A stretch of 64,000 nt of DNA from Sphyrna mokarran (lineage: Eukaryota): positions 50,344,001 to 50,408,000 of the forward strand of contig JAGIQG010000007.1 of NCBI GenBank assembly GCA_024679065.1. The letters are read 5' to 3'. Below the pieces are notes generated by a model that was given only the letters and a program-made list of their open reading frames with translations, was not told the origin of the DNA and searched no databases. Every line of letters begins with the position of its first letter. Position 1 is the stretch's first letter. Both the position numbers and the translations under genes were made by a program. Of the stretch, positions 1 through 64,000 are shown one piece after another.

Positions 1-384
1 AATCATCTCAGCTATCTGCATTCATCTAATTCTTGCCACTTGGGCATCCTGGATTATAATTGAATGACTTTGGTACCTAGGCTCTAAGCTCTGGAATCCC
101 CTTCCAAATCTCTCTGGATCTCTAACTCTTTCCCCTTTTAAGATGCTTCTTAAAACCTGCCATTTTGACAAAGCTTTGTTCCCTATTATTGCCTTATTTG
201 ATTCTTGAAGCTTGTTCTATAATGCTCCTATGAAGCATCTTGGGACATTTTACCTATGGTAAAGGTGCTATATAAATATAGTGTGACTGTGATATAATGT
301 GTTTTGTTTTAATGCATGTTTTGGCGGAATGGTAAGGAATTTGTTTTAACTCAAAATTTAGTGCCATTTTGGGACTGATTGCAG

Positions 385-480
385 ATTGACATTGAGATCA
401 ATGGAGATCCAGTGGATCTGCACATGAAGTTGGGAGATAATGGAGAAGCTTTCTTTGTACAAGAAACAGAGCAAGAAAAT
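385..480 (+). CDS. LPIN2: LPIN2 exon (N-LIP: [32 protein letters not shown])
   Basis: gcag|ATT...AAT|gtatgt, 96 nt, contains the conserved [12 protein letters not shown] motif. Confidence 0.96.
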
Positions 481-1439
481 GTATGTAACAATTTTAATTT
501 CATTTGTGAATGTTTAATTGAAATATGTGATGGTGTATTTCTGCCTTATGACAAATAGCTAAGAAAACTGCTTGCCCCTTTATCCAAACCTTTAAGTTAA
601 ATGTTGACCATACCCCTCATGGCTGGCAGTGTTCCATGTACTGCATACTATCTAAATGAAATTCAATTGGAATCCGCTTAGTTTCCCCTATTTTCCTCCC
701 CCACTTCATTTGCCACGTTATTTAATGCTGCAGTAAAGAATAAGCATACATGAAACCACCAGTGTAACAAGTATTGAAAAGGGTGAGTTGATGGGTATTT
801 GATCATGATCACGTGCATAGTCATTAGAAAATGTTGTAGTGTGGGTTATAGAAAGAAAACAGGTTTAGTAATAAATGAACAATTTAGTAACGAATAAATG
901 AAGAATTATTAGCTCAGTTACCATTGTTTTTAAATTATTTTGATATCTTGATTTTAGAGCTATGAAGATCATATTTAAATAGAATTTTAATAAATAATTT
1001 GGTTCACTGAGAAAAATGGACTGAGAATTTACTGGGGATCCAGAAAGAGTGTCTGTGGATAACTTTCAAGAATGTGAAATTCCTGGGCTGCTGCTCCACT
1101 ATCAAGCACAAACTTGATGGCTTTTTGGAGCTATATTTGGAGCCAGCACTGTCTCAGGTTGGGCAGCCATCATCAATCACATATCTCATTTGGCATTAGT
1201 AGCAGCAGCCAGGTGAGGAAGAGGAAGATTGGAGCAGCTCAATACTCTTCCAACATGCCTGAGGAAGTTTGGGAATAACTCCCTGGAAAAACAGCTGGGT
1301 ACTTGATTTCATCTTGTTCTGTTGAGTTTCAAGGTGATCAGACCTGATAAACAATTACATGCACGGATTTCAGAATTAGTTTCTTCTTGCCTTGGTTTCC
1401 TCAATACCATTGTGCGTGTTGATTGGTATTATTTTACTT

Positions 1440-1945
1440 TTAAAATTCATTTTTGGGACATGAGTGTTGCTGGCTGGGCAGCATTTATTGCCTTTTCCTT
1501 GTTGCCCTTGTTCAGAGGGCAGGTGAGAGTCAACCATGTTGCTGTGGCCCTGGAATCACCTGCAGGTGATCCAAAGTAAGGATGGCAGATTTCCTTCCCT
1601 AAACAACATTAGTGAACCAGATGGGTTTTTCTGACAATAGTTTCGTGATGTAGAGATGCTGGCATTGGACTGGGTAAACACACAAGTCTGACAACACCAG
1701 GTTTAAATCCAACTGATTTATTTGATAGTAAATACTATCAAATAAATGGGTTGGATTTAAACCTGGTGTTGTCAGACTTACAATAGTTTCATGGTCATCA
1801 GTAAATTCTTAATTCCATGTTTTTTTTTTATATTGAATTCAAATTTGACATCTGCAGTGGCATGATTTGAATTTGGGTCCCCACAACATTAGCTGAGTTT
1901 CTGGATTTGTAGTCTAGTGATAATACCAATAGGCCATCATCTCCC
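1440..1945 (-). mobile_element. SINE-like repeat of a second family (second copy at 49920-50290, partial + copy near 42770-42940)
   Basis: Long collinear similarity between 1440-1945 and 49920-50290; B-box-like ggattcgaacc in the second copy. Confidence 0.7.
1648..1779 (+). mobile_element. Short fold-back insertion with 14-bp target-site duplication
   Basis: 47-bp inverted arms at 1684-1730 and 1733-1779; TSD acaatagtttc(g/a)tg at 1634-1647 and 1780-1793. Confidence 0.85.
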
Positions 1946-3329
1946 TCCCCAAATACATCTGTTGATTGGATAATCAAAGCTGGGATTGTTTCTTCTAGAA
2001 GTGGGAATTAGTGCAGAAATTTGAAAAGCTGTGCTGCAAGAATTGCATGAAATTTTTTTGTCTGAACCTCCTTCCTAATTTTTGTTAAAAGATGTGGTAG
2101 AGATGTGTTAGTGAGACTGCCACCCAAATTGTCACTCTTATGTATGCATAGGGAAGAAGCTCTTTTTTGCTCATAAATTTGCCATTGAGCAAAATTAACA
2201 ATCCTGACAAGTTTTGATGCATTCAAGGTCAGTTTCACACCACATGGGTAGAAGACAGGCTGTTGTGAGTTAGACTACAAATGTATTAATCAACCTGTTC
2301 AGAGTCATTAGTTTTCTGCCTGCACCCAAAATGAAAGTCATCCTCATTCAATTTTGTTTTTCCACGTGTATTTAGTGATCAAACACGATAAAACGGCTTC
2401 TTTGTTTGAGTGGGCAGGTGAGAAAAAAACTGGGTTTTTATTGAAAATGTATGTTCCTGGTTTTATGTCATGGTTAGATCCTTTCAAGATAGAACAATAT
2501 TGCCAAATGTAGGTAATATAAAAGTTTTTTGCTATTCCATTTCTTCAAAGGAACAAGTAGCCACAAGCCTATCTAAAGTCTAATCATACTTATTATATTT
2601 TTAAACAAAAATGAATACTGCTGCCATTCAAACTAGTACTCATCAATCAGGAAAAATGCCCCCCATTGACTCACTTTTGAAGGAAATGGTGTGGAGCAAG
2701 AGATGAAAGCTTTGTTGAACTGAAGTGTAGTTGAGCAGTTCTTTGCATATTCGGAGACTGATCTGCAGCAATTACACTTACAGATGGTTGCATGGGGCAC
2801 ATTAATTCTTTCCTTTATTGTCTAAGAAATTGTATTTTAAAAAGCTGATGAGCGCAGAGTTGGCTTTCCAGATATCCACTGCTATTTAAAGAAGGCACTA
2901 AGGCAGGAGGTCATCCTTCTGCTAAAAACAAGTTGCTTCCTTTGTTGAAATCATATGTTTTAAGCAGCAGCCAAGACATGTGGTTTTAATTAGAAGTTTT
3001 GAATAGACCTTTGTAAGAAAGTATTCTCGCCACCCTCTTGATATCATCAGCAGATGGTTTCCTTCATTTTGTTTTTAATGCCCTTTCTAATGGTTTTGGG
3101 TCTAACAGATTTGATCTACTAGAAAACTATGAACTGAAGCAAGACCTTGTACTCTAAAGGTGACCATGCTGCAGGAAAATAACCTTAGGATCGTACGTTG
3201 AAATTATGGAGGAGTTTTCACTTTCACAATAGTTTTCCATCACTTCAGAAATTACCAATTCCACTTGCATCAAGACATTTTGTATTTGGCCAAACTATTC
3301 GTCATTCACAGAAATAAGCAATAATATAT

Positions 3330-4010
3330 AAACATGCATGTGAACAAGCCTGCTGTGTCATTTATTAGGTTATGGCTGATCTGATTTCAGGCAGACCTGA
3401 AATCTGCATCCTGCCTACCCCCAATACACTACCATCCACTTGCTTCCCAAGAACCTACTCATCTCTGCTTTAAAAATATTCAAAGACACTCTTTCCAGCA
3501 ACTTTTCAGAGTTCTAAAGTTTCATGACTTAGTAAAACAATTTCGCCTCATCTCCATTTTAATCAGACAGCCCCTTAATTGTTGAACAACCCTTAGTTCT
3601 TGATTTTTAGAACTCTCAAAAAGAAACATCCTCTCCACGTTCACCCTGTTGAAATCCTTCAGCATCTATGTTTCAATCAAGTCACTTCTTACTTTTGTCT
3701 CTAATGGATACAAACCTAGCCTGTCCAAACTTCCCCAAAAGACAGTCCATCCACTCCAGATAATCTAGTAAACCTTTTCTGAATTGCTTCCAATGTATTT
3801 GTATTCTTGAATAAATTGACTAATGCTATATTCTGTACTCCAGATTGGTCTGTGTCCGGCACACCTGAAGCATAACCTTCATACTTTTGTGTTCAATTTC
3901 CATCATAGTTGTTAGCTATCCTAATTACTTGCTGTAGCTGCACGAGACTTTTGTGATTCATGCTCTAGAACACCCAAATTCCATGCCAGAACTACGTACT
4001 CTCTGCCACT
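3330..4010 (-). mobile_element. Old CR1 3' fragment
   Basis: Degenerate similarity to the reverse complement of CR1 ORF2 3' region; similar to 54790-55230. Confidence 0.55.
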
Positions 4011-5165
4011 TGAACGACATGAAAGAGACTATGTCTAAATAAAAATCATATCTTCAGTAATGTAGAGTTGGATTTTCCTGCTTCATGACAATGGGATTGG
4101 AGGCAGAAGAGTGAGAAACTTGGAAGTTGCTGCATTGGGGCACCTTCCTGACTCATTCCCACCCCATGGATATTTCTGTTCCCTGCACAAGGAAGACAGG
4201 CAGTCAGATAGAGGTTATTTTGCTGTCTGCAGAGGCTGCCATCTCAATGTTGAGTTGCCCTCGGATCCTATATCTGCCTCAGCAGCATCAACATCAAATC
4301 TTCTTCCACTATCCTTAATAGAGATGCTATTTTAATTAGGAAACCCTCTCTGGGAAGATTGTGTTGCTGGGAGTCTTCGATCAAGTGCTGATTTGGGACC
4401 TTCATTTGGCCGTCTTTAGAGTAGAAGGTCATATTGTAAAATCCATCTGAGCAATCTTTTAATTAAAAGTAATTTTAAACATTAGCTCAGTTTAAGTGAT
4501 TCACCTCAGCATTGCCAGAATAATTTACAGGAATCTGTTTTCTTAGGCAGCTGTAGGAAAGGCAAGCTCACCTATGTAGTCAGACATCTTCCCACATTTC
4601 TCTTCCACACCAACCTGCACAAACTCGCTTCCCAACACTTTCCAGGCAAGTTGCATGTCTGATTCCCTTGGTTGTATGTTCCCATTAGAAATTTTCAGCC
4701 ACAAATAGAATATGACCCAGGCTGCAGCCTCTGAAGGTTTGGGACAGGCCCCATGTTCTGAATGATATGACTTAATGGTTTTTATTTTGTGTTTTTTAAA
4801 AAAGATGGCAGCTGCTTAATACAAATCCACTAGTACAGTAAAAGATATTCTTCAGAGGTTATGTTTGCAGCTTTTATTTCTTATGGGCTTAAATGCTTCC
4901 TTTTAGGAAATTGATGGAACATAGTCTTCATGTTCCATCAATGGATATGAATCTACATTTTAAAATACAACTTGCAAACTGCAAAAGAATTTATAGTTAC
5001 AGGTGGTCAGTATTTTCTTTTGAACTTACAACTTTCCCTCTGCTTCTGAACAATATCGTAAAAAAAAAATTTGCCACATTCATTTTTTAAATTAAAAACT
5101 TGTAATTTTTTTGTTATGTTTATAATTTATGCTCCAATGACTTTGCAACTTGTTTCTATCACTAG

Positions 5166-5470
5166 GAGAAAGTTCCTCCTCACCTGGCTACCTCTCCCAT
5201 TCCTACAGAAGAAGGGCAGTTCTTCAAAGATATGCAGCTGAATTTGAGCAAATCTAAAATAGACACTGGAATGGAACAGGATTTGAATACAGTTCAGGGC
5301 ACAACTTTGGAGACCTCAATCTGTACCAACTCAGTAAAGAAGAAAAAAAGGAGGAAGAAGAAATTTAAACCAGATGGCAAAAAGGAAGACCGTGCTCCAT
5401 CAGCTGGCAGTGAAGACATATTTGAAATGGATATGAGTTCTGATGAAGACCAACAGACACATTCTCCCAG
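5166..5470 (+). CDS. LPIN2: LPIN2 exon with polybasic NLS (EKVPPHLATSPIPTEE...VKKKKRRKKKFK...HSPR)
   Basis: ctag|GAG...CCCAG|gtaaaa, 305 nt; overlaps ORF 5232-5474. Confidence 0.94.
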
Positions 5471-6552
5471 GTAAAAACTAACTTCTAGTTTGTAATTCTT
5501 ATTCCTTTTGCCCTTTACTGAGCTATTCTTGATTCCAAAAACTAAGTTTTCAAAAAAGAAAAATTATATCTTGAGACTAAATACATAAATACTAATCTAT
5601 TGTAATAGAGTTCTGTTGTAGAACTATTTGAATGTCAACCAATTTAGTAATATCTTGCAAATAAGCTTATTTTAGATTACTCTTTTGTAGAATTGCACAA
5701 CTTTAGAGCTAGCAATTGACATACTTTTAGTAATCTGCTTACTAAATTAAACAATCCTTGTTATTACCTTTATTCTCAGTAGTTACTGAATACGAGTCTG
5801 TTTTCATCATTAGTCATCACTATGTATTTACAATTCAATAGAAATAATAAAGTCTACAATGTGTAGTTTATTGATTGTCAAATCTATTGTAGTTTTTAGT
5901 TTCTAAAAATGGAAGGTCACTGATCAGAAAGTTCTATTTTCTTCAGCCATTTGTAATGTAACAGGTCTGATTTTGTTGAAAATGTAACTGTGCACTACTC
6001 GGACACCATTGTTACTGCACAAATTGATCAGCCACATGTAGACAGGAACAGATACCTAATGAATTGCAAGTTTCTGGTTGTTTGCATCTTGGCTTCTCCT
6101 GATTTTCAGAAAATTATTGCATTAGTGCATGAAATGAGATGCAACTTTGAGTAATTAATAACATAAGGATCTTCTACAATGTGACAAAGTAAGCTTTCAT
6201 ACAGCAGCAATCAAGTGTTAAATCTTAGTCCTTTAGTTTTTGAATTGTTTTAGGAGACTTTTAAAAGATTTTTTGGAAAAAGACCAGGGAAGCCTTTTGA
6301 TGGAAGCCTGATCTGTATTTGATTCATTGGTTAGTTCAGTAACACAGTAGCTTCTGAGTTCAGGAAAGTTAAATTATCCAATGATCTTTTGCTCACCGCC
6401 TTCCAGTAAGTTCTGGTGGAAAAGTGAACTACTTTGGCAGTTGTGATAAGACCAACCTTAACTATGATGGTCTATGTGATATAATAGCCTTTCTTTACTT
6501 ACTGTAGACTTGCATCTTGCCACCATATTCTAACTGTGTTTAGTTGTATAGC

Positions 6553-7394
6553 TGAGGGCTGCAGAAGGACTTGATAGATTGGCAGAGTGGGCAAAGAAGT
6601 GGCAGATGGGATACAATGTGGAAAAGTGTGAGGTTATGCACTTTGGAAGGAGGAATGGAAGCATAGACTACTTTCTAAATGGGAAAATGCTTAGCAAGTC
6701 AGAAACACAAAGGGATTTGGGTGTCTGTGTTCAAGATTCTCAAGTTCACATGCCGGTTCAGTCAACAGTTAGGAAGGCGAGTGCATTCATGTCAAGAGGA
6801 CTAGAATACAAGAGCAGAGATGTCTTGAGGCTATATACAGCTCTGGTCAGACCCCATTTGGAGTATTGTGAGCAGTTTTGGACTCCATACTAAGGAAGGA
6901 TGTGCTGGACTTGACTTGAAAAGAGTCCAGAGGAGGTTCACAAGAATGATCTGTGGAATGAAGAGCTTGTCTTATGAGGAACAGTTGAGGATTCTAGGTC
7001 TGTACTCGTTGGAGATTAAGATGAGGGAAGATCTTATTGAAACTTGCAGGATGCTGTGAGGCCTGGATAGAGTGGATGTGGAGAGGATGTTTTCACTTCT
7101 AGGAAAAACTAGAAGCAGAGGAAATAACCTCAGACTAAAGGGACAATCCTTTAAAACTGATGAGAAATTTCTTCAGCCAGCGTGGTGAATCTGTGGAACT
7201 CTTTGCCGCAGAAGGCTGTTGAGGTCGGGTTTTGAGCCTCTAAGACAGAGATAGGTTCTTGATTAATAAGGGCTCAGGGATTATGGGGAAAAGCTAGGAA
7301 AATGGAAATGAGAAAAAACATGGCCATAATTGAATGGCAGAGCAGACTTGATGGGCTGAGTGGCCCAATTCTGCTCCTATGTCTTATGGTCTTA
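6553..7394 (+). mobile_element. CR1 LINE 3' fragment with ordinary short 3' UTR
   Basis: ORFs 6579-6893 and 6868-7059 (KCEVMHFG, LVRPHLEYC); ends in tatgtcttatggtctta. Confidence 0.9.
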
Positions 7395-8116
7395 AGCCAC
7401 TGCCTTCTGGAGAACTGGGAATCAAGTATCCCTGATTCACTTAATTTGAAGCATCTGATATTCTGTGTTTAATGATTCATTTTGTATGCAAACTTTTGTG
7501 ACCAGAAGTCATGATAGTGTAAGGAGACGGACCGCTTGATGATGATGCTCGTTTAATGCACTCAATAATAAAGATTTCGAAATTATTATTTTCATTCCTT
7601 GTTTGTCCCCATTTATTTTGCAATGAATTATTTCTGGATCACTAATCATTTGGTTGCTTTGCTTTGTGTCAGAGACTTCATTTGAGTACTCATTAAGTGC
7701 AACTTGAATGGGGCTTTGTGCAAGTGTTTGTTTCCTACCTCCGACTTTATTTCTTTAGACCTATTGTTTGCTTGAGAGAGGGAGAAAAAGTATACTTTTG
7801 ATACTCGAAAGGACATTACACTTCTTGTTCCTCGGAGTTTGAATCCAACTCTACAATATTATTTTTCAAAATTCAATGTAACATTATAGTCCTTCCAATT
7901 GCATTTAGAGGCTTTTCAAAGTTTTAATCTGCCTTTTCAGCACTTTAGTTGCCAGAATGTTCTTGACGTTATTGAAAGCAATCATCATGGAAGTCCAGTC
8001 ATTTAGAAAAATTTGAAGCAGATATTTTCAGTCTATTATATAATTGTCATTCTATGAAAGAACGTGCTGATGTTATAAGGGTGAATACAAAGCATTACCC
8101 ATTGTTATTTATGCAG

Positions 8117-8224
8117 GGGGTTGATGTACACCTCTTTAAAGGACAATGAGTTGAAAGAATCTGCAGCCTTTTCCCATGAGGTCAATTACCCATTTTCTGA
8201 TGGTGACTGGTCTCCGATTGAGAG
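8117..8224 (+). CDS. LPIN2: LPIN2 exon (GLMYTSLKD...YPFSDGDWSPIE)
   Basis: gcag|G...GAGAG|gtatgt, 108 nt, phase-compatible, SDGDWSP motif. Confidence 0.9.
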
Positions 8225-8485
8225 GTATGTAATATGATCTTGTATGAAAGCATGTTATAACTTTCTCCATTGACTATATGTAAAATCTGCATTTCAATAA
8301 AATATAATTCATTGGCTCAGACTCTCAATTGCAGACGTTTTCTCTTGTGATGTGTAACCTGCTCGTATGAATAAAAGCAATTGAATTATGTTATCTCGGT
8401 CATACTGACTGGTCTAGAACAGATTGGACATTCTGGCTTCCCCAAGTCTTGAAATACCAATGCCACGATACTAACAAGTAATGAT

Positions 8486-8800
8486 ATCATAGAATCGTTG
8501 AATCATAGAATCCCTACAATGCAGAAGATCTGCCATTCAACCCATCAAAACTGACTCTGTGACAGAGCATCCTATTCTGGCCCTTTCCCCATAACCCTGG
8601 ACACTGAGGGGTAAGTTAGCATGGCCAGTTATCCTAACCTGCACATCTTTGGACTATTGAAGGAAACTGGAGCACCTGGAGGCGTCCACACAGGCATGGA
8701 GAATGCACAATCTCCATACAGTCACCCAAGCCCAGAGTTGAATCCAGGTCTCTGGAGCTGAGAGACAACTGTCTTGATTACTGTCACTGTGCTGACCATG
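8486..8800 (-). mobile_element. HE1-like V-SINE
   Basis: catagaat tail repeats; reverse-complement V core gcacatctttggact..ggaaactggagcacctgg. Confidence 0.75.
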
Positions 8801-9178
8801 TACATATTATACATCATGCAAATGTCTGCAATGACTCTGAATTTTGTTTGAAACTGACGTGAGCATTGTGATTTCCATGCAGAAAGGCTATATTGCTGAG
8901 CACAAAGGGTCAGCTTAACAGCTAGGTGCACCAGAAAGTCCTAGCGTAAGAAACATTTGTTCATGCCTAAATGCAGTAGGTTGGGAATCATTTCTCAATA
9001 TTCATGAGTGTTCAGGCAATTAGCATAGAAATGTTTAGAATATTATATTCACAACTTGTCTATTCATGGATGAGAAGGGAATGGTTTAGTTAGGAGGGGC
9101 ATTGCTTTTTATTTTGGTCGGCACAACATCGAAGGCCGAAGGGCCTGTTCTGTGCTGTATTGTTCTATGTTCTATGTT

Positions 9179-11838
9179 CATAGATCATAGAACCCTACAG
9201 TACAGAAGGAGGCTCTTCAGCCATTCGAGTCTGCACCAATCACAATCCCATCCAGGCCCTACCCCCATACCTCTACATATTATACCCTCTAACCTACACA
9301 TCCCTGAACACTAAGGGGCAATTTCTTAGCATGGCCGATCAACCTAACCCACACATCTTTGGACTGAGAGGAAACCAGAGTACCTGGAGGAAACCTGTGC
9401 AGACACGAGGAGAATTAATTATTAATTTTTTTTTTTATTAAGCAACACAGCACGGGAAACAGGCCCTTCGGCCCAACGAGCCCGCGCCGCCATCATACCA
9501 AATACATTATCCTATTTTAATATTCCTATATAATAATATATATATTATTTCTAATATGGAAAATTTTCACCATAGGGGCAATTTGTTTCCCAATCAGCCT
9601 AAGAGCGAATTTTTGGGTTGTGGGAGGAAACCGGAGTGCCCGGAGAAAACCCACGCAACCACGGGGAGAACGCGCAAACTCCCGCAGACACCGGCCCAAT
9701 TCCCAAGTGTCTGCACAGCCACATCGATAGTCTCTGAGCTGTCATGGTGCCCTTCAGGTGGTCCACATAAAGCACTCATATACGACATGAGGTACCAGGC
9801 AACCCATGAATCAACATCCAAGAGCTGTACCCGCACCACCTGCCGAATGCATGCTCAAATTATGGACCGAATTACCTGTGGAAAAAAGCCGTAGTTTAAC
9901 AGTCCTAATATATCCCTCTATCTGCATACCGCTCATGTGGCTGTCCAAGAGACCCTTAAACAGCCCCAGCGTGCCTGCTCCCACCACCTTACTCGGCAGT
10001 GCATTCCACACCCCCACTACCCGTTGTGTGAAAAACTGCCCTCTAATATTCGTCCTATACATAGCCCCCCTCACCCTATGGCCATGACCTCTCGTCCTAT
10101 TCATTTCTAAAGGTGGAAAAAGTTTACCTCCATTTACTCTATCTATACCCCTTATAATCTTATACACCTCTATGAGATCCCCTCTAAGCCGACGTCTTTC
10201 AAGGGAAAAAAACCCCAGTCTATCTAATCGTTCCTCATAGGACAGTCCTTCCATACCAGGCAGCATCCTGGTAAACCTCCTCTGCACTCTCTCCCAGGAC
10301 TCCACATCCTTCCGATAGTACGGAGACCAGAACTGGGCGCAGTATTCCAAGTGAGGCCTAACCAAAGTTGTATACAACTGCAACATCAAACTCCTACTCT
10401 TATATTCTATACCCTTTTCTATGAAAGCTAACATACGATACGCCTTCTTTGTCACCTTCTCCACCTGTGAGGACACCTTCAGAGACTTGTGAACCTGCAC
10501 CCCCAAGTCTCTCTGCGTCGCTATGCTCCTTATAGTTTTACCTTTTATCCTATAATTCTCTTCTACATTTTTCCGGCCAAAATGCATCACCTCGCATTTT
10601 TCCGGATTAAATTCCATTTGCCATCTATCTGCCCAATCTACCAACCTGTCTATGTCCTGTTGTATTGCCTGACACTGCTCTTCTGTACCCACCAATCCAA
10701 GCATCTTGGTGTCATCAGCAAATTTGCTGATCTCACCACCTACCCCAACTTCCAAGTCGTTTACGTAGACCACAAATAGAAGAGGACCTAGTACTGAGCC
10801 TTGTGGCACTCCACTAGTGACAGGCTTCCAGCCGGAAAAAAAGCCTTCCACTATTACCCTCTGTCTCCTCCTCCCGAGCCAGTTCTCGACCCATCTACAT
10901 ACCCGACCCTGTATCCCATGCGCCTTCAACTTCTCTATCAGTCTACCATGAGGAAACTTGTCAAACGCCTTACTGAAATCCATGTAGACGACATCAACAG
11001 CATGTCCTTCATCAACTGTTTTTGTCACTTCAAAAAATTCCACTAGATTTGTAAGACAAGACTTCCCCTTGACGAAGCCATGCTGCGTATCCCTGATCAG
11101 ATCAGATCGCAGCGCTCCAGATGCTCATACATCCTGTCCCTAAGGATCCTCTCCATTAGCTTACCTATAACTGAAGTCAAGCTCACCGGCCTATAGTTCC
11201 CTGGGTGATCCCTCTGACATTTTTTAAACAACGGTACTACGTTTGCTATCCTCCAGTCCTCTGGGACCTCACCTGTGTCCAAGGAAGAGACAAAGATTTG
11301 CGTCAGAGGCCCAGCCAAGTCTTCCCTCAACTCCCTTAGCAGCCTGGTGTAAATGCCATCAGGCCCCGGAGCTTTATATGTCTTTAAGCTGCCTAACAGC
11401 CCCAACACCTCTTTCCTCGTAATCCTTATTTCCCTCAACCAATCCTCAACTTTGTCAACATCACGCACAGACATCTGTCCAGTCTCCTGCGTGAATACCG
11501 ACGCAAAGTATTCATTCAGGATCTCCCCCATTCCCTCAGGCTCTAAGCATAGATCCCCTCCTCTGTCCCTAAGAGGTCCAATCTTGCCTCTAACCATCCT
11601 TTTGCTCCTTACCTAGGTGTAAAATGCCTTTGGATTTTCCTTAATCCTACCTGCCAGAGCCACCTCGTGGCCCCTTTTTGCCTTTCTAATACCCCTTTTA
11701 AGATCCCGTCTACACTCTCTATAAGCTTCCAGCGCTATCTAATGTGCAAACTCCACACAGTGGTTCAAGTTGGGAATCGAACTCAGGATCCTGGAGCTGT
11801 GAAGCAGCAGTGCTAACCACTGTGCTACCGTGCCGCCC
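9179..11838 (-). mobile_element. tRNA-derived V-domain SINE (shark HE1-like), split into 9179-9415 and 11741-11838
   Basis: Head GGGCGGCACGGTAGCACAGTGGTTAGCAC (A box) and GAGTTCGATTCC (B box) at 11838-11770; the body continues at 9415 across the LINE. Confidence 0.85.
9416..11740 (-). mobile_element. 5'-truncated young CR1 LINE with the same composite 3' UTR, inserted into a SINE
   Basis: ORFs 9811-11043 and 11097-11597 encode RT. Visible lesions are an ATCAG duplication near 11096-11105 and a TAG near 11613. Ends in an A-rich tail (T run 9426-9436). Confidence 0.93.
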
Positions 11839-12947
11839 ACAATGTTGAATCCCTTGAGCACCTCTAGTTTTTAAAACAGAATTAGTATTTGACAAAGTTC
11901 TGATACCATAGCACGAAATTGCTGCATTTTCCAATTGTGGCAATCCGTTTGTGTAGAACTGTTTTTGTGAAATCTGCCATAGATTTGCCACAGTTACATG
12001 CTTAATGTGAGCTTTGCTTGCAAGAGTGGATCTGATTTAGCTGAAGCTCATTTTGTTTTTGTCCAAGAAGAAATTTTGAATGACTTGTACATAAATATTT
12101 TGGCAATTTTGCAAGTGCTTCCTTTAGCTAAGTAGTCAGATACACATCCTTTACTGCACTGAGCCAACAGACCAGGAAAGTTCCAGCTTTCATTCTTGAT
12201 CTTATCAGGTTGGCAGGTCTCATTCTAAATAGCAGTGGAGTCCTGTAATTGCCCATATTTCCGACTGTTAATTGCTATTTGGGAAGTTCTCACATGATCG
12301 TTGTTTGCAGCTGCATTCAAATGCTGTTAACTATTTTTGAGTTGCTACATAAGAACATAAACAGGAGTAGGAGTAGGCCATCTAGCCCCTCAAGCCTGCC
12401 CCTCCATTCAATAAAATCATGGCTAATCTGAAGTGGATCAGTTCCACTTACCTGCCTGCTCCCCATAACATCATAATCATAACTCCATAACATTTAAACC
12501 CTTCTTTGTGCTCATTTCTGGTGAAGCACTTTGTTGTCTTGTTATTGGGCTAGAGATCTTGACTCTTTTGGCTGCCATTGCAGTAATGTGTGGGTAAGGT
12601 GACTTGTGTTGGTTTGGGCAAGATCCTAAAAAGCCCACTGTATGCACACAAAATTACCTCAGCTGTAAGCTGTAATTTTTAGAAGGAAGATAAAAGGGAA
12701 AATGTTACATTCCAGTTCTATTTTGAGCCGTGACTGCAGAAAACCCTTGTGCATTGTCATGTTGAGAAAAATATAGATTGCCAACTTAGCCCAAGGCTCT
12801 CCAGTGCCAGTGTTTTAGATTCTGTTTAAATTAGCTATGGTACGAGACATTTAGAACTGTTACTGTCAGATTTGTTTGCTTGTTCCAAAATATGATGTAT
12901 TCCATTGAAAATGCAGTTTCTCTTTCCTTTGTTTTACTTTCATTTAG

Positions 12948-13068
12948 CATGTCTGTTTCCCAGCCCTCTTCTCCTAAAAGTGACTCTGAATTAGTGATGA
13001 AACCATCTGATATGATGATGGAGTCCCACATGCAATGGGCATGGGGAGGATTTCCAGAATCAACAAGG
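12948..13068 (+). CDS. LPIN2: LPIN2 exon ([16 protein letters not shown]...[14 protein letters not shown])
   Basis: tttag|C...AAGG|gtaatt, 121 nt, lipin SPKSDSEL and WxWGxFP motifs. Confidence 0.94.
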
Positions 13069-13265
13069 GTAATTAATGAATTTAATTGAATTCTTTTGCA
13101 TTACTTTTCCTGCTGAAGTTACATTTTGACATTATCAGAATAAATATTAAAACTTTCAGATATACGTTAGATGGTTAGCTTTTTCTTATTGAGATATTGC
13201 CTTAAACACTAATTTTGACATGTAAGCATTTATAAAGCTCTTAAGGGTGGGGGGGGAAGGATCAC

Positions 13266-14865
13266 TTATAGAGTCAGAAGTTTACAGTCTGGAAACAGGG
13301 CCTTTGGTTCAACTTGTTCACGCCGTCCTTTTTTTTTTTTGAAAACTGCTAAGCTAATCCCAATTGTTTGCATTTGCCCATATCCCTCTATACTCATCAT
13401 ACCCATCATACCCATGTAACTATCTAAATGATTTTTAAAAGATAAAATTGCACCTGCCTCTACTACTATCGCTGGCAGTTTGTTCTTGACACTCATTACC
13501 CTCTGTGGAAAAAAATTGCCCCTCAGGACACTCTTGTATCTCTATCCTCTCACTTTAAACTTATGCCCTCTAATTTTAGATTTCTCTGTCTTTAGGAAAA
13601 GATATTGACTATCTACCTTGTCATTGCCCCTCATTATTTTAAGACCTCTATAAGGTCACCCCCTCAGCTTTCTACGTTCCAAAGGGAAAAAGCCCCAGTC
13701 TATTCAGCTTCTCCCTATAACTCAATCCATCAAGTCTGTCACATCCTAGTAAATCTTTTCTGCACTCTTTCTAGTTTAATAATATCCTTTCTATAATCGG
13801 ATGACCAGAATGGCACACAGAATTCTAAGTATGGCCATACCAATGTCTTGTACAACTTCAAGAGACCCCAACTCCTATATTCAGTGTTTTGACTGATGAA
13901 ACCAAGCATGCTGAATGCCTTCTTCACCGTTCTGACCATCTCTGACTCCACTTTTAAGGAGGTATGAACATGCACCCCTATATCTTTTTGTTCTATAACT
14001 TTCCCCAACACCTTACTGTTAACTGATTAAGTCCTGCCCAGATTCAATCTACAAAAATGTATCACCTTGCATTTGTCTAAACTCCATTCGTCAGCCTACT
14101 GACCCAATTGATCAAGATCTCATTGCAATTGCAGATAACTTTCTTAACTGTCCACTATGACACCAATCTTGGTGTCATCTGCAAACTTACTAACCATGCC
14201 CCCTATGTTCTCATCCAAATCACCGATATAAATGAGAAATAACAGTCGGCCTGTCACTGATCGCTGAGGCAATTCGCTGGTCATAGGCCTCCAGTTTGAA
14301 AAACAACACTCTACAACCATTCTTTGGTTTCTGCCAAGAAGCCAATTTTGTATCTATTTAGTTACCTCACCCTGGATCTCATGAGATTTAGCTTTTGCAA
14401 CAACCTACCATGTGGTATCTTATCAAAGACCTTGCTAAGGTCCATGTAGGTAATATCAGCTACACTGTTTCATCTACTTTCTTTGTTATCCCTTCAAAAA
14501 ACTCAATCAAATTTGTGAGACATGATTTTCCACTCAAAACCATGCTGACTGTCCCTAATCAGTTCCTGCATCTCAATGCCTGTAGATCCTGTTTCTCAAA
14601 AAAGCTTCCAAAAATTTACCCACCACAGATGAGGCTCATTGGCCTGTAGTTCCCAGGCTTTTCCTTGAAGCTCTTTTTAAACAAAGGCACAATATTTGCC
14701 ATTCTCCAATCTTCAGGCATCTTGCTCGTAACTATCGCTGATTCAAGTATCTCAGCCAGGGGACCTGCAATTTCCTCCCTGGCCTCCCACACTGTGCTGG
14801 GATAGGTCCCAGGGATTTATCTACCTTGATGTGCTTTAAGACTTGAAGCACCACCACCACTGTAA
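13266..14865 (-). mobile_element. CR1 LINE 3' fragment, decayed
   Basis: ORFs 13266-13496 and 13739-14011 (LYKTLVWPYLEFC..LERVQKRFTRM); tail gggccaaaggccctgtttcc-like. Confidence 0.9.
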
Positions 14866-16039
14866 TATGCCAAGGAAGTCAGATAAATTAGTTTTCAGAA
14901 GAATAATGGTTTAGAAATAATGGTCATGAAGGCATTTTAATGGTTGAAGTTTTTTAAGGTTAAACTAAAGATGCTGGAATTTTTAAATCTTGGTGCTAAC
15001 TGTACTGACTATAGAATTGTGGTCTTGCAAATAAGTTTCAAATTTTAAAGTTGAAGGGAAGTCATTTTCATGATTACTCCTGGTGTGACATACTACTACA
15101 TACAGAAATAAAATAAGGGAATAAATGGAAAGAAGTATAGGAGGAAAAGGGGTTGTGTTTCTGGAACATGGACAAATTCTAGAATAATGTATTCTGCAAA
15201 GATTGGATGGGCATCTCCCCACAGCATTGAAACCAATACCCTTGCTAGAAAAGCAGCTACTGCTTATGGAGACCCATTAAATATGGGAAAGGAAGGTTGA
15301 GGAGAAAGAAAAACAAGTGCCAATTTTCTACATAGTGAGCATTGAATGCAGAAGTAAAGAATTTGTACAAGTGAATCATGAGATCACTTAGCATACTTCA
15401 TTTCACTCCAAAATTATCACTGGAGAGAAAGGTTAGGATTGATTTTTTTTTATGTAGATGAATTGTTTTGTCACAGGGTGGAGTTAAGACTGATTATTGC
15501 CTTTTCTGGCAGACTAGTTGAATATTTTTAGATTGATTACCAATGTATGTAAAATGGTGCAAGGGTAGTGTTTCTCATTGACCGTCCTAGTGTGTGGTTT
15601 TGCACCATTAGTTTTGGGCATTCAGTAAGTCATGCATAAATTCCTCAGGTTCTTCCAATGCTCAGCATTATTGAATGCAACTGTCCATGCTGCACTAACT
15701 TACATGTATCTGTACGAGACATTCACCAGTCCGCATTACATTGAAATCTATCTGTATTCTTTTCATTTAATTTTTTCCATCCAGCTGCATGACCTGCATA
15801 CTTAAGTTTTCCCCACCATTTGACCAGCAAATGCTTCCATTTGGATTACTGATGGCAAGGTTTGGCCATTGGTTCATAACACTATGCATCTTTCTTTCCA
15901 TTCACTGAAAAGGCTTGATGTGCAACAATTTTTGATTAGTTAAATTAAATGTTTCATTCATGCTTTTTGTAAGTCAGCAAAGGTAGAGTTGTTTCCTTAA
16001 TGTAACTAAATTACAGAATCTTTGGTTTGAACTTAACAG

Positions 16040-16388
16040 GTTAACAAAAGGGAGAGGCTAGAACAGCCAGAAAACTTCAATATTACACCATCTGAAAGCA
16101 CTCACTTCAGAGTCATCCTCAGTTCTGATGCCATGGGTGTGGATGTCAATGCTGGGGAAGCCGAAACTCATCAAGTGCTGAAACCTGAGGCTAGAGCACT
16201 TATGAGCATTGGCCAGACAGTTGCTGACAGTGAAGTTGCATCTTCTGAGGAAATTCCCATTTCACAATCCCCACAGAGCATCCCAGCAACAGGAGCCTCT
16301 GTAATGTCTCAGATGGACAGTGCTCCTACAGTACCTGAAACACAGATTCCAGCTGTTACAAAATTAGACTCACCATCAAAGACAAAAG
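16040..16388 (+). CDS. LPIN2: LPIN2 exon (VNKRERLE...THFRVI...DSPSKTK)
   Basis: aacag|GTT...AAAG|gtaatg, 349 nt, THFRVI motif. Confidence 0.92.
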
Positions 16389-17552
16389 GTAATGGCTTCG
16401 CATACTGGTCCCACTGCTTATTTTGATTATGTATAGGAGCATGAACATTTGACTAATTCAACTGTAGTACTGATTAGTATTGCTCATCAATGGGTGAGAT
16501 ATCCAAAAGAAATTTGTATTTTGGGAGATTTTCAAAAGCCTAAAACTGTGGTTGATTTCCTTCGAGTGTTGCTGGAGTTCTGAGATATCTGTAGAAAATC
16601 AGTAACTAAACTCGACTGAAGCAATGATTATTTATATTGTGGTGTGGACCAATGCTTTCTGGTGTTAAACATGCCTCAAGGGCTGAATTTTGCCAGGTTT
16701 CTGGACTGGGAATCCAGAAGTGAAGCTAGCGAGATGTTTGCAATCTTCCTGGAAGTGGCCAATTAAGAAGTCAGCTCTCAAGTTCTGTCTGATTAAGGTG
16801 AATCAAGACGATTATAAAAAAAATTTAAAGACGCAATGCTACCATCATAGGTTGACCACTTCCAGGCAATGGCTGGGCTTTGGCCATTGTGAGGATTTTA
16901 TCCACTATAAGAATGATTCTGGCAGTGCCACTCATTTGGCCCCAAGTGAAGACTTAATTAAGCCTAATTAGTACCCACTGCTGCTGGACAAGTACCTGGG
17001 TCCAGTCAGACCCTGCCTCTGGCATGAGATTTTCCTACCTCTGCAGGACTGAGAAGACCAGGCCACTTTGTTCTATCCATGTCCACTTTGAAATATAGTT
17101 GTTCTTTTGTAGTTGACTGTCTTGTGTCCTTTTAAAATATAACAAAATTGAGAGCTGTTTAAGGTTTTGATGCCTATGACAGTGTGTAAGACTATAGCCA
17201 ATATTACATTTAGTTTGTTAATCTTGAATAGCATTAATAAATGTAATAAATATAAATGTTCACTCCTCTTTGCATGCCAGTGACGCGAATCATCTACAAG
17301 ACCTGATCTCTGAGCTTTCAAAATTCTTAAACCTATGCAGTTGGTAAAAGGGTGTACAGAATTCAGAGTTTTATGAATAGAGGTGGGGTGAAAGTAGTTA
17401 TATTGTGAATAATTATTCTTTACTTCCCTTGCACCAGGAAAACAAAACATCACAAGGAATTAGGATATGAACATTATTTAAGAATCTGGAAAACTGTTGG
17501 ATTTAACACTTATTATTTCTGTTATTTAGTCTAACATTTTGTATTTGTGTAG

Positions 17553-17646
17553 GTCTCCATAAACGAAGTCAGCATCAGGGACCAAATGACATTTATTTAG
17601 ATGATTTGACTGATTTGAAACCTGAGGTTGCTGCTCGCTATTTAAG
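17553..17646 (+). CDS. LPIN2: LPIN2 exon ([30 protein letters not shown])
   Basis: gtag|GT...TTAAG|gtttgt, 94 nt, phase fits the next exon. Confidence 0.9.
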
Positions 17647-18423
17647 GTTTGTGTTTTTGGGTTTTGACAGCTTCCAAAGTGGTTAAGCAATCCATCTTTT
17701 TTCAAATTATTGAGCAATTGCTGGGATTCAGTTTTCACTTGAGCAGAGTGATGAGAGATTCAAAAGTGGCAGTGAATCCATGGTCTGGCTTTTAGTCCAA
17801 ATGCCCATGCAAGTAGCTTGTACCTTCCTTGTGTGCTCAAAGGAGTTAAATTCCACTGGATCAAGAAGCACACTAGTCATTAATGCACCCAGTGAAACAA
17901 GGTTCATATTCAATGGAAGTTCTCTCTTTTGAGTCTCTCCAGCCCTGTTTTTGTAAAGATTGCAATAATGCTATTTACAAAATGTCCATTAGTAATGCAC
18001 TCTCAGCACATTGCATAAAGCTGGAGACCAAGTAAGGAAGGATGGTCATGTAAAATTAGTGTAGTGTGATTTATTTGGGCCTTGTAGCTACCAGGTTGTC
18101 TCAGTCCTGACAGATGTCTCTGGGTGAGAGTTGGATTGGCTGCTTAACTCTTATCTTCAACTTTTTTGTCAATTTGATCTCAACAGTTTACTTGTACTTG
18201 AAAACAATAAAGTTTGATGTGAATGGTAGTGGAAAGATGATACTATTGTTCAACACTCATTTCCCTATAAAGATGTTGGGCCCCTTAACCTGCTCAGTTC
18301 CTGTTGCCCTTATAATGAGTTGGGTGTGGAATTCCAGGGTGTTAACCTCAGTGATGCATGGCAAGTTATTTGTATAGCTCTTTCTGATGATACACTGAAA
18401 ATGACCTTTTTTTTTCTCTATAG

Positions 18424-18611
18424 TGAGTTTGACAGCAATTCCAAACGATGGACTGAATCAGACACTCACTCTGAGTCTCAGTCGCCACAGTCGGTGGGAA
18501 GTGCAGCAATGGATAGTGGCACAGAATGCCTCTCTGATTCAGCAAATGACCTGCCAGATCTTGTGTTCTCACTCTGTGGAGGTCTCAGTGAAAATACCGA
18601 GATTTCCAAAG
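18424..18611 (+). CDS. LPIN2: LPIN2 exon (EFDSNSKRW...SQSPQSVGS...[14 protein letters not shown])
   Basis: atag|T...AAAG|gtacag, 188 nt; Ser-rich region and SLCGGL. Confidence 0.94.
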
Positions 18612-19738
18612 GTACAGTAAATGATGGAAACTGAAGACTTAAAAAAAAATTGTGGAAAACTTCAGTACGTCTTTTATGTTTTCACTCATTCTTAAATTTT
18701 AAGAGGAAGGAGATGTCTCTTTGTTGTCCTTTTGTTACCACAATTAGTGTGTCTGCAATAGAGAAAAACCATTGGCTTCACTGATCAATAATGGTGTTTT
18801 AGTTTCCTTCCACCCTCTTCATCTCACTGTCAACTGACCTTTAGATGACGAGTGCATCTGAGACAGAAGGTGAAAACTGTTCAGCCAATATTTGACTACG
18901 TTTCATTACTGTTGAGGACTGAGTTGAAAGCACAGACCTGGTCGACTCACTTTGATCTCAGCCAGGGTGCTATTATTCAACACACTCTTGCGTGATTTGA
19001 AAATATCATCTGCAGCTTTTGTGATTCATGTGTTGATTTCAGCATCAAGTGACAGATTGGTGATTGTAGAGCCTGTGATATGCAAAGCTATCAAGTGCTG
19101 ATAGATGTTGGTATGGCAGCATTCTGGACCATGACATTTGTTGTCCTTGTGCTGATGGCCAAACAAACCACTTTTTTTTGCTGCATTATAATTGACGCTT
19201 AAATTGTCACTGATTAGATTTCTCTTTTTCTAGTATGGAAATGGTAATAGATGAATAATCCATTAATGGTACCTTTTCCAACCGCTCTGCCCATTCTTCA
19301 TTTTCAGATAACAATCTGATTCCCTCTTGAATGCCTCAGCTGAATATGCATTCAGGCAGCATATTTCCAGATCCTAGCCACTTGCTGCATGAAAAAACCT
19401 TTTCCTCCTGTCACCACTGATTTGTTTTTTGCTAATTATCTTAAATCTGTGCCCTCTTGCACTGAGCCAATCTGAAGGTGAATGTCAGAAACAAAAGGGT
19501 GAATTTCACCTGAGTTTTTCATGAACAGCTTAGAACAGGTTTTGATCTGGTGAAAGGGGGGCAAGGAAGTAACTTGGATGAAAATGGGATTCACCCACAT
19601 CTCTCAAAGGGAGAACAAGAAGAGGTAGGTTAACATATTCAAATAGATCCCTAGTTAATGGGTAGTTAACATCTAAAGGGACAAAAATCATTCAAGCATT
19701 GAAATAACTGTTAAATGGTGTCTTGCATTCTTTTGCAG

Positions 19739-19832
19739 AGAAATTCTTGCAACATGTTGTTACCTATCATGAATTTGCAGAAAATCCTGGGATTATTGAT
19801 GATCCTAACCTTGTTTTAAGAATTAATAACAG
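19739..19832 (+). CDS. LPIN2: LPIN2 exon (M-Lip: [30 protein letters not shown])
   Basis: gcag|AG...AACAG|gtaggg, 94 nt. Confidence 0.95.
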
Positions 19833-20906
19833 GTAGGGTAATCAGTAATATTGTCATGTGTTCTCTTTATTGTGTCTGAGCTTGTATGAAGGGAATTTAT
19901 ATTTGAACTGAAATATGTTTTTTGAGTACAATTTATACAAGTTGCTGTCTTTTCTTTTATTGTTTCCAATTTTGTATACTTCTAATGAAACGTACCTTTC
20001 ACTCTCCAATTTTAAATCATTAAGTTACAGATTCTGACCAACTAGGCTTTTTTATTTTCAAATCCAGCAGTTTGTATTGCCTTGTACAATTTTGAGTTTT
20101 TAGCAAAGACATATTCAAATTTTTTATTATTGAATTGAAGAAATTAAGTAAAAGCATATGAGATCCGGGACATTCAAAATACTTGGGAATGGTAGGAAAT
20201 GCAAACATTTTAAATGGGTGAAAAATGGGGCCAGTCGAATGTTTAAACATATATTAAGCAGAGTCGCATTGAAAACCAGGCATTTCACAATGTATTGTGC
20301 TGAATTAAACAGATGGAGCAGTTGTATGCAGCTTTTGACTTCAAATGAACTTTAGACTGGGCCTGGATCCCATATGTATATATTAATCCACCCCTGAATG
20401 GTTCAGTGGGTAAATTCCATATCCATTGTGGTACTGAGGCATAGCATTCAGAAGCATTCCAGTGCTCGACTCTCGTTTGTTAGCTTGTCTGAACTGGAGA
20501 GGTGAGAGGGTCACAATTGTCTTGGTGTCCCTGGGCTGGCTTGCTGGAGTAGAATATGAACAATTGTATTGCTGGCCATTGTATTATGGGAAAGATGGGG
20601 ATTGTGTGCCAACTGGAAATGAGGAGGAACCTGGAGTGTTTAAGCATAGCAACAAAAGGACTTTTGTTTCTCTGTTATGCCTGTGTATGCCTCTTCTGAA
20701 ATTCTGTGAATGACATTGAGTTGAACTCTTGAGTTGCAGCTTGTTTCTTTAATGTAACCTTTTGATTAGTGAAAGACCCTTTTAGGCTTTATGTCCAATA
20801 TTCTTGCTATAGCCAAAATTATGACAATCTTGCATGTTTTTTTTGCTGCAGACACATAGTTTAAGTTCTCTTTTTTCTGGATTTTGTAAAATATTTAATT
20901 TTACAG

Positions 20907-20976
20907 ATACTATAATTGGACATTAGCTGCTCCCATGATTCTCAGCATGCAAGCTTTCCAAAAGTGTCTCCCTAAG
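20907..20976 (+). CDS. LPIN2: LPIN2 exon ([23 protein letters not shown])
   Basis: acag|A...AAG|gtaaag, 70 nt. Confidence 0.95.
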
Positions 20977-22432
20977 GTAAAGAAAAACACCTTCAATCTT
21001 TTTGGGATCACTTGCATATTTAATTTGTTGCAAATAAAATTAGAATCTAACTATAGTTGGGAGTAGTGTTTGAGCAATACCATCTGTATTATGAACAGAA
21101 TTGTATATTTTAAAATCCATATATTGGTTGCAACACTAAAATCCTTCACATGACTTTCTGCAAAAATTTGCAGAAAATAAAAAGGATGTCATGATGCCAG
21201 ATCCATTGACTGTGCGTAGAGACAGAAATTGCCTTCTGGATGTTAGGTGATGAGAAAAGGCCAGTTAAGTCAGGTGTTGGCTGGTGATGATGGCCAAATT
21301 TACAATAAGTTACAATTCAGAAAGAGACCCTTTGGCCTCTTCCATTGACTCTGATAATCAACTTAATCCTATCTTCTGGCCAATTCCCCCTACCATTTTT
21401 AACTAAATATTTATGCACTTCCCCCTTGAAATATACAATAGTTCTGTTGGCAACAGCCTTTCTAATAAGGTATCCTAAATTCAAAAACTCCTGAGGCTTT
21501 TAAAGACAATTTAATGATTATAAATCTATACCCTTAGATTACCAAGCAGTGGAAGTAGTTTATTCCAGTTTACATTATCAAAATTTTGGACATTCAGTAA
21601 ATGATCTATTGAGGTGGATTATTTTCATTTGGTGCTCCTGTGCTGATGGCGGTGAAGGCTCGTCCTTGAGAGGCAGTTTCTGCCACAAAGTGGCACGTAG
21701 TAAATTGCTAAGTGACATTGTTTTTGGTGTTGACATTTAATGCCACCCTGCTGTAGCTACAGATTGTCATCTTAACTCAGAAGTGTCACCATTCTTCTTG
21801 CCAGCTAGGTAGTTGCCAGATGCGATAGTTGTTGTTTAGGGCCCTGATTTTGTGTTTTGGAACATGCTTGAAGCAGAGCCCCGGGTGTCTTCTGGCCATC
21901 TGACTGCAACGTTCTCACAGCAAGTAGATTATAGAAGGAATAAATTGTGCTGTTGGTTCTTAACCTTTCCACCAGAGGGCACCAATTTAAAGTAAATGGT
22001 TAAAAAAAATTAAAGGCATCATGATGAAAACTATTGTGCAGAGAGTGGGTAACATCTGAAATGCACTCCCTGAAAGTATAGTGGAGGCAGGTTCACAATG
22101 GAAGTGGATCTCTAAAAAGAGATTTACTTTGCCACAGGGGGAATGGAATAGGGGCTACTTGAGCTGCTTTTGTAGAGAGCTGGCACAGGTGTGATGGGTC
22201 ACATGTTTGCCTCTTGTGCTATAACTTCTATTATACAATATTAGCAGGTTAAATAATACAATGTAAATTATTTCAGCTATTTGCAAAGTATTTAAACTCT
22301 AGATGTGAGGAAACTAGAAAATATGATAACAGTTAAACAAACCTATGAATGGGGAATATTGTTTTTGTTTAATTTTGTTGTGTCTAATAGATCTCTTGTC
22401 TTTTTAAAAAAATGTAACTTCTATACCTATAG

Positions 22433-22522
22433 GCAACAATTGATAATTGGGTGAAAGTGAAGATGCCAAAGAAATCCGGCAGGTGGTGGTTCTGGCGCAA
22501 GAGGGACAATGTTGTCAAACAG
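22433..22522 (+). CDS. LPIN2: LPIN2 exon ([30 protein letters not shown])
   Basis: atag|GCA...CAG|gtattg, 90 nt, GRWWFW motif. Confidence 0.95.
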
Positions 22523-23416
22523 GTATTGGTATTGCTGATTTGTTCCAATATCGATGGAATGGAGTCATGGTGACACTGTGCTAACAAAGGTTCTGATTTA
22601 CAACTTTTATTCCTCCTTTACTTGGGAAAAATTCAAATTCACCTCCCTCTTTGGCTGAGGGTGTACCGTATTTCTGCTGCGTGTCACCTCCACTGCTAGG
22701 CGTGGATATGACATTATCCACGGTGACTAGAGACAAGGGAATTGAGGGTTATGGGGAGAAAGCGGGAAAGTGGAACTATGCATTTAAGATAAGCCATGAT
22801 CTTGAATGGTGGGGTGGGCTCAAAGGGCCAGATGGCCTACTCCTGCTCCTATCTTTTATATTCTTATGTTCTTATAAAGATTAAAGACTGACTTGCATTC
22901 ATTGGTTCCTCAGAGTTTATGTTCTGTTGCAAAATCAAATTACGTTTCATTTAAATACAAGAGTCACAACCGAAATCACATTCTTTGTCAACACAAATAC
23001 TAAAACCATTAACAGAAGTGGTTAAAAACATTTCCTATCGTATCAGAAAAATAATGGTTTCCTTCTGGTACAAATAAGTCAAGTAATGCATGGTTTGTTT
23101 AAATATAAGGGGCATGATTTCTTCCCAAAAAGCTAAATGCCCAGCAGGCAGGAATTTTTCCCACCTTTTTTTGGGACACACTTAGTGGGATGAATTCCAG
23201 GTGGAAACTGGCAATAAATGCGAAGTAACAGGATCAAAACTTTTTAGTAGCCTTCACTGCTACCAGATATGGGCAAGAGGAGAAAGAGGATTTTTGATAA
23301 ACCTTTCCTGAGCAGATTAAAATGTTGACTGAACTGTATATGTTCTGTGCATCTTCTCATTCTACGGTTTCTTGTGATGGTCGCTATAATAATGGTTTCT
23401 ATGCGCATTCCCATAG

Positions 23417-23481
23417 CCTGAAACAAAACAAGAGAAATCGAACGAAAACAACAAACCTGATCAAAACTCTTCCACCAGCAG
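23417..23481 (+). CDS. LPIN2: LPIN2 low-complexity linker exon (PETKQEKSNENNKPDQNSSTS)
   Basis: atag|CCT...CAG|gtaggt, 65 nt. Phase 0 to 2 is needed to bridge the flanking exons; the sequence is poorly conserved. Confidence 0.75.
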
Positions 23482-24110
23482 GTAGGTATTAACATTTCAT
23501 TTTAACTTCTGGTAAAAATGATTTTAATTAAGCTGCATTAGAGTTTTTTTATATTCAGGCATTCTTGCTTGTGGAGGAATTTTCATGTTTCTCTCATCAG
23601 AGACCTCTGCTCCTGTCCTGCAATGTCCATAGGTTGGGAGGAAACTCCACTCACTCCTAGAAGGAATGCATGTATCAATGTAGTGGAGGGTGAGAGAAAG
23701 GAATGTTCTTAAGCTGATTAAAGAAACGCTATTACTTGCTGTAGTCACATGAGAACCCTTTGGAGGACGTATTTCCAATAGCTTCAACTTCAGTGCAAGA
23801 GTCCATTGAAAATCTATGGACAAGCATAATGAACATAGCATTGTTCATCATATCTACTATTCTGTCAGTTAAATGAGGTTCTGTTGAATTTTAAAATTGA
23901 GTAATTTTACAAATTAAAATGAAAAAAAAGTTTCTATTTGTTTACATCAATTTAATGTCATATCCACAAGATCTGTGATTCCACTTGAAGTCAGCTCTCT
24001 TAATATGTATTATGATATTGAATACTCTTAGGAAGATTATAAATTCTTGCTTGCTGTTTTCCACCATTTTTGTGAATGTTTTAACCCATTTATCAACATG
24101 TTGATATTAG

Positions 24111-24255
24111 ATCCAAAGAAGGTGACTCCTCGAGTGATGAAGATTCAACTAACTTAAGTGGACCAATCACTAGTAATCTAAATATGTCAGAGAGCAAAAA
24201 TCAGGGATGTTCCATCTCTTACAAGAAGTCTCTGCGATTGTCCTCAGAACAAATT
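24111..24255 (+). CDS. LPIN2: LPIN2 exon (SKEGDSSSDED...SYKKSLRLSSEQI)
   Basis: ttag|A...ATT|gtaggt, 145 nt, YKKSLRLSS motif. Confidence 0.94.
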
Positions 24256-24944
24256 GTAGGTATTTTTCTCATTATATGATTAGCCTGTTGTAGTTAATTA
24301 GAAATGTGCTGGTGCACTATTGTTTTACCCACTTGCGTTGGATAGTCAGAACTACATTGATCTTTTCCTCTTTCATTCAATGCAGAGTGTCTGACTCTAG
24401 AAAGGATTGAGTGGTTAGTTGCTATTCTGAGACATTTGTGCTTGTGCATGTACTGACTTGCAATAATAGTTGTCAGATAAACTCAATGTAACTGAAATGG
24501 ACTGTTATCAGTATGTTTAATTTCAGAAACAGATGCTTCAAAATCCTTGTTGGAATATGATTCAAAAGATGAAAAATTTGCTTTGCAATAGACCAACAAC
24601 TGAAAAACGTAAAATGGCATTTAGCCCCCTGGAGATTTTCTGTCAAAATTCGTACAAATATGAGAGTTTTGCATTCAAATTCAAGTAACCTTTTCCATTA
24701 CACTAATCGCTATTTTCCCATCCTTTCTTGATGCAGTCATGATATCAGAGGACTAATGTACCTTTTGACGGTAAACTGAATAGTTAAAGGCCAGTCAACC
24801 TAACATCAATAGTGGGCAAGTTTTTGGAGTAAAGCAAATTCTGAAGTATTCATTTACAGAGGCAAATATCAATTGTTGAAAGTTAGCATTCTTTTGTTAA
24901 GAAAAAGTAGTGTCTGACTTATTTGAATTTTTCTGAGGCGGTTG

Positions 24945-25262
24945 ATGAACAGCACGACAGCTCAGTGACTATCACTGTTGCTGTGCAGATACAGGGATTT
25001 GGGCCAGTATCTGTGGAGTTTGAGCATTCTCCCCATGCTTGTGTGGGTTTTCTCCGGGTGCTCTGGTTTCTTGCCACACCCCAAAGATGTGCTCTTAAGC
25101 TGATTGGCGCAACAAATTGACCCTGAATAGTCTCTCCAAATTTGGCTCCAGTGCAGATTTCTGTAAATATAGACAAGGGTTATGGAGGGAAGTGAGAATG
25201 TTAAAATGGCGGCGCGGGCTCGTTGGACCAAAGGGCCTGTTTCCCGGGTTGTTTTGTTCTTT
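24945..25262 (+). mobile_element. Isolated 3' module (degenerate V-SINE body + tail) of the composite CR1 family
   Basis: Aligns with the reverse complement of 56979-57295 and 9441-9754, and shares their diagnostic substitutions. Confidence 0.85.
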
Positions 25263-25600
25263 GTTAGTATCGCTGCCTCTGAGCGCCAGGAACCCAGGTT
25301 CGATTCCAGTTTTAAGTGACTGTGTGGACTTTGCATGTTCTTCCTATATTTATGTGGGTTTCCTCTGGGTACTCTGTTTCCTCTCATAGTTAAAGGATGT
25401 GCAGGTTAGGTGGGTTGGCAATGTAAATTTTCCCCTTACTTTTCAAAAGTGTATGGGTTAAGTGGATTAGCCATGGTAAATGCCCAGGGTTACAATATAA
25501 GATGGAGGGAAGGGCCTGAATGGGATGTGCCTTTGGAGAATTGGTGCAGATTTGATGGACTGGATGACCTCTTTCTGACTGGGCTTCTAGGGTTCTGTCT
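25263..25600 (+). mobile_element. HE1-like V-SINE, 5'-clipped
   Basis: B box GGTTCGATTCC, V-type core GTGGGTTTCCTCTGGGTACTC, degenerate CR1-type tail. Confidence 0.75.
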
Positions 25601-25895
25601 CTAATCTGAGCTGGGATGATAACACAAGTGCAACAACTGGCCTTGGTATTTTGGATGCGAGTTGAACAATAAATTAACTTAGAATCCTGACTCCAATCCT
25701 GTCATCTGCTGACATGGATGTTAGTCATAGGGCACCTTTGGGCTACTTGCAGGCATCTGAGGAATGGATATTACAGGAGCATGGCTATTATCAGTGTAAC
25801 TCTCCTCCAGGGTGTCATGTTGGGAGATTGATTTGACTTAATGTACCTCAAGTTTTTTATTTATGCAGAACAGCCTATTTTTTTGTATTCCCTAG

Positions 25896-26044
25896 GCCAG
25901 CCTTAAATTGAAAGAAGGGCCGAATGATGTGGTATTTAGTATAACAACTCAGTATCAAGGTACCTGTCGCTGTGAAGGAACCATATACCTCTGGAACTGG
26001 GATGATAAAGTCATCATATCAGATATCGATGGAACAATAACCAA
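25896..26044 (+). CDS. LPIN2: LPIN2 exon with HAD catalytic motif DIDGT (26022-26036)
   Basis: ctag|GCC...ACCAA|gtaggt, 149 nt: [49 protein letters not shown]. Confidence 0.97.
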
Positions 26045-27774
26045 GTAGGTTATTTGTAGATGGAAGCACTTGTATTTTAAAAGCAATTTATTTTTATTGG
26101 GTGCATACGTGGAGCATCATATGCAAGATAATAGTTCTTAAAAAAAAGTTTATTGCATGCAAAGATTTCTCTAATCCTTGTAATTTATGTAGGCTTTGCC
26201 CCATTTATGAATAAAACAACTTCATACACAACGTAGCTGGTTGCATAATATAATTTAAAAGAAATATATAATATACCATCAATACAAAATTTTGTCCAAT
26301 AGGACTTCAGCCTCCAATCCAGTTTACTGCATGTTATCTGGTATTATCTTTTTCCTGTCAGAATATGCACATGTTTTTGAATTAATTAATTTTTTGCATT
26401 GGTGGATTGTTTTAACGTGCAGTTGGAAATGCTTTGGTTTCCTCCATTTCCTCTTGTTAATTTGCTTTTTGAGCTATATTTTTCATTTTTTATATAGCTT
26501 GACTGTGCTGTGGTCATCATTAATCCTACCCCTTTGAACTTTGTACGATCTAGTTTCTCTTTTGTTCTGTTTCGTTGTCTTTTTGCAGTATCCATGCCCC
26601 AGAATGTTTCTATTATGACTCTGAGCAGCTTCTCGTGGTGATGTTTATAAGTTTCCACTCAACAAGGATTTTTCAAAAGGTCATCTGCTTTATAGTTCTG
26701 GTCTCCTTGTCGTTTGTATCTGTTCTGTGTGTGCAGTGTTGTTAAATATGATTTAATTCCTGCTCTTTTTGGCATTATGGGGTTGCTGCAAATCTGTGGG
26801 TCTTTAAACCCTAGCAAGTGCTGGGATTCTTTTGACAGAAACATCTCTCAGGGTTTCAAGGAGATTCCATAATTTTTGGTAATTCATCTGAATGCTCACA
26901 TTGGATACATCTCTCGTGCCTAACAAATCCAGTGAAGGTGGAATAATTAGCATTGATCACTAGTGTATTCTCCCTTGTTTACCAGAGTATCTGAGAGTGC
27001 CTTGCATCCTGTGGCTCGTATTCATTCGTCTGCTCATTTAATGCACCATCTAGTTGGTGAGTCACAAACCAAGGCTTCATAAGGCCAACAGCTTGGGTGT
27101 TTTTTTTTGTCCCCTTTATTACACCTCCCCCACGTGTGATGCCTTCAGTTGAAGAGACTGTGTATGCCTTTACTGGATAAACAGGCACCAAAAGTTCAAA
27201 GGGGTAGGATTAATGATTAACTTATAAACTAAGAAATCTACACTCACCAGATACTGTCATCGTAAGGTGGAATTTCCATGTCTGTACGACAGTATAATGA
27301 AAGGATCTGCATAGGGCAGTATGTTGTATGCCAGCTACACATACGGCTTCCCATCACCAGTGATTTATTAGGAATTTTGACGGCCCTGAAGGTAGCTGGT
27401 TTCTCCAATGTCCTCTGACAGATCTTGCCTCCCTCTTTACATCTGCTTCTCCTTTTGCCCCACATGTTTTCCTTGTGCTGGGTCCTTAAACTCGTACTTG
27501 CTTCAGAGAAAACACTTCTGTTTGGACTCATGGGAATGCATTGTACACCATTACAAAGTATATCAGTCAATCAGTGATATTGTTGAACTGCTTGCTTTAC
27601 CACAATCTGATATCTTAACAGTTAGGTTGTTACTTGGAGTGTAACAGTTTGTATCTTATTAATATTACTTGTGATGGGCCTATTTAAAACATACAGTAAT
27701 GCACGAATCTATTTACAGCTTTAGACCTTAGTTGTTTTAGATAACTTGTGATGTTTGTTTGCTTTTTTTTGTAG

Positions 27775-27861
27775 GTCTGATGCCTTAGGGCAGATTCTTC
27801 CTCAGCTTGGCAAGGACTGGACCCACCCGGGGATCGCCAAACTTTATCATAAGATTCACGA
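27775..27861 (+). CDS. LPIN2: LPIN2 exon with LxxIL coactivator motif ([28 protein letters not shown])
   Basis: gtag|G...CACGA|gtatgt, 87 nt. Confidence 0.96.
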
Positions 27862-30104
27862 GTATGTCTAGCAATTGTAAATTAGCGAAGTATTTGTAAA
27901 AAGGTTGAATTTTTCCCCCTTCACCTTTGCAAGTTACTTTACTCCTTAGTGAGAAATGGCTTCATGGCACTGACTGCCCTGAAATGCTCTGCCCCAGTGA
28001 TCTTTATTTATTTAAGTCTTGACTGCTTACCCACTTGGAAAGCATAGCTAAATGTGATTTCGTCTGGCATCCAGAAATGCAAACTTTCAGAAGTGGCACT
28101 GGACAACGATCAGTTGTCCAGCTTGGCAGACTTTACTCTCTCTCACTCTGTCTCTCTTTGAGTGGCCTAATAAATATAGCATTGACCATGGACTAAATTT
28201 CTCATTTGTATGATTCAGCTATTCCCTGGATAAGCTAGTTAAATGATTCAAGAGTATTAAAAGTATTTATTGTGGCTATTGGAGAATAATGGAATTTTTG
28301 ACCCTCAACATTCCTGAGAGCTATGCTGATAACTCTAACAAATATAGAGGCCTGTTATATATCAAATCATTATGCTTCTATATTTTAACATCATATTTTG
28401 AAAGAGAGCTGGTCCTAATTTTGTTTGCTGTAACAGGTGGGTGAATGGAAATCTTAAGTTACCTGATAATATCAGTATCCTTCCAACATTCACTTGCCAT
28501 TATATTCTGATTGCAAAACAAATAGAAACCACTTAAACTGCAAGCTTTCAGCCTATTATTTCCAATGAACAGATCGTTTTGGCTGCCATCTGGTTGAGAT
28601 TCAGGAAACATTGCCATTATTCATTTGGTTTTGTTAAATCGTTGAGGACAGTTTTAATTTGTTTTCTACGTCTGATTGTTTTGAGCTGGAATTGCACCTC
28701 TGGCAGCAAGCATAGCAACATTAAAGCTATGGTGGAAAGTGTGGCTTATTCATGACTAAATGTTGGACAAGCAATCTGATAGTAAGGAGCAATATAGGTG
28801 TAAAGAAAAATGGCAAAGTAGTATTGTCAGCATACATGTGGAATCTGACCCTATGTCTGTACCTAATATCTTTGTAGGACAGTAGATAAAGGAGAGAGCT
28901 AAGGATGATTCACTAAGTTCTCTGGTTGTAATGGATGAGAAGAGAAAGCATTGCTGGAGATAGAAATGAATGGGACTAAGCTGAAGCAGTTTCGTGATCT
29001 GGACTATAGAGGAAAGCCATTTGAATGAGATGGTGTTGGCACATCAATGATTATAAACAGGACATTCTTGTTTGCAAATTCCACTGTTGCCTTGCCTCTC
29101 CCTGTCTTATCTCTTCAAACCTAAGACTTTTCATTTGTGTTCCTTCAGTTCAGATCTATTGAGCGTCCACAATTTTAATTGATTCATCATTAGACAGTCA
29201 TGCCATCAGCTGCCAAGTCCTTAAGCTCTGAAATTCTTTCCCTGAATCTGTCTCCTTCCTCCTTATTCTATCCTCCTCAAATAATACCTGATTGTTCTAA
29301 TACCTCCTCGTGTGGCTTGATTTTGTTGAATAACTTCGTTATGAAAGCCCTTGGAATGTGTTAAGCGGACTGTATAAATAATAGTAATAAAGAAGACATG
29401 CAAAAATATCTGCAGTTCCAAGAACTTCAGTGTTTGTTGAAAAAAATTGAACCCAAATCCATTTGCCAATTAAATTCAAACTTTGTTCTAGACCACTTAC
29501 AATGGAAGCAGTTGGGTTTTCAAAACTGAATGTTTACATGAGGAATTTTGATTATTGATATATTAAAACATGGATTGTTGTTGTTGCATTATAAAATATA
29601 GAATTTTGGCACATTTTAACATTGTCTATTTTTGGTGAACTAATCATTTAGCAGTCAGTGATGGTGTGAATAGCAGGGTCAATAACATACGCTGTATAAC
29701 TACAAGATCAAACAATATTAATGTTTTAACTGTCTATAACAAAACTAACATCTCTTGTGGTCGTGGCATCCCAGGATGTTTCCCAAAGGGCAGTCCTTGA
29801 TTTTCCAGAAGGGGGCAAAAATAAGTTTAAAAATAACTATTTCAAGACTTGTTTTGCATAAAACATCTGGTTGTTCTCTTTAACTAGGAGATGGGATATA
29901 TGAAGATGTTGTTTGTCTTGAGCATAATGCTGCCACCCCCACCCTTGCCAGTGCTTTGCATTTTCGCACTGCCTTTACAGTGAAGAACTGTAGCTCCAGT
30001 AGCATGGCCAAAGCAGTTGGGAAAAGCCAAAACTCCAGTTTCCTCTAGGTATCATTTGGGAACAAAGTGTGTAAATAAAACATTAAATAATAAGTAACCT
30101 TTGC

Positions 30105-30357
30105 ATAGGAGATTTAGACAAGGATCCAGAGGGGCAATTATTTCAGAGAGTGGTGAATGCTTGGAACAAACTGCCAGAGACAGTAGTAGAAGCGGGTACA
30201 ATTTTGTATTTTAAAAAGTGTTTGGACAGTTATATGGGTAAGATGGGTTTAGAGGGACATGAGTAATTGGGACTAGGTTAGTAGCTTTAAAAAAGGGGAC
30301 AGCATAGACTAGTGGGCTGAAGGGCCTATTTCCATGCTGTAAACCTCTGACTCTATA
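30105..30357 (+). mobile_element. CR1 3' end fragment
   Basis: cagagagtggtgaatgcttggaac...gggctgaagggcctatttccatgctgta. Confidence 0.8.
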
Positions 30358-30454
30358 ACTAACTGAGATTTACAGGTTGTTTAAACATAGTGCAAAGATG
30401 TATATTAATTATCTACCATGTGGTGATGCTTATTGTTCTCTGCTGTTTGCTTAA

Positions 30455-30625
<171 letters not shown>

Positions 30626-32174
30626 TAAATAAGGAAATATTTTTACAGTTGCATGACAAAAGTTATTTCATTAGCTGTTTAAAAAGATAGCATTTTGATG
30701 CTGGTTAGAATGCTGCCAATGAAATGTAGGCTGAGTCTCCCAGATTGCCAGCAAGTCCAACTGGCAGGGCTGAAGGTGAGTAGCAACTCGTCATTGGCAA
30801 ATGGCAGCTCCCAAGGTGGCATGTTCCTGTCGGCACTCAATTAACAATGGGAAATTACACCTGGACCAAGAGCTGTTGGTCCAATTAGAGAGCCAACAAC
30901 TCAGCTGTCTCACTGGGCCATTGCTGAGTGCAAGGCACCTCAGTGGCATTGAGGAAGAAGAAGCAGCCCAGGTTAAGGTAGATTGCAGGATGCTGAAGCC
31001 AGGTGCCTCTGTGGTTATTGGAGTATTTGTAAAGGTAACCCCTTCCTCATCCCAACCCCAGAACCCACTGGGCGGTCACCATCACATGGGCAAGAGGAGG
31101 TAAAAGTGACCTTAAGTCTCCCGAAGGCATCTGTTGAGGTGTTGTCGAATATTGAGTGGTGTCCATAGACATACCCCACCTCCCAAGTTCAGAGAGCTTT
31201 GTTTGAGTGTTTAGCATCCCAGTTGTTTTCACTGAAGTTTATCAAGGCAAAATAAAGTAGCTTTGCAGCACAGAGTACTGGAAGCTTTCGGATGTCCAGC
31301 TAGTTCCACGTACTGAGGCATTGGTTTTGAACGTGATAAAAGATCTTGGCTAAACAGGAAGCATAGTGGCTACCCACAGTTAGGCTGATCAGACATCATA
31401 GAAACATCTAAAGTAGGAGCAGGATTTGATCATTTGGCCTTGAAGCCTGCTCCACCATTCAATATTATCATGATTGATCCTTTCTCAACACCATGCTCTT
31501 GCAATTTCCTCTTACCTTTTGACACCAAAAGCAACATCAGCATTGTCCTAGAATACCAAAGAACTGTTAGCTGGTTTAGATGTTGGATTACTGAGTCTGC
31601 CACCGTGGGTCTGAATTTCTGTTCCAAACCTGATTATCGAGGAGCTGCCCCCAACCCCAAAGGTACCTCTGCAGATGACCACTAAGTGGTATTTAATTTT
31701 GTTCTATATAATGCTACTGGGATGTTTCATTATGTTAAAGGCTACATGCACTATTTATATGCAACCTTTTAAAAATGGAATTAAGATTGCATTTATTTAG
31801 GATAATTTTGAATTAACTTTACCAAGTTTTAAAGATCAATTTAAATAAGTAACATTTTCACTGTCTGTTACGGGCAGCTGGAGTTTGATCTGTCTAATGG
31901 CAGAATTCCAGACCAATCATTTGACCAGTACATCTTTTTCGTAAGTAGGAGCAACAGACCAATATCTATCTGTCTTTATGTTGCTAGCAATGGCAAGAAT
32001 GAGAGCTATGTTCAGAGACTAGGGAAGATTGCTGGTAGGTACTGTGTACAATGGGAAATTGTTTAGCAACGTGTACTTGATTTAACAATGCATTATTAAA
32101 TAGTCAACATTTTGGGTAAAACAATGCATTATGTGGCAATGTTTTAGTCTGACATTATACCTATCTGGTTGCAG

Positions 32175-32289
32175 GGAAGTAATAGAGAAGAAACCAGAAA
32201 AATTTAAGATTGAATGTTTAAATGACATCAAAAATTTATTTACTGTTTACAACCAGCCTTTCTACGCTGCTTTTGGGAACCGACCGAAT
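32175..32289 (+). CDS. LPIN2: LPIN2 exon ([22 protein letters not shown]...[11 protein letters not shown])
   Basis: gcag|G...AAT|gtaagt, 115 nt. Confidence 0.96.
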
Positions 32290-32401
32290 GTAAGTACCTG
32301 GCAAACTTGACTATTTAATATTTATTACTGCAGAGATTGAATGTTATTTCATAGACAGGAGGGGGTTTAACTTAAACAGCCATGATTTCTGCTTCCGCCA
32401 G

Positions 32402-33315
32402 CCATCGTCAAACATGAGTGGAAAGGTGAGTGGAAAAGCGAATTGCATGGAGGGCGTGGAAAGTCTGCAGAGAGATCTGGATTGACTAAGTGAGTGGACG
32501 AGGACCTGGCAGATGGAGTATAACTTCAGCAAATGTGAGGTTATCCACTTTGGTAGAAATAATAGAAAGGATTATTATTTAAAGGGTGAAAAGCTGCAGA
32601 TGATACAGTGCAGAGGGACCTGGGGGTCCTTGTGCACGAATCGCAGAAACCCAGTCTGCAGGTGCAGCAGGTGATCAGGAAAGTGAATAGAATGTTGGCC
32701 TTTATAGCAAGGAGGATAGAATACTGAAGCAGGGAGGTCTTGCTGCAACTTTACAGGGCACTGATGAGGCCACAACTGGAATACGGTGTGCAGTTTTGGT
32801 CCCCTTATGAAAGAATATATTGGCCTTGGAGGGAGTACAGAGAAGGTACCGGCTGATACCAGAAATGAGAAGGTTAGCTTATGAAGAGAGATTGAATGGG
32901 TCTGTACTCATTAGAGTTTAGAAGGCTGAGGGGGGATCTTACAGAGACATGTAAGTAATGAAGGGGCTAGATAGGTAGAGAAAGATTCTTCCCGCCTAGA
33001 AAGGAAAACAGAATTGGAGAGCACAGTCTCTCAAAATGGGGCGGGGGGGGGGTGTGCAGTTTAGAACAGAATTGAGCAGGAACTTCTTCACTCAAAGGGT
33101 GGTGAATCTTTGGAATTCTCTGCCCATTGAAGTGGTGGAGGCTACCTCGTTGAATATATTTAAGTCAAGGATAGATAGATTTCTGATAGACAAGGGAATT
33201 AAGGGGTTAATGGGGAGAAAGTGGAACTGATCCACTTCAGATCAGCCATGATCTTATTGAATGGCGGGGCAGGCTCAAAGGGCTAGATGGCCTACCCCTA
33301 TTTCTTATGTTCTTA
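32402..33315 (+). mobile_element. CR1 LINE 3' fragment
   Basis: Encodes LQRDLD..W..WQMEYN..KCEVIHFG and FFTQRVVNLWNSLP; ends in tttcttatgttctta. Confidence 0.9.
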
Positions 33316-34437
33316 AATGTTTTGCTTTGGATTCACCTTCTCCTCTAACATGCCCCCTCCCCCCAAATAAGTGGTCACGTATTTCCTAATCCCTCAAATT
33401 TACTATGATCCAATTTCTATTAATAATTCCACAACAAACTCATGGTAGGATGAGCAACAAATTATATATTTTATACACACGCAAATGTGGGAGAAGATAA
33501 GAATATAGACCTTCCTTTCATCCGTACAGTGAAAGAGTAAAAACTACAGAAAAAAATTGTTTCACGTGTCCAAAGACCAGAATTGAAGTCCAATGATATG
33601 TTCCTTCACAGTGGTTGGCAGGTTGAAAACCAAAGCTGGATAATTCAATTTTCTAGTAGAGATGGCTTCCATGATGAGATAAGCACACGGAGATTAATTC
33701 ATCTTGTCGGTGATGGTTCATAAATTCCAGAGTAACACTAAATGAGCCAAGCATTCAGTTCTGCGTAAAGCCCCTTTTCTCTTTGATAGATGGGAAAATG
33801 GCAGATGTACTTTGCAGCTTCAAGGCAAGATTACAGATTCCACTGGCAAGGGGAGTCATGTCACGTGACCTGCACCTCCACTTTGGTTTTGACAAAGGGT
33901 GTATAATACACAAAAAGAATGTATATACTCTGTTTGCCTGGGTTCCTGACATTGTTAATATTTCAAAGTTTTACTACAAATTGAGTCCTTTGTCCTAACA
34001 GATGAATCAGCTCTGGTTGGCCTGGCCTAGTTTATGCAATCCAGATGGCCTTTGAATCATTCCCTTTGAATTTGGTCTCGGCAGCCCACAGGAATCATTA
34101 ACATTTCTTTTGAGATAATGAGATGAGACTTACTGGGATATTGCCAAATAGCCCTTTTGTTCAGGATCCCAGATTGCCATAGCATTACCCTTTTTTAAAA
34201 AAAATTGAGTTTTAAAATTTTAGAAATTAGCCGTGAGGGTATAAATAGTGAGAAGTTTTAGCCTATTATATCTTAACTACTTCAAAAAATGTATAATTGT
34301 TAAAAAATTGAAATAAAAATGTGTTTTTGCTCTCCAGATTTGTAATTGATAGCGCTAAGTAAATTTTGTCTTGAATGAAAAATATTGTGCAGAACAAAAT
34401 TTTATGCCTTTTTTGACTTTCAACTTGCTTTTTTTAG

Positions 34438-34541
34438 GATGTTTGTGCCTACCAACAAGTAGGAGTTCCAGATTACAGAATTTTTACAGTAAATCCGAAA
34501 GGCGAACTGATACAGGAGCAAATCAAGGGCAATAAATCTTC
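34438..34541 (+). CDS. LPIN2: LPIN2 exon ([34 protein letters not shown])
   Basis: ttag|GAT...TC|gtgagt, 104 nt. Confidence 0.96.
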
Positions 34542-34639
34542 GTGAGTATTTTGATTAATGGAATTCCTGAGTTACTCCCATAGTGTGGATTATCTTTATC
34601 CAAGTACAAGAGAAACTCCAATTTGGAAAATAATGATCT

Positions 34640-35360
34640 GCAACTTGATTTGATTTATTATTGTCACATGTATCAGTATACAGTAAAAAAAAAAATTGTT
34701 TCTTGCACGCTATACAGACAAAGTATACTGTATATAGGAAAGGAGGGGGTGCAGAATGAAGTGCTAGTCACAATTAGGTTATTGAGAAAGATGAACTTAA
34801 TGAGGTAGGTCCATTCAAAAGTCTGATGGCAGCAGGGAAAGAAATTTCTTAAGTTGGCTAGTACGTGATCTCAGATCTTTGTATCTTTTTCCCAATTGAA
34901 GAAGTTGGAAGAGAGTATGCCCAGGGTACATGAGGGCCTTGATTATGCTGGCTTCTTTTTAGAGACAGCGGGAAATGTAGGTAGAGTCAATAGTTGGAAG
35001 ACTGGTTTGCGTGGTGGGCTAGGCTTTGTTCACAACCTTTTGTAGTTTTTGGATCTTGGACAAAGCATGAGCCATACCAAGTTGTTATGCAATCAGAATG
35101 CTTTCCATGCATCTGTAAAAGTTGTTGAGTTGTAGTGGGCATGCCAAATTTCATTAGTCTCCTGAGAAAGTAAAGGCATTGGTGGAGTTTCTTAACTGTA
35201 GTGTTGGCGTGGATGGACCAGGGCAAGTTGTTGATCTGGACACCTAGAACCTTGAAGCTGTCGACCATTTCCACTTCATCCCCGTTAATGTAGATAGGAA
35301 CATGTCCTCCACTATGCTTCCTGAAGTCAATAACTATATCCTTTGTTTTGCTGATGTTAA
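34640..35360 (-). mobile_element. Rex1/Babar-type LINE 3' fragment
   Basis: ORF 34987-35370 NISKTKDIVIDFRK..VDSFKVLGV..LYFLRRL matches the Rex1-type RT C-terminal pattern. Confidence 0.75.
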
Positions 35361-37180
35361 TTGCCATCACATTGCATTTCTGAAGTTTATAATATTAAAG
35401 TTCCTTACATATATAGAATTATCTAATTGTAATATTGAAATAATGACTGTGACTAACCTTGCTAATGTAGCTTTTTTATAGGGAGGGGTGTATGTATTAT
35501 TTGCTCCTCGCAGTCATAACTCCATGTCTATTCTATTTGTTTTGCTTATGTTTTAACTCCCCACCCTCCACTCCTGATTCTGCATCAGTGCATATGAAAA
35601 ATAATTCTAAATTTGTGTGAGCTGCATATGCCAAAACTCCACAGCCCCTAATGCCTACACTTGCAAAATGATTTTTCCATTGGGCTTACTATCTTACTGG
35701 TGTGCAATTGCTTTGTCCTTTGCTGCAGTGATGCACTTCAATTCTTGCTGCCTTCCAAATTGATGCTCCAATGTAACCCCCACAATGTTTAAGTCTCACA
35801 TCTCCTTCTTTCTCACAAATGCTCTGTTCGTTTAACTGTCTCAAATACAAGCATATAAAATGTTGGGTAGCAAGAAAGATTTGTGTTTATTGATTACCTT
35901 TCATAACAAATGGACGTTCCAAACTACTGTACAGTTAACTTTTTTAAATTTTAATTACCATTGTAGTATACAAAAAATGACAAATTGCATATAGCAAATT
36001 CCACAAACACAACTGTGTTCATGACTGAAATAGGCAACCTTGTCCTTTTCATGAAGGAATAGATATTGGTCAAGACAACAGTGATAATCTCCTGCATTTT
36101 GATCTTCTACATTCACCTAGGACAAGTGGGGCCTCACATTAATATTTCACCTGAAAGATGGCACATTCAACATTGCAGCTAGGCTGGAATGCCAGCCTAG
36201 ATTGGTGTATGCAAGTCTTATGGGTTGAAATGATATCTGAGTTGGTAAATGTGATTAGAACAATTTGCTCGCATGGAGGGAGAGTACTGATGTAAACTGA
36301 GCCAAATGGCCTTTGTTGTTCTTAGTTCACTGCAAACCTGAGAACCCTGCCTCCTATGAAATACTTTCATTGTCTAGATGAGGATAACCGGGATCATTGT
36401 TACTTCAAACATAAAAATATGAAAGTTGTTAGAGGTACCCCCACTGTGCTGTAACAATCCTCATCAATAGACTCAACACTAAAATCAATTCAGTGGCGTG
36501 AAGTTAGGATTGTTGCTTATAGTTTCCCACCAAAATCCTGAAAGTGTTAAGGTTAGTGAATTCTGGTGTAAGTGAATGAGTAATGCCTTCATAATTAACA
36601 AGCAGCCCTTCTGGCCCTTGCAAGTTTAATATTTCATTACTTTGAAAGTTACCATATGTTGAAGATTTTTAAATAAAAATTTCTCATCTCTTGATTCTTT
36701 TTCTTTTTCAATCTTTATTTTGCTTTATATATCTTATGATTTAGACTTGCATGTTACAGCAAGGATTCTGCAGTCTGGTTGAAGAGCCTTGCTGTTTCTT
36801 GTCATGATTGCACACAATGCTAGTGCTCTGTAGTGTGCTGTTCTGGATCAGACACCAGAGTTAAGAAACTTTATGGGCAACTCTTCTTTTTCTGTCTTCC
36901 CCCACCCATTTGAGTGAGTTTTCCACATAGACAGAGAAGGATTCCTTCATATTTGGGCAGTGCAGTTGGAGCACACCAAAGCACTACTCTGGCACCTGGG
37001 CCACAACTGTCTCCTGCTCCAGGCCCCTTACTTACTGATTTCTCTCTAGTTTGTTGCTGATAGGAGTAAACCAGCCTGATGGGATCTGAGCAGCTTAACT
37101 GCATTTTGAAATGCCCATCAGATGAATATCCAGGTTCAAAGGGCCACATCGAGTTTATAAGTCTGCTTGAAATTGAAGGT

Positions 37181-37348
37181 AAGAATTTAGCAACACCAAT
37201 TTTAAATCCAACCGATTTATTTGATAGTAAAATTGCGAGCTATTTTACTATCAAATAAATCGGTTGGATTTAAAATTGGTGTTGCTAAATTCTTACTGAG
37301 TTCTTACTACCCCAGTCCAACGCCGGCATCTTTACATCATGACTACTA
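37181..37348 (-). mobile_element. Second copy of the fold-back insertion with 14-bp TSD
   Basis: Perfect 55-bp arms at 37179-37233 and 37242-37296; TSD ttgaaattgaaggt at 37167-37180 and 37349-37362. Confidence 0.88.
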
Positions 37349-39380
37349 TTGAAATTGAAGGTGCCAGAGCAGTGCTTTGGTGTACTTGGGCAGAACTGGC
37401 AGGAATCCTTCATTTATGTGGAAAACTTGCTCAAATCTGTATGTAACAATTCATCCAACTATATGGCTGATTCAAGTTGTGCATAGCTGGCCATAGATAA
37501 AATTGGGAATGGGGTGGTTAAAGGAGCATCACATACATCCAGTGTATGTTACATCTATCATGCAACAGCTCATTACTCTTGCAGAAGTCGAGTAAGTGAT
37601 TTTTTTAACTTTACTTTGGAGCAGGGCTGTCTGGCCAGTAATAATTTGTTCACTTATTATAAGTAGTGCTCCCACAGATCCATTTAAAATCTCTGGTTCC
37701 TTTGTGAAACTTCATAAAATCAACTAGAAATACAATGTGAAGTCTCATCATATGTACGTTCTATAAATGGAACTACGTATTTTTGTCTAATTCTATCATT
37801 GGCTGAGCATTTTGAATCCAGTAATTTTACATAAGCTATCCTTTTTAACATTATTTTCATTTTGTGCTGTGTTTTAAATCTACTACTCTTTTATATTTAT
37901 TCCAAAGTGCACCCTTTACTGCTCTCCTATTTGGTACTCTGACACATTGCTTTTCCTCAATACTTGCTTCCCCTACCTTTTTCTCCCCAAGATTTCATTC
38001 TGCAAACTATTCGCTTCCCACATTCCTGTTGACTGAGTATCTAACAATCCAAAACGTTTGCCTTCCCATCGACTGTCTTTTGTCTACTATTTGCTACCCT
38101 CTCTTATGAACGTTACCTATGGAATGCTCTAAACTTACTTAGTACTCTCGATACCAGTTATTTCTATCTTTCCTACAATGTCCTCCCAATAACCACTTAA
38201 TCCAGTCTTTCAAGTACTATCAACAGTACTACCTATTTCTTCACTGTTCACCTATGCTCCATTACTTAGTACTGTACCCAACTGCCTTTATTTTCCCCAA
38301 AATTTTGAATATTCACACACAATAATTCCATTCTTCCTAACATTCCTCTTCTGAGGAGGTGCTCCACTACAATTTCTTCACTTTCTGCCTAAAACAAATT
38401 CCCTGGTCCCTTTCTCGTGGGTTTTTTCTGGCATCAGACCAAATTCCAAGTATCCTAATTTACACACTAAATCTGTCTAGCGATTCCTAAGAGGTGGTAC
38501 TGCCTTTGTCGCATTTCGCAGCAGTTGTCTTCTGAAGAATACTAGCAGAGGGGCTGGATATACGTAAGGTAGTGGTGATTGGTAAGTCACACAATCAAAA
38601 AGCATGACATGAGACAGGGAAACTCTCATGATTTCACAGCGGACAGATGCATAGCAAACTGTTACTGAACTAAAATCGTAAATTCGATGTTTTGTTTATA
38701 CTGATGGACTTGTGCTGATCTGATCCTGACTGGGGCAGTAAGTCTGTCTTATGCCTTGAGTGCAATGTTAAATATTTAACCACGATAGATGCTTCTAATT
38801 ATTTATTCTGTGATTTTCAAATTCCTTTATGGGACATGCCCATCACTGGCTAGCCCCTTAACTTTCAGCTGTCCTAGAGAAGTTAATAGATGTCCAGTCT
38901 GTGTCAAGGCTGGTATGGGTCATATTCAGTTTGTACCTCCTTTTACCTTCTCTCAAACCATGGAAAGAGTAGCCTGGAAAGGTTTCTGGCTTATTGGTAT
39001 GTGAATAAACACTTCAGTATGGTAAAGGAAAGATGTCTACTTTTGAAATTCCAGTCCCTTCCAGAAGGAGGTTTCTTGAGGGGGGAGTTAGGGAAGGTAT
39101 TAAAGATACTTAAGCAACTTCATAAACAAAGTGCTTTTTTTATAATTTTGTGCAAGAGTGAGATAATGCTTTTTCTTCAGTTGATGTTTAACTGACTTCC
39201 TATTTATCTCCATTACTCACAACCTGACTCTCATTCATGCAGCATGTTTATTTTGCTTTCTAGCTAAGTGAAAAGTCATTAATAAAGATTTATGGTTATC
39301 AGGTTTTCCATCGAAATGTTCAGCTGCCCATTCAAGAAGAGCCAGCTCTCCTCTAATTGTAATTATTTTCTGATTTAAAG

Positions 39381-39525
39381 GTACCTTCGGCTGAGTGAGC
39401 TTGTTGAACATGTCTTCCCTTTGCTTAGTCAAGAGCAATGTTCAGCTTTCGTTTATCCTGAATACAGCCATTTCAACTACTGGCGAGACTTGCTGCCAAC
39501 TATCAGTATGGAAGAGTTGAACTAA
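39381..39525 (+). CDS. LPIN2: LPIN2 terminal coding exon ([15 protein letters not shown]...[16 protein letters not shown])
   Basis: aaag|G..., stop TAA at 39523-39525. Confidence 0.95.
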
Positions 39526-41105
39526 TTATTTCTAGTGGTAGAACTCAGTCAAAGATATTGTCAGTATTGTTCATATTTTTTTAAACAGTCTTATTCAGGT
39601 ATAAATTAACAAAGCTAATCATTTGTGTTTATTTCATGTATTAATTCTATTGTAGAAGCATGATGTTTACACAAGTTGACACAGTTAATACCAGCAGAAT
39701 TCACTCAGGAATATAGCCTTAGTCATTTTTTTGCCTATGGGTTGCACCAGAAAGAAAATCAATGAATTTGATTATGGATTTGTCTCTACCCAAAACCATT
39801 GCATGTAACTTTAGTCTTCTGCCCTCATCTTTGCTACTTAGTGATTTTTTAAAGAAATCAGGTAGTTTGGCTTGGATTATAGCATTAACTCAATTACAAG
39901 AGTGAGATAATCATTTTTCAAAATGCTATGAATGGAGATGAAAAAGAGACCAAATCCGTTCTGTAGCAATGGCTGAATTTATATCATATCTCTCACTGTT
40001 TGATGCTGCTTCGCCCATGGTGAGAATACTTGCCAATATAGAATTTGTTTCCTTTTAAGTATCAACAAATGATGCTTTAATCCTAAAATTAGATTAATGT
40101 TCGCAGGTACCTCATTATGGATAAAAGTCCCACTTTAACCTGATATTTTATTACAGACTGAAGGCTATTGTGTAGTCAGGCTACTCAATACAATTTTTTT
40201 TATTTTGTGACCTGCTGTGTGTCTCATTTTGTCCATCCTTTCCTGTATGCCTTCAATTGGTAAGATTTAGTGAGAGTTTTGATCAATCTTTTACAAGAGG
40301 GGTACATGAAACGTTTTGCATTCTGGCTTTGCACATTATTACAGCAAGTTCATTCTTTCTATGAAAGATGTGGATTGATGTGTTACGAGAACACAATTAT
40401 TCAAAAAAATTAATTGCTTATACATTCTATAAAGTAGTTAAAATGGATGTAATATACTGGTGAATGGAAAATAGAAATCATGATTTCTTCTACCAATTGT
40501 TAATCACTTTAAACTAATTGTGCTGCAAATATGTTCATATTTTTGAAAGAAGAGAAGTTGAACTAACGTATTGTTTTAATTGCCCATACCAATATAGGAG
40601 ATATTTGATTGAACATCCTACAAGTTCTATAGGGCCTTTTTCTTCAAAGCAATTTTAAATCCCAATAAAAATTTGTAGAATGTTCTCAAACTCCTGTGCA
40701 TGTTTTTGATGAGGATAGTGAATTAAAATTTCCACAGTAATTGTTTTAACTGTTTAAAAAAAAAAATTACCTGGTCAGTGATTTTTATTTCTTCTCTGAT
40801 CATTTTGTATTTTTTTTCTGACCATGGGTAAGATTTGCCTACCAGAGGAGAACACACTGTCCTGAAATTTGAATTATTGTTTGTATGGACAGTTAGGATA
40901 ACCACAGCACAATTCTTTGTCTAGTTTGGGTTACAGTAATTGTAAGAAATATCAGCAACTGTATCAGTATTATATGTTAGATTGTGAATCAATCATGCCC
41001 TGTATTTAACACAATCTTAAAGATAATGTTTGAGTTTGTATGTATGTGTACATGCACACATACTATATAGTCTTGCTATGAGGCATTTTCATCTTTGAAC
41101 CATGG

Positions 41106-41111
41106 AATAAA
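41106..41111 (+). promoter_or_regulatory. Candidate LPIN2 polyadenylation signal
   Basis: AATAAA followed about 25-45 nt later by a GU/U-rich tract (tgtatttttgtggttttgg), just before repeats resume. An alternative AATAAA lies at 40664-40669. Confidence 0.45.
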
Positions 41112-41149
41112 GAATGATATTAAAAACATTCATTTGTATTTTTGTGGTT

Positions 41150-42295
41150 TTGGAGTTCAACATTTGGGACAAGAACAGAGGACACTGGGAAAACTCAACA
41201 CGTCTGCCAGCATATATTAGGAGAGAAGCAGTGTTAATGTTTCAAATCCATGGGCCTTTTGGAACTATTGTAAAAAGCAGCAACTTCAAGAACAAACGAA
41301 GTGTCTGGTGAGGGAGGAGGTTTTTCATTGAGGCTATATATTTGGAATTTTTTTGAACAAATGTTTAATTGGAAGAAAATGGAGGAGGAACTTCTTCAAA
41401 GGGTGGTGAGTTCTCTGTCCATTGAAATGGTGGCAGCTACCTCGCTGAATATATTTAAGTCATGGGTAGATAGATTTCTGACAGACAAGGAAATTAAGGG
41501 TTGTGGGGGGAAAGTGGAACTGATTCACTTCAAATCAGCCATGATCTTGTTGAATGGCAGGGTAGGCTCGAAGAGCTAGATGGCCTACTCTTGCTCCTGT
41601 TTCTTATGTTCTTAAAATTGCCACACTTGACATTGAATCTGAGAGCTGCAACATGCCCAACTGGAAGATGAGATGCTGTTCCTTGAGTTTGTGCTGGACT
41701 TTACTGGAGCATTACACCAGGCCAAGAATGAATATGTGAGCATGCTGAGTTAAAATGGCAAGCTACCAGAAGACTGTGGTCATGCTTGCACACTGAGAAG
41801 ATTTTCCCCAAAGCATTCAACGACCCACTCAATGTTTAGTCTCCCCTATGTAGAGGAGACTGTTGGGAGCAGCAATAGAAATAACCAAACTGAAAGAGAT
41901 GCAAGTGAAATGCTGCTTAACCTGAAACAACTAACTGGGAGCTGAATGGTGAGGAGGTAAAGGGGCAGGTATTTCGCCTTCTCTGATTGCAAAGGAAATT
42001 GCTGTGGGAAGTGAATGCGGTGTTGAATGTGATGGAGGAATGGACCAAATTGTCACCAAGGGGGTGATCCCTACTGAATTGCTGACTTGTGGGGGTGGGG
42101 GGAGACAGATGTTTCATGGTAACATTGTGCTTTAAATGGCAATGGTGATTCTTAACTGAGGACAAGGTGGATCTTGGTTCCAGGAGGGTGGGGAAGGTGT
42201 GAGGATTGACATGTAGGAGATGGGTTGAACTTGGTTGTGTGTCCTTGTTAACCACAGGTGGGGAAAGCCCTCATTTAAGGAAAAAAGCAGACATG
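41150..42295 (-). mobile_element. Decayed Penelope-like element, with a CR1 tail (41380-41614, +) nested inside
   Basis: ORF 41917-42255 FSRDHPLGDNLVHS..FLCNQRRRNTCPFTS resembles the Cys-containing linker between RT and GIY-YIG in Penelope-like elements. Confidence 0.6.
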
Positions 42296-42944
42296 CTATA
42301 ATTGGGATGTTGTAATTTTCCAGTGCATTTTTATTTTCTTTGAGCCATGATTATATACTGAGTCAAATACCCACAGGAAGGGAAATTCAAAGATTGCTTG
42401 CTAATAAAAGTGCAGGTTTAAGTAACCCTGAAATAAACTCCTATTGCCAAAATCAGCACCAGTTGAATAATTTAAATGTGGTGCAAGATGACTAGGTGTT
42501 GGGCAAACTAGATCAGCAAAATGCAGTGTGATAAAACTATTATTGAGTTTACTCTTGCATACATTTCAACTGTTTAAAGAGGCCAATGACCAGTTAAATA
42601 TAGCTGAACTGAACAGTAAAATAACTTATTTTATATTGTGCTTTTAATTCTAAAGCTCATGGATACAATACAGAATTTGTAATCTTATTAAAAAAAAAAA
42701 CAATAAATGGGCCTAAAAATCCTGAGGCGGCTGCTCTGGGGACACTGATTCTGTTCTTAGAATGGCATCTGGTGGAATTTAAATTCAATTAATAAATTCA
42801 ATTAGCTAAATCTGGAATTGAAAGCTAGTCTTGATAATGGTGACCAGGAAACTATTATCAATTGCTGTTTTAAAAAAAAAAAAATTTATTTGGCCCTGCA
42901 GGCAAGGTAATCTATTGACCTTATCTGGTCTGGCCTACAAATTT

Positions 42945-43800
42945 TATTCCTTCATGGGATATTACTGGTAAGGTCAGATTTGTTGCCCATTCCTAATTAT
43001 GCTGGAAAATATAGTGTTGAGATGTTTTTTTAACTGTCTCACTTTAGATGGTGTAGATGCACCAACAATTCGGAAGAATGTTCCAGGATTTTGATCCACT
43101 GACAGTGAAGGAATAGCGATTTTGTTCCAAGTCAGGATGGTGTGTGACTTAGAGGTGGTGCTGTGCCCATGAAGCTTTCCTGCTAAGTGGCAAAGTTTGT
43201 TGGTTTGGAAGGTACTGGTGAAGGAGCCTTGGTGTTCCTCCATTGGTTGGAGTCATAACTAACAAAGGAAGATGGTTGAGGTTATTAGAAGCGAATCATT
43301 TTAAAAAAAAATCAATATGAGTTTCTCGAGGTAGTATACTAGCTCCAACTAGATTAGCATGTTTCAGAGTTTTCCTATAAGGTCAGAAATGGGTATGTCA
43401 TTTGTGAAACTTCAGTATCTGAAGTAGTCTGTCAATATGCATCAAGATCTGGACAACATTCAGGCTTCAGCTGATGGGGTGCAATTGTCATTTGCTATTT
43501 AAGTGCCAGGCAGTGACCGTATCCAGTAAGAGAGAATCTGATCATTTTCCTTTCTCATTCAATAGCATTGAATCCCTTAGTATCAACATCCTAGTGGACT
43601 CCATTGACCAGAAACACTACTTGGCCAACATATATTGTGGCTGTAAGAGCAGATCAAAGGCAGGGAATTCTGTAGTAACTCAATTCCTGACTTCTCTTAA
43701 GACTGACCATGTCCAAGGCAGTAGTTGGGAGCATAATGGAACACTACACTTGCTTGGATGTGTGCAGCTCCAACAACATACATGAACCTTCATATTACCT
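42945..43800 (-). mobile_element. Decayed LINE RT fragments (CR1/L2-like)
   Basis: ORF 42974-43243 HTILTWNKIAIPSL; a + strand remnant caagatctggacaacattcagg near 43443. Confidence 0.45.
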
Positions 43801-44934
43801 AAGCTCCTCAGTCACACTGACAACCACTGAGGCACAAATCATTTCCTTATGAGGCAGAAGGTTGCCAAAGATAGCATGCTGACAATCACTGACTCTTAAT
43901 GCACAAATAAGATGCACCTTAATGGCACAAGACAGTGCTTCACCTTAGTCAGAAAATGCAGCTTGAGATACACCACAGTGTGAAAAATTGCACATGCACT
44001 GATTAACATAGTGTGAGTCATATGCCTTGCTGATCAATGTCAAGAGCTACAATGAAAATAAATGCATTAATCAGTGTTAATCACTCACTTAACTCTGTGC
44101 TTTCCTGTTTCAACACATTTGTAGTTTGTCCCAGTCCTGTATAGAGAGCTATTAATGTTGCAGCAAGACATTGTTCAGTGTTCATGCCACGCCCAGGTAT
44201 TATAGTGATTTGATGTACATTATCTTTACGAGAGTGCTATCCTTCACTAGTCACAAGACAGGATGTGATGTGCAGTTCTATGATTACAGATTTAACGCAA
44301 TAGCAGCAGTATAGGTCAATGTAACTACTTGGTTAACCTTGTCTGTATGTATCCTTCAAATAAACTACATCACTGTTTTACCAATCCTTGTCATATGATT
44401 GACATGGTTTGCTTAACAGAACGCAACAGGTATCTAGAGTATTTCAGTACAGACTAAACATGTTGGAAGAAGATAATATCAATCTTACTTTATTTTTGTA
44501 ATGAAAAATGTGTCAAAGTTGATGCCTCAAAATTTAAAGATTCAGGTTAAAGACCACTATCTTGATGAAGTATAGCTGCAAGTCCCACCACTTAAGTAGC
44601 CCTACATATTTCTCAGTCAAATGAATTGGAAGCAAAATCATAGTTTCTAATACTCTGGCCATGATGTTAACAGCGGTGCTGTATAGTTTGCAATGAACAT
44701 GTTTTTCAGACATTTTCTGATGGTAACATCCCTCATTAGTTAGCAGAAAAACATGACCTTAAATTGTGGATACTGTAATGTTTTGTATAGCCTCAGAGTT
44801 CCATTTTATTAGAATGATATGCTGAATGACATCCAGCAACATTATCTTGTTCAGCTGGTAATGTTTTGTACTGGTTTGTCAATTACAAAGATCTATTACT
44901 CAAGACTGTAAAATTTGCATCTCCAATTAACGGT

Positions 44935-45215
44935 TAGGATAGCACAGTGGTTAGTGATTGTATTGCTGCTTCACAGTGCCAGGGACCCAAGGTTCAGTTC
45001 TCAGCCTGGGTCACTGCAGAGTCTGCACATGCTCCTTGGGTCTACATGGATTTTCTTTGGTGCTCTGATTTCCTCCCACAGTCTGAAAAATGTGCTGGTT
45101 AGATGCAGTGGCTGTGCTAAATTCTCCTTCAATGTACCCAAACAGGCACCAGAATGTGGCATATTAACTTCATTATAAGTGTTAATGTAAGTGACACAAA
45201 AAATGTATTGATACA
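44935..45215 (+). mobile_element. V-SINE with a non-CR1 tail
   Basis: tRNA-like head tagcacagtggttag..ggttcagttc, V core, then a tail different from the other copies. Confidence 0.65.
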
Positions 45216-46184
45216 AACTTTAATGCTTCAATTATTTCATTAATGACAAATATTGCATTATAAGAGACATGAAGTCAAAAACAAAATACAAAAAAGTTGC
45301 ATGCAGATAAACTATAATTTTCATGTTTTGTAAAGCTGGATATTAACAAACTTCTTAATAATCAGGTACAAGTTCTTTATTCAAGACATTTGAAAGGTGG
45401 CTCACTAATCTAATCTTAATGGTAACCTAGATACTTCAGATTTTTCATTTGAGAAGACCAGATCAGAGATCTTTTGATGTTAGATTGTCATCAAAAATAA
45501 TTCCAACTTTACCCTAAGTACAATAATTTTCATGTACCTATATATTTTGTGGTAGTGGGTTTTAAAATACTATTACACTTGTGTGAACATTTTATTCAGT
45601 TAGAAGTAATGTTTTTATATATTTTCTGATTCTTTAGAAAAGTTACTTTATAAAATCACACTTATGTTGATGCTTAATTGAATCAATGCATATAGATTTA
45701 TATATAATTAATAGAACTGGACATATTCCTTAAATAGCAAGAATTTCATTATAGTTTATCTCAGAGCTACAAATGTTTACATCATTCCATAGGCACAATC
45801 TGTGAACTGGATTTTTCAATTATGAATACCAGTACAAGTATACAGGATTCAAAAACAATATGTTGAAACAAAAGAAGTGGTGTTCCAATTCACTTCAAGT
45901 CAAATATTTATAGTTACAGGGTTCAAATAATCTATACTCTTTCTAGCCAAGATTAAACCAAAAGGAAAAATCTTCAGAGTTGATTTTTCAGTAGTGGTTT
46001 CCTCCAAGAGTCAGATCTGGACATATAATTTGTGGTATGCTCACTTAAAAAGGAAAGCATTCTGAATATAATGGTTAGTCTTGGGATATTATATAGGAAG
46101 TAGAGAAGTTGTGTCTGTAACCAAAAAAAGGTCAAATTCAAATGTGTGTTATATAAAATTCAAATATTTTTTGTAATTCTTTTA

Positions 46185-46350
46185 ATCGAAGAAGCCCTAC
46201 ACTATAGAAGGAGGCTTCACCAATCACAATCCCATCCCTACAACCTTGCACATTTACCCTGCTAATCAATTTAGCATAGCCCATCCACCTACCCTGAACA
46301 TCTTTGGACTGTAGGACCAAACTGGCACACCTGGAGGAAACCCACACAGA
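46185..46350 (-). mobile_element. V-SINE 3' half
   Basis: acatctttggactgtagg..cacctggaggaaacccacacag. Confidence 0.65.
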
Positions 46351-48094
46351 TGTATTGAGACTGTTTTAATAGACAAGTTTACTTAAAGCAGGTTGTTAGG
46401 TATCTAATTTATTTCTATGTGGGAGAGGGATAGAAGTTTTTCAGGACATAATTTTCAATGGATACAGAACCTCTGCAATCTCCAGTTACATTAAAGTAAA
46501 TTGCTAACAAAAAAACAATGTACCATGCAGTACATGCATTCAGAAATATTTCACTTAAGGGTGGCTGAAAATAAAGCCATGGAAACCTAAAATACACAGG
46601 ATGTAATGAATTAATTATGGATTATTGTCCACCTTCTGTGATCTCCTATAATTGAAACTGTATTTCACAAAAGTAAAGCAAAGCTCATTTTACTTGTTCC
46701 ACTTCTTTCACAAAAACGTACACCATCAACAGCACCCTCCCAACAGCACCACGGTTGTCCCACCTACTAATTAATTCAGCAAATGTTATTTGGTTGTTCA
46801 TAGGAACCACTTCTACATTGTTCACATTTCATTCTTAACATTTTCTACATCTTTGCTTTTAAAAGAATAATGTTGTTGGATGGAAAACTAATCAGCCTTG
46901 GCACTTGCTTTAATTTTTTTGGCAAAAATATATAAATTTTGTTACAGTTTAAGAAACAATGAGGGAAGGTTTCTCCTATGCTGTGTATCTCAAAGTTATA
47001 AGCAATATTGATATTCTTTTGGTATTGACATTGTTGCATATGGTATACAAAGTAATTAGTCCCTGCTTGCCTGGCTGATTGAAAGTTGAAAAGGCTAAGT
47101 TGACTGCTTACGCAATTACCCTTGCATTTATTTAATGCACACTTAGAACTGACAGGAGAAGGATAGCGAGGGCACAACAAGTTAGTTGCATTTAATTCCC
47201 CTACCTCTAGAACTAAGATGCAGCTTTATTTGTTTGATGTCTTTCTGATCCACCTTGTCTGGTGTACCTTCTCTAGCAAGAAAGTTGTTACTGTGAGCAA
47301 TATGGTAGATAAAATAGCATAGCAAAAACATCACAATTTAAATTACAATTCAAGGGCAGATTTCTCTAAAATGTACGCTGAAATCTGGTTAATAATTAAA
47401 TAATTGTACATATTTCAGTGGTAATTTAAACAGACACCTGTTTTTAGTATTATATACAATGACAAATGTGAAAATTATTCCTATCTGCCAAATTTAAGAC
47501 CAGACATTCACCTATCATATGATCAAAAATACTAAAAGAACCATCCAGATGAATGAAAGAAATGTAAAAAAAAATCAAACTCTGCCATCTTGTGTATCAT
47601 CATGCATGTAGATTGCTTTAAATTTATTAAGATTATGGGTATTACATATCAATCTATCTTCAGACTTTTATTGGCATTACCTACAAAACACTGAATAGCC
47701 TGTATTATACTGACTATTGGTAAAAGTTGCCAACAAAAGTGTAAAAGCAATATGTAAAAAGTTAGTTATAAATCCAGTGATAGGAATTAAAAGAAATGTG
47801 TGGCTACAGCCAAGTAAAAAGATTAATTTCATTCACCTTTGAAATATCTCTTTAAAAGAACCAATATATTTAGCTCCAAACTAGTAATATCATAAATCAC
47901 ATTGAGACTCATCCAGAATTCTAGCTTGGTGCAATCTGTCTTTAGCAAAGTTGAGTTGGTACTTTATAAAATATAAGTATTTTCTTTGACAATGAGTCCT
48001 GGAAATTCAGGAAAATCTACATCCTCTTCACACCTCAACTTCCTCAAGGTCAGTGTATTTTAATATTCTGGTTGACCAATGTTCTTCTAATTGG

Positions 48095-48426
48095 CTAGCT
48101 CTGAGAGGATGTTTCATATAGAAGAGTCCCACTGAAGGTTGAGTACATCTCATTTGTGTCAACTAATTTACCATCAATCACTATAACGCTAACTTCATCT
48201 TCAGCTTTAAGGTTGAGAATCAAATTGAAGACTCCAACACCTCCACAGATCTGCCTCCCTAATGAAGGTCTTTGAGATTCCAACAGTTCTATTCGATAAC
48301 CAGAAGTGTCCATCTGTATGATGCTTTGATTAGAGACTGAAAGTATAGCTTCGATGTGCTCATTCCTCTGAGGAGCAAGCACTGCAGTGATGAGATACTG
48401 TCCCTCAAAAGGGGCTGTAAATACAC
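48095..48426 (-). CDS. EMILIN2: EMILIN-2 last coding exon, gC1q domain (GVFTAPFEGQYLITAVL...EMYSTFSGTLLYETSSQS*)
   Basis: tttcag|GTGTATTT acceptor on -; C1q motifs GVFTAP and STFSG; the EMILIN-type YLITA..EAILSVSN..GYR pattern; tail-to-tail with LPIN2. Confidence 0.93.
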
Positions 48427-49079
48427 CTGAAATAAAGGAAGATAATTAAAGACAATCCATAATCAGAAACTCCTTCATATTTCTCAATCTATAGTCTTTT
48501 GAAATTCATTAAGATACTACATCACTGGGAAAAACAATCATTTCAGTTTTAATAATCAATGAGGCACCTCTTAACTTTGTGACAGTGTAACACAGGTGAT
48601 GGTGAGTCTATAATTTTACATCTCTCCTAGTTTGGCTTCAAGGAAAGAAGAATGCAAAGAGATTAAAACAGATTACCAACTCATTATCACCTGTTTGTAG
48701 CACTGCAAAACAAATGTAATGCGCTACAGCTGCTAGAAATCTAAAATAAAACCATAAAATGCTAGAAACACTAACACTCCCTTTTATTCTCTTCAACTTT
48801 GCTCTTTTTTTTCTGCCTCGTTACTTCCTTGAAAATGACTCTAATTTCTAGTGTGGTGAAAGGTCAAGATCTGAAACAGTAGGATTCTTTACTCCCACTG
48901 CAGTAAACAGAGAATTGGTTGAATACCAATTTCTCTATCTTCACTGGCAGCAATGATGGGGTGTGAATGGCCACAGAATTCTGACTATTAGTTTTATTCT
49001 TTCTCCACAGAATCTGCCAAATCTGCTGAGTCTTTCCTGCAAATTCTGCTTTCATAACTATTTTACGTCATCACATCAA

Positions 49080-49345
49080 GTCGAGATTTATCTACAGAAT
49101 GCCACATGGCCTATTGAGTCTGCATTGAACACAATTCTACTCAGTATCAAGAGGATAAGCAGGGTAAATATGAGGGGTTATGCGAATATGGTTTAAGGTA
49201 AATTCTGCATAGCCAGTCAACTTAATTTGCACATATTTGGACACCTGGAGGAAATCCATGCAGCAATAGGGAGAATGTGCAAATTCCACCCAGTCGCTGA
49301 CCCAAAGCCAGAATCGAACCCAGGTCCTCGGCACTGTGCCATCAT
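49080..49345 (-). mobile_element. V-SINE, degenerate
   Basis: gaatcgaacccagg (B box on -), ggagaatgtgcaaattccac. Confidence 0.65.
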
Positions 49346-49799
49346 GCTATATCGTCTATCTACAGCCTGAAAGTATATATTGTGCTTTTTGTTACTTCAA
49401 TTGCAAACTGATTTTGTACTTTTTCAATATATTTGTTTGTGCGTTGTAACATTCCTTGCTTGTTCCCTACTACCAGGCCATTTTCTTCCCGTGTCCTAGA
49501 TGCAGTCAATCTTTGTGTGATCCTATAACAGACATGAGAAAGCACAATGTCTACTTGTGAATCTCATCACCACAGGCTATCATTGCTGTGATGTTACAGC
49601 AAGTGATAAACATGGTGAATTTCTACATTTACTACATGAAGTAAAATACACTGCCCAAGTGCCAGATTGCAAATGCGGAGTGAAAATACTGACTTCTGAA
49701 TGTGTCTGGGCATCAGTGTTCCTTGCCATACTTATCAGGACACCTGTGATTTAGTAAGTCATTGCTTAAAATCCATGCAGTTCAAAGATTATTTTCAAG

Positions 49800-51457
49800 A
49801 GTTTAAAGTGCTGCTGGTTCCTGTATGAAATCTGAGTTTTTTCTCACTTTTTCAAATGGGAGGTCATGTTAACAAAATTGATTATTTGAGGAGGTGATCG
49901 AGTGTGTAGATGAGGGTAGTTTTTTTTTATTCATTCATGGGACATGGTCATCACTGGCTGGTCAGCATTTATTGCCTATCCCTAGTTGGTGTAGGAGGGC
50001 ACTTAAGAGCCAGCCACATTGCTATGGATCTGGAGTCACATGTAGGTTAGACAAGGTATGGATGACAGATTTCCTTCCTTAAAGACATTAGTGAACCTGA
50101 TGGGTTTTTCTGATAATTGACTGTTTCATGATCATTAGTAGGTTCATAATTCCAGATATTTATTTAATCAAATTCAAATTCCACTACCTACTGTGGCGGG
50201 ATTCGAACCCAGGTCGCCCAAGCATCAGCTGAGCGTGTGAACAATCCGTGTATCTGTCTAGCAACAACACCACTAGGCCATTGCCTCCCCTACATGCAAC
50301 TGATATAGTTTATATGGATTTCAGTGAGGTCTTAGACAAGGTTCCACATGGAATACTGTTAAGAAACATAAAAGCATACAGGATCCAGGATAACATGGTA
50401 AGATGGAGTCAAAACTGGCTTAGTGGTGAGAGACTAGTGATGATTGAGGACTGTTTGTGTGACTGGAGACCAGTGTCCAATGATGTAATTAGTGCTGGGC
50501 CCCTTATTAATTGTAATATATTATATATATATATAAGGATATAGATGAGAACATGAGGAAGAAATGATAATAAGCTTGTGGATGACAAAGATTGGCATAG
50601 TGGTTAATAGTGAGGAAGAAGGTCTCAGATTGCAAGAAGATACAGACAGGTTGATCAGATGGGCAGATCAGTGGCAAAGGGAATTTAACCCTGAAAAGTG
50701 CAAGCTAATGCACTTTGGAAGGAACAAGACAAAGGAGTACTCAACGAATGTCAGGACACCAGGAAGCTCAGAAACAGAAAGATTTGGGGGTGCTTATCCA
50801 CACACCTTTAAAGGCTGTAAAACATGTTAATAGGGTAGTTAAGAAGGCATAAGGGACATTTGCCTTTCAGTTGTGGCACTGATAAGGAGAGAAGAAACAT
50901 TATGTGGATCATACAGAACTTAGTTAGGCCACAGTTGGAGTACTGTGTGTAATTTTGATCATCTCACTACAAGGAGGTTCTGATTGCACTGGGGAGGGTG
51001 CAAAGAAAATTGACCAGGATGTTGCCAGGTGAGCAGCTGAGCAATGAAGCGAAGCTGGATAGACTCAGGTTGTTTTCTTTAGATCAGAGAAGGCTGAGGA
51101 GGGACCTGATTGAGGGATTTGGACAGGGTGGATAGGAAGCAGCTTTTCTCCTTAGTTAAAGGGCCAATAACAAGAGGGCTTAATTTTAAGGTGAGGGGCA
51201 GGAGGTTTACAGGAGATTGAAGGAATTGTTTTTCACTTGGAAAAATAATTTTTCCAATTGAGTCTGAAATGCACTGCCTGGGAGGAAGTAAAGGCAGGAA
51301 ACCTCACAGCCTTTAAAAAGTACATGGATGAATACTTGAAATGCCAACAGTCAAGGCCTCTAGGCCAAATGATGGAAAGAGTGAATAGTGTAGATTTCAT
51401 GTAGTGTTATTGGTGCAAACTTGATGGGCCAAATGGCCACTTCTGTACTGTATGACT
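49800..51457 (+). mobile_element. Decayed CR1 RT/3' fragment
   Basis: ORFs 50248-50544 and 50564-50830 (DIVYMDFS..KVPHG; WADQWQREFNPEKC). Confidence 0.88.
49920..50290 (-). mobile_element. SINE-like repeat (same family as 1440-1945) nested in a CR1 fragment
   Basis: Interrupts CR1 RT sequence between VDEGS and ATDIVYMDFS. Confidence 0.7.
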
Positions 51458-51496
51458 CTATTGTATTAAAGCTTCACAGCTGTTAATATTATGACT

Positions 51497-51810
51497 GGGT
51501 GGCACAATGATTAGCACTGCTGCCTCATAGGGCCAGGGACCTGGATTCAATTCTAGCCTCAGGTCATTGTCTGTGTGCAGTTTGCATGTATTCACTGTAT
51601 CTGTGTGGGTTTCCTGCAGGTGCTCTGGTTTCCTTCCACAGTCCAAAGATGTGTGGGTTAGGTTGATTGGCCCTGTTAAATTGATCTTAGTGTCAGATGA
51701 ATTAGCAGGGTAAATGAGGATTACGGGAATAGAGCCTAGATGGGATTGTGGTCACTACAGACTCGATGGGCTGAAGGGCCTTCTTCTACATGGATTCTAA
51801 GATTCTATGA
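51497..51810 (+). mobile_element. Full-length HE1-like V-SINE
   Basis: tRNA head, V core, gggctgaagggcct..gattctatga tail. Confidence 0.8.
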
Positions 51811-52073
51811 ATTATCAGCATCAGATAGAAGGCAAAGCACACTTTAAGGAGAGTATCAGAAAAGTCTTCAAGCCATTGAAATGAACAAGTGAAATTAATT
51901 TTAATAAGATTTGTCTATTTGCAGAATTCAGAAATAAACAGAAAACAAAAATAGGGCATTTTACTGAGGTAATAACTTTGGGACAATGTCAGAGAGTCAT
52001 ACAAACCATCAGACCTGTCAGCTCTTAATACAAGGACACAAACACAAAATCAAATCTCTGAAAGACCCCTTAC

Positions 52074-52205
52074 CTGTATTGGGATTGTAATGGTGGCCGT
52101 CATTAACTAGAACTTTGTTGAATCGGATTATCCCTGTGCTACCTACGAAAGGTTTTTTGGTTAGACCCACAGAAAAGGAAACGTACTTTTGAACAGCTTT
52201 GCTTT
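52074..52205 (-). CDS. EMILIN2: EMILIN-2 penultimate exon ([43 protein letters not shown])
   Basis: tttcag|AA...ACAG|gtaagg on -, 132 nt, phase 1-1; start of the gC1q domain. Confidence 0.93.
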
Positions 52206-52280
52206 CTGAAAAAGAACAAAGGAATGATTTTCTAAGACAGCATCATAGATGAGCAGTAGAAAAACACAGAATATAACTAT

Positions 52281-53500
52281 TATAAATATTGCACAACTTA
52301 AAGAACAGAATTCTATGGCATGAAGCACCAGTCACTTCAGTACTGTAACAGGCACCATGAAATCATGGAAAATACTGTATTATTTTGTTACATATGGTAT
52401 CTGGCCTGATATACTTAATGTTACATGTCGAAAATCTCATTCTATACAAGAGATAAGAAGCAATTAGAACATGGAAGTGACAGCAGAACATGTTTATTAA
52501 TACCTAGCAAACAAAATGGACCAGAGTCTGTAAATACGTTTTATAATCTGTGCATCTTTAAACATAGTATCCATTAAGCATTTAGCTCTGACATTGAATG
52601 ACTGGAAAGAAACTGACCTGACAGTACTAGGGGTGTGTGCGTCTGTATGTGTGAGGTGGGGTGGACTTTACCAGAGTTTCTGCTTTTGATTGTCATCAAG
52701 TCATATACACTGGAAAATGCGTATGTTACCAGTGTGAAAGAGATGTCTGCCCCAGCTAGGTAGCCCATTGCACCCCTACTGTCTAATGGGAGACATCACC
52801 AAATTGACTCACGTTGGGGTTCAGAAGCAATGCTTTCAAGAGGGGCTGAAAGAAAGAATAGAAACAAGCCTGAAGGCAACTGAACAGTGCAAAGGAAAAG
52901 CACGGACAGGAAAATCAAGCGCAATGCAAAATTTTAGCAGAGAGAGAAGTAGGAAGATAAAGTTCAAGGGAAGCAGTGATGCTATATTCAAAAGATATAA
53001 AATGTAATTGAGACAAGTTGTTACTTCTGCCTTCAGAGGTGGGAAGCCCACCTGAAAAAGAGGAAGTCCTTGGGAGGCATGGTAGCAGAGTGGTTAGCAC
53101 TGCTGCTTCACAGCTCCAGAGACCTGGGTTTGATTCCCAGCTTGGGTCACTGTCTGTGCGGAGTTACACATTCTCCTTGTGTCTGGATTTTCTTCGGGTT
53201 TCCGGTTTCCTCCCACAGTCCAAAGATGTGTGGGTTAGGTTGATTGGCCATGCTAAATTGCCCCTTAGTGTCCTGAATTGTCCCATTTTGTTTGCTAGGT
53301 ATTAATAAACATGTTCTGCTGTCACTTACATGTTCTAATTGCTCCTTATCTCTTGTATAGAATGAGGTTTTCAACATAGAATCAATATTACATCAGGCCA
53401 GATACTATACGTAACAAAATGATCAGTATTTTTCACGATTTCATAGAGTGCTTTTTACAATACTGAAGTGACTGTTCTTTAAGTTGTGCAAATATTTATA
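52281..53500. repeat. Inverted duplication, arms 52281-52519 and 53283-53500
   Basis: The arms align as reverse complements over about 220 nt with one 23-nt indel. Confidence 0.9.
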
Positions 53501-53600
53501 GGGATTAGTGGGTAAATATATAGGGGTATGGGGTAAGGCCTGGGTGGGATCAATGGGTCAAATGGCCTCTTTTGGAACTGTAGGGTTTCTATGATTCTAC
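53072..53600 (+). mobile_element. HE1-like V-SINE interrupted by an inverted duplication (53283-53500)
   Basis: Head and V core at 53072-53277; the tail resumes at 53501 (gggattagtgggtaaat...ttctatgattcta). Confidence 0.8.
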
Positions 53601-54000
53601 ATGGCTGGAGGCTATGATGTTATAGTTGGCCAGCAGTACTGTTTTCCTGCTCACCAACTGACTGTGGATATTGCTTTAACCATCATTAGTCTAACATTGA
53701 CCAGATTTGTACATATATGTATATAAATGTTACAATTTATAGCTGGTGCAGACTCATTTCCCCTTCATGATCCAACTGATAATGTGCTTTTATATTGTGC
53801 ATCAGTTAAGTGTAACCCTAAGTCAAATGCATTTAAAAGTAACAGTAAAGTCATGGAGACAGTTGTGGCAAAACAAACCATCACCAATGAATTCCTCAGT
53901 GAGCACTTAATCTAAAATTGAAGGTGAGAATGTTTTTAAGTAAATTTCTGACCTTAAGAACCGCAAGTTCTATAATTAACAATCAATGACCAAGACATAC

Positions 54001-54036
54001 CTGAAGTTCCTGGGGCTCCAAAAGTCATGAAATGCC
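54001..54036 (-). CDS. EMILIN2: EMILIN-2 36-nt micro-exon (HFMTFGAPGTS)
   Basis: ttttctctcccag|GG...TCAG|gtatgt on -. Strong splice sites, open phase 1-1 frame joining the next exon. Confidence 0.7.
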
Positions 54037-54624
54037 CTGGGAGAGAAAATAATTATTTAAATGTTAGTGTTGACAGCGTTCCTCTTGTGAAATAGCCAGA
54101 AACATACTTCAGTAAAAATGAAACCGATGTAGAATTTTATTACAAGGGCCCAGACGATGCACAAGCCTACAATCCCTGAAACTTGGCCAATTGGTAACCT
54201 TTGGCACTGACCCCAAAATAAGTTCCAGGGTCAATGGGCAGACTCAGTTTTCTGCCCTCTGAAATCTAATGTCTATATTTCTTTGGATCCGTAGTGTGGA
54301 TAGGGGGAAGAAATTATATTGCCTTCTCTCCCATTTATGGAAATTATGAAAACCATAAACATTCCTGCTTTTTCATTACCAAATGCATTATATTTATGTC
54401 AAGTATTTTAGTTTGCTTACATATTATAAATCATCAGTTTTGTCCAAAAACAGAAGACAAGCTGGTTTCATATTGCAGATATTATACTACAAGAGAGCAT
54501 ATTCATTTGCATCAGTCTATGTGTCATGAAAAGTACACCATAATCTTCTGGTAAATTAATCATACATCTATATTAATCAAATCAAAAATCAGCAATAACA
54601 ATTTTTTTATATTGCTACTGTAAA

Positions 54625-54742
54625 AGTAAAATACTGCTGAAATAAAAACAGGAAATCCTGGAAAAAAAGTCAGCAGGTCTGGCAGCATCTGACAGAAACA
54701 GATCTAATGTTTCAAATCTAATATGACTCTTCTTCAGAGCTG
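54625..54742 (-). mobile_element. Penelope-like terminal-repeat remnant with a degenerate hammerhead core
   Basis: On -: CTGAAGA-A-GAGTC-atatta-GATTT-GAAAC followed by gatgctgccagacctgctga; related to 41170-41265 and 48740-49050. Confidence 0.5.
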
Positions 54743-56099
54743 ACATTGTTATTGCTTATGCTTGTGAACACCAGTATATCTGAACTGTTGAACAAAGAGC
54801 AGGGATAAGTCATTCAGCCCCTCGAGCCTGCTCCACCATTTAATAAGATCGTGTTTGATTTAGTAGCAATCTCAAATCTGCATACCACCTTCTCTTGATA
54901 ACCCATCACCTCTGGCTTACCAAGAATCTATCCACCTCTGTCTCAAAGAGACCCTGTTCCAATACTTTTTCAGGGACAGAGTCGCAAAGAATCAAGACCT
55001 GCTGAGAAAAATAAAAGTGCCTTATTTCTATTTTAATTGGCAACTCTTTGTTTTTGCTGTGGCAGAATCAGTTTAAAAATATTCTCTCTCCATCCACCAT
55101 GGCAAGGCCATTCAGGCTTTCAATCAAGTTGCAATGTTTCAATTAAGTCAGCTGTTATTCCTCTAAATTCCAGCAGATACAAGCTAGCCTGTCCTACCTT
55201 TCCTCAAGACAACTGACCCAGTCCAGGTGTTAGTCTGTCTCATGTTGTATGCACAAGAATTGGTCTATGAGATGTCATACGAATGGTGGGCACAAGGGTG
55301 GGCACAGTTGTTTCATATAGCTTCACCCATGGTCTTGTGCATCAATGCCCTCCATTTTAGGCCAGCCCATGGATCACTTGAGGACCCTCATGAACATCCA
55401 CTGGTCCCCAGACCACACTCTGCGAACCACTGAATCAGGGGAATCCTGCTCTCCAATCAGACAATAAATAGCAGCCTCATCATTTTCTCAGACTCACTAA
55501 ACACACATCATTGCACTTCTCAATCTCAGCCACCAGAGGGAACACTTTAGCCCAAAGAGGCAGTTCACATCGTGGACAAAATATGCAATACGAACCCTGT
55601 CCAGTAAAACTGTCCAAAAATAACACAAGCACTGAACCCAGCTGAGCAGTCTACAACTCTGGCCATTGTGTCTTCAAAACCGTGGGAATGAATCTCAGCA
55701 GGTCCATCGGGGTGAGACGAGAAAGGTCATTACTACCATTTGTCAGTATTTTAATGTAGCTTTGAATTAAATCACACCCATCCAAATACCAAGGAAATCC
55801 AAGTACTGAGCTGATAGGGAAATCATACAAAGTTGGATTCAAGGGAAATATATATATATTAAAACAGAAAACATCATAAGAGATAATAATGATGCATCTA
55901 AGATCAAAAAGCATCGAGCAAGAAAAAACTATTTAGCCTTCAAGGATGCACTTCCTGGGGCCCTTCAGGAATTCAATTCTACCTCATCCTATGCATCTCC
56001 TAGCAACATTTCTTCCATATTAAAGATAAAGACACAAACTTCCAAACTAGAGGTGTAAATTAACCAACTCCAACTCGAGGTGTAGCTCCTTCTCCATCA

Positions 56100-56278
56100 A
56101 GTCTGTGTGAAGTTTGCACTTTCTCCCCATGTCTGCGTGGGCTGCCTCCAATGCTCTGGTTTCCTCCCACATTCCAAAGATGTATAGCTTATCAGAATTA
56201 GTGGGTTAAATATATGGGGTTAACGATGATAGGGCCGGGAGGTGTGGGGTCTAGGTGGGATGCTCTGTTGGAGAGTTT
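56100..56278 (+). mobile_element. V-SINE fragment
   Basis: gtctgtgtgaagtttgcactttctccccatgtctgcgtggg..ggtttcctcccac. Confidence 0.7.
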
Positions 56279-56279
56279 A

Positions 56280-56845
56280 AATTTAAGAGCCGTGGGGTTA
56301 TGCTGCAACTATACCTGACCTTGGTGACCACATCTGGTCATCTCACTATAAGGAGGATATGAAAGCAATGGAGAGAGTGCGGAGGAGATTTACCAGGATG
56401 CTGCCTGGTTTGGAGGATAGGTCTCATGAGGAAAGGCTGAGGGAGATGGAGCTTTTCTCTTTAGAGTGGAGGAGGAAGAGAGGCGACTTAATACAGATTT
56501 ATAAGATGATAATGGGATAGATAGAGTGGACGTGCAGAGACTATTCTTTGGGTGGATGTAACTGTTATAGGGGGCATAATTATAATGTTCATGGTGGAAG
56601 ATATTGGAAGGATGTCCGAGATAGATTCTTTACACAGAGAGTGGTTGGGGTGTGGAATTCACTGCCTGCTTTGACAGTGGAATCGGACACTTTAGGACTT
56701 TTCAAGCAATTAGTCGATAGGCACATGGAGCACACCAGAAAGATAGGGAATGGGATTGCTTGATCTTGGGTTTGGACATAGCTTGGCACAACATTGAGGG
56801 CTGAAGGCCCCGTACTGTGCTGTACTGTTCTACATCTATGTCTAT
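56280..56845 (+). mobile_element. CR1 3' fragment
   Basis: ORF 56548-56763 RFFTQRVVGVWNSLP; tail gggctgaaggccc..tgtactgttcta. Confidence 0.88.
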
Positions 56846-57507
56846 CTCCTCCTCATCCCCTTCACATAGAGATAGGGCTATGCACAAGATACATTCCACA
56901 AGGGATGTCTGGATGTCTTATGAACTGAGTCTGTATTTAATGTTTCTGTATGTATCTGCATCATTAGTAATTTGTTATCAAAGAACAAAACAGCATGGGA
57001 AACAGGCCCTTCGGCCCAACGTGGTGGCAGCACCACCTCGATGTTCCCACCTCTACACGCGATCCCTGTCCATGTTTATAGATCTATGGATTAAAAACCA
57101 AATTTGAGACAATTTAGGGAGAATTTGTTTTGCCAATTAGCCTAAGAGCACATCTTTGGGATGTGGGAGGAAACCGGAGCTCCTGGAGAAAACCCACGCA
57201 AGCACGGGGAGAATGCGCAAACTCCCACAGACACAGGCCCAAATCCATGTATCTGCACAGCACAGCTATAGTCACTGCGCTGTCATGTTGCCCATCAGAT
57301 GGTCCAGGTCAAGCATACACTAACGATGTGAAGCAGTAGGATACTCCTGAAAAAGATCCAAGAGCAGTCCTCTCACGACCCATCGCGTGTATGCCCCTTG
57401 TTAGACAACAAGGTGGACCAAAGCACCTGTAGGATAAAAACAAGTACATCAATATCATCATCTATTTACACCCTTCCCAGGGCCTCCCAAGGCTCATGAT
57501 CCCTATT

Positions 57508-60417
57508 TTAAATCAGTTTTCTATACCCCTCCATTCCCATTCTGTTCATGTGCCCATCTAAGTATTTCTTATATATCTCCAGAGTACCTGCCTCCACCAC
57601 TTTACTTGGTAGCGCATTCCATACCCCCACCACCCTCTGTGTGAAAAAGCTCCCTCTAGCATCCAAATTATACCTTACCCTCCTCACCCTAAGCCCGTGA
57701 CCCCTCGTGCTATTTGAGTCCTTCCTAGGAAAAAGCTTAGCCCTGTTTACTCTATCTACCCCCTTCAAAATCTTGTACGCCTCTATCAGATCTCCTCTAA
57801 GTCTACGACTTTCTAAGGAAAACAGTCCCAATTTGCCTAATCTCTCCTCGTAACTCAGACCTTCCATACCAGGCAGCATCCTGATAAACCTCCTCTGCAC
57901 TCTTTCCAGAGTCTCCACGTCCTTCCGGTAGTAAGGCGACCAGAACTGGACACAGTATTCCAAATGAGGTCTAACCAGCGTTTTATACAACTGCAACATT
58001 AAAGGCCAGCTCTTGTACTCTACACTCCTTCCTATAAAGGCTAGTATACTATATGCTTTCTTCACAACCTTCTCCACTTGCTCTGCCACCTTCAGAGACT
58101 TGTTCACCTGCACCCCCAGGTCCCTCTGCATTTCTATACTCTTAGTAGATCTACCCTTTATCATTTACCTCCCCCCTACGTTTTTTCTCTTGAAATGCAT
58201 CACCTCACACTTATCAGGATTGAATTCCACCTGCCATCTGTCTGCCCAAGCTACCAGCCTATCTATGTCCTGCTGCATCGCCTGACAATGCTCCTCATTA
58301 TCCGCAAGTCCAGCCATCTTTGTATCGTCTGCAAACTTGCTGATCACTCCACTTACTCCCTCTTCCAAGTCATTTATATATATTACTAATAGAAGAGGTC
58401 CCAGTACCGAGCCCTGCGGCACACCACTAGTGACCGACCTCCAGCTAGAGAAACACCCTTCCACTATTACTCTCTGTCTCCTATTATCAAGCCAGTTGCT
58501 TATCCATCTAGCTACCTGTACTTGTATCCCATTTGCCTTGACCTTCTTGACTAACCTCCCATGAGGGACTTTGTCAAACGCCTTACTAAAATCCATATAG
58601 ACAACATCAATGACTCGCCCTTCGTCTACCGTTTTCGTCACCTCCTCAAAAAATTCTACCAGATTTGTAAGGCACGACCTCCCCTTAACAAATCCATGCT
58701 GCGTATCCCTAATCAGATTGCAACACTCTAAGTGCCTATACATCCTATCTCTAAGAATCCCTCCAACAGCTTCCCTACCACTGACGTCAAACTCATCGGC
58801 CTATAATTTCCAGGGTTATCCCTACCACCCTTTTTAAACAACGGTACAACATTAGCTATTCTCCAGTCCTCTGGGACCTCACCTGTGTCTAAGGAAGAGA
58901 CAAAGATTTGCTTCAGAGGCCCAGCAATTTCACCTCGCACCTCTCTAAGCAGTCTGGGATAAATGCCATCAGACCCTGGAGATTTGTCAGTTTTAATACT
59001 ACCTAGAAGCTCTAACACTTCCTCCCTCGGTATGGATATTTCCCTCAACTGGTCCACAGCTCCCTCAGAGACAGGAGCTGTCAACAAGCCCCTCTCCTTC
59101 GTGAATACTGACACAAAGTATTCATTCTGGATCTCCGCCATTCCCTCGGGGTCTAAGCACAATTCCCCTCCTCTGTCCCTAAGAGGTCCAATTTTTCCTC
59201 TAACCACCCTTTTATTCCTAACATAGGAGTAAAAAGCCTTTGGATTTTCCTTAATCCAATCCACCAAAATCATTTCATGCCCTTTTTGCCCTTCTAACTC
59301 CCTGTTTGAGCTCCCTCCTACTCTGTCTATATTCCTTCAATGCTGTCTCGGTTCCCAGCTGCTTCGACCTATCATACGCTTCTCTTTTCTTCCTAACCAA
59401 GTCCTCAATATCCCTAGTAATCCACGGCTCTCTAATCCTACCTTTCCCATCTTTCCTCTTGGCTGGCACGTACTTATCTTGCAACATTTTCAGTATTCCC
59501 TTGAAATAGTCCCACATGCCTAGCGTGGACTTACCCTCAAACAACCGTTCCCAATCAGTTTCCATAAGTCCCTGCCTAATTTGACCGTAGTTAGCCTTCC
59601 CCCAATTCAGCACCCTGCCCCTGGGGCAACAAGCATCCTTTTCTATCTGTATCCTAAAGTAGACAGAATTGTGGTCACTATTAGCCACATGTTCCCCTAC
59701 TACAACATCAACCACCTGCCCTGGCTCACTACTCAGAACTAAATCCAATATAGCCCCTTCTCTAGTCGGGCTAGCCACATACTGTTCCAACGATCCTTCC
59801 AGTACACATTTTACAAATTCCTGCCCATCCAAACCTCCAGCTCTGGGTACTTTCCAATCCACCCTAGGGAGATTAAAATCTCCCACTATAACGACTCTGT
59901 TCTTTCTGCACCTATCCAAAATGTCTTTACACGTGCCTTCTTCAACTGCCCGTGGGCTGTTGGGTGGCCTATAATACACCCCTAGCATAGTAATTGCCCC
60001 CTTTCTATTCCTCAACTCCACCCACAGTGACTCCACTCCTAACTCCTATGTATTGTCCTCCCTCTGCACCGCCGTGATGCTCTCCTTAACTAACAACACC
60101 ACTCCCCCACCTCTTCTGGACCTTTCTCTGTCACGCCTGAAACACTTATACCCAGGAATGTTCAGTTGCCACTGCTCCCCTTCCTTTAACCACGTCTCTG
60201 TCACTGCAACCACATCCAAGTTCCTCGCAAACATTAAGGCCCTAAGTTCATCCGTTTTTCCCGTTACGCTCCTCGCATTGAAACAGACACACTCCAGACC
60301 TCCAAGCCCACTCGGAACCTCTTTCTCCCCGGTGCATCTCTTCTTGTCCAAGCTTACTCTATCACCCATATCGCTCTCTACCGAGAGATCGGTCTCATCC
60401 CCTCCCCCCCTCCACAT
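57508..60417 (-). pseudogene. CR1 ORF2 endonuclease-reverse transcriptase, broken into 5 ORFs
   Basis: ORFs 60046-60417, 59275-60036, 58728-59273, 58165-58743 and 57508-58164 are collinear; one nonsense codon plus frameshifts. Confidence 0.92.
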
Positions 60418-61335
60418 TAGTTTAAATCCTGCCGAAACACTCTAGCTAACCTCCCAGCTAAGATATTCACACCCTTCCCATTTAAGTGTTCCCCATCCCT
60501 TCTATATAGGTGCCTTTCTTTCACAAAGACTTCCCAGTTATCCATAAATATGAAACCCTCTGCCCTACACCAGTCCTTCAGCCACGCATTCAGCTGTAGG
60601 ATCTCATTTCTCCTGGCTCCGCTATTACCCGTGCCTGGAAGCAGACCTGAGATCGCCACCTTCGAGGCCCTGCTCTTCAGCCTACCCCCCAACTCCCTGA
60701 ACTGCCTTCTTATATCCTCCCTGCTCTTCCTTCCTACATCCTTCTCTCCTACGTGAATAATCACATCCGCCTTGGCCGCCCTCCCCCTTCAAAATGCCCT
60801 CTACCCTGTCTGACACATCTTGCACTCCTGCTCCAGGGAGGCAAACTACCATCCTGGAGTCCTGCCTTGGACCACAGAAACGTCTATCTATTCCTTTAAC
60901 CCTCCCATCCCCCACCACTATCTCCCTTCTAGCCCCTTTTCTCCCCTTTGAGGTACTCTGGTCCTTGTGCCTTGCCTTTTTTAACCCTCCGCCCTCGACA
61001 TTTTGGGGGGCTGCCACTGGGGAAGTCTTTGGACTGTCTCCCCTCTCCTTTTCCCCCTCCCTGACAGTAATCCACCTGTAAGGGTCAGGTTTCCCCCCCT
61101 TAGGTTTCGGGTCTGCCACCTTACTTTGCCTCCCTTCCATAATTGCCTCGTTCTCCCTGACTAAAAATGCATCTTCCAACTGGCGCTCTAGTTGCTTGAC
61201 CCGAGCCCTCAGATGCTGCAGCTCCAAACACTTGGTGCATATGTGGACTTTCTGGAGAGGTCTTACCTCCAGGAACTCCCACATGTGACACTGTACACAG
61301 GTGAGGCGTCTTCCCTTAATCCCTGCCATTGTCAT
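60417..61335 (-). pseudogene. CR1 ORF1 (zinc finger/leucine zipper + esterase), one frameshift
   Basis: ORFs 60682-61362 and 60417-60764: CVQCHMWE..CTKC, VVGDGRV, CLPGA, IIHVG, DGEHLN. Confidence 0.85.
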
Positions 61336-62574
61336 GGACACCTTTGGAGGTGTGAATTCCAATGGAAAACCAGTAGCACACTGTGTCTAAGCCTGCTCTA
61401 GCCCAAGCCCTGTGAGCCAAAGCCCTTGTATCTCTCACTCTGCTTCCCTATTCACTCCGCTGCCCGCTGTCTACTGCCACTTTCTTTTTATACTCTCTTC
61501 ACTCTTTCTGTAAATTAAGGAGACCATTAGTTTAAGCTTGAATGTGATGGTTTGATTGTGTAACATGTTTCGAATAGACTGTCACATACCATTGCCAGAG
61601 TCAGTGGGATTTATCCATCCCATTGTAGTGAATGGAGATTTGGCCGGGTGCCAAATTTTCTGGCCTCGCTGCAGTGGGAGTATGGTGTGAACAGCTGGTA
61701 AAATTGCACCCAAGTTTTTGTTTGATACAAATTACTATAGTTAAGGAACAATTACTACTCCCATCGTCTGTTAAAGAAATTGCAATATACAAAATTGCTG
61801 CAGATTTTGGTTCACAGAATCAGTCTGCTTATGGAAGCTACCTTTTTGGCTGGAATATGACTTACATTCCCAAACATTCCCTATCAGCTGCCTTTTCTCT
61901 ACGAAAAGCTATTCAAGTCTGTAAGTCTAACCTCATCGTATTTGAATCATAACTTGGGCTACTGCACAAATGTACTTTGGAGGACAAGTAACTAAAACTC
62001 TAAGTAATATTCCACAAATAATTTCATTACAGATCTATATAAGTTAATTTTTTTAATGAATTATCCAGGGGTGCACTTGAGTATTTCCGCCCATCTGCCA
62101 CTAAAACAACCTTTGTTACCACCTGACTGAATTATTCAAATAATCTCCTGGCTGGCTTCCCTTTCTCCTGAAACATTAGGTCATTCAATGCTTCTCTGCT
62201 CTTCATATTCTATCACCCCTGTACTCACTCATTAATATGGGCTCCTGAGTCTCCCCCCAATGCCCTAGATTTCAAGTTCTCATCTTCAAGTCCTGTCATG
62301 TCCTATCTCTTCCTTGCCACTACATCTTTCTTCATACCCCTTTTCCATAGTCTTGGTTTCTGACTGTGGAATTTCAGTTTTATATTTCTCTACAAGTGAT
62401 CATAAAATTGACTGCAATCTCGTGTGTCTTGGCCAGTTTGATTTGGATTTGCTCCGTACACTCTGCCCTCATAAGTGAACCAGTATTAAGTCTTTGGGTA
62501 GAAGGCACTACATAATTGTTGTTCTGATAAATATAGTTCTTCCTCTTTTTTACTTACTTTACCTTTTAAACATT

Positions 62575-63012
62575 CTGGTGTCAGCTGTGGGTCAATGTGC
62601 AGCAATTTTTCTTCTGAATTTGAAAGTTGTGGGTTCATGTCCAACACAGAGACACGAACATAAAAATCTAAATTATCACCCCAGCACAGTACTGAGGGAA
62701 TGTGCTACTGCTTAAGATATTTAGATATTCAACTAAAGACAACACTTCCCCTCCACTGCCAAACTCCACCTGTACTCTTAGAGAGCAATAAAAGTTCCAA
62801 TGGCACAATTTTGAAAAACAGCGATGACCTGAGCATTATTTATCCCTCAATCAACATCCATAAAAAGCCCAGATTGTGTGGTCATTGCCATTTTGTGAGA
62901 CTTTGCTATATGCCAATTAATAGCCATGTGTCCTCTTACAACAGTCACCACACAAAAATACTCAACTGGCGGTAAAGTGCCTTGGGTCATGCAAAGGTCT
63001 TGAAAAGGGCTA
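62575..63012 (+). mobile_element. Degenerate SINE resembling the Deu-domain (AmnSINE1/SacSINE1-like) type; a related - strand remnant lies near 35880-36250
   Basis: tRNA-like head (gggttcatgtcc), cagtactgagggaatgtgc, atttatccctcaatcaacatc; recognised from memory only. Confidence 0.45.
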
Positions 63013-64000
63013 GATCAATGGGTGGAATTTTCCGGTCACATCCACCCTAAGACCAGAAAATCCTGCCTAAGGACAACAGATCTTTAAATAGTCCGTCAAA
63101 TTGGCCATTCCACTTGTGATGGCCCCCACATTAGGCGAGACTGGAACATTTACTCCTTTATTTTTACAAACATTTTTGTATTCATAGGAAAAACATGCTG
63201 AACTTAAGAATAATTATCTACCTTTAAGCTTAAGTGAACAAACAGGAGGATATTTTGTTAGAAAAGAATTAGAAACCACATTGGTATGTGCATTAACAGA
63301 TAAGTTATCCAGAAGGTCAATCAGTTACTTCTGCACCAGACTGCGTACCAAAGTAACAACACATGGGATTCTCTGATGTTATTTGTGCCTGGCCCTCTGC
63401 AAGCAAGAATGGAGAATCTGACATTCAGCGACAACTCCTTTCATTTTCAGTGGCAGCGAAGCAAAGGTGGATGTTTTCAGCAAATATATCATTGAGGCCT
63501 GAGAAAGACACATGTCAGCTACTGCATCTGAAAGTGTGATTCTTATAAATTGCTAGAAACCACAAGATATAACATGGCGGCAGCAGGTGTCTGTAAGTAA
63601 AACCCAAGCATAGTAAATAAATAAACGTGGAATTAAATTGTGAAAAATCAACTCCAGTTAGAAAGAGAAAAAAAGAGTTAACCGTGCAAAATCAAATTCC
63701 AATGCAGCAATGAACACTCAACTTCAGCTCGTGATGAATTATAAGGCTGATTATCTCTTCAGGACAGTTGAGAAGTTTAAACAAAAGTGCAGGTTAAGAT
63801 TCAAATTTTTTAAAAGGTATTAGTGAAAAGGAAAGAGTCAGCTACATCCTTCTGTGATCAGGAGAAAAAGAACCTGATCTTCTCAACAGGTAAGAGATGA
63901 ATGAAGATGATACTAGAAACCCTTATTTTTTGAAAAGTTGAGCACACATCTCTGGCCAAGATCAAGGCATCAGTTCCATCAATATAAATTTCAAAGTCTG

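What the first reader, a model, noticed from the sequence alone, without database searches (positions are those of the whole stretch)
57296..57429. Conserved, covarying long RNA hairpin in the LINE 3' UTR (paralog at 9755-9878)
Seen on the element sense (-) strand. This copy: CAGGU gcuuu GGUCCA [CCUUGUU gucu AACAAGG] GGCAUACAC g CGAUG..AGGA c UGCUCUUGGA ucuuu UUCAGGAGUA UCCU..CAUCG uua GUGUAUGCU ugacc UGGACC AUCUG. Copy at 9878-9755: CAGGU aauuc GGUCCA..AGCAUGCAU..CGGCA..GGUGCGGGUA CAGCUCUUGGA uguuga UUCAUGGGUUG..CCUGGUACC..UGUCG..AUGAGUGCU..UGGACC ACCUG. The primary sequences differ a lot but the nested pairing is kept: a 5-bp basal stem, a 5-nt bulge, an invariant GGUCCA/UGGACC stem and an apical GCUCUUGGA stem. 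Many G-U pairs work only on the sense strand. Inference: a structured RNA element under selection, possibly a processing or nuclease substrate, an export or packaging signal, or a protein-binding site. It does not match a ribozyme or SECIS core I recognise.
Basis: partly seen in the sequence, partly recalled or inferred. Interest (0 to 1): 0.8.

Follow-up and report, generated by a model that had tools for sequence, protein, structure and literature searches.

The report
Selected RNA fold in shark LINE
One abundant family of LINE retrotransposons in this shark-like genome carries a captured 3' untranslated module (a splice-acceptor-like site, a long predicted RNA hairpin whose pairing is kept through compensating base changes, and a disabled SINE) that likely helps the element's own RNA get exported and packaged for copying.

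Summary
The hairpin is real and under selection. It lies in the 3' UTR of a CR1 LINE lineage with at least 30,395 hairpin-bearing copies. Across 11 subfamilies the sense strand folds at z -3.0 to -6.0 (antisense +0.3 to -2.9). 7 of 50 pairs show double-sided change (0/500 shuffles), and a tree simulation keeps the fold far better than chance (0/200). Inserted copies decay equally in stems and loops, so selection acts on the active elements, not on host copies. The hairpin is one part of a roughly 450-nt insert that other CR1s seen here lack. A branch-point/pyrimidine/CAG|G acceptor-like site is buried in its basal stem, and a SINE lacking its B box follows it, conserved at 85-88%. No Rfam family fits, no miRNA seed is conserved, and it is not derived from the host miR-430 cluster. 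I found no spliced retrocopies and no 5'-end hotspot. Best reading (0.45): a shape-recognised cis element for export, stability or RNP assembly of unspliced LINE RNA. Function is untested.

The parts
57296..57429 (-). Long irregular RNA hairpin, copy c1 (A-type): basal helix, GGUCCA/UGGACC helix, three-way junction with side hairpin, main stem
57312..57395 (-). Main stem, about 39-nt 5' arm and 40-nt 3' arm, 4-6-nt loop; length essentially fixed across 11 subfamilies, holds most compensatory pairs
57396..57413 (-). Side hairpin (7 bp, 4-nt loop); decays in C1-C3 and is deleted in C4
57427..57452 (-). Splice-acceptor-like site: branch-point-like motif, pyrimidine tract, CAG|G; its last bases are predicted to pair with the hairpin's 3' base and the first Gs of the SINE part
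   Evidence: use in splicing not shown
57110..57294 (-). Captured tRNA-SINE segment (head with decayed A box and deleted B box, conserved core); predicted to be refolded into further hairpins with structure-preserving changes
57040..57109 (-). Fast-evolving AT-rich spacer
   Evidence: 43% identity A vs C4
56980..57039 (-). CR1-type 3' tail (short stem-loop motif then TTGTTCT repeats), of the kind seen in other CR1 families of the genome
57508..60441 (-). ORF2 (APE endonuclease + reverse transcriptase), broken by stops and frameshifts in this copy
60417..61386 (-). ORF1 with GDSL esterase domain, frameshifted; the element's 5' end lies near 61515
9755..9878 (-). Second hairpin, copy c2 (subfamily C4, no side hairpin), in a 5'-truncated element spanning about 9430-11720 that ends in poly(A)
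24943..25266 (+). Third, 5'-truncated copy (matches E-type relatives) holding only the SINE part and tail

Best explanation
The hairpin is the core of a captured, selected 3'-UTR module of one CR1 LINE lineage and likely acts in cis as a shape-recognised RNA signal that helps full-length, unspliced element RNA to be exported, stabilised or assembled into retrotransposition particles. Shown: the module sits between the ORF2 stop and the normal CR1 tail; its pairing and stem length are kept while the sequence drifts; selection acts on the active lineages; the acceptor-like site is predicted to be paired at the base and has left no spliced retrocopies. Inferred: a host double-stranded-RNA-binding or export factor (or the element's own proteins) reads the bulged stem of fixed length, and the pyrimidine tract may recruit U2AF/TREX as a decoy acceptor while pairing over AG|G blocks real splicing.
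For: Fold and covariation: (94.1% of 539 cells paired, 7 of 50 pairs with double change, 0/500 shuffles; slid controls 36-43%). Tree simulation: 33 of 77 substitutions fall in the 35 unpaired of 135 columns. Main-stem changes are 15 keep, 8 restore, 7 break and 1 still broken. Mean energy is -55.7 against a null of -41 +/- 2 (0/200), and 6 pairs switch Watson-Crick type against 1.6 expected (4-5/2000). Shape over sequence: paired columns are 69/93 identical between A1 and C4, unpaired 13/30, fourfold ORF2 sites 61/117; no invariant run above 4 nt in the arms. After insertion, stems and loops mutate alike (269/16136 vs 90/5753 non-CpG). Position matches known transport elements: PMC4588558 (part 1 of 2 read) places the LINE-1 export element between ORF2 and the 3' end and describes the ~400-nt MusD element as a multi-stem-loop 3' element. 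PMC13186709 (passages) shows that localisation signals, including that of the I factor retrotransposon, are read by helix shape and need their bulges. PMC5095910 (passages) says U2AF2-binding internal elements promote export of intronless mRNA.
Against: No functional or binding data. The other CR1 3' ends that I could see in this genome have short UTRs without the module (output partly cut), so it is not needed for CR1 retrotransposition in general. No motif of a known export element was tested. A 32-34-pair stem in 8 of 11 subfamilies also fits a pri-miRNA ruler. Acceptor-like sites occur by chance about once per 4.7 kb per strand (13 and 14 in 64 kb), and pairing alone could explain part of their conservation. 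All 11 subfamilies come from one genome and are closely related, so this is a handful of independent events, not an R-scape-grade test.
Confidence: 0.45

Rival explanations
1. The hairpin is an element-encoded pri-miRNA-like Microprocessor substrate; a fraction of transcripts is cut to give small RNAs or to limit the element's own expression.
For: Unbranched stem of 32-34 pairs with near-fixed length in 8 of 11 subfamilies, close to the ~35 bp given in PMC6298569 (passages). UGU in the loop of 7 of 11 and a CNNC at the 3' base in 9 of 11 (read by eye). Weak sub-threshold Rfam hits are miRNA families (best 25.1 bits vs cut-off 80).
Against: No conserved seed: at most 4 invariant nt in a row on either arm. 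The base is a three-way junction or a continuing helix, not single-stranded flanks, and the stem grows to 45-47 pairs in C2-C4. Basal UG is in 1 of 11 majorities. No excess of 5' ends at a predicted cut: about 52 foreign junctions among the 100 listed of 820 matches, at most 5 at one of 32 positions, counted by eye. No homology to the host miR-430 cluster. Cleavage would separate ORF2 from the tail that the RT is thought to need.
Confidence: 0.2
2. The acceptor is a working, regulated 3' splice site, and the hairpin is a switch that sets how much element RNA is spliced (for example into an ORF1-only message, or into host transcripts).
For: All 11 subfamilies keep YAG|G, 12-15 pyrimidines of 17 and a YTNAY motif, although the upstream tract shrank from about 160 nt (F) to about 20 nt (B, C). 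CAGG never changed while its pairing partner changed 4 times.
Against: No copy joins one of the listed element donors to the acceptor among the 100 of 125 (A-type) and 20 of 20 (C-type) junctions listed (donors), nor in 30 loci read in full out of 112. RNA-library contigs cross the site unspliced, and no GT..AG joint or loose end is listed there (contigs only, tables cut, 5' part of the element not covered). No single conserved donor stands out.
Confidence: 0.15
3. The module is an extended recognition or initiation platform for the element's own ORF2 protein during target-primed reverse transcription (as with the structured R2 3' UTR; recalled).
For: Selection acts on active lineages only. 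Stringent LINEs use 3' stem-loops (PMC3747384, passage). The SINE part is as conserved as second codon positions (85-88% vs 86%).
Against: The ordinary CR1 tail motif is intact 260 nt downstream and of the same kind as in short-UTR families. The hairpin shows no change in truncation rate (1.01 per kb vs 0.85-0.98 in ORF2).
Confidence: 0.15
4. The hairpin is a neutral relic of a fold-back capture that persists only by descent.
For: Subfamilies are close relatives; one genome only.
Against: Random placement of the same substitutions never kept the fold (0/200 on energy, 0/2000 on fraction paired); fourfold sites between A and C4 are down to 52% identity.
Confidence: 0.05

Closest known systems
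Vertebrate canonical CR1 LINEs (shark HER1 type)
   Same: Esterase ORF1, APE-RT ORF2, short 3' stem-loop tail with tandem repeat (PMC13343379 and PMC3747384 passages)
   Different: Extra insert of about 450 nt in the 3' UTR; the C branch ends in poly(A), which PMC13343379 calls unique to Zenon among CR1-group elements
Retroelement RNA transport elements (MusD MTE, LINE-1 NXF1-binding 3'-UTR element, retroviral CTE/RTE)
   Same: Structured cis RNA between the last ORF and the 3' end, a few hundred nt (PMC4588558)
   Different: No sequence or Rfam match; no export function shown; built from a captured acceptor, hairpin and SINE
I factor localisation signal (ILS) and related Egl-BicD-bound stem-loops
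   Same: LINE-borne bulged stem-loop read by shape rather than sequence (PMC13186709 passages)
   Different: Insect system, lies in coding sequence; no homology tested or expected
Canonical pri-miRNA hairpins
   Same: Stem near 35 bp in 8 of 11 subfamilies
   Different: No conserved seed, branched or extended base, small loop
V-SINE HE1 of sharks and rays
   Same: The downstream segment aligns with the abundant host tRNA-SINE over head and core; the name HE1/V-SINE is from recall plus the table in PMC3747384
   Different: Here it is embedded in an autonomous LINE with the B box deleted; the usual direction is LINE parts into SINEs (PMC5786205 abstract)

Membership tests
Canonical CR1 LINE | Esterase-type ORF1 | tested here: met
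   Lipase_GDSL_2 E 1.8e-07 (32.3 bits, just under the 32.9 cut-off) and OSK E 5.6e-07
Canonical CR1 LINE | ORF2 with APE endonuclease and RT, closest to CR1 proteins | tested here: met
   Exo_endo_phos and RVT_1; named top relatives are bird, turtle, shark and ray RT proteins at 39-67%; no clade tree was built
Canonical CR1 LINE | 3' tail ending in a short tandem repeat, no poly(A) | tested here: inconclusive
   Repeat tail in 125 of 131 F/E/A/D/B copies, but poly(A) in 28 of 35 C copies
pri-miRNA | Stem of about 35 bp | tested here: inconclusive
   32-34 pairs in 8 of 11 subfamilies, 45-47 in C2-C4
pri-miRNA | Single-stranded basal flanks with UG, apical UGUG, CNNC | tested here: not met
   Base is a three-way junction or a helix; UG at the junction in 1 of 11; UGU but not UGUG in 7 of 11; CNNC in 9 of 11 but in a paired region (by eye)
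pri-miRNA | Conserved seed on one arm | tested here: not met
   Longest invariant run in the arms is 4 nt
pri-miRNA | Mature and star reads with precise ends | not testable with these tools
   Only contig-level runs were offered
miR-430/302 family | AAGUGCU seed and homology to the host cluster | tested here: not met
   Host cluster located; only AGUGCU is shared, and it is lost in A1, E and C1-C4; no HMM or CM match to the cluster hairpins
Known ribozymes, SECIS, snoRNA (Rfam) | Covariance-model score above gathering threshold | tested here: not met
   0 hits in the window; only sub-threshold hits at E up to 10
Hammerhead ribozyme | CUGANGA and GAAA core | tested here: not met
   The sequence after the stem reads CUGAUGG or CUGAAGG and even CUG changes in A2, E and B1; core motif recalled
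Retroelement RNA transport element | Structured cis element 3' of the last ORF | tested here: met
Retroelement RNA transport element | Rescues export or expression of an unspliced reporter; binds NXF1 or an adaptor | not testable with these tools
   needs experiment
Functional 3' splice site | Branch point, pyrimidine tract, YAG | tested here: met
   11 of 11 subfamilies, although B1, B2 and D have their YTNAY close to the AG
Functional 3' splice site | Spliced junctions in RNA or retrocopies | tested here: inconclusive
   None seen, but the RNA data were contigs with cut tables
V-SINE | V core domain matching the published consensus | not tested
   The defining paper was not held; only homology to the host SINE was shown

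The most novel reading that the evidence does not exclude
An autonomous LINE captured a host 'last exon' (acceptor, hairpin, SINE) and turned it into a decoy terminal exon: the pyrimidine tract loads U2AF and export/3'-end factors, the hairpin buries the AG so the RNA is never spliced, and one branch then switched from CR1 repeat tails to poly(A) tails. This would be a new way for an intronless retrotransposon to pass as a processed mRNA.
Probability: 0.2. Interest if true: 0.8.

Novelty: new variant of a known kind. Interest (0 to 1): 0.55.

Why it matters
CR1-group elements make up 22-34% of elasmobranch genomes (PMC13343379, passage), and their 3' UTRs are usually treated as a short RT-recognition tail. 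Here one very successful lineage has kept a composite RNA module under selection through 11 subfamilies. The series of natural compensatory changes gives ready-made alleles for asking what a LINE RNA needs besides its tail. The retained SINE core also makes the old question of why SINE core domains stay conserved testable in an autonomous element, where Pol III transcription should be irrelevant because the B box is deleted.

Tried and rejected
Rfam: nothing at gathering level in the window; only generic sub-threshold hairpin hits on c1 and c2 and none on an F-type copy. Origin from miR-430: suggested by a recalled resemblance of the 3' arm; the host cluster was found but shares no homology. 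Cleavage or RT-stall hotspot: 5' ends in 148 copies are flat at 0.85-1.35 per kb (consecutive matches on one contig, B/C-type enriched), and flat at base resolution. A-to-I editing fixed in copies: A>G in stems 23/3073 vs flanks 34/4664; loops 17/1279 is a weak excess only. Coding exon after the acceptor: no frame stays open across subfamilies. Box C/D or H/ACA snoRNA and hammerhead: motifs not kept across subfamilies (by eye). Origin of the F-specific tract: 28 hits among fetched loci, all within the family. The read test covered 57262-57960 only, so junctions to donors further 5' could show only as loose ends. Earlier scan notes: none for this genome or sequence.

Full report
Setting. The window is G000:C1326:50344001-50408000 of a 2.77-Gb genome; its repeats look like those of sharks (inference from recalled repeat families). 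The finding lies in a full-length but broken LINE on the - strand (about 56980-61515) with a GDSL-esterase ORF1 and an APE-RT ORF2, that is, a canonical CR1 by the features in PMC13343379 (passages). The paralog lies in a 5'-truncated relative that is 77% identical in ORF2.

Observation. Both hairpins fold as described: z -5.10 and -5.20 on the sense strand, -3.68 and -1.79 on the antisense strand. A pattern for the hairpin core has 30,395 exact matches in the genome and a pattern for the segment behind it 42,821; reversed controls give 0. These are lower bounds on copy number.

Anatomy. After the ORF2 stop at 57508 come an AT-rich tract ending in a branch-point-like motif, pyrimidine tract and CAG|G; the hairpin, whose first bases are that CAG; a segment homologous to the abundant host tRNA-SINE, starting 2 nt after the hairpin, with the B box deleted (alignment against a majority of 57 host SINE copies); a variable AT-rich spacer; and a normal CR1 tail. 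The other CR1 3' ends visible (output partly cut) go from stop to tail in about 100 nt, so the insert appears specific to this lineage. The intact promoter boxes of the host SINE indicate that the LINE captured the SINE and not the reverse (inference).

Subfamilies. From 211 distinct full hairpins in fetched loci, 185 were assigned by diagnostic motifs to 12 groups and 26 left unassigned. I used 11 groups (F, E, A2, A1, D, B2, B1, C1-C4) and dropped the 2-copy group containing c1. F is the most decayed and has the longest upstream tract; C4 is the youngest (copies 99-100% alike).

Selection on structure. All 11 majorities fold better on the sense strand (z -3.0 to -6.0 vs +0.3 to -2.9; 60 shuffles each). 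On one real copy per subfamily, 94.1% of 539 cells pair and 7 of 50 pairs show double-sided change, with 0 of 500 shuffles reaching this (the tool warns that this control ignores relatedness, and the structure was derived from these subfamilies). An independent RNAalifold run gave 42 pairs, 5 with double change. Stepwise examples are C-G to U-G to U-A, G-C to G-U or A-C to A-U, and U-G to C-G or U-A. To allow for relatedness I placed substitutions on a hand-set subfamily tree by parsimony: 33 of 77 fall in the 35 unpaired columns; in the 38 main pairs 15 keep, 8 restore, 7 break and 1 leaves broken a pair. Re-dealing the same substitutions at random positions, with or without CpG context, gave mean energy -41 +/- 2 against -55.7 observed (0 of 200), and 1.6-1.7 Watson-Crick switches against 6 (4-5 of 2000). 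Recombination between subfamilies (mosaic copies are visible) makes the tree approximate. Between A and C4, paired columns are 74% identical, unpaired 43%, fourfold ORF2 sites 52%, SINE head and core 85% and 88%, second codon positions 86%. The SINE part also avoids change in predicted stems (10 of 35 variable columns paired, where 100 of 180 are paired), although its folding z is weak (-1.3 to -2.6, and B1 folds better antisense). In 183 inserted copies, after removing 59 recurrent sub-lineage variants, stems and loops mutate alike (1.67% vs 1.56%). The constraint is therefore on active source elements, which argues for a benefit to retrotransposition and against host exaptation.

What it is not. 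No Rfam family. No conserved seed. No homology with the host miR-430 cluster. No cleavage or stalling signature in 5' ends. No A-to-G excess in stems.

The acceptor. All 11 subfamilies keep YAG|G and a pyrimidine tract although the tract upstream shrank from about 160 to about 20 nt; CAGG never changed while its partner strand changed four times. Against real use: no retrocopy joins a listed element donor to it (donor scores from a recalled matrix); RNA-library contigs from runs X1, X3 and X5 (three studies; X1 only guessed to be RNA) cross it unspliced and no matching joint is listed (tables cut). Such sites also arise by chance (27 in 128 kb of strand), and the last pyrimidines are predicted to pair with the SINE's first Gs, which could explain part of the conservation.

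Mechanism. Shown: position, selection on shape and length, action at the level of active elements, a predicted buried acceptor without spliced products. Inferred: a protein reads the bulged helix and improves export, stability or particle assembly, by analogy with retroelement transport elements (PMC4588558, part 1 of 2 read), shape-read localisation signals including the I factor's (PMC13186709, passages) and U2AF2-dependent export of intronless mRNA (PMC5095910, passages). I give this 0.45, a miRNA-like substrate 0.2, regulated splicing 0.15, an RT platform 0.15 and a neutral relic 0.05.

Novelty. Ten searches of the held library (about half aimed at this element, the rest at analogues) returned no description of it in their listings. 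The 2026 CR1 survey has no occurrence of 'hairpin' or 'splice', and PMC5786205 (abstract, outline, passages) treats LINE-to-SINE transfer. PMC3747384 and PMC6887750 were seen as passages, PMC6298569 as passages. Repbase, Dfam, subscription journals, the V-SINE paper and all supplements were not seen, so the family may already be catalogued. Verdict: a real, selected, apparently undescribed variant of structured 3'-UTR cis elements of retrotransposons, with function open; interest 0.55.

Noticed in passing
window 9430-9450 and C-subfamily loci (e.g. L128, L047): The C branch ends in poly(A) (28 of 35 copies) instead of TTGTTCT repeats (poly(A) in 1 of 131 others), although it belongs to an esterase-ORF1 CR1 lineage; PMC13343379 calls poly(A) tails unique to Zenon among CR1-group elements.
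   Followed up: partly
L320 (G000:C1:105273880-105280420): A tandem cluster of at least 11 miR-430-like hairpins with a near-identical AAGUGCU-seed mature sequence in about 6.5 kb; all score below the Rfam cut-off (best 36.9 vs 47.3 bits), so standard annotation would miss it.
   Followed up: partly
window 57110-57294: The SINE-derived part is more conserved between subfamilies (85-88%) than the hairpin itself (67%) despite losing its B box.
   Followed up: partly
B1 vs C4 hairpin (L264, L047): Unpaired hairpin positions are less alike (17/31) than fourfold ORF2 sites of the same lineages (120/152), hinting at accelerated change or recombination.
   Followed up: no
L001 (G000:C1326:50415295-50418515): Just outside the window, an A-type copy shares a 221-nt stretch identical to c1 but is only 94% alike over 693 nt, and abuts a C4 copy 98% like c2; possible local gene conversion.
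   Followed up: no
L054, L114, L133, L165, L175: Other young CR1 families often sit inside or directly 5' of this element's hairpin region (nested insertions), and about 40% of listed non-native 3'-arm matches are short internal deletions (by eye).
   Followed up: no
window 9811-11124: In c2 the ORF2 frame reads through into the hairpin; this is private to the copy, as subfamily C4 has a stop about 20 nt before the CAG.
   Followed up: yes
L292, L063, L293: Mosaic copies join the 5' part of one subfamily to the 3' UTR of another, so the module appears to be exchanged between lineages.
   Followed up: no

What the first reader, a model, noticed from the sequence alone, without database searches (positions are those of the whole stretch)
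56979..57507. CR1 LINE lineage that carries a captured V-SINE inside its own 3' UTR (LINE-SINE chimera propagating as one unit)
Seen: in both the 56979-61495 and 9416-11740 elements the SINE-like block lies between the end of RT and the terminal CR1 tail (GGGCCGAAGGGCCTGTTTCCC). On the sense strand it reads GGGCA(A/C)CATGACAGC(G/T)CAG(T/A)GACTAT..GCTGTGCAG..TGGGCC..GTGTCTG..GGAGTTTGCGC..TTCTCCCCGTG..GCGTGGGTTTTCTCC..CTCCGGTTTCCTCCCACA. This aligns with the free SINEs in this window (GGGCGGCACGGTAGCACAGTGGTTAGCAC...), but the A box is decayed and the B-box segment is deleted. The two LINEs are clearly diverged in ORF2 (HGRLIEKLKAHGIQGRVCRWVENWL vs HGRLVKKVKANGIQVQVARWISNWL) yet share the same deletion and diagnostic changes (GCTCTTAGGCT, AACAAATT). 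Other CR1 fragments here (6553-7394, 32402-33315, 56280-56845) have a short UTR without it. Established: SINEs normally borrow LINE tails, and the function of the conserved V domain is unexplained. Inference: an ancestral LINE acquired a whole SINE, lost its Pol III promoter and retained the V domain through subfamily divergence. That reverses the usual direction and suggests the V domain benefits the retrotransposition RNP. I cannot confirm that this is undescribed.
Basis: partly seen in the sequence, partly recalled or inferred. Interest (0 to 1): 0.85.

Follow-up and report, generated by a model that had tools for sequence, protein, structure and literature searches.

The report
LINE retrotransposon keeping a captured SINE
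A family of self-copying DNA elements, probably from a shark or ray, once picked up the front half of a small parasitic element, lost that piece's on-switch and kept the rest almost unchanged as a folded stretch of RNA, which offers a way to test what this mysteriously conserved piece does.

Summary
Confirmed and extended. All three share an 18-nt deletion of the B box and 21 diagnostic substitutions, and form one clade against free V-SINEs (bootstrap 100). E2 inserted as one unit, with a 3-bp duplication. Between E1 and E2 the block is 86% identical, against 56% at four-fold sites (p=5e-10), and its flanks are barely alignable. This points to purifying selection on the block. The block holds the published Vhc subdomain (29 nt identical to a bivalve SINE). 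The SINE's own tail was not found, so 'whole SINE' is overstated. New here: the three copies fold alike (four-way junction, then Vhc hairpin), and a ~135-nt hairpin of unknown origin lies upstream in E1 and E2, with 4 two-sided compensatory pairs. Best reading: an old capture kept as a cis-acting RNA structure that helps the LINE RNA. The function is inferred, from three copies in one window. Ten literature searches found no report of it; Repbase, Dfam and a 2026 consensus set could not be checked.

The parts
56971..61509 (-). E1, full-length CR1 LINE (dead copy: frameshifts and stops in ORF1 and ORF2). The 5' end is approximate; possible 4-bp duplication TTAC
60420..61386 (-). E1 ORF1 in two frames: N-terminal Cys-x2-Cys pairs (no Pfam hit) and a C-terminal GDSL/SGNH esterase-like domain
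   Evidence: PF13472 E=1.8e-7, just under its curated cut-off
57511..60441 (-). E1 ORF2: AP endonuclease plus reverse transcriptase
   Evidence: PF03372, PF14529, PF00078
57436..57507 (-). E1 spacer 1 after the stop; 75 nt in E1 against 14 nt in E2 as sliced, not alignable
57296..57429 (-). E1 long irregular RNA hairpin of unknown origin (E2 counterpart 9878-9755); E1 has an extra side stem at 57413-57396
57241..57293 (-). E1 remnant of the tRNA-derived SINE head with a decayed A box; the 18-nt B-box deletion lies at 57241/57240
57198..57240 (-). E1 5' part of the V domain; with the head it forms a predicted four-way junction (57291-57198)
57163..57197 (-). E1 Vhc hairpin with a symmetric pyrimidine internal loop
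57113..57162 (-). E1 SINE-derived post-V segment with lineage diagnostics; end of SINE homology
57032..57112 (-). E1 variable spacer 2 (41-57% between copies; no significant match to free SINEs or short UTRs)
56971..57031 (-). E1 terminal CR1 stem-loop tail
9416..11740 (-). E2, 5'-truncated CR1 of a diverged subfamily with the same UTR; 3-bp duplication ATT (11743-11741 / 9415-9413); A-rich end
9755..9878 (-). E2 long hairpin
9572..9752 (-). E2 SINE-derived block; 9651-9623 is identical over 29 nt to the Yoldia limatula Vhc consensus
24943..25263 (+). E3, third copy, 5'-truncated 0-4 nt upstream of the SINE head; same deletion, diagnostics and tail; abutted at its 3' end by a free SINE
11741..11838 (-). 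5' half of the free V-SINE into which E2 inserted (intact A and B boxes)
9178..9415 (-). 3' half of that free V-SINE, with its own, different tail

Best explanation
SHOWN: one CR1 lineage carries, at a fixed place in its 3' UTR, the head, V domain and ~45 further nt of a tRNA-derived V-SINE, copied as part of the LINE. STRONGLY INFERRED: a V-SINE entered the UTR of an ancestral master element once, in sense orientation (by insertion or template switch). The B-box arm was deleted (18 nt, between two TGGGT repeats) and the A box decayed. The rest has since been under purifying selection in at least three sublineages. INFERRED: what is selected is an RNA structure in the Pol II LINE transcript: a ~135-nt hairpin, a four-way junction of head and V domain, the Vhc hairpin, then the RT-recognised tail. 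It acts in cis to raise the yield of new copies, most likely as a binding platform for a host or ORF protein that stabilises the RNA or helps load ORF2p. By extension this is also what the V domain does for SINEs. Losing the B box plausibly stopped the UTR from launching a competing Pol III parasite (inference).
For: E1 vs E2: block 153 of 177 identical (86%); four-fold sites 88 of 157 (56%); third positions 356 of 577; second positions 494 of 577 (86%). Fisher p=5e-10 against four-fold sites, 0.9 against second positions. Spacer 2 is 41-57% and spacer 1 is unalignable, which argues against a recent swap of the whole UTR. E1-E3 are 81-86% alike in the block but 69-75% to the free consensus, and form a clade (UFBoot 100; 9 rows; 3 fragmentary free copies left out). 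21 diagnostic substitutions plus the deletion. E1+E2 ORF2 form a clade in a DNA tree of 8 window copies (UFBoot 93) and, with two unnamed database proteins, in a 48-row protein tree (SH-aLRT 98). Folded separately, E1 and E2 share 37 hairpin pairs (11 varying, 4 two-sided) at 67% identity; the maxima in 71 overlapping ORF2 windows are 24, 4 and 1. RNAalifold covariation term -4.25; z = -4.4 and -2.9. Three of three copies fold into the four-way junction plus Vhc hairpin on their own. 7 pairs there are canonical in all three copies but not in the free consensus. Vhc was already predicted to be a hairpin with an internal loop in invertebrate SINEs (PMC4758252).
Against: Only three dead copies from one window, and only two cover the long hairpin. 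No functional data. Folding one copy and testing the other was not decisive for the hairpin: 12 of 20 and 11 of 17 changed pairs were kept, against an ORF2 95th percentile of 64%, and 4 two-sided pairs against a maximum of 5 in 282 folds. Hairpin identity is not significantly above four-fold sites (87 of 130; p=0.07). Neutral decay of a perfect inverted repeat is disfavoured but not excluded: simulated P(at least 35 of 50 pairs kept) 0.0002-0.28 and P(at least 4 two-sided) 0.02-0.19, by rate and transition bias. For the SINE block the covariation term is unfavourable (+1.55), 12 of 51 pairs are broken or gapped in one copy, and single-copy z-scores are only -1.7 to -2.5. At 81-86% identity a shared fold is partly trivial, and the '7 created pairs' count is partly circular. 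Sequence constraint could equally be at the DNA level. The other CR1 lineages in the window spread without the block, so it is not essential.
Confidence: 0.65

Rival explanations
1. Neutral passenger kept alike by gene conversion or template switching: the block was captured once and later homogenised between LINE subfamilies, with no benefit.
For: V domains have been proposed to ease exchange of 3' ends (PMC4758252). Three copies cannot exclude conversion tracts. E2 sits in a free SINE that matches the window consensus at 168 of 191 sites, so part of the 14% difference is decay after insertion and the masters may have been nearly identical in the block.
Against: The conserved stretch ends where the SINE homology ends, and both flanks are diverged in the copies that cover them. 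All three pairwise identities are similar (81-86%). Conversion from free SINEs is excluded by the 21 diagnostics.
Confidence: 0.12
2. The block is selected as DNA (a factor-binding, enhancer or insulator element in the V domain that helps transcription of the LINE), and the folds are incidental.
For: Kojima 2018 suggests that conserved bodies may bind transcriptional regulators. Covariation in the SINE block is weak. Vhc is conserved in primary sequence as far as molluscs.
Against: Fixed orientation. The changes specific to the lineage cluster where they extend the helix left by the deletion. The adjacent hairpin shows two-sided changes at 67% identity.
Confidence: 0.1
3. The structure is a processing or stalling module. 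The tRNA-like junction is cut at its 5' edge, or the long hairpin stops RT or hides a 3' splice site, so that ~320-nt promoterless 3' units are released and copied.
For: E3 starts within 0-4 nt of the head, at the foot of the long hairpin. E1 and E2 both keep a pyrimidine tract plus CAG|G at the start of the hairpin; such sites occur 33 times in 128 kb of both strands.
Against: A single truncation point. CAGGT is also explained by base pairing. The T arm, which RNase P recognises (recalled), is the part deleted. ARAGORN found 0 tRNA genes in the window.
Confidence: 0.08
4. The Vhc internal loop is an ENE-like element that forms a triple helix with an A-rich 3' end and protects the RNA.
For: A pyrimidine-rich symmetric internal loop between two G+C helices. 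E2 ends in an A run. An ENE is reported to stabilise Evade retrotransposon RNA (PMC12501189, search listing).
Against: The loops hold only 4 and 3 consecutive U and are interrupted by C. E1 and E3 have no A tail. No Rfam match.
Confidence: 0.04
5. Opposite direction: this LINE UTR is the donor from which the V domain of SINEs arose.
For: LINE parts did give rise to other SINE bodies (RTE and Vingi 5' UTRs; PMC5786205).
Against: Vhc occurs in bivalve, gastropod, arthropod and cnidarian SINEs. The lineage is nested among cartilaginous-fish CR1s, and the other CR1 ends in the window lack the block. A tRNA-head remnant precedes it (significant in E3).
Confidence: 0.02
6. Independent SINE insertions into separate LINE copies.
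For: At least 9 free V-SINE fragments lie in the 64 kb.
Against: Same position, same deletion and 21 shared changes in 3 of 3 copies; no SINE tail; E2 has a duplication around the whole unit.
Confidence: 0.01

Closest known systems
HE1 V-SINE / HER1 CR1 LINE pair of sharks and rays (listed in PMC3747384 Table 1; original papers not read)
   Same: A tRNA-derived V-SINE and CR1 LINEs in a probable elasmobranch genome. The free SINE tail resembles by eye the tail of the CR1 at 51400-51460.
   Different: The known sharing is of the tail only. Here the head and V domain sit inside an autonomous LINE, without the B box and ahead of a different CR1 tail.
Vhc subdomain of V-SINEs (PMC4758252)
   Same: Near-identical sequence (29 nt identical in E2 to the Yoldia consensus) and the same predicted hairpin with an internal loop.
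   Different: Reported only in non-autonomous Pol III SINEs. That paper did not find the hairpin preserved in fish V-SINE folds, whereas it forms in 3 of 3 copies here.
Cassandra, Ajax and Helenus TRIMs (PMC10886601, passages)
   Same: A retroelement lineage thought to have taken up a SINE, or a small-RNA sequence, and kept it.
   Different: Those are non-autonomous LTR elements that keep the Pol III boxes and lose the RNA fold. This is an autonomous LINE that lost the boxes and seems to keep the fold.
LINE-derived SINE bodies and RTE-1_DAn (PMC5786205)
   Same: Exchange of modules between LINEs and SINEs; one LINE family is noted to hold a tRNA-like sequence.
   Different: The flow described is LINE to SINE. 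No LINE with a V domain is described in the parts read, and the origin of the conserved bodies is left unknown.
ENE of the Evade retrotransposon (PMC12501189, search listing only)
   Same: A structured RNA element that promotes mobility of its own retrotransposon in cis.
   Different: An LTR element with a U-rich triplex motif; no sequence relation; the loops here fit poorly.

Membership tests
CR1 clade LINE (E1, E2) | ORF2 with AP endonuclease and RT | tested here: met
   PF03372, PF14529, PF00078 in E1; E2 is 74% identical over 577 aa
CR1 clade LINE (E1, E2) | ORF1 with an esterase domain, as in vertebrate canonical CR1 (PMC13343379) | tested here: met
   PF13472 E=1.8e-7, 32.3 bits against a cut-off of 32.9
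CR1 clade LINE (E1, E2) | ORF2 groups with vertebrate CR1 | tested here: met
   Nested among named shark and ray proteins, with bird proteins as outgroup; no L2 outgroup was included
CR1 clade LINE (E1, E2) | 3' stem-loop tail shared with other CR1 | tested here: met
   Tail alignment, 57-66% to C13, C30 and C9p except E3-C30 55%; folds as a stem-loop in E2
V-SINE superfamily (origin of the block) | V domain / Vhc subdomain | tested here: met
   Read by eye against supplement Fig. S4 of PMC4758252: 29 of 29 nt to Yoldia, 30 of 31 to Strombus (E2)
V-SINE superfamily (origin of the block) | tRNA-derived head 5' of the V domain | tested here: inconclusive
   Colinear remnant; significant against free heads in E3 only; 58-69% to the free consensus
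SINE as a unit (E3 or the block itself) | Intact Pol III A and B boxes | tested here: not met
   B box deleted in 3 of 3 copies, A box with 2 or more mismatches (box patterns recalled)
SINE as a unit (E3 or the block itself) | Own tail and target-site duplication | tested here: not met
   No SINE tail inside E1 or E2; the duplication surrounds the whole of E2. In E3 the 3' flank is hidden by another SINE
HE1 / HER1 families | Identity to the published consensus | not testable with these tools
   PMC155270 not held; no repeat database on hand
Pol III TRIMs (Cassandra/Helenus type) | LTRs and conserved Pol III boxes | tested here: not met
   Non-LTR element, boxes lost
Known structured RNA family (Rfam 15) | Match at gathering score | tested here: not met
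   Only sub-threshold miRNA-hairpin hits: 13.4 bits against 54, 25.1 against 80, 15.6 against 50
ENE triple-helix element | U-rich internal loop that binds an A-rich strand | tested here: inconclusive
   Loop seen in the folds but short and interrupted by C; binding not testable

The most novel reading that the evidence does not exclude
An autonomous LINE domesticated its parasite's conserved body. It removed the Pol III promoter, rebuilt the tRNA-like head and V domain into a compact four-way junction, added a long hairpin, and has kept this RNA module in several subfamilies because it is the host-factor docking device that V-SINEs use to compete for reverse transcriptase. The ancient conservation of the V domain would then reflect a selfish RNA function that can be moved between elements, not a service to the host. 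The foot of the hairpin may also shed promoterless SINE-like 3' units such as E3.
Probability: 0.3. Interest if true: 0.85.

Novelty: new variant of a known kind. Interest (0 to 1): 0.68.

Why it matters
Why SINE 'highly conserved domains' stay conserved for hundreds of millions of years is described as unexplained (PMC5499810; PMC4824008). The three standing ideas are partner interaction, recombination hot spot and host benefit. Here the V domain is as constrained as second codon positions inside an autonomous Pol II element that has no Pol III promoter and needs no tail swapping. That separates the ideas and favours a function for the element's own RNA. It also supplies a natural alignment with structural variation and a simple deletion test. 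In practice, such UTRs would be masked as free V-SINEs and inflate SINE counts (inference).

Tried and rejected
Protein search with a UTR translation of E1: no candidates. Full-library search with an E2 UTR translation: 3 weak hits, covering the V domain only and without the lineage's diagnostics. 0 of 120 ORF2 relatives extend into the UTR. So no copy outside the window was seen with its UTR. A conserved ORF in the UTR was rejected: frames and stops differ between E1 and E2. Origin of the long hairpin: no match elsewhere in the window (best non-self, non-partner E=1.3) and none in Rfam. Origin of spacer 2: no significant match to 3 free SINEs or 3 short UTRs (best 31 of 500 shuffles), so insertion and template switch cannot be told apart. 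The source of the tail is unresolved: E1/E2 have no close short-UTR sister in the window (ORF2 DNA 51-61%). The ungapped head identities printed are out of register and were ignored. The bacterial, phage and plasmid collections were not used because they do not hold vertebrate DNA. The supplement of the 2026 CR1 survey has 0 hits for two short motifs, 'V-SINE' and 'UTR'; its consensus sequences are on Zenodo and were not seen. One supplementary file each of PMC4824008 and PMC4758252 could not be searched. PMC6501411 gave no precedent in the passages read.

Full report
Setting. The window (39% G+C) holds many retroposon fragments. The closest named relatives of the ORF2 come from sharks and rays (Stegostoma 68%, Mustelus 65%), so the host is probably an elasmobranch (inference). 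E1 is a full-length CR1, about 61509-56971 on the minus strand, with an esterase-type ORF1 and an endonuclease-RT ORF2, broken by stops and frameshifts. E2 (11740-9416) is 5'-truncated. It inserted into a free SINE whose halves lie at 11838-11741 and 9415-9178, with a 3-bp duplication around the whole unit.

In all three copies the block has the same 18-nt deletion, which removes the B box between two TGGGT repeats. It also has 21 substitutions shared by 3 of 3 copies and rare (20% or less) among the free SINE fragments. The three copies are 81-86% alike over the block and 69-75% to a consensus of 9 free fragments. They form a clade with UFBoot 100 in a tree of 9 rows; 3 fragmentary free copies were left out. 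The other CR1 3' ends displayed have short UTRs without it. E1 and E2 ORF2 group together in a DNA tree of 8 window copies (UFBoot 93; 2 fragments left out). They also group with two unnamed database proteins in a 48-row tree built from the first 60 of 120 hits that aligned over at least 170 residues (SH-aLRT 98). The UTRs of those proteins are unknown. The block is a real V domain: E2 9651-9623 is identical over 29 nt to the Vhc of the Yoldia SINE consensus in the supplement of PMC4758252 (compared by eye). The head remnant is significant on its own only in E3. SINE homology ends about 45 nt after Vhc. The SINE's distal body and tail were not found, and the tail is nearer to the short-UTR CR1s at 13265 and 30357 than to the free SINE tail. 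'Whole SINE' is therefore too strong.

Selection. E1 and E2 are 74% identical in protein (425 of 577) and 56% at four-fold sites (88 of 157), but 86% in the block (153 of 177). That equals second codon positions (494 of 577); Fisher p=5e-10 against four-fold sites. The spacers on both sides are unalignable or 41-57% alike, so a recent swap of the whole UTR does not explain it. Conversion from free SINEs is excluded by the diagnostics. Conversion limited to the block between LINE subfamilies cannot be excluded with three copies.

Structure. E1, E2 and E3, each folded alone, give the same arrangement: a four-way junction closed by the 5' end of the head and the V domain, then the Vhc hairpin with a symmetric pyrimidine loop. 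The free consensus supports 41 of these 52 pairs. Seven pairs are canonical in all three LINE copies but not in the free consensus, three of them in the helix left by the deletion (partly circular). Against this: the alignment's covariation term is +1.55, 12 of 51 pairs are broken or gapped in one copy, and z-scores are only -1.7 to -2.5. Separate folds share 37 pairs, 11 varying and 4 changed on both sides; the maxima in 71 overlapping ORF2 windows are 24, 4 and 1. RNAalifold gives 43 pairs, none broken, covariation term -4.25; z = -4.4 and -2.9. A cruder test (fold one copy, score the other) stayed within the ORF2 range. Simulated neutral decay of a perfect inverted repeat is disfavoured but not excluded. 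Rfam has no family for either part, and the hairpin has no source in the window.

How it most likely works. Shown: one capture, loss of the promoter, copying as part of the LINE, and strong constraint on the block. Inferred: the constraint acts on an RNA module in the Pol II transcript that raises the LINE's yield in cis, most likely as a protein-binding platform for RNA stability or ORF2p loading (confidence 0.65). Rivals are passive homogenisation (0.12), a DNA-level element (0.10), a processing or stalling site (0.08), an ENE-like triplex (0.04), the reverse direction (0.02) and independent insertions (0.01). The processing idea rests on E3 starting within 4 nt of the head and on an acceptor-like site at the foot of the hairpin in E1 and E2. 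The short-UTR CR1 lineages show that the module is not essential.

Comparison with print. Ten library searches found no report of a LINE with a V domain in its UTR; the library lacks most subscription papers. What I saw of each paper: PMC5786205, abstract and parts 1-4 of 5 of the text: LINE-to-SINE flow only, a tRNA-like sequence noted in RTE-1_DAn, origin of conserved bodies unknown. PMC4758252, passages, part 1 of 2 of section 11 and supplement passages. PMC4824008, passages and a supplement search. PMC5499810, part 1 of 6. PMC13343379, passages and a supplement search. PMC3747384, PMC7245038, PMC10886601 and PMC6501411, passages. PMC12501189, search listing. The original V-SINE paper was not held and the HE1/HER1 paper was not read. 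The nearest precedent is Cassandra/Ajax/Helenus, where a SINE-like piece is kept in an LTR for its promoter and not its fold, the mirror image of this case. Repbase, Dfam, the Zenodo consensus set and two unsearched supplementary files may hold the architecture, annotated or not.

Verdict. A real, old LINE-SINE chimera under selection, with an added conserved hairpin. It is a new variant of known retroelement chimerism, as far as could be checked. Its value is that it makes the function of the V domain testable. Limits: three dead copies, one window, no functional data. Interest 0.68.

Noticed in passing
window 24943-24947 (+): E3's 5' truncation falls 0-4 nt upstream of the SINE head, at the foot of the long hairpin: a possible RT stall or processing point (one case).
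   Followed up: partly
window 57443-57426 and 9892-9875 (-): A pyrimidine tract plus CAG|G, like a 3' splice site, at the same place in E1 and E2; 33 such sites in 128 kb of both strands; also explained by base pairing.
   Followed up: partly
window 9897-9814 (-): E2's ORF2 frame runs about 28 codons further than E1's, into the hairpin; a close database relative (P0027, 88%) stops earlier, so this is probably particular to this copy.
   Followed up: partly
window 1635-1790 and 37179-37351: Two related near-perfect palindromes (94% over 96 nt, 97% over 118 nt), MITE-like; not hit by the CR1 hairpin search.
   Followed up: no
window 52329-52519 and 53283-53474: An inverted pair, 88% over 194 nt, with a free V-SINE between the arms.
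   Followed up: no
window 51400-51460 (+): The tail of this CR1 looks like the free V-SINE tail, so this lineage may be the SINE's partner (by eye).
   Followed up: partly
window 9445-9416 (-): E2 ends in AATAAA plus an A run, while E1 and E3 end in a T-rich stretch without an A tail.
   Followed up: no
window 61386-60685 (-): The ORF1 N-terminus has two Cys-x2-Cys pairs, zinc-finger-like, with no Pfam hit.
   Followed up: no
protein P0007: A protein labelled as a Proteus mirabilis reverse transcriptase is 65% identical to this CR1 and nests among shark-type CR1s; probably host DNA in that assembly.
   Followed up: no
window 1445-1638 and 49929-50117: Another dispersed repeat pair, 77% over 194 nt, not identified.
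   Followed up: no
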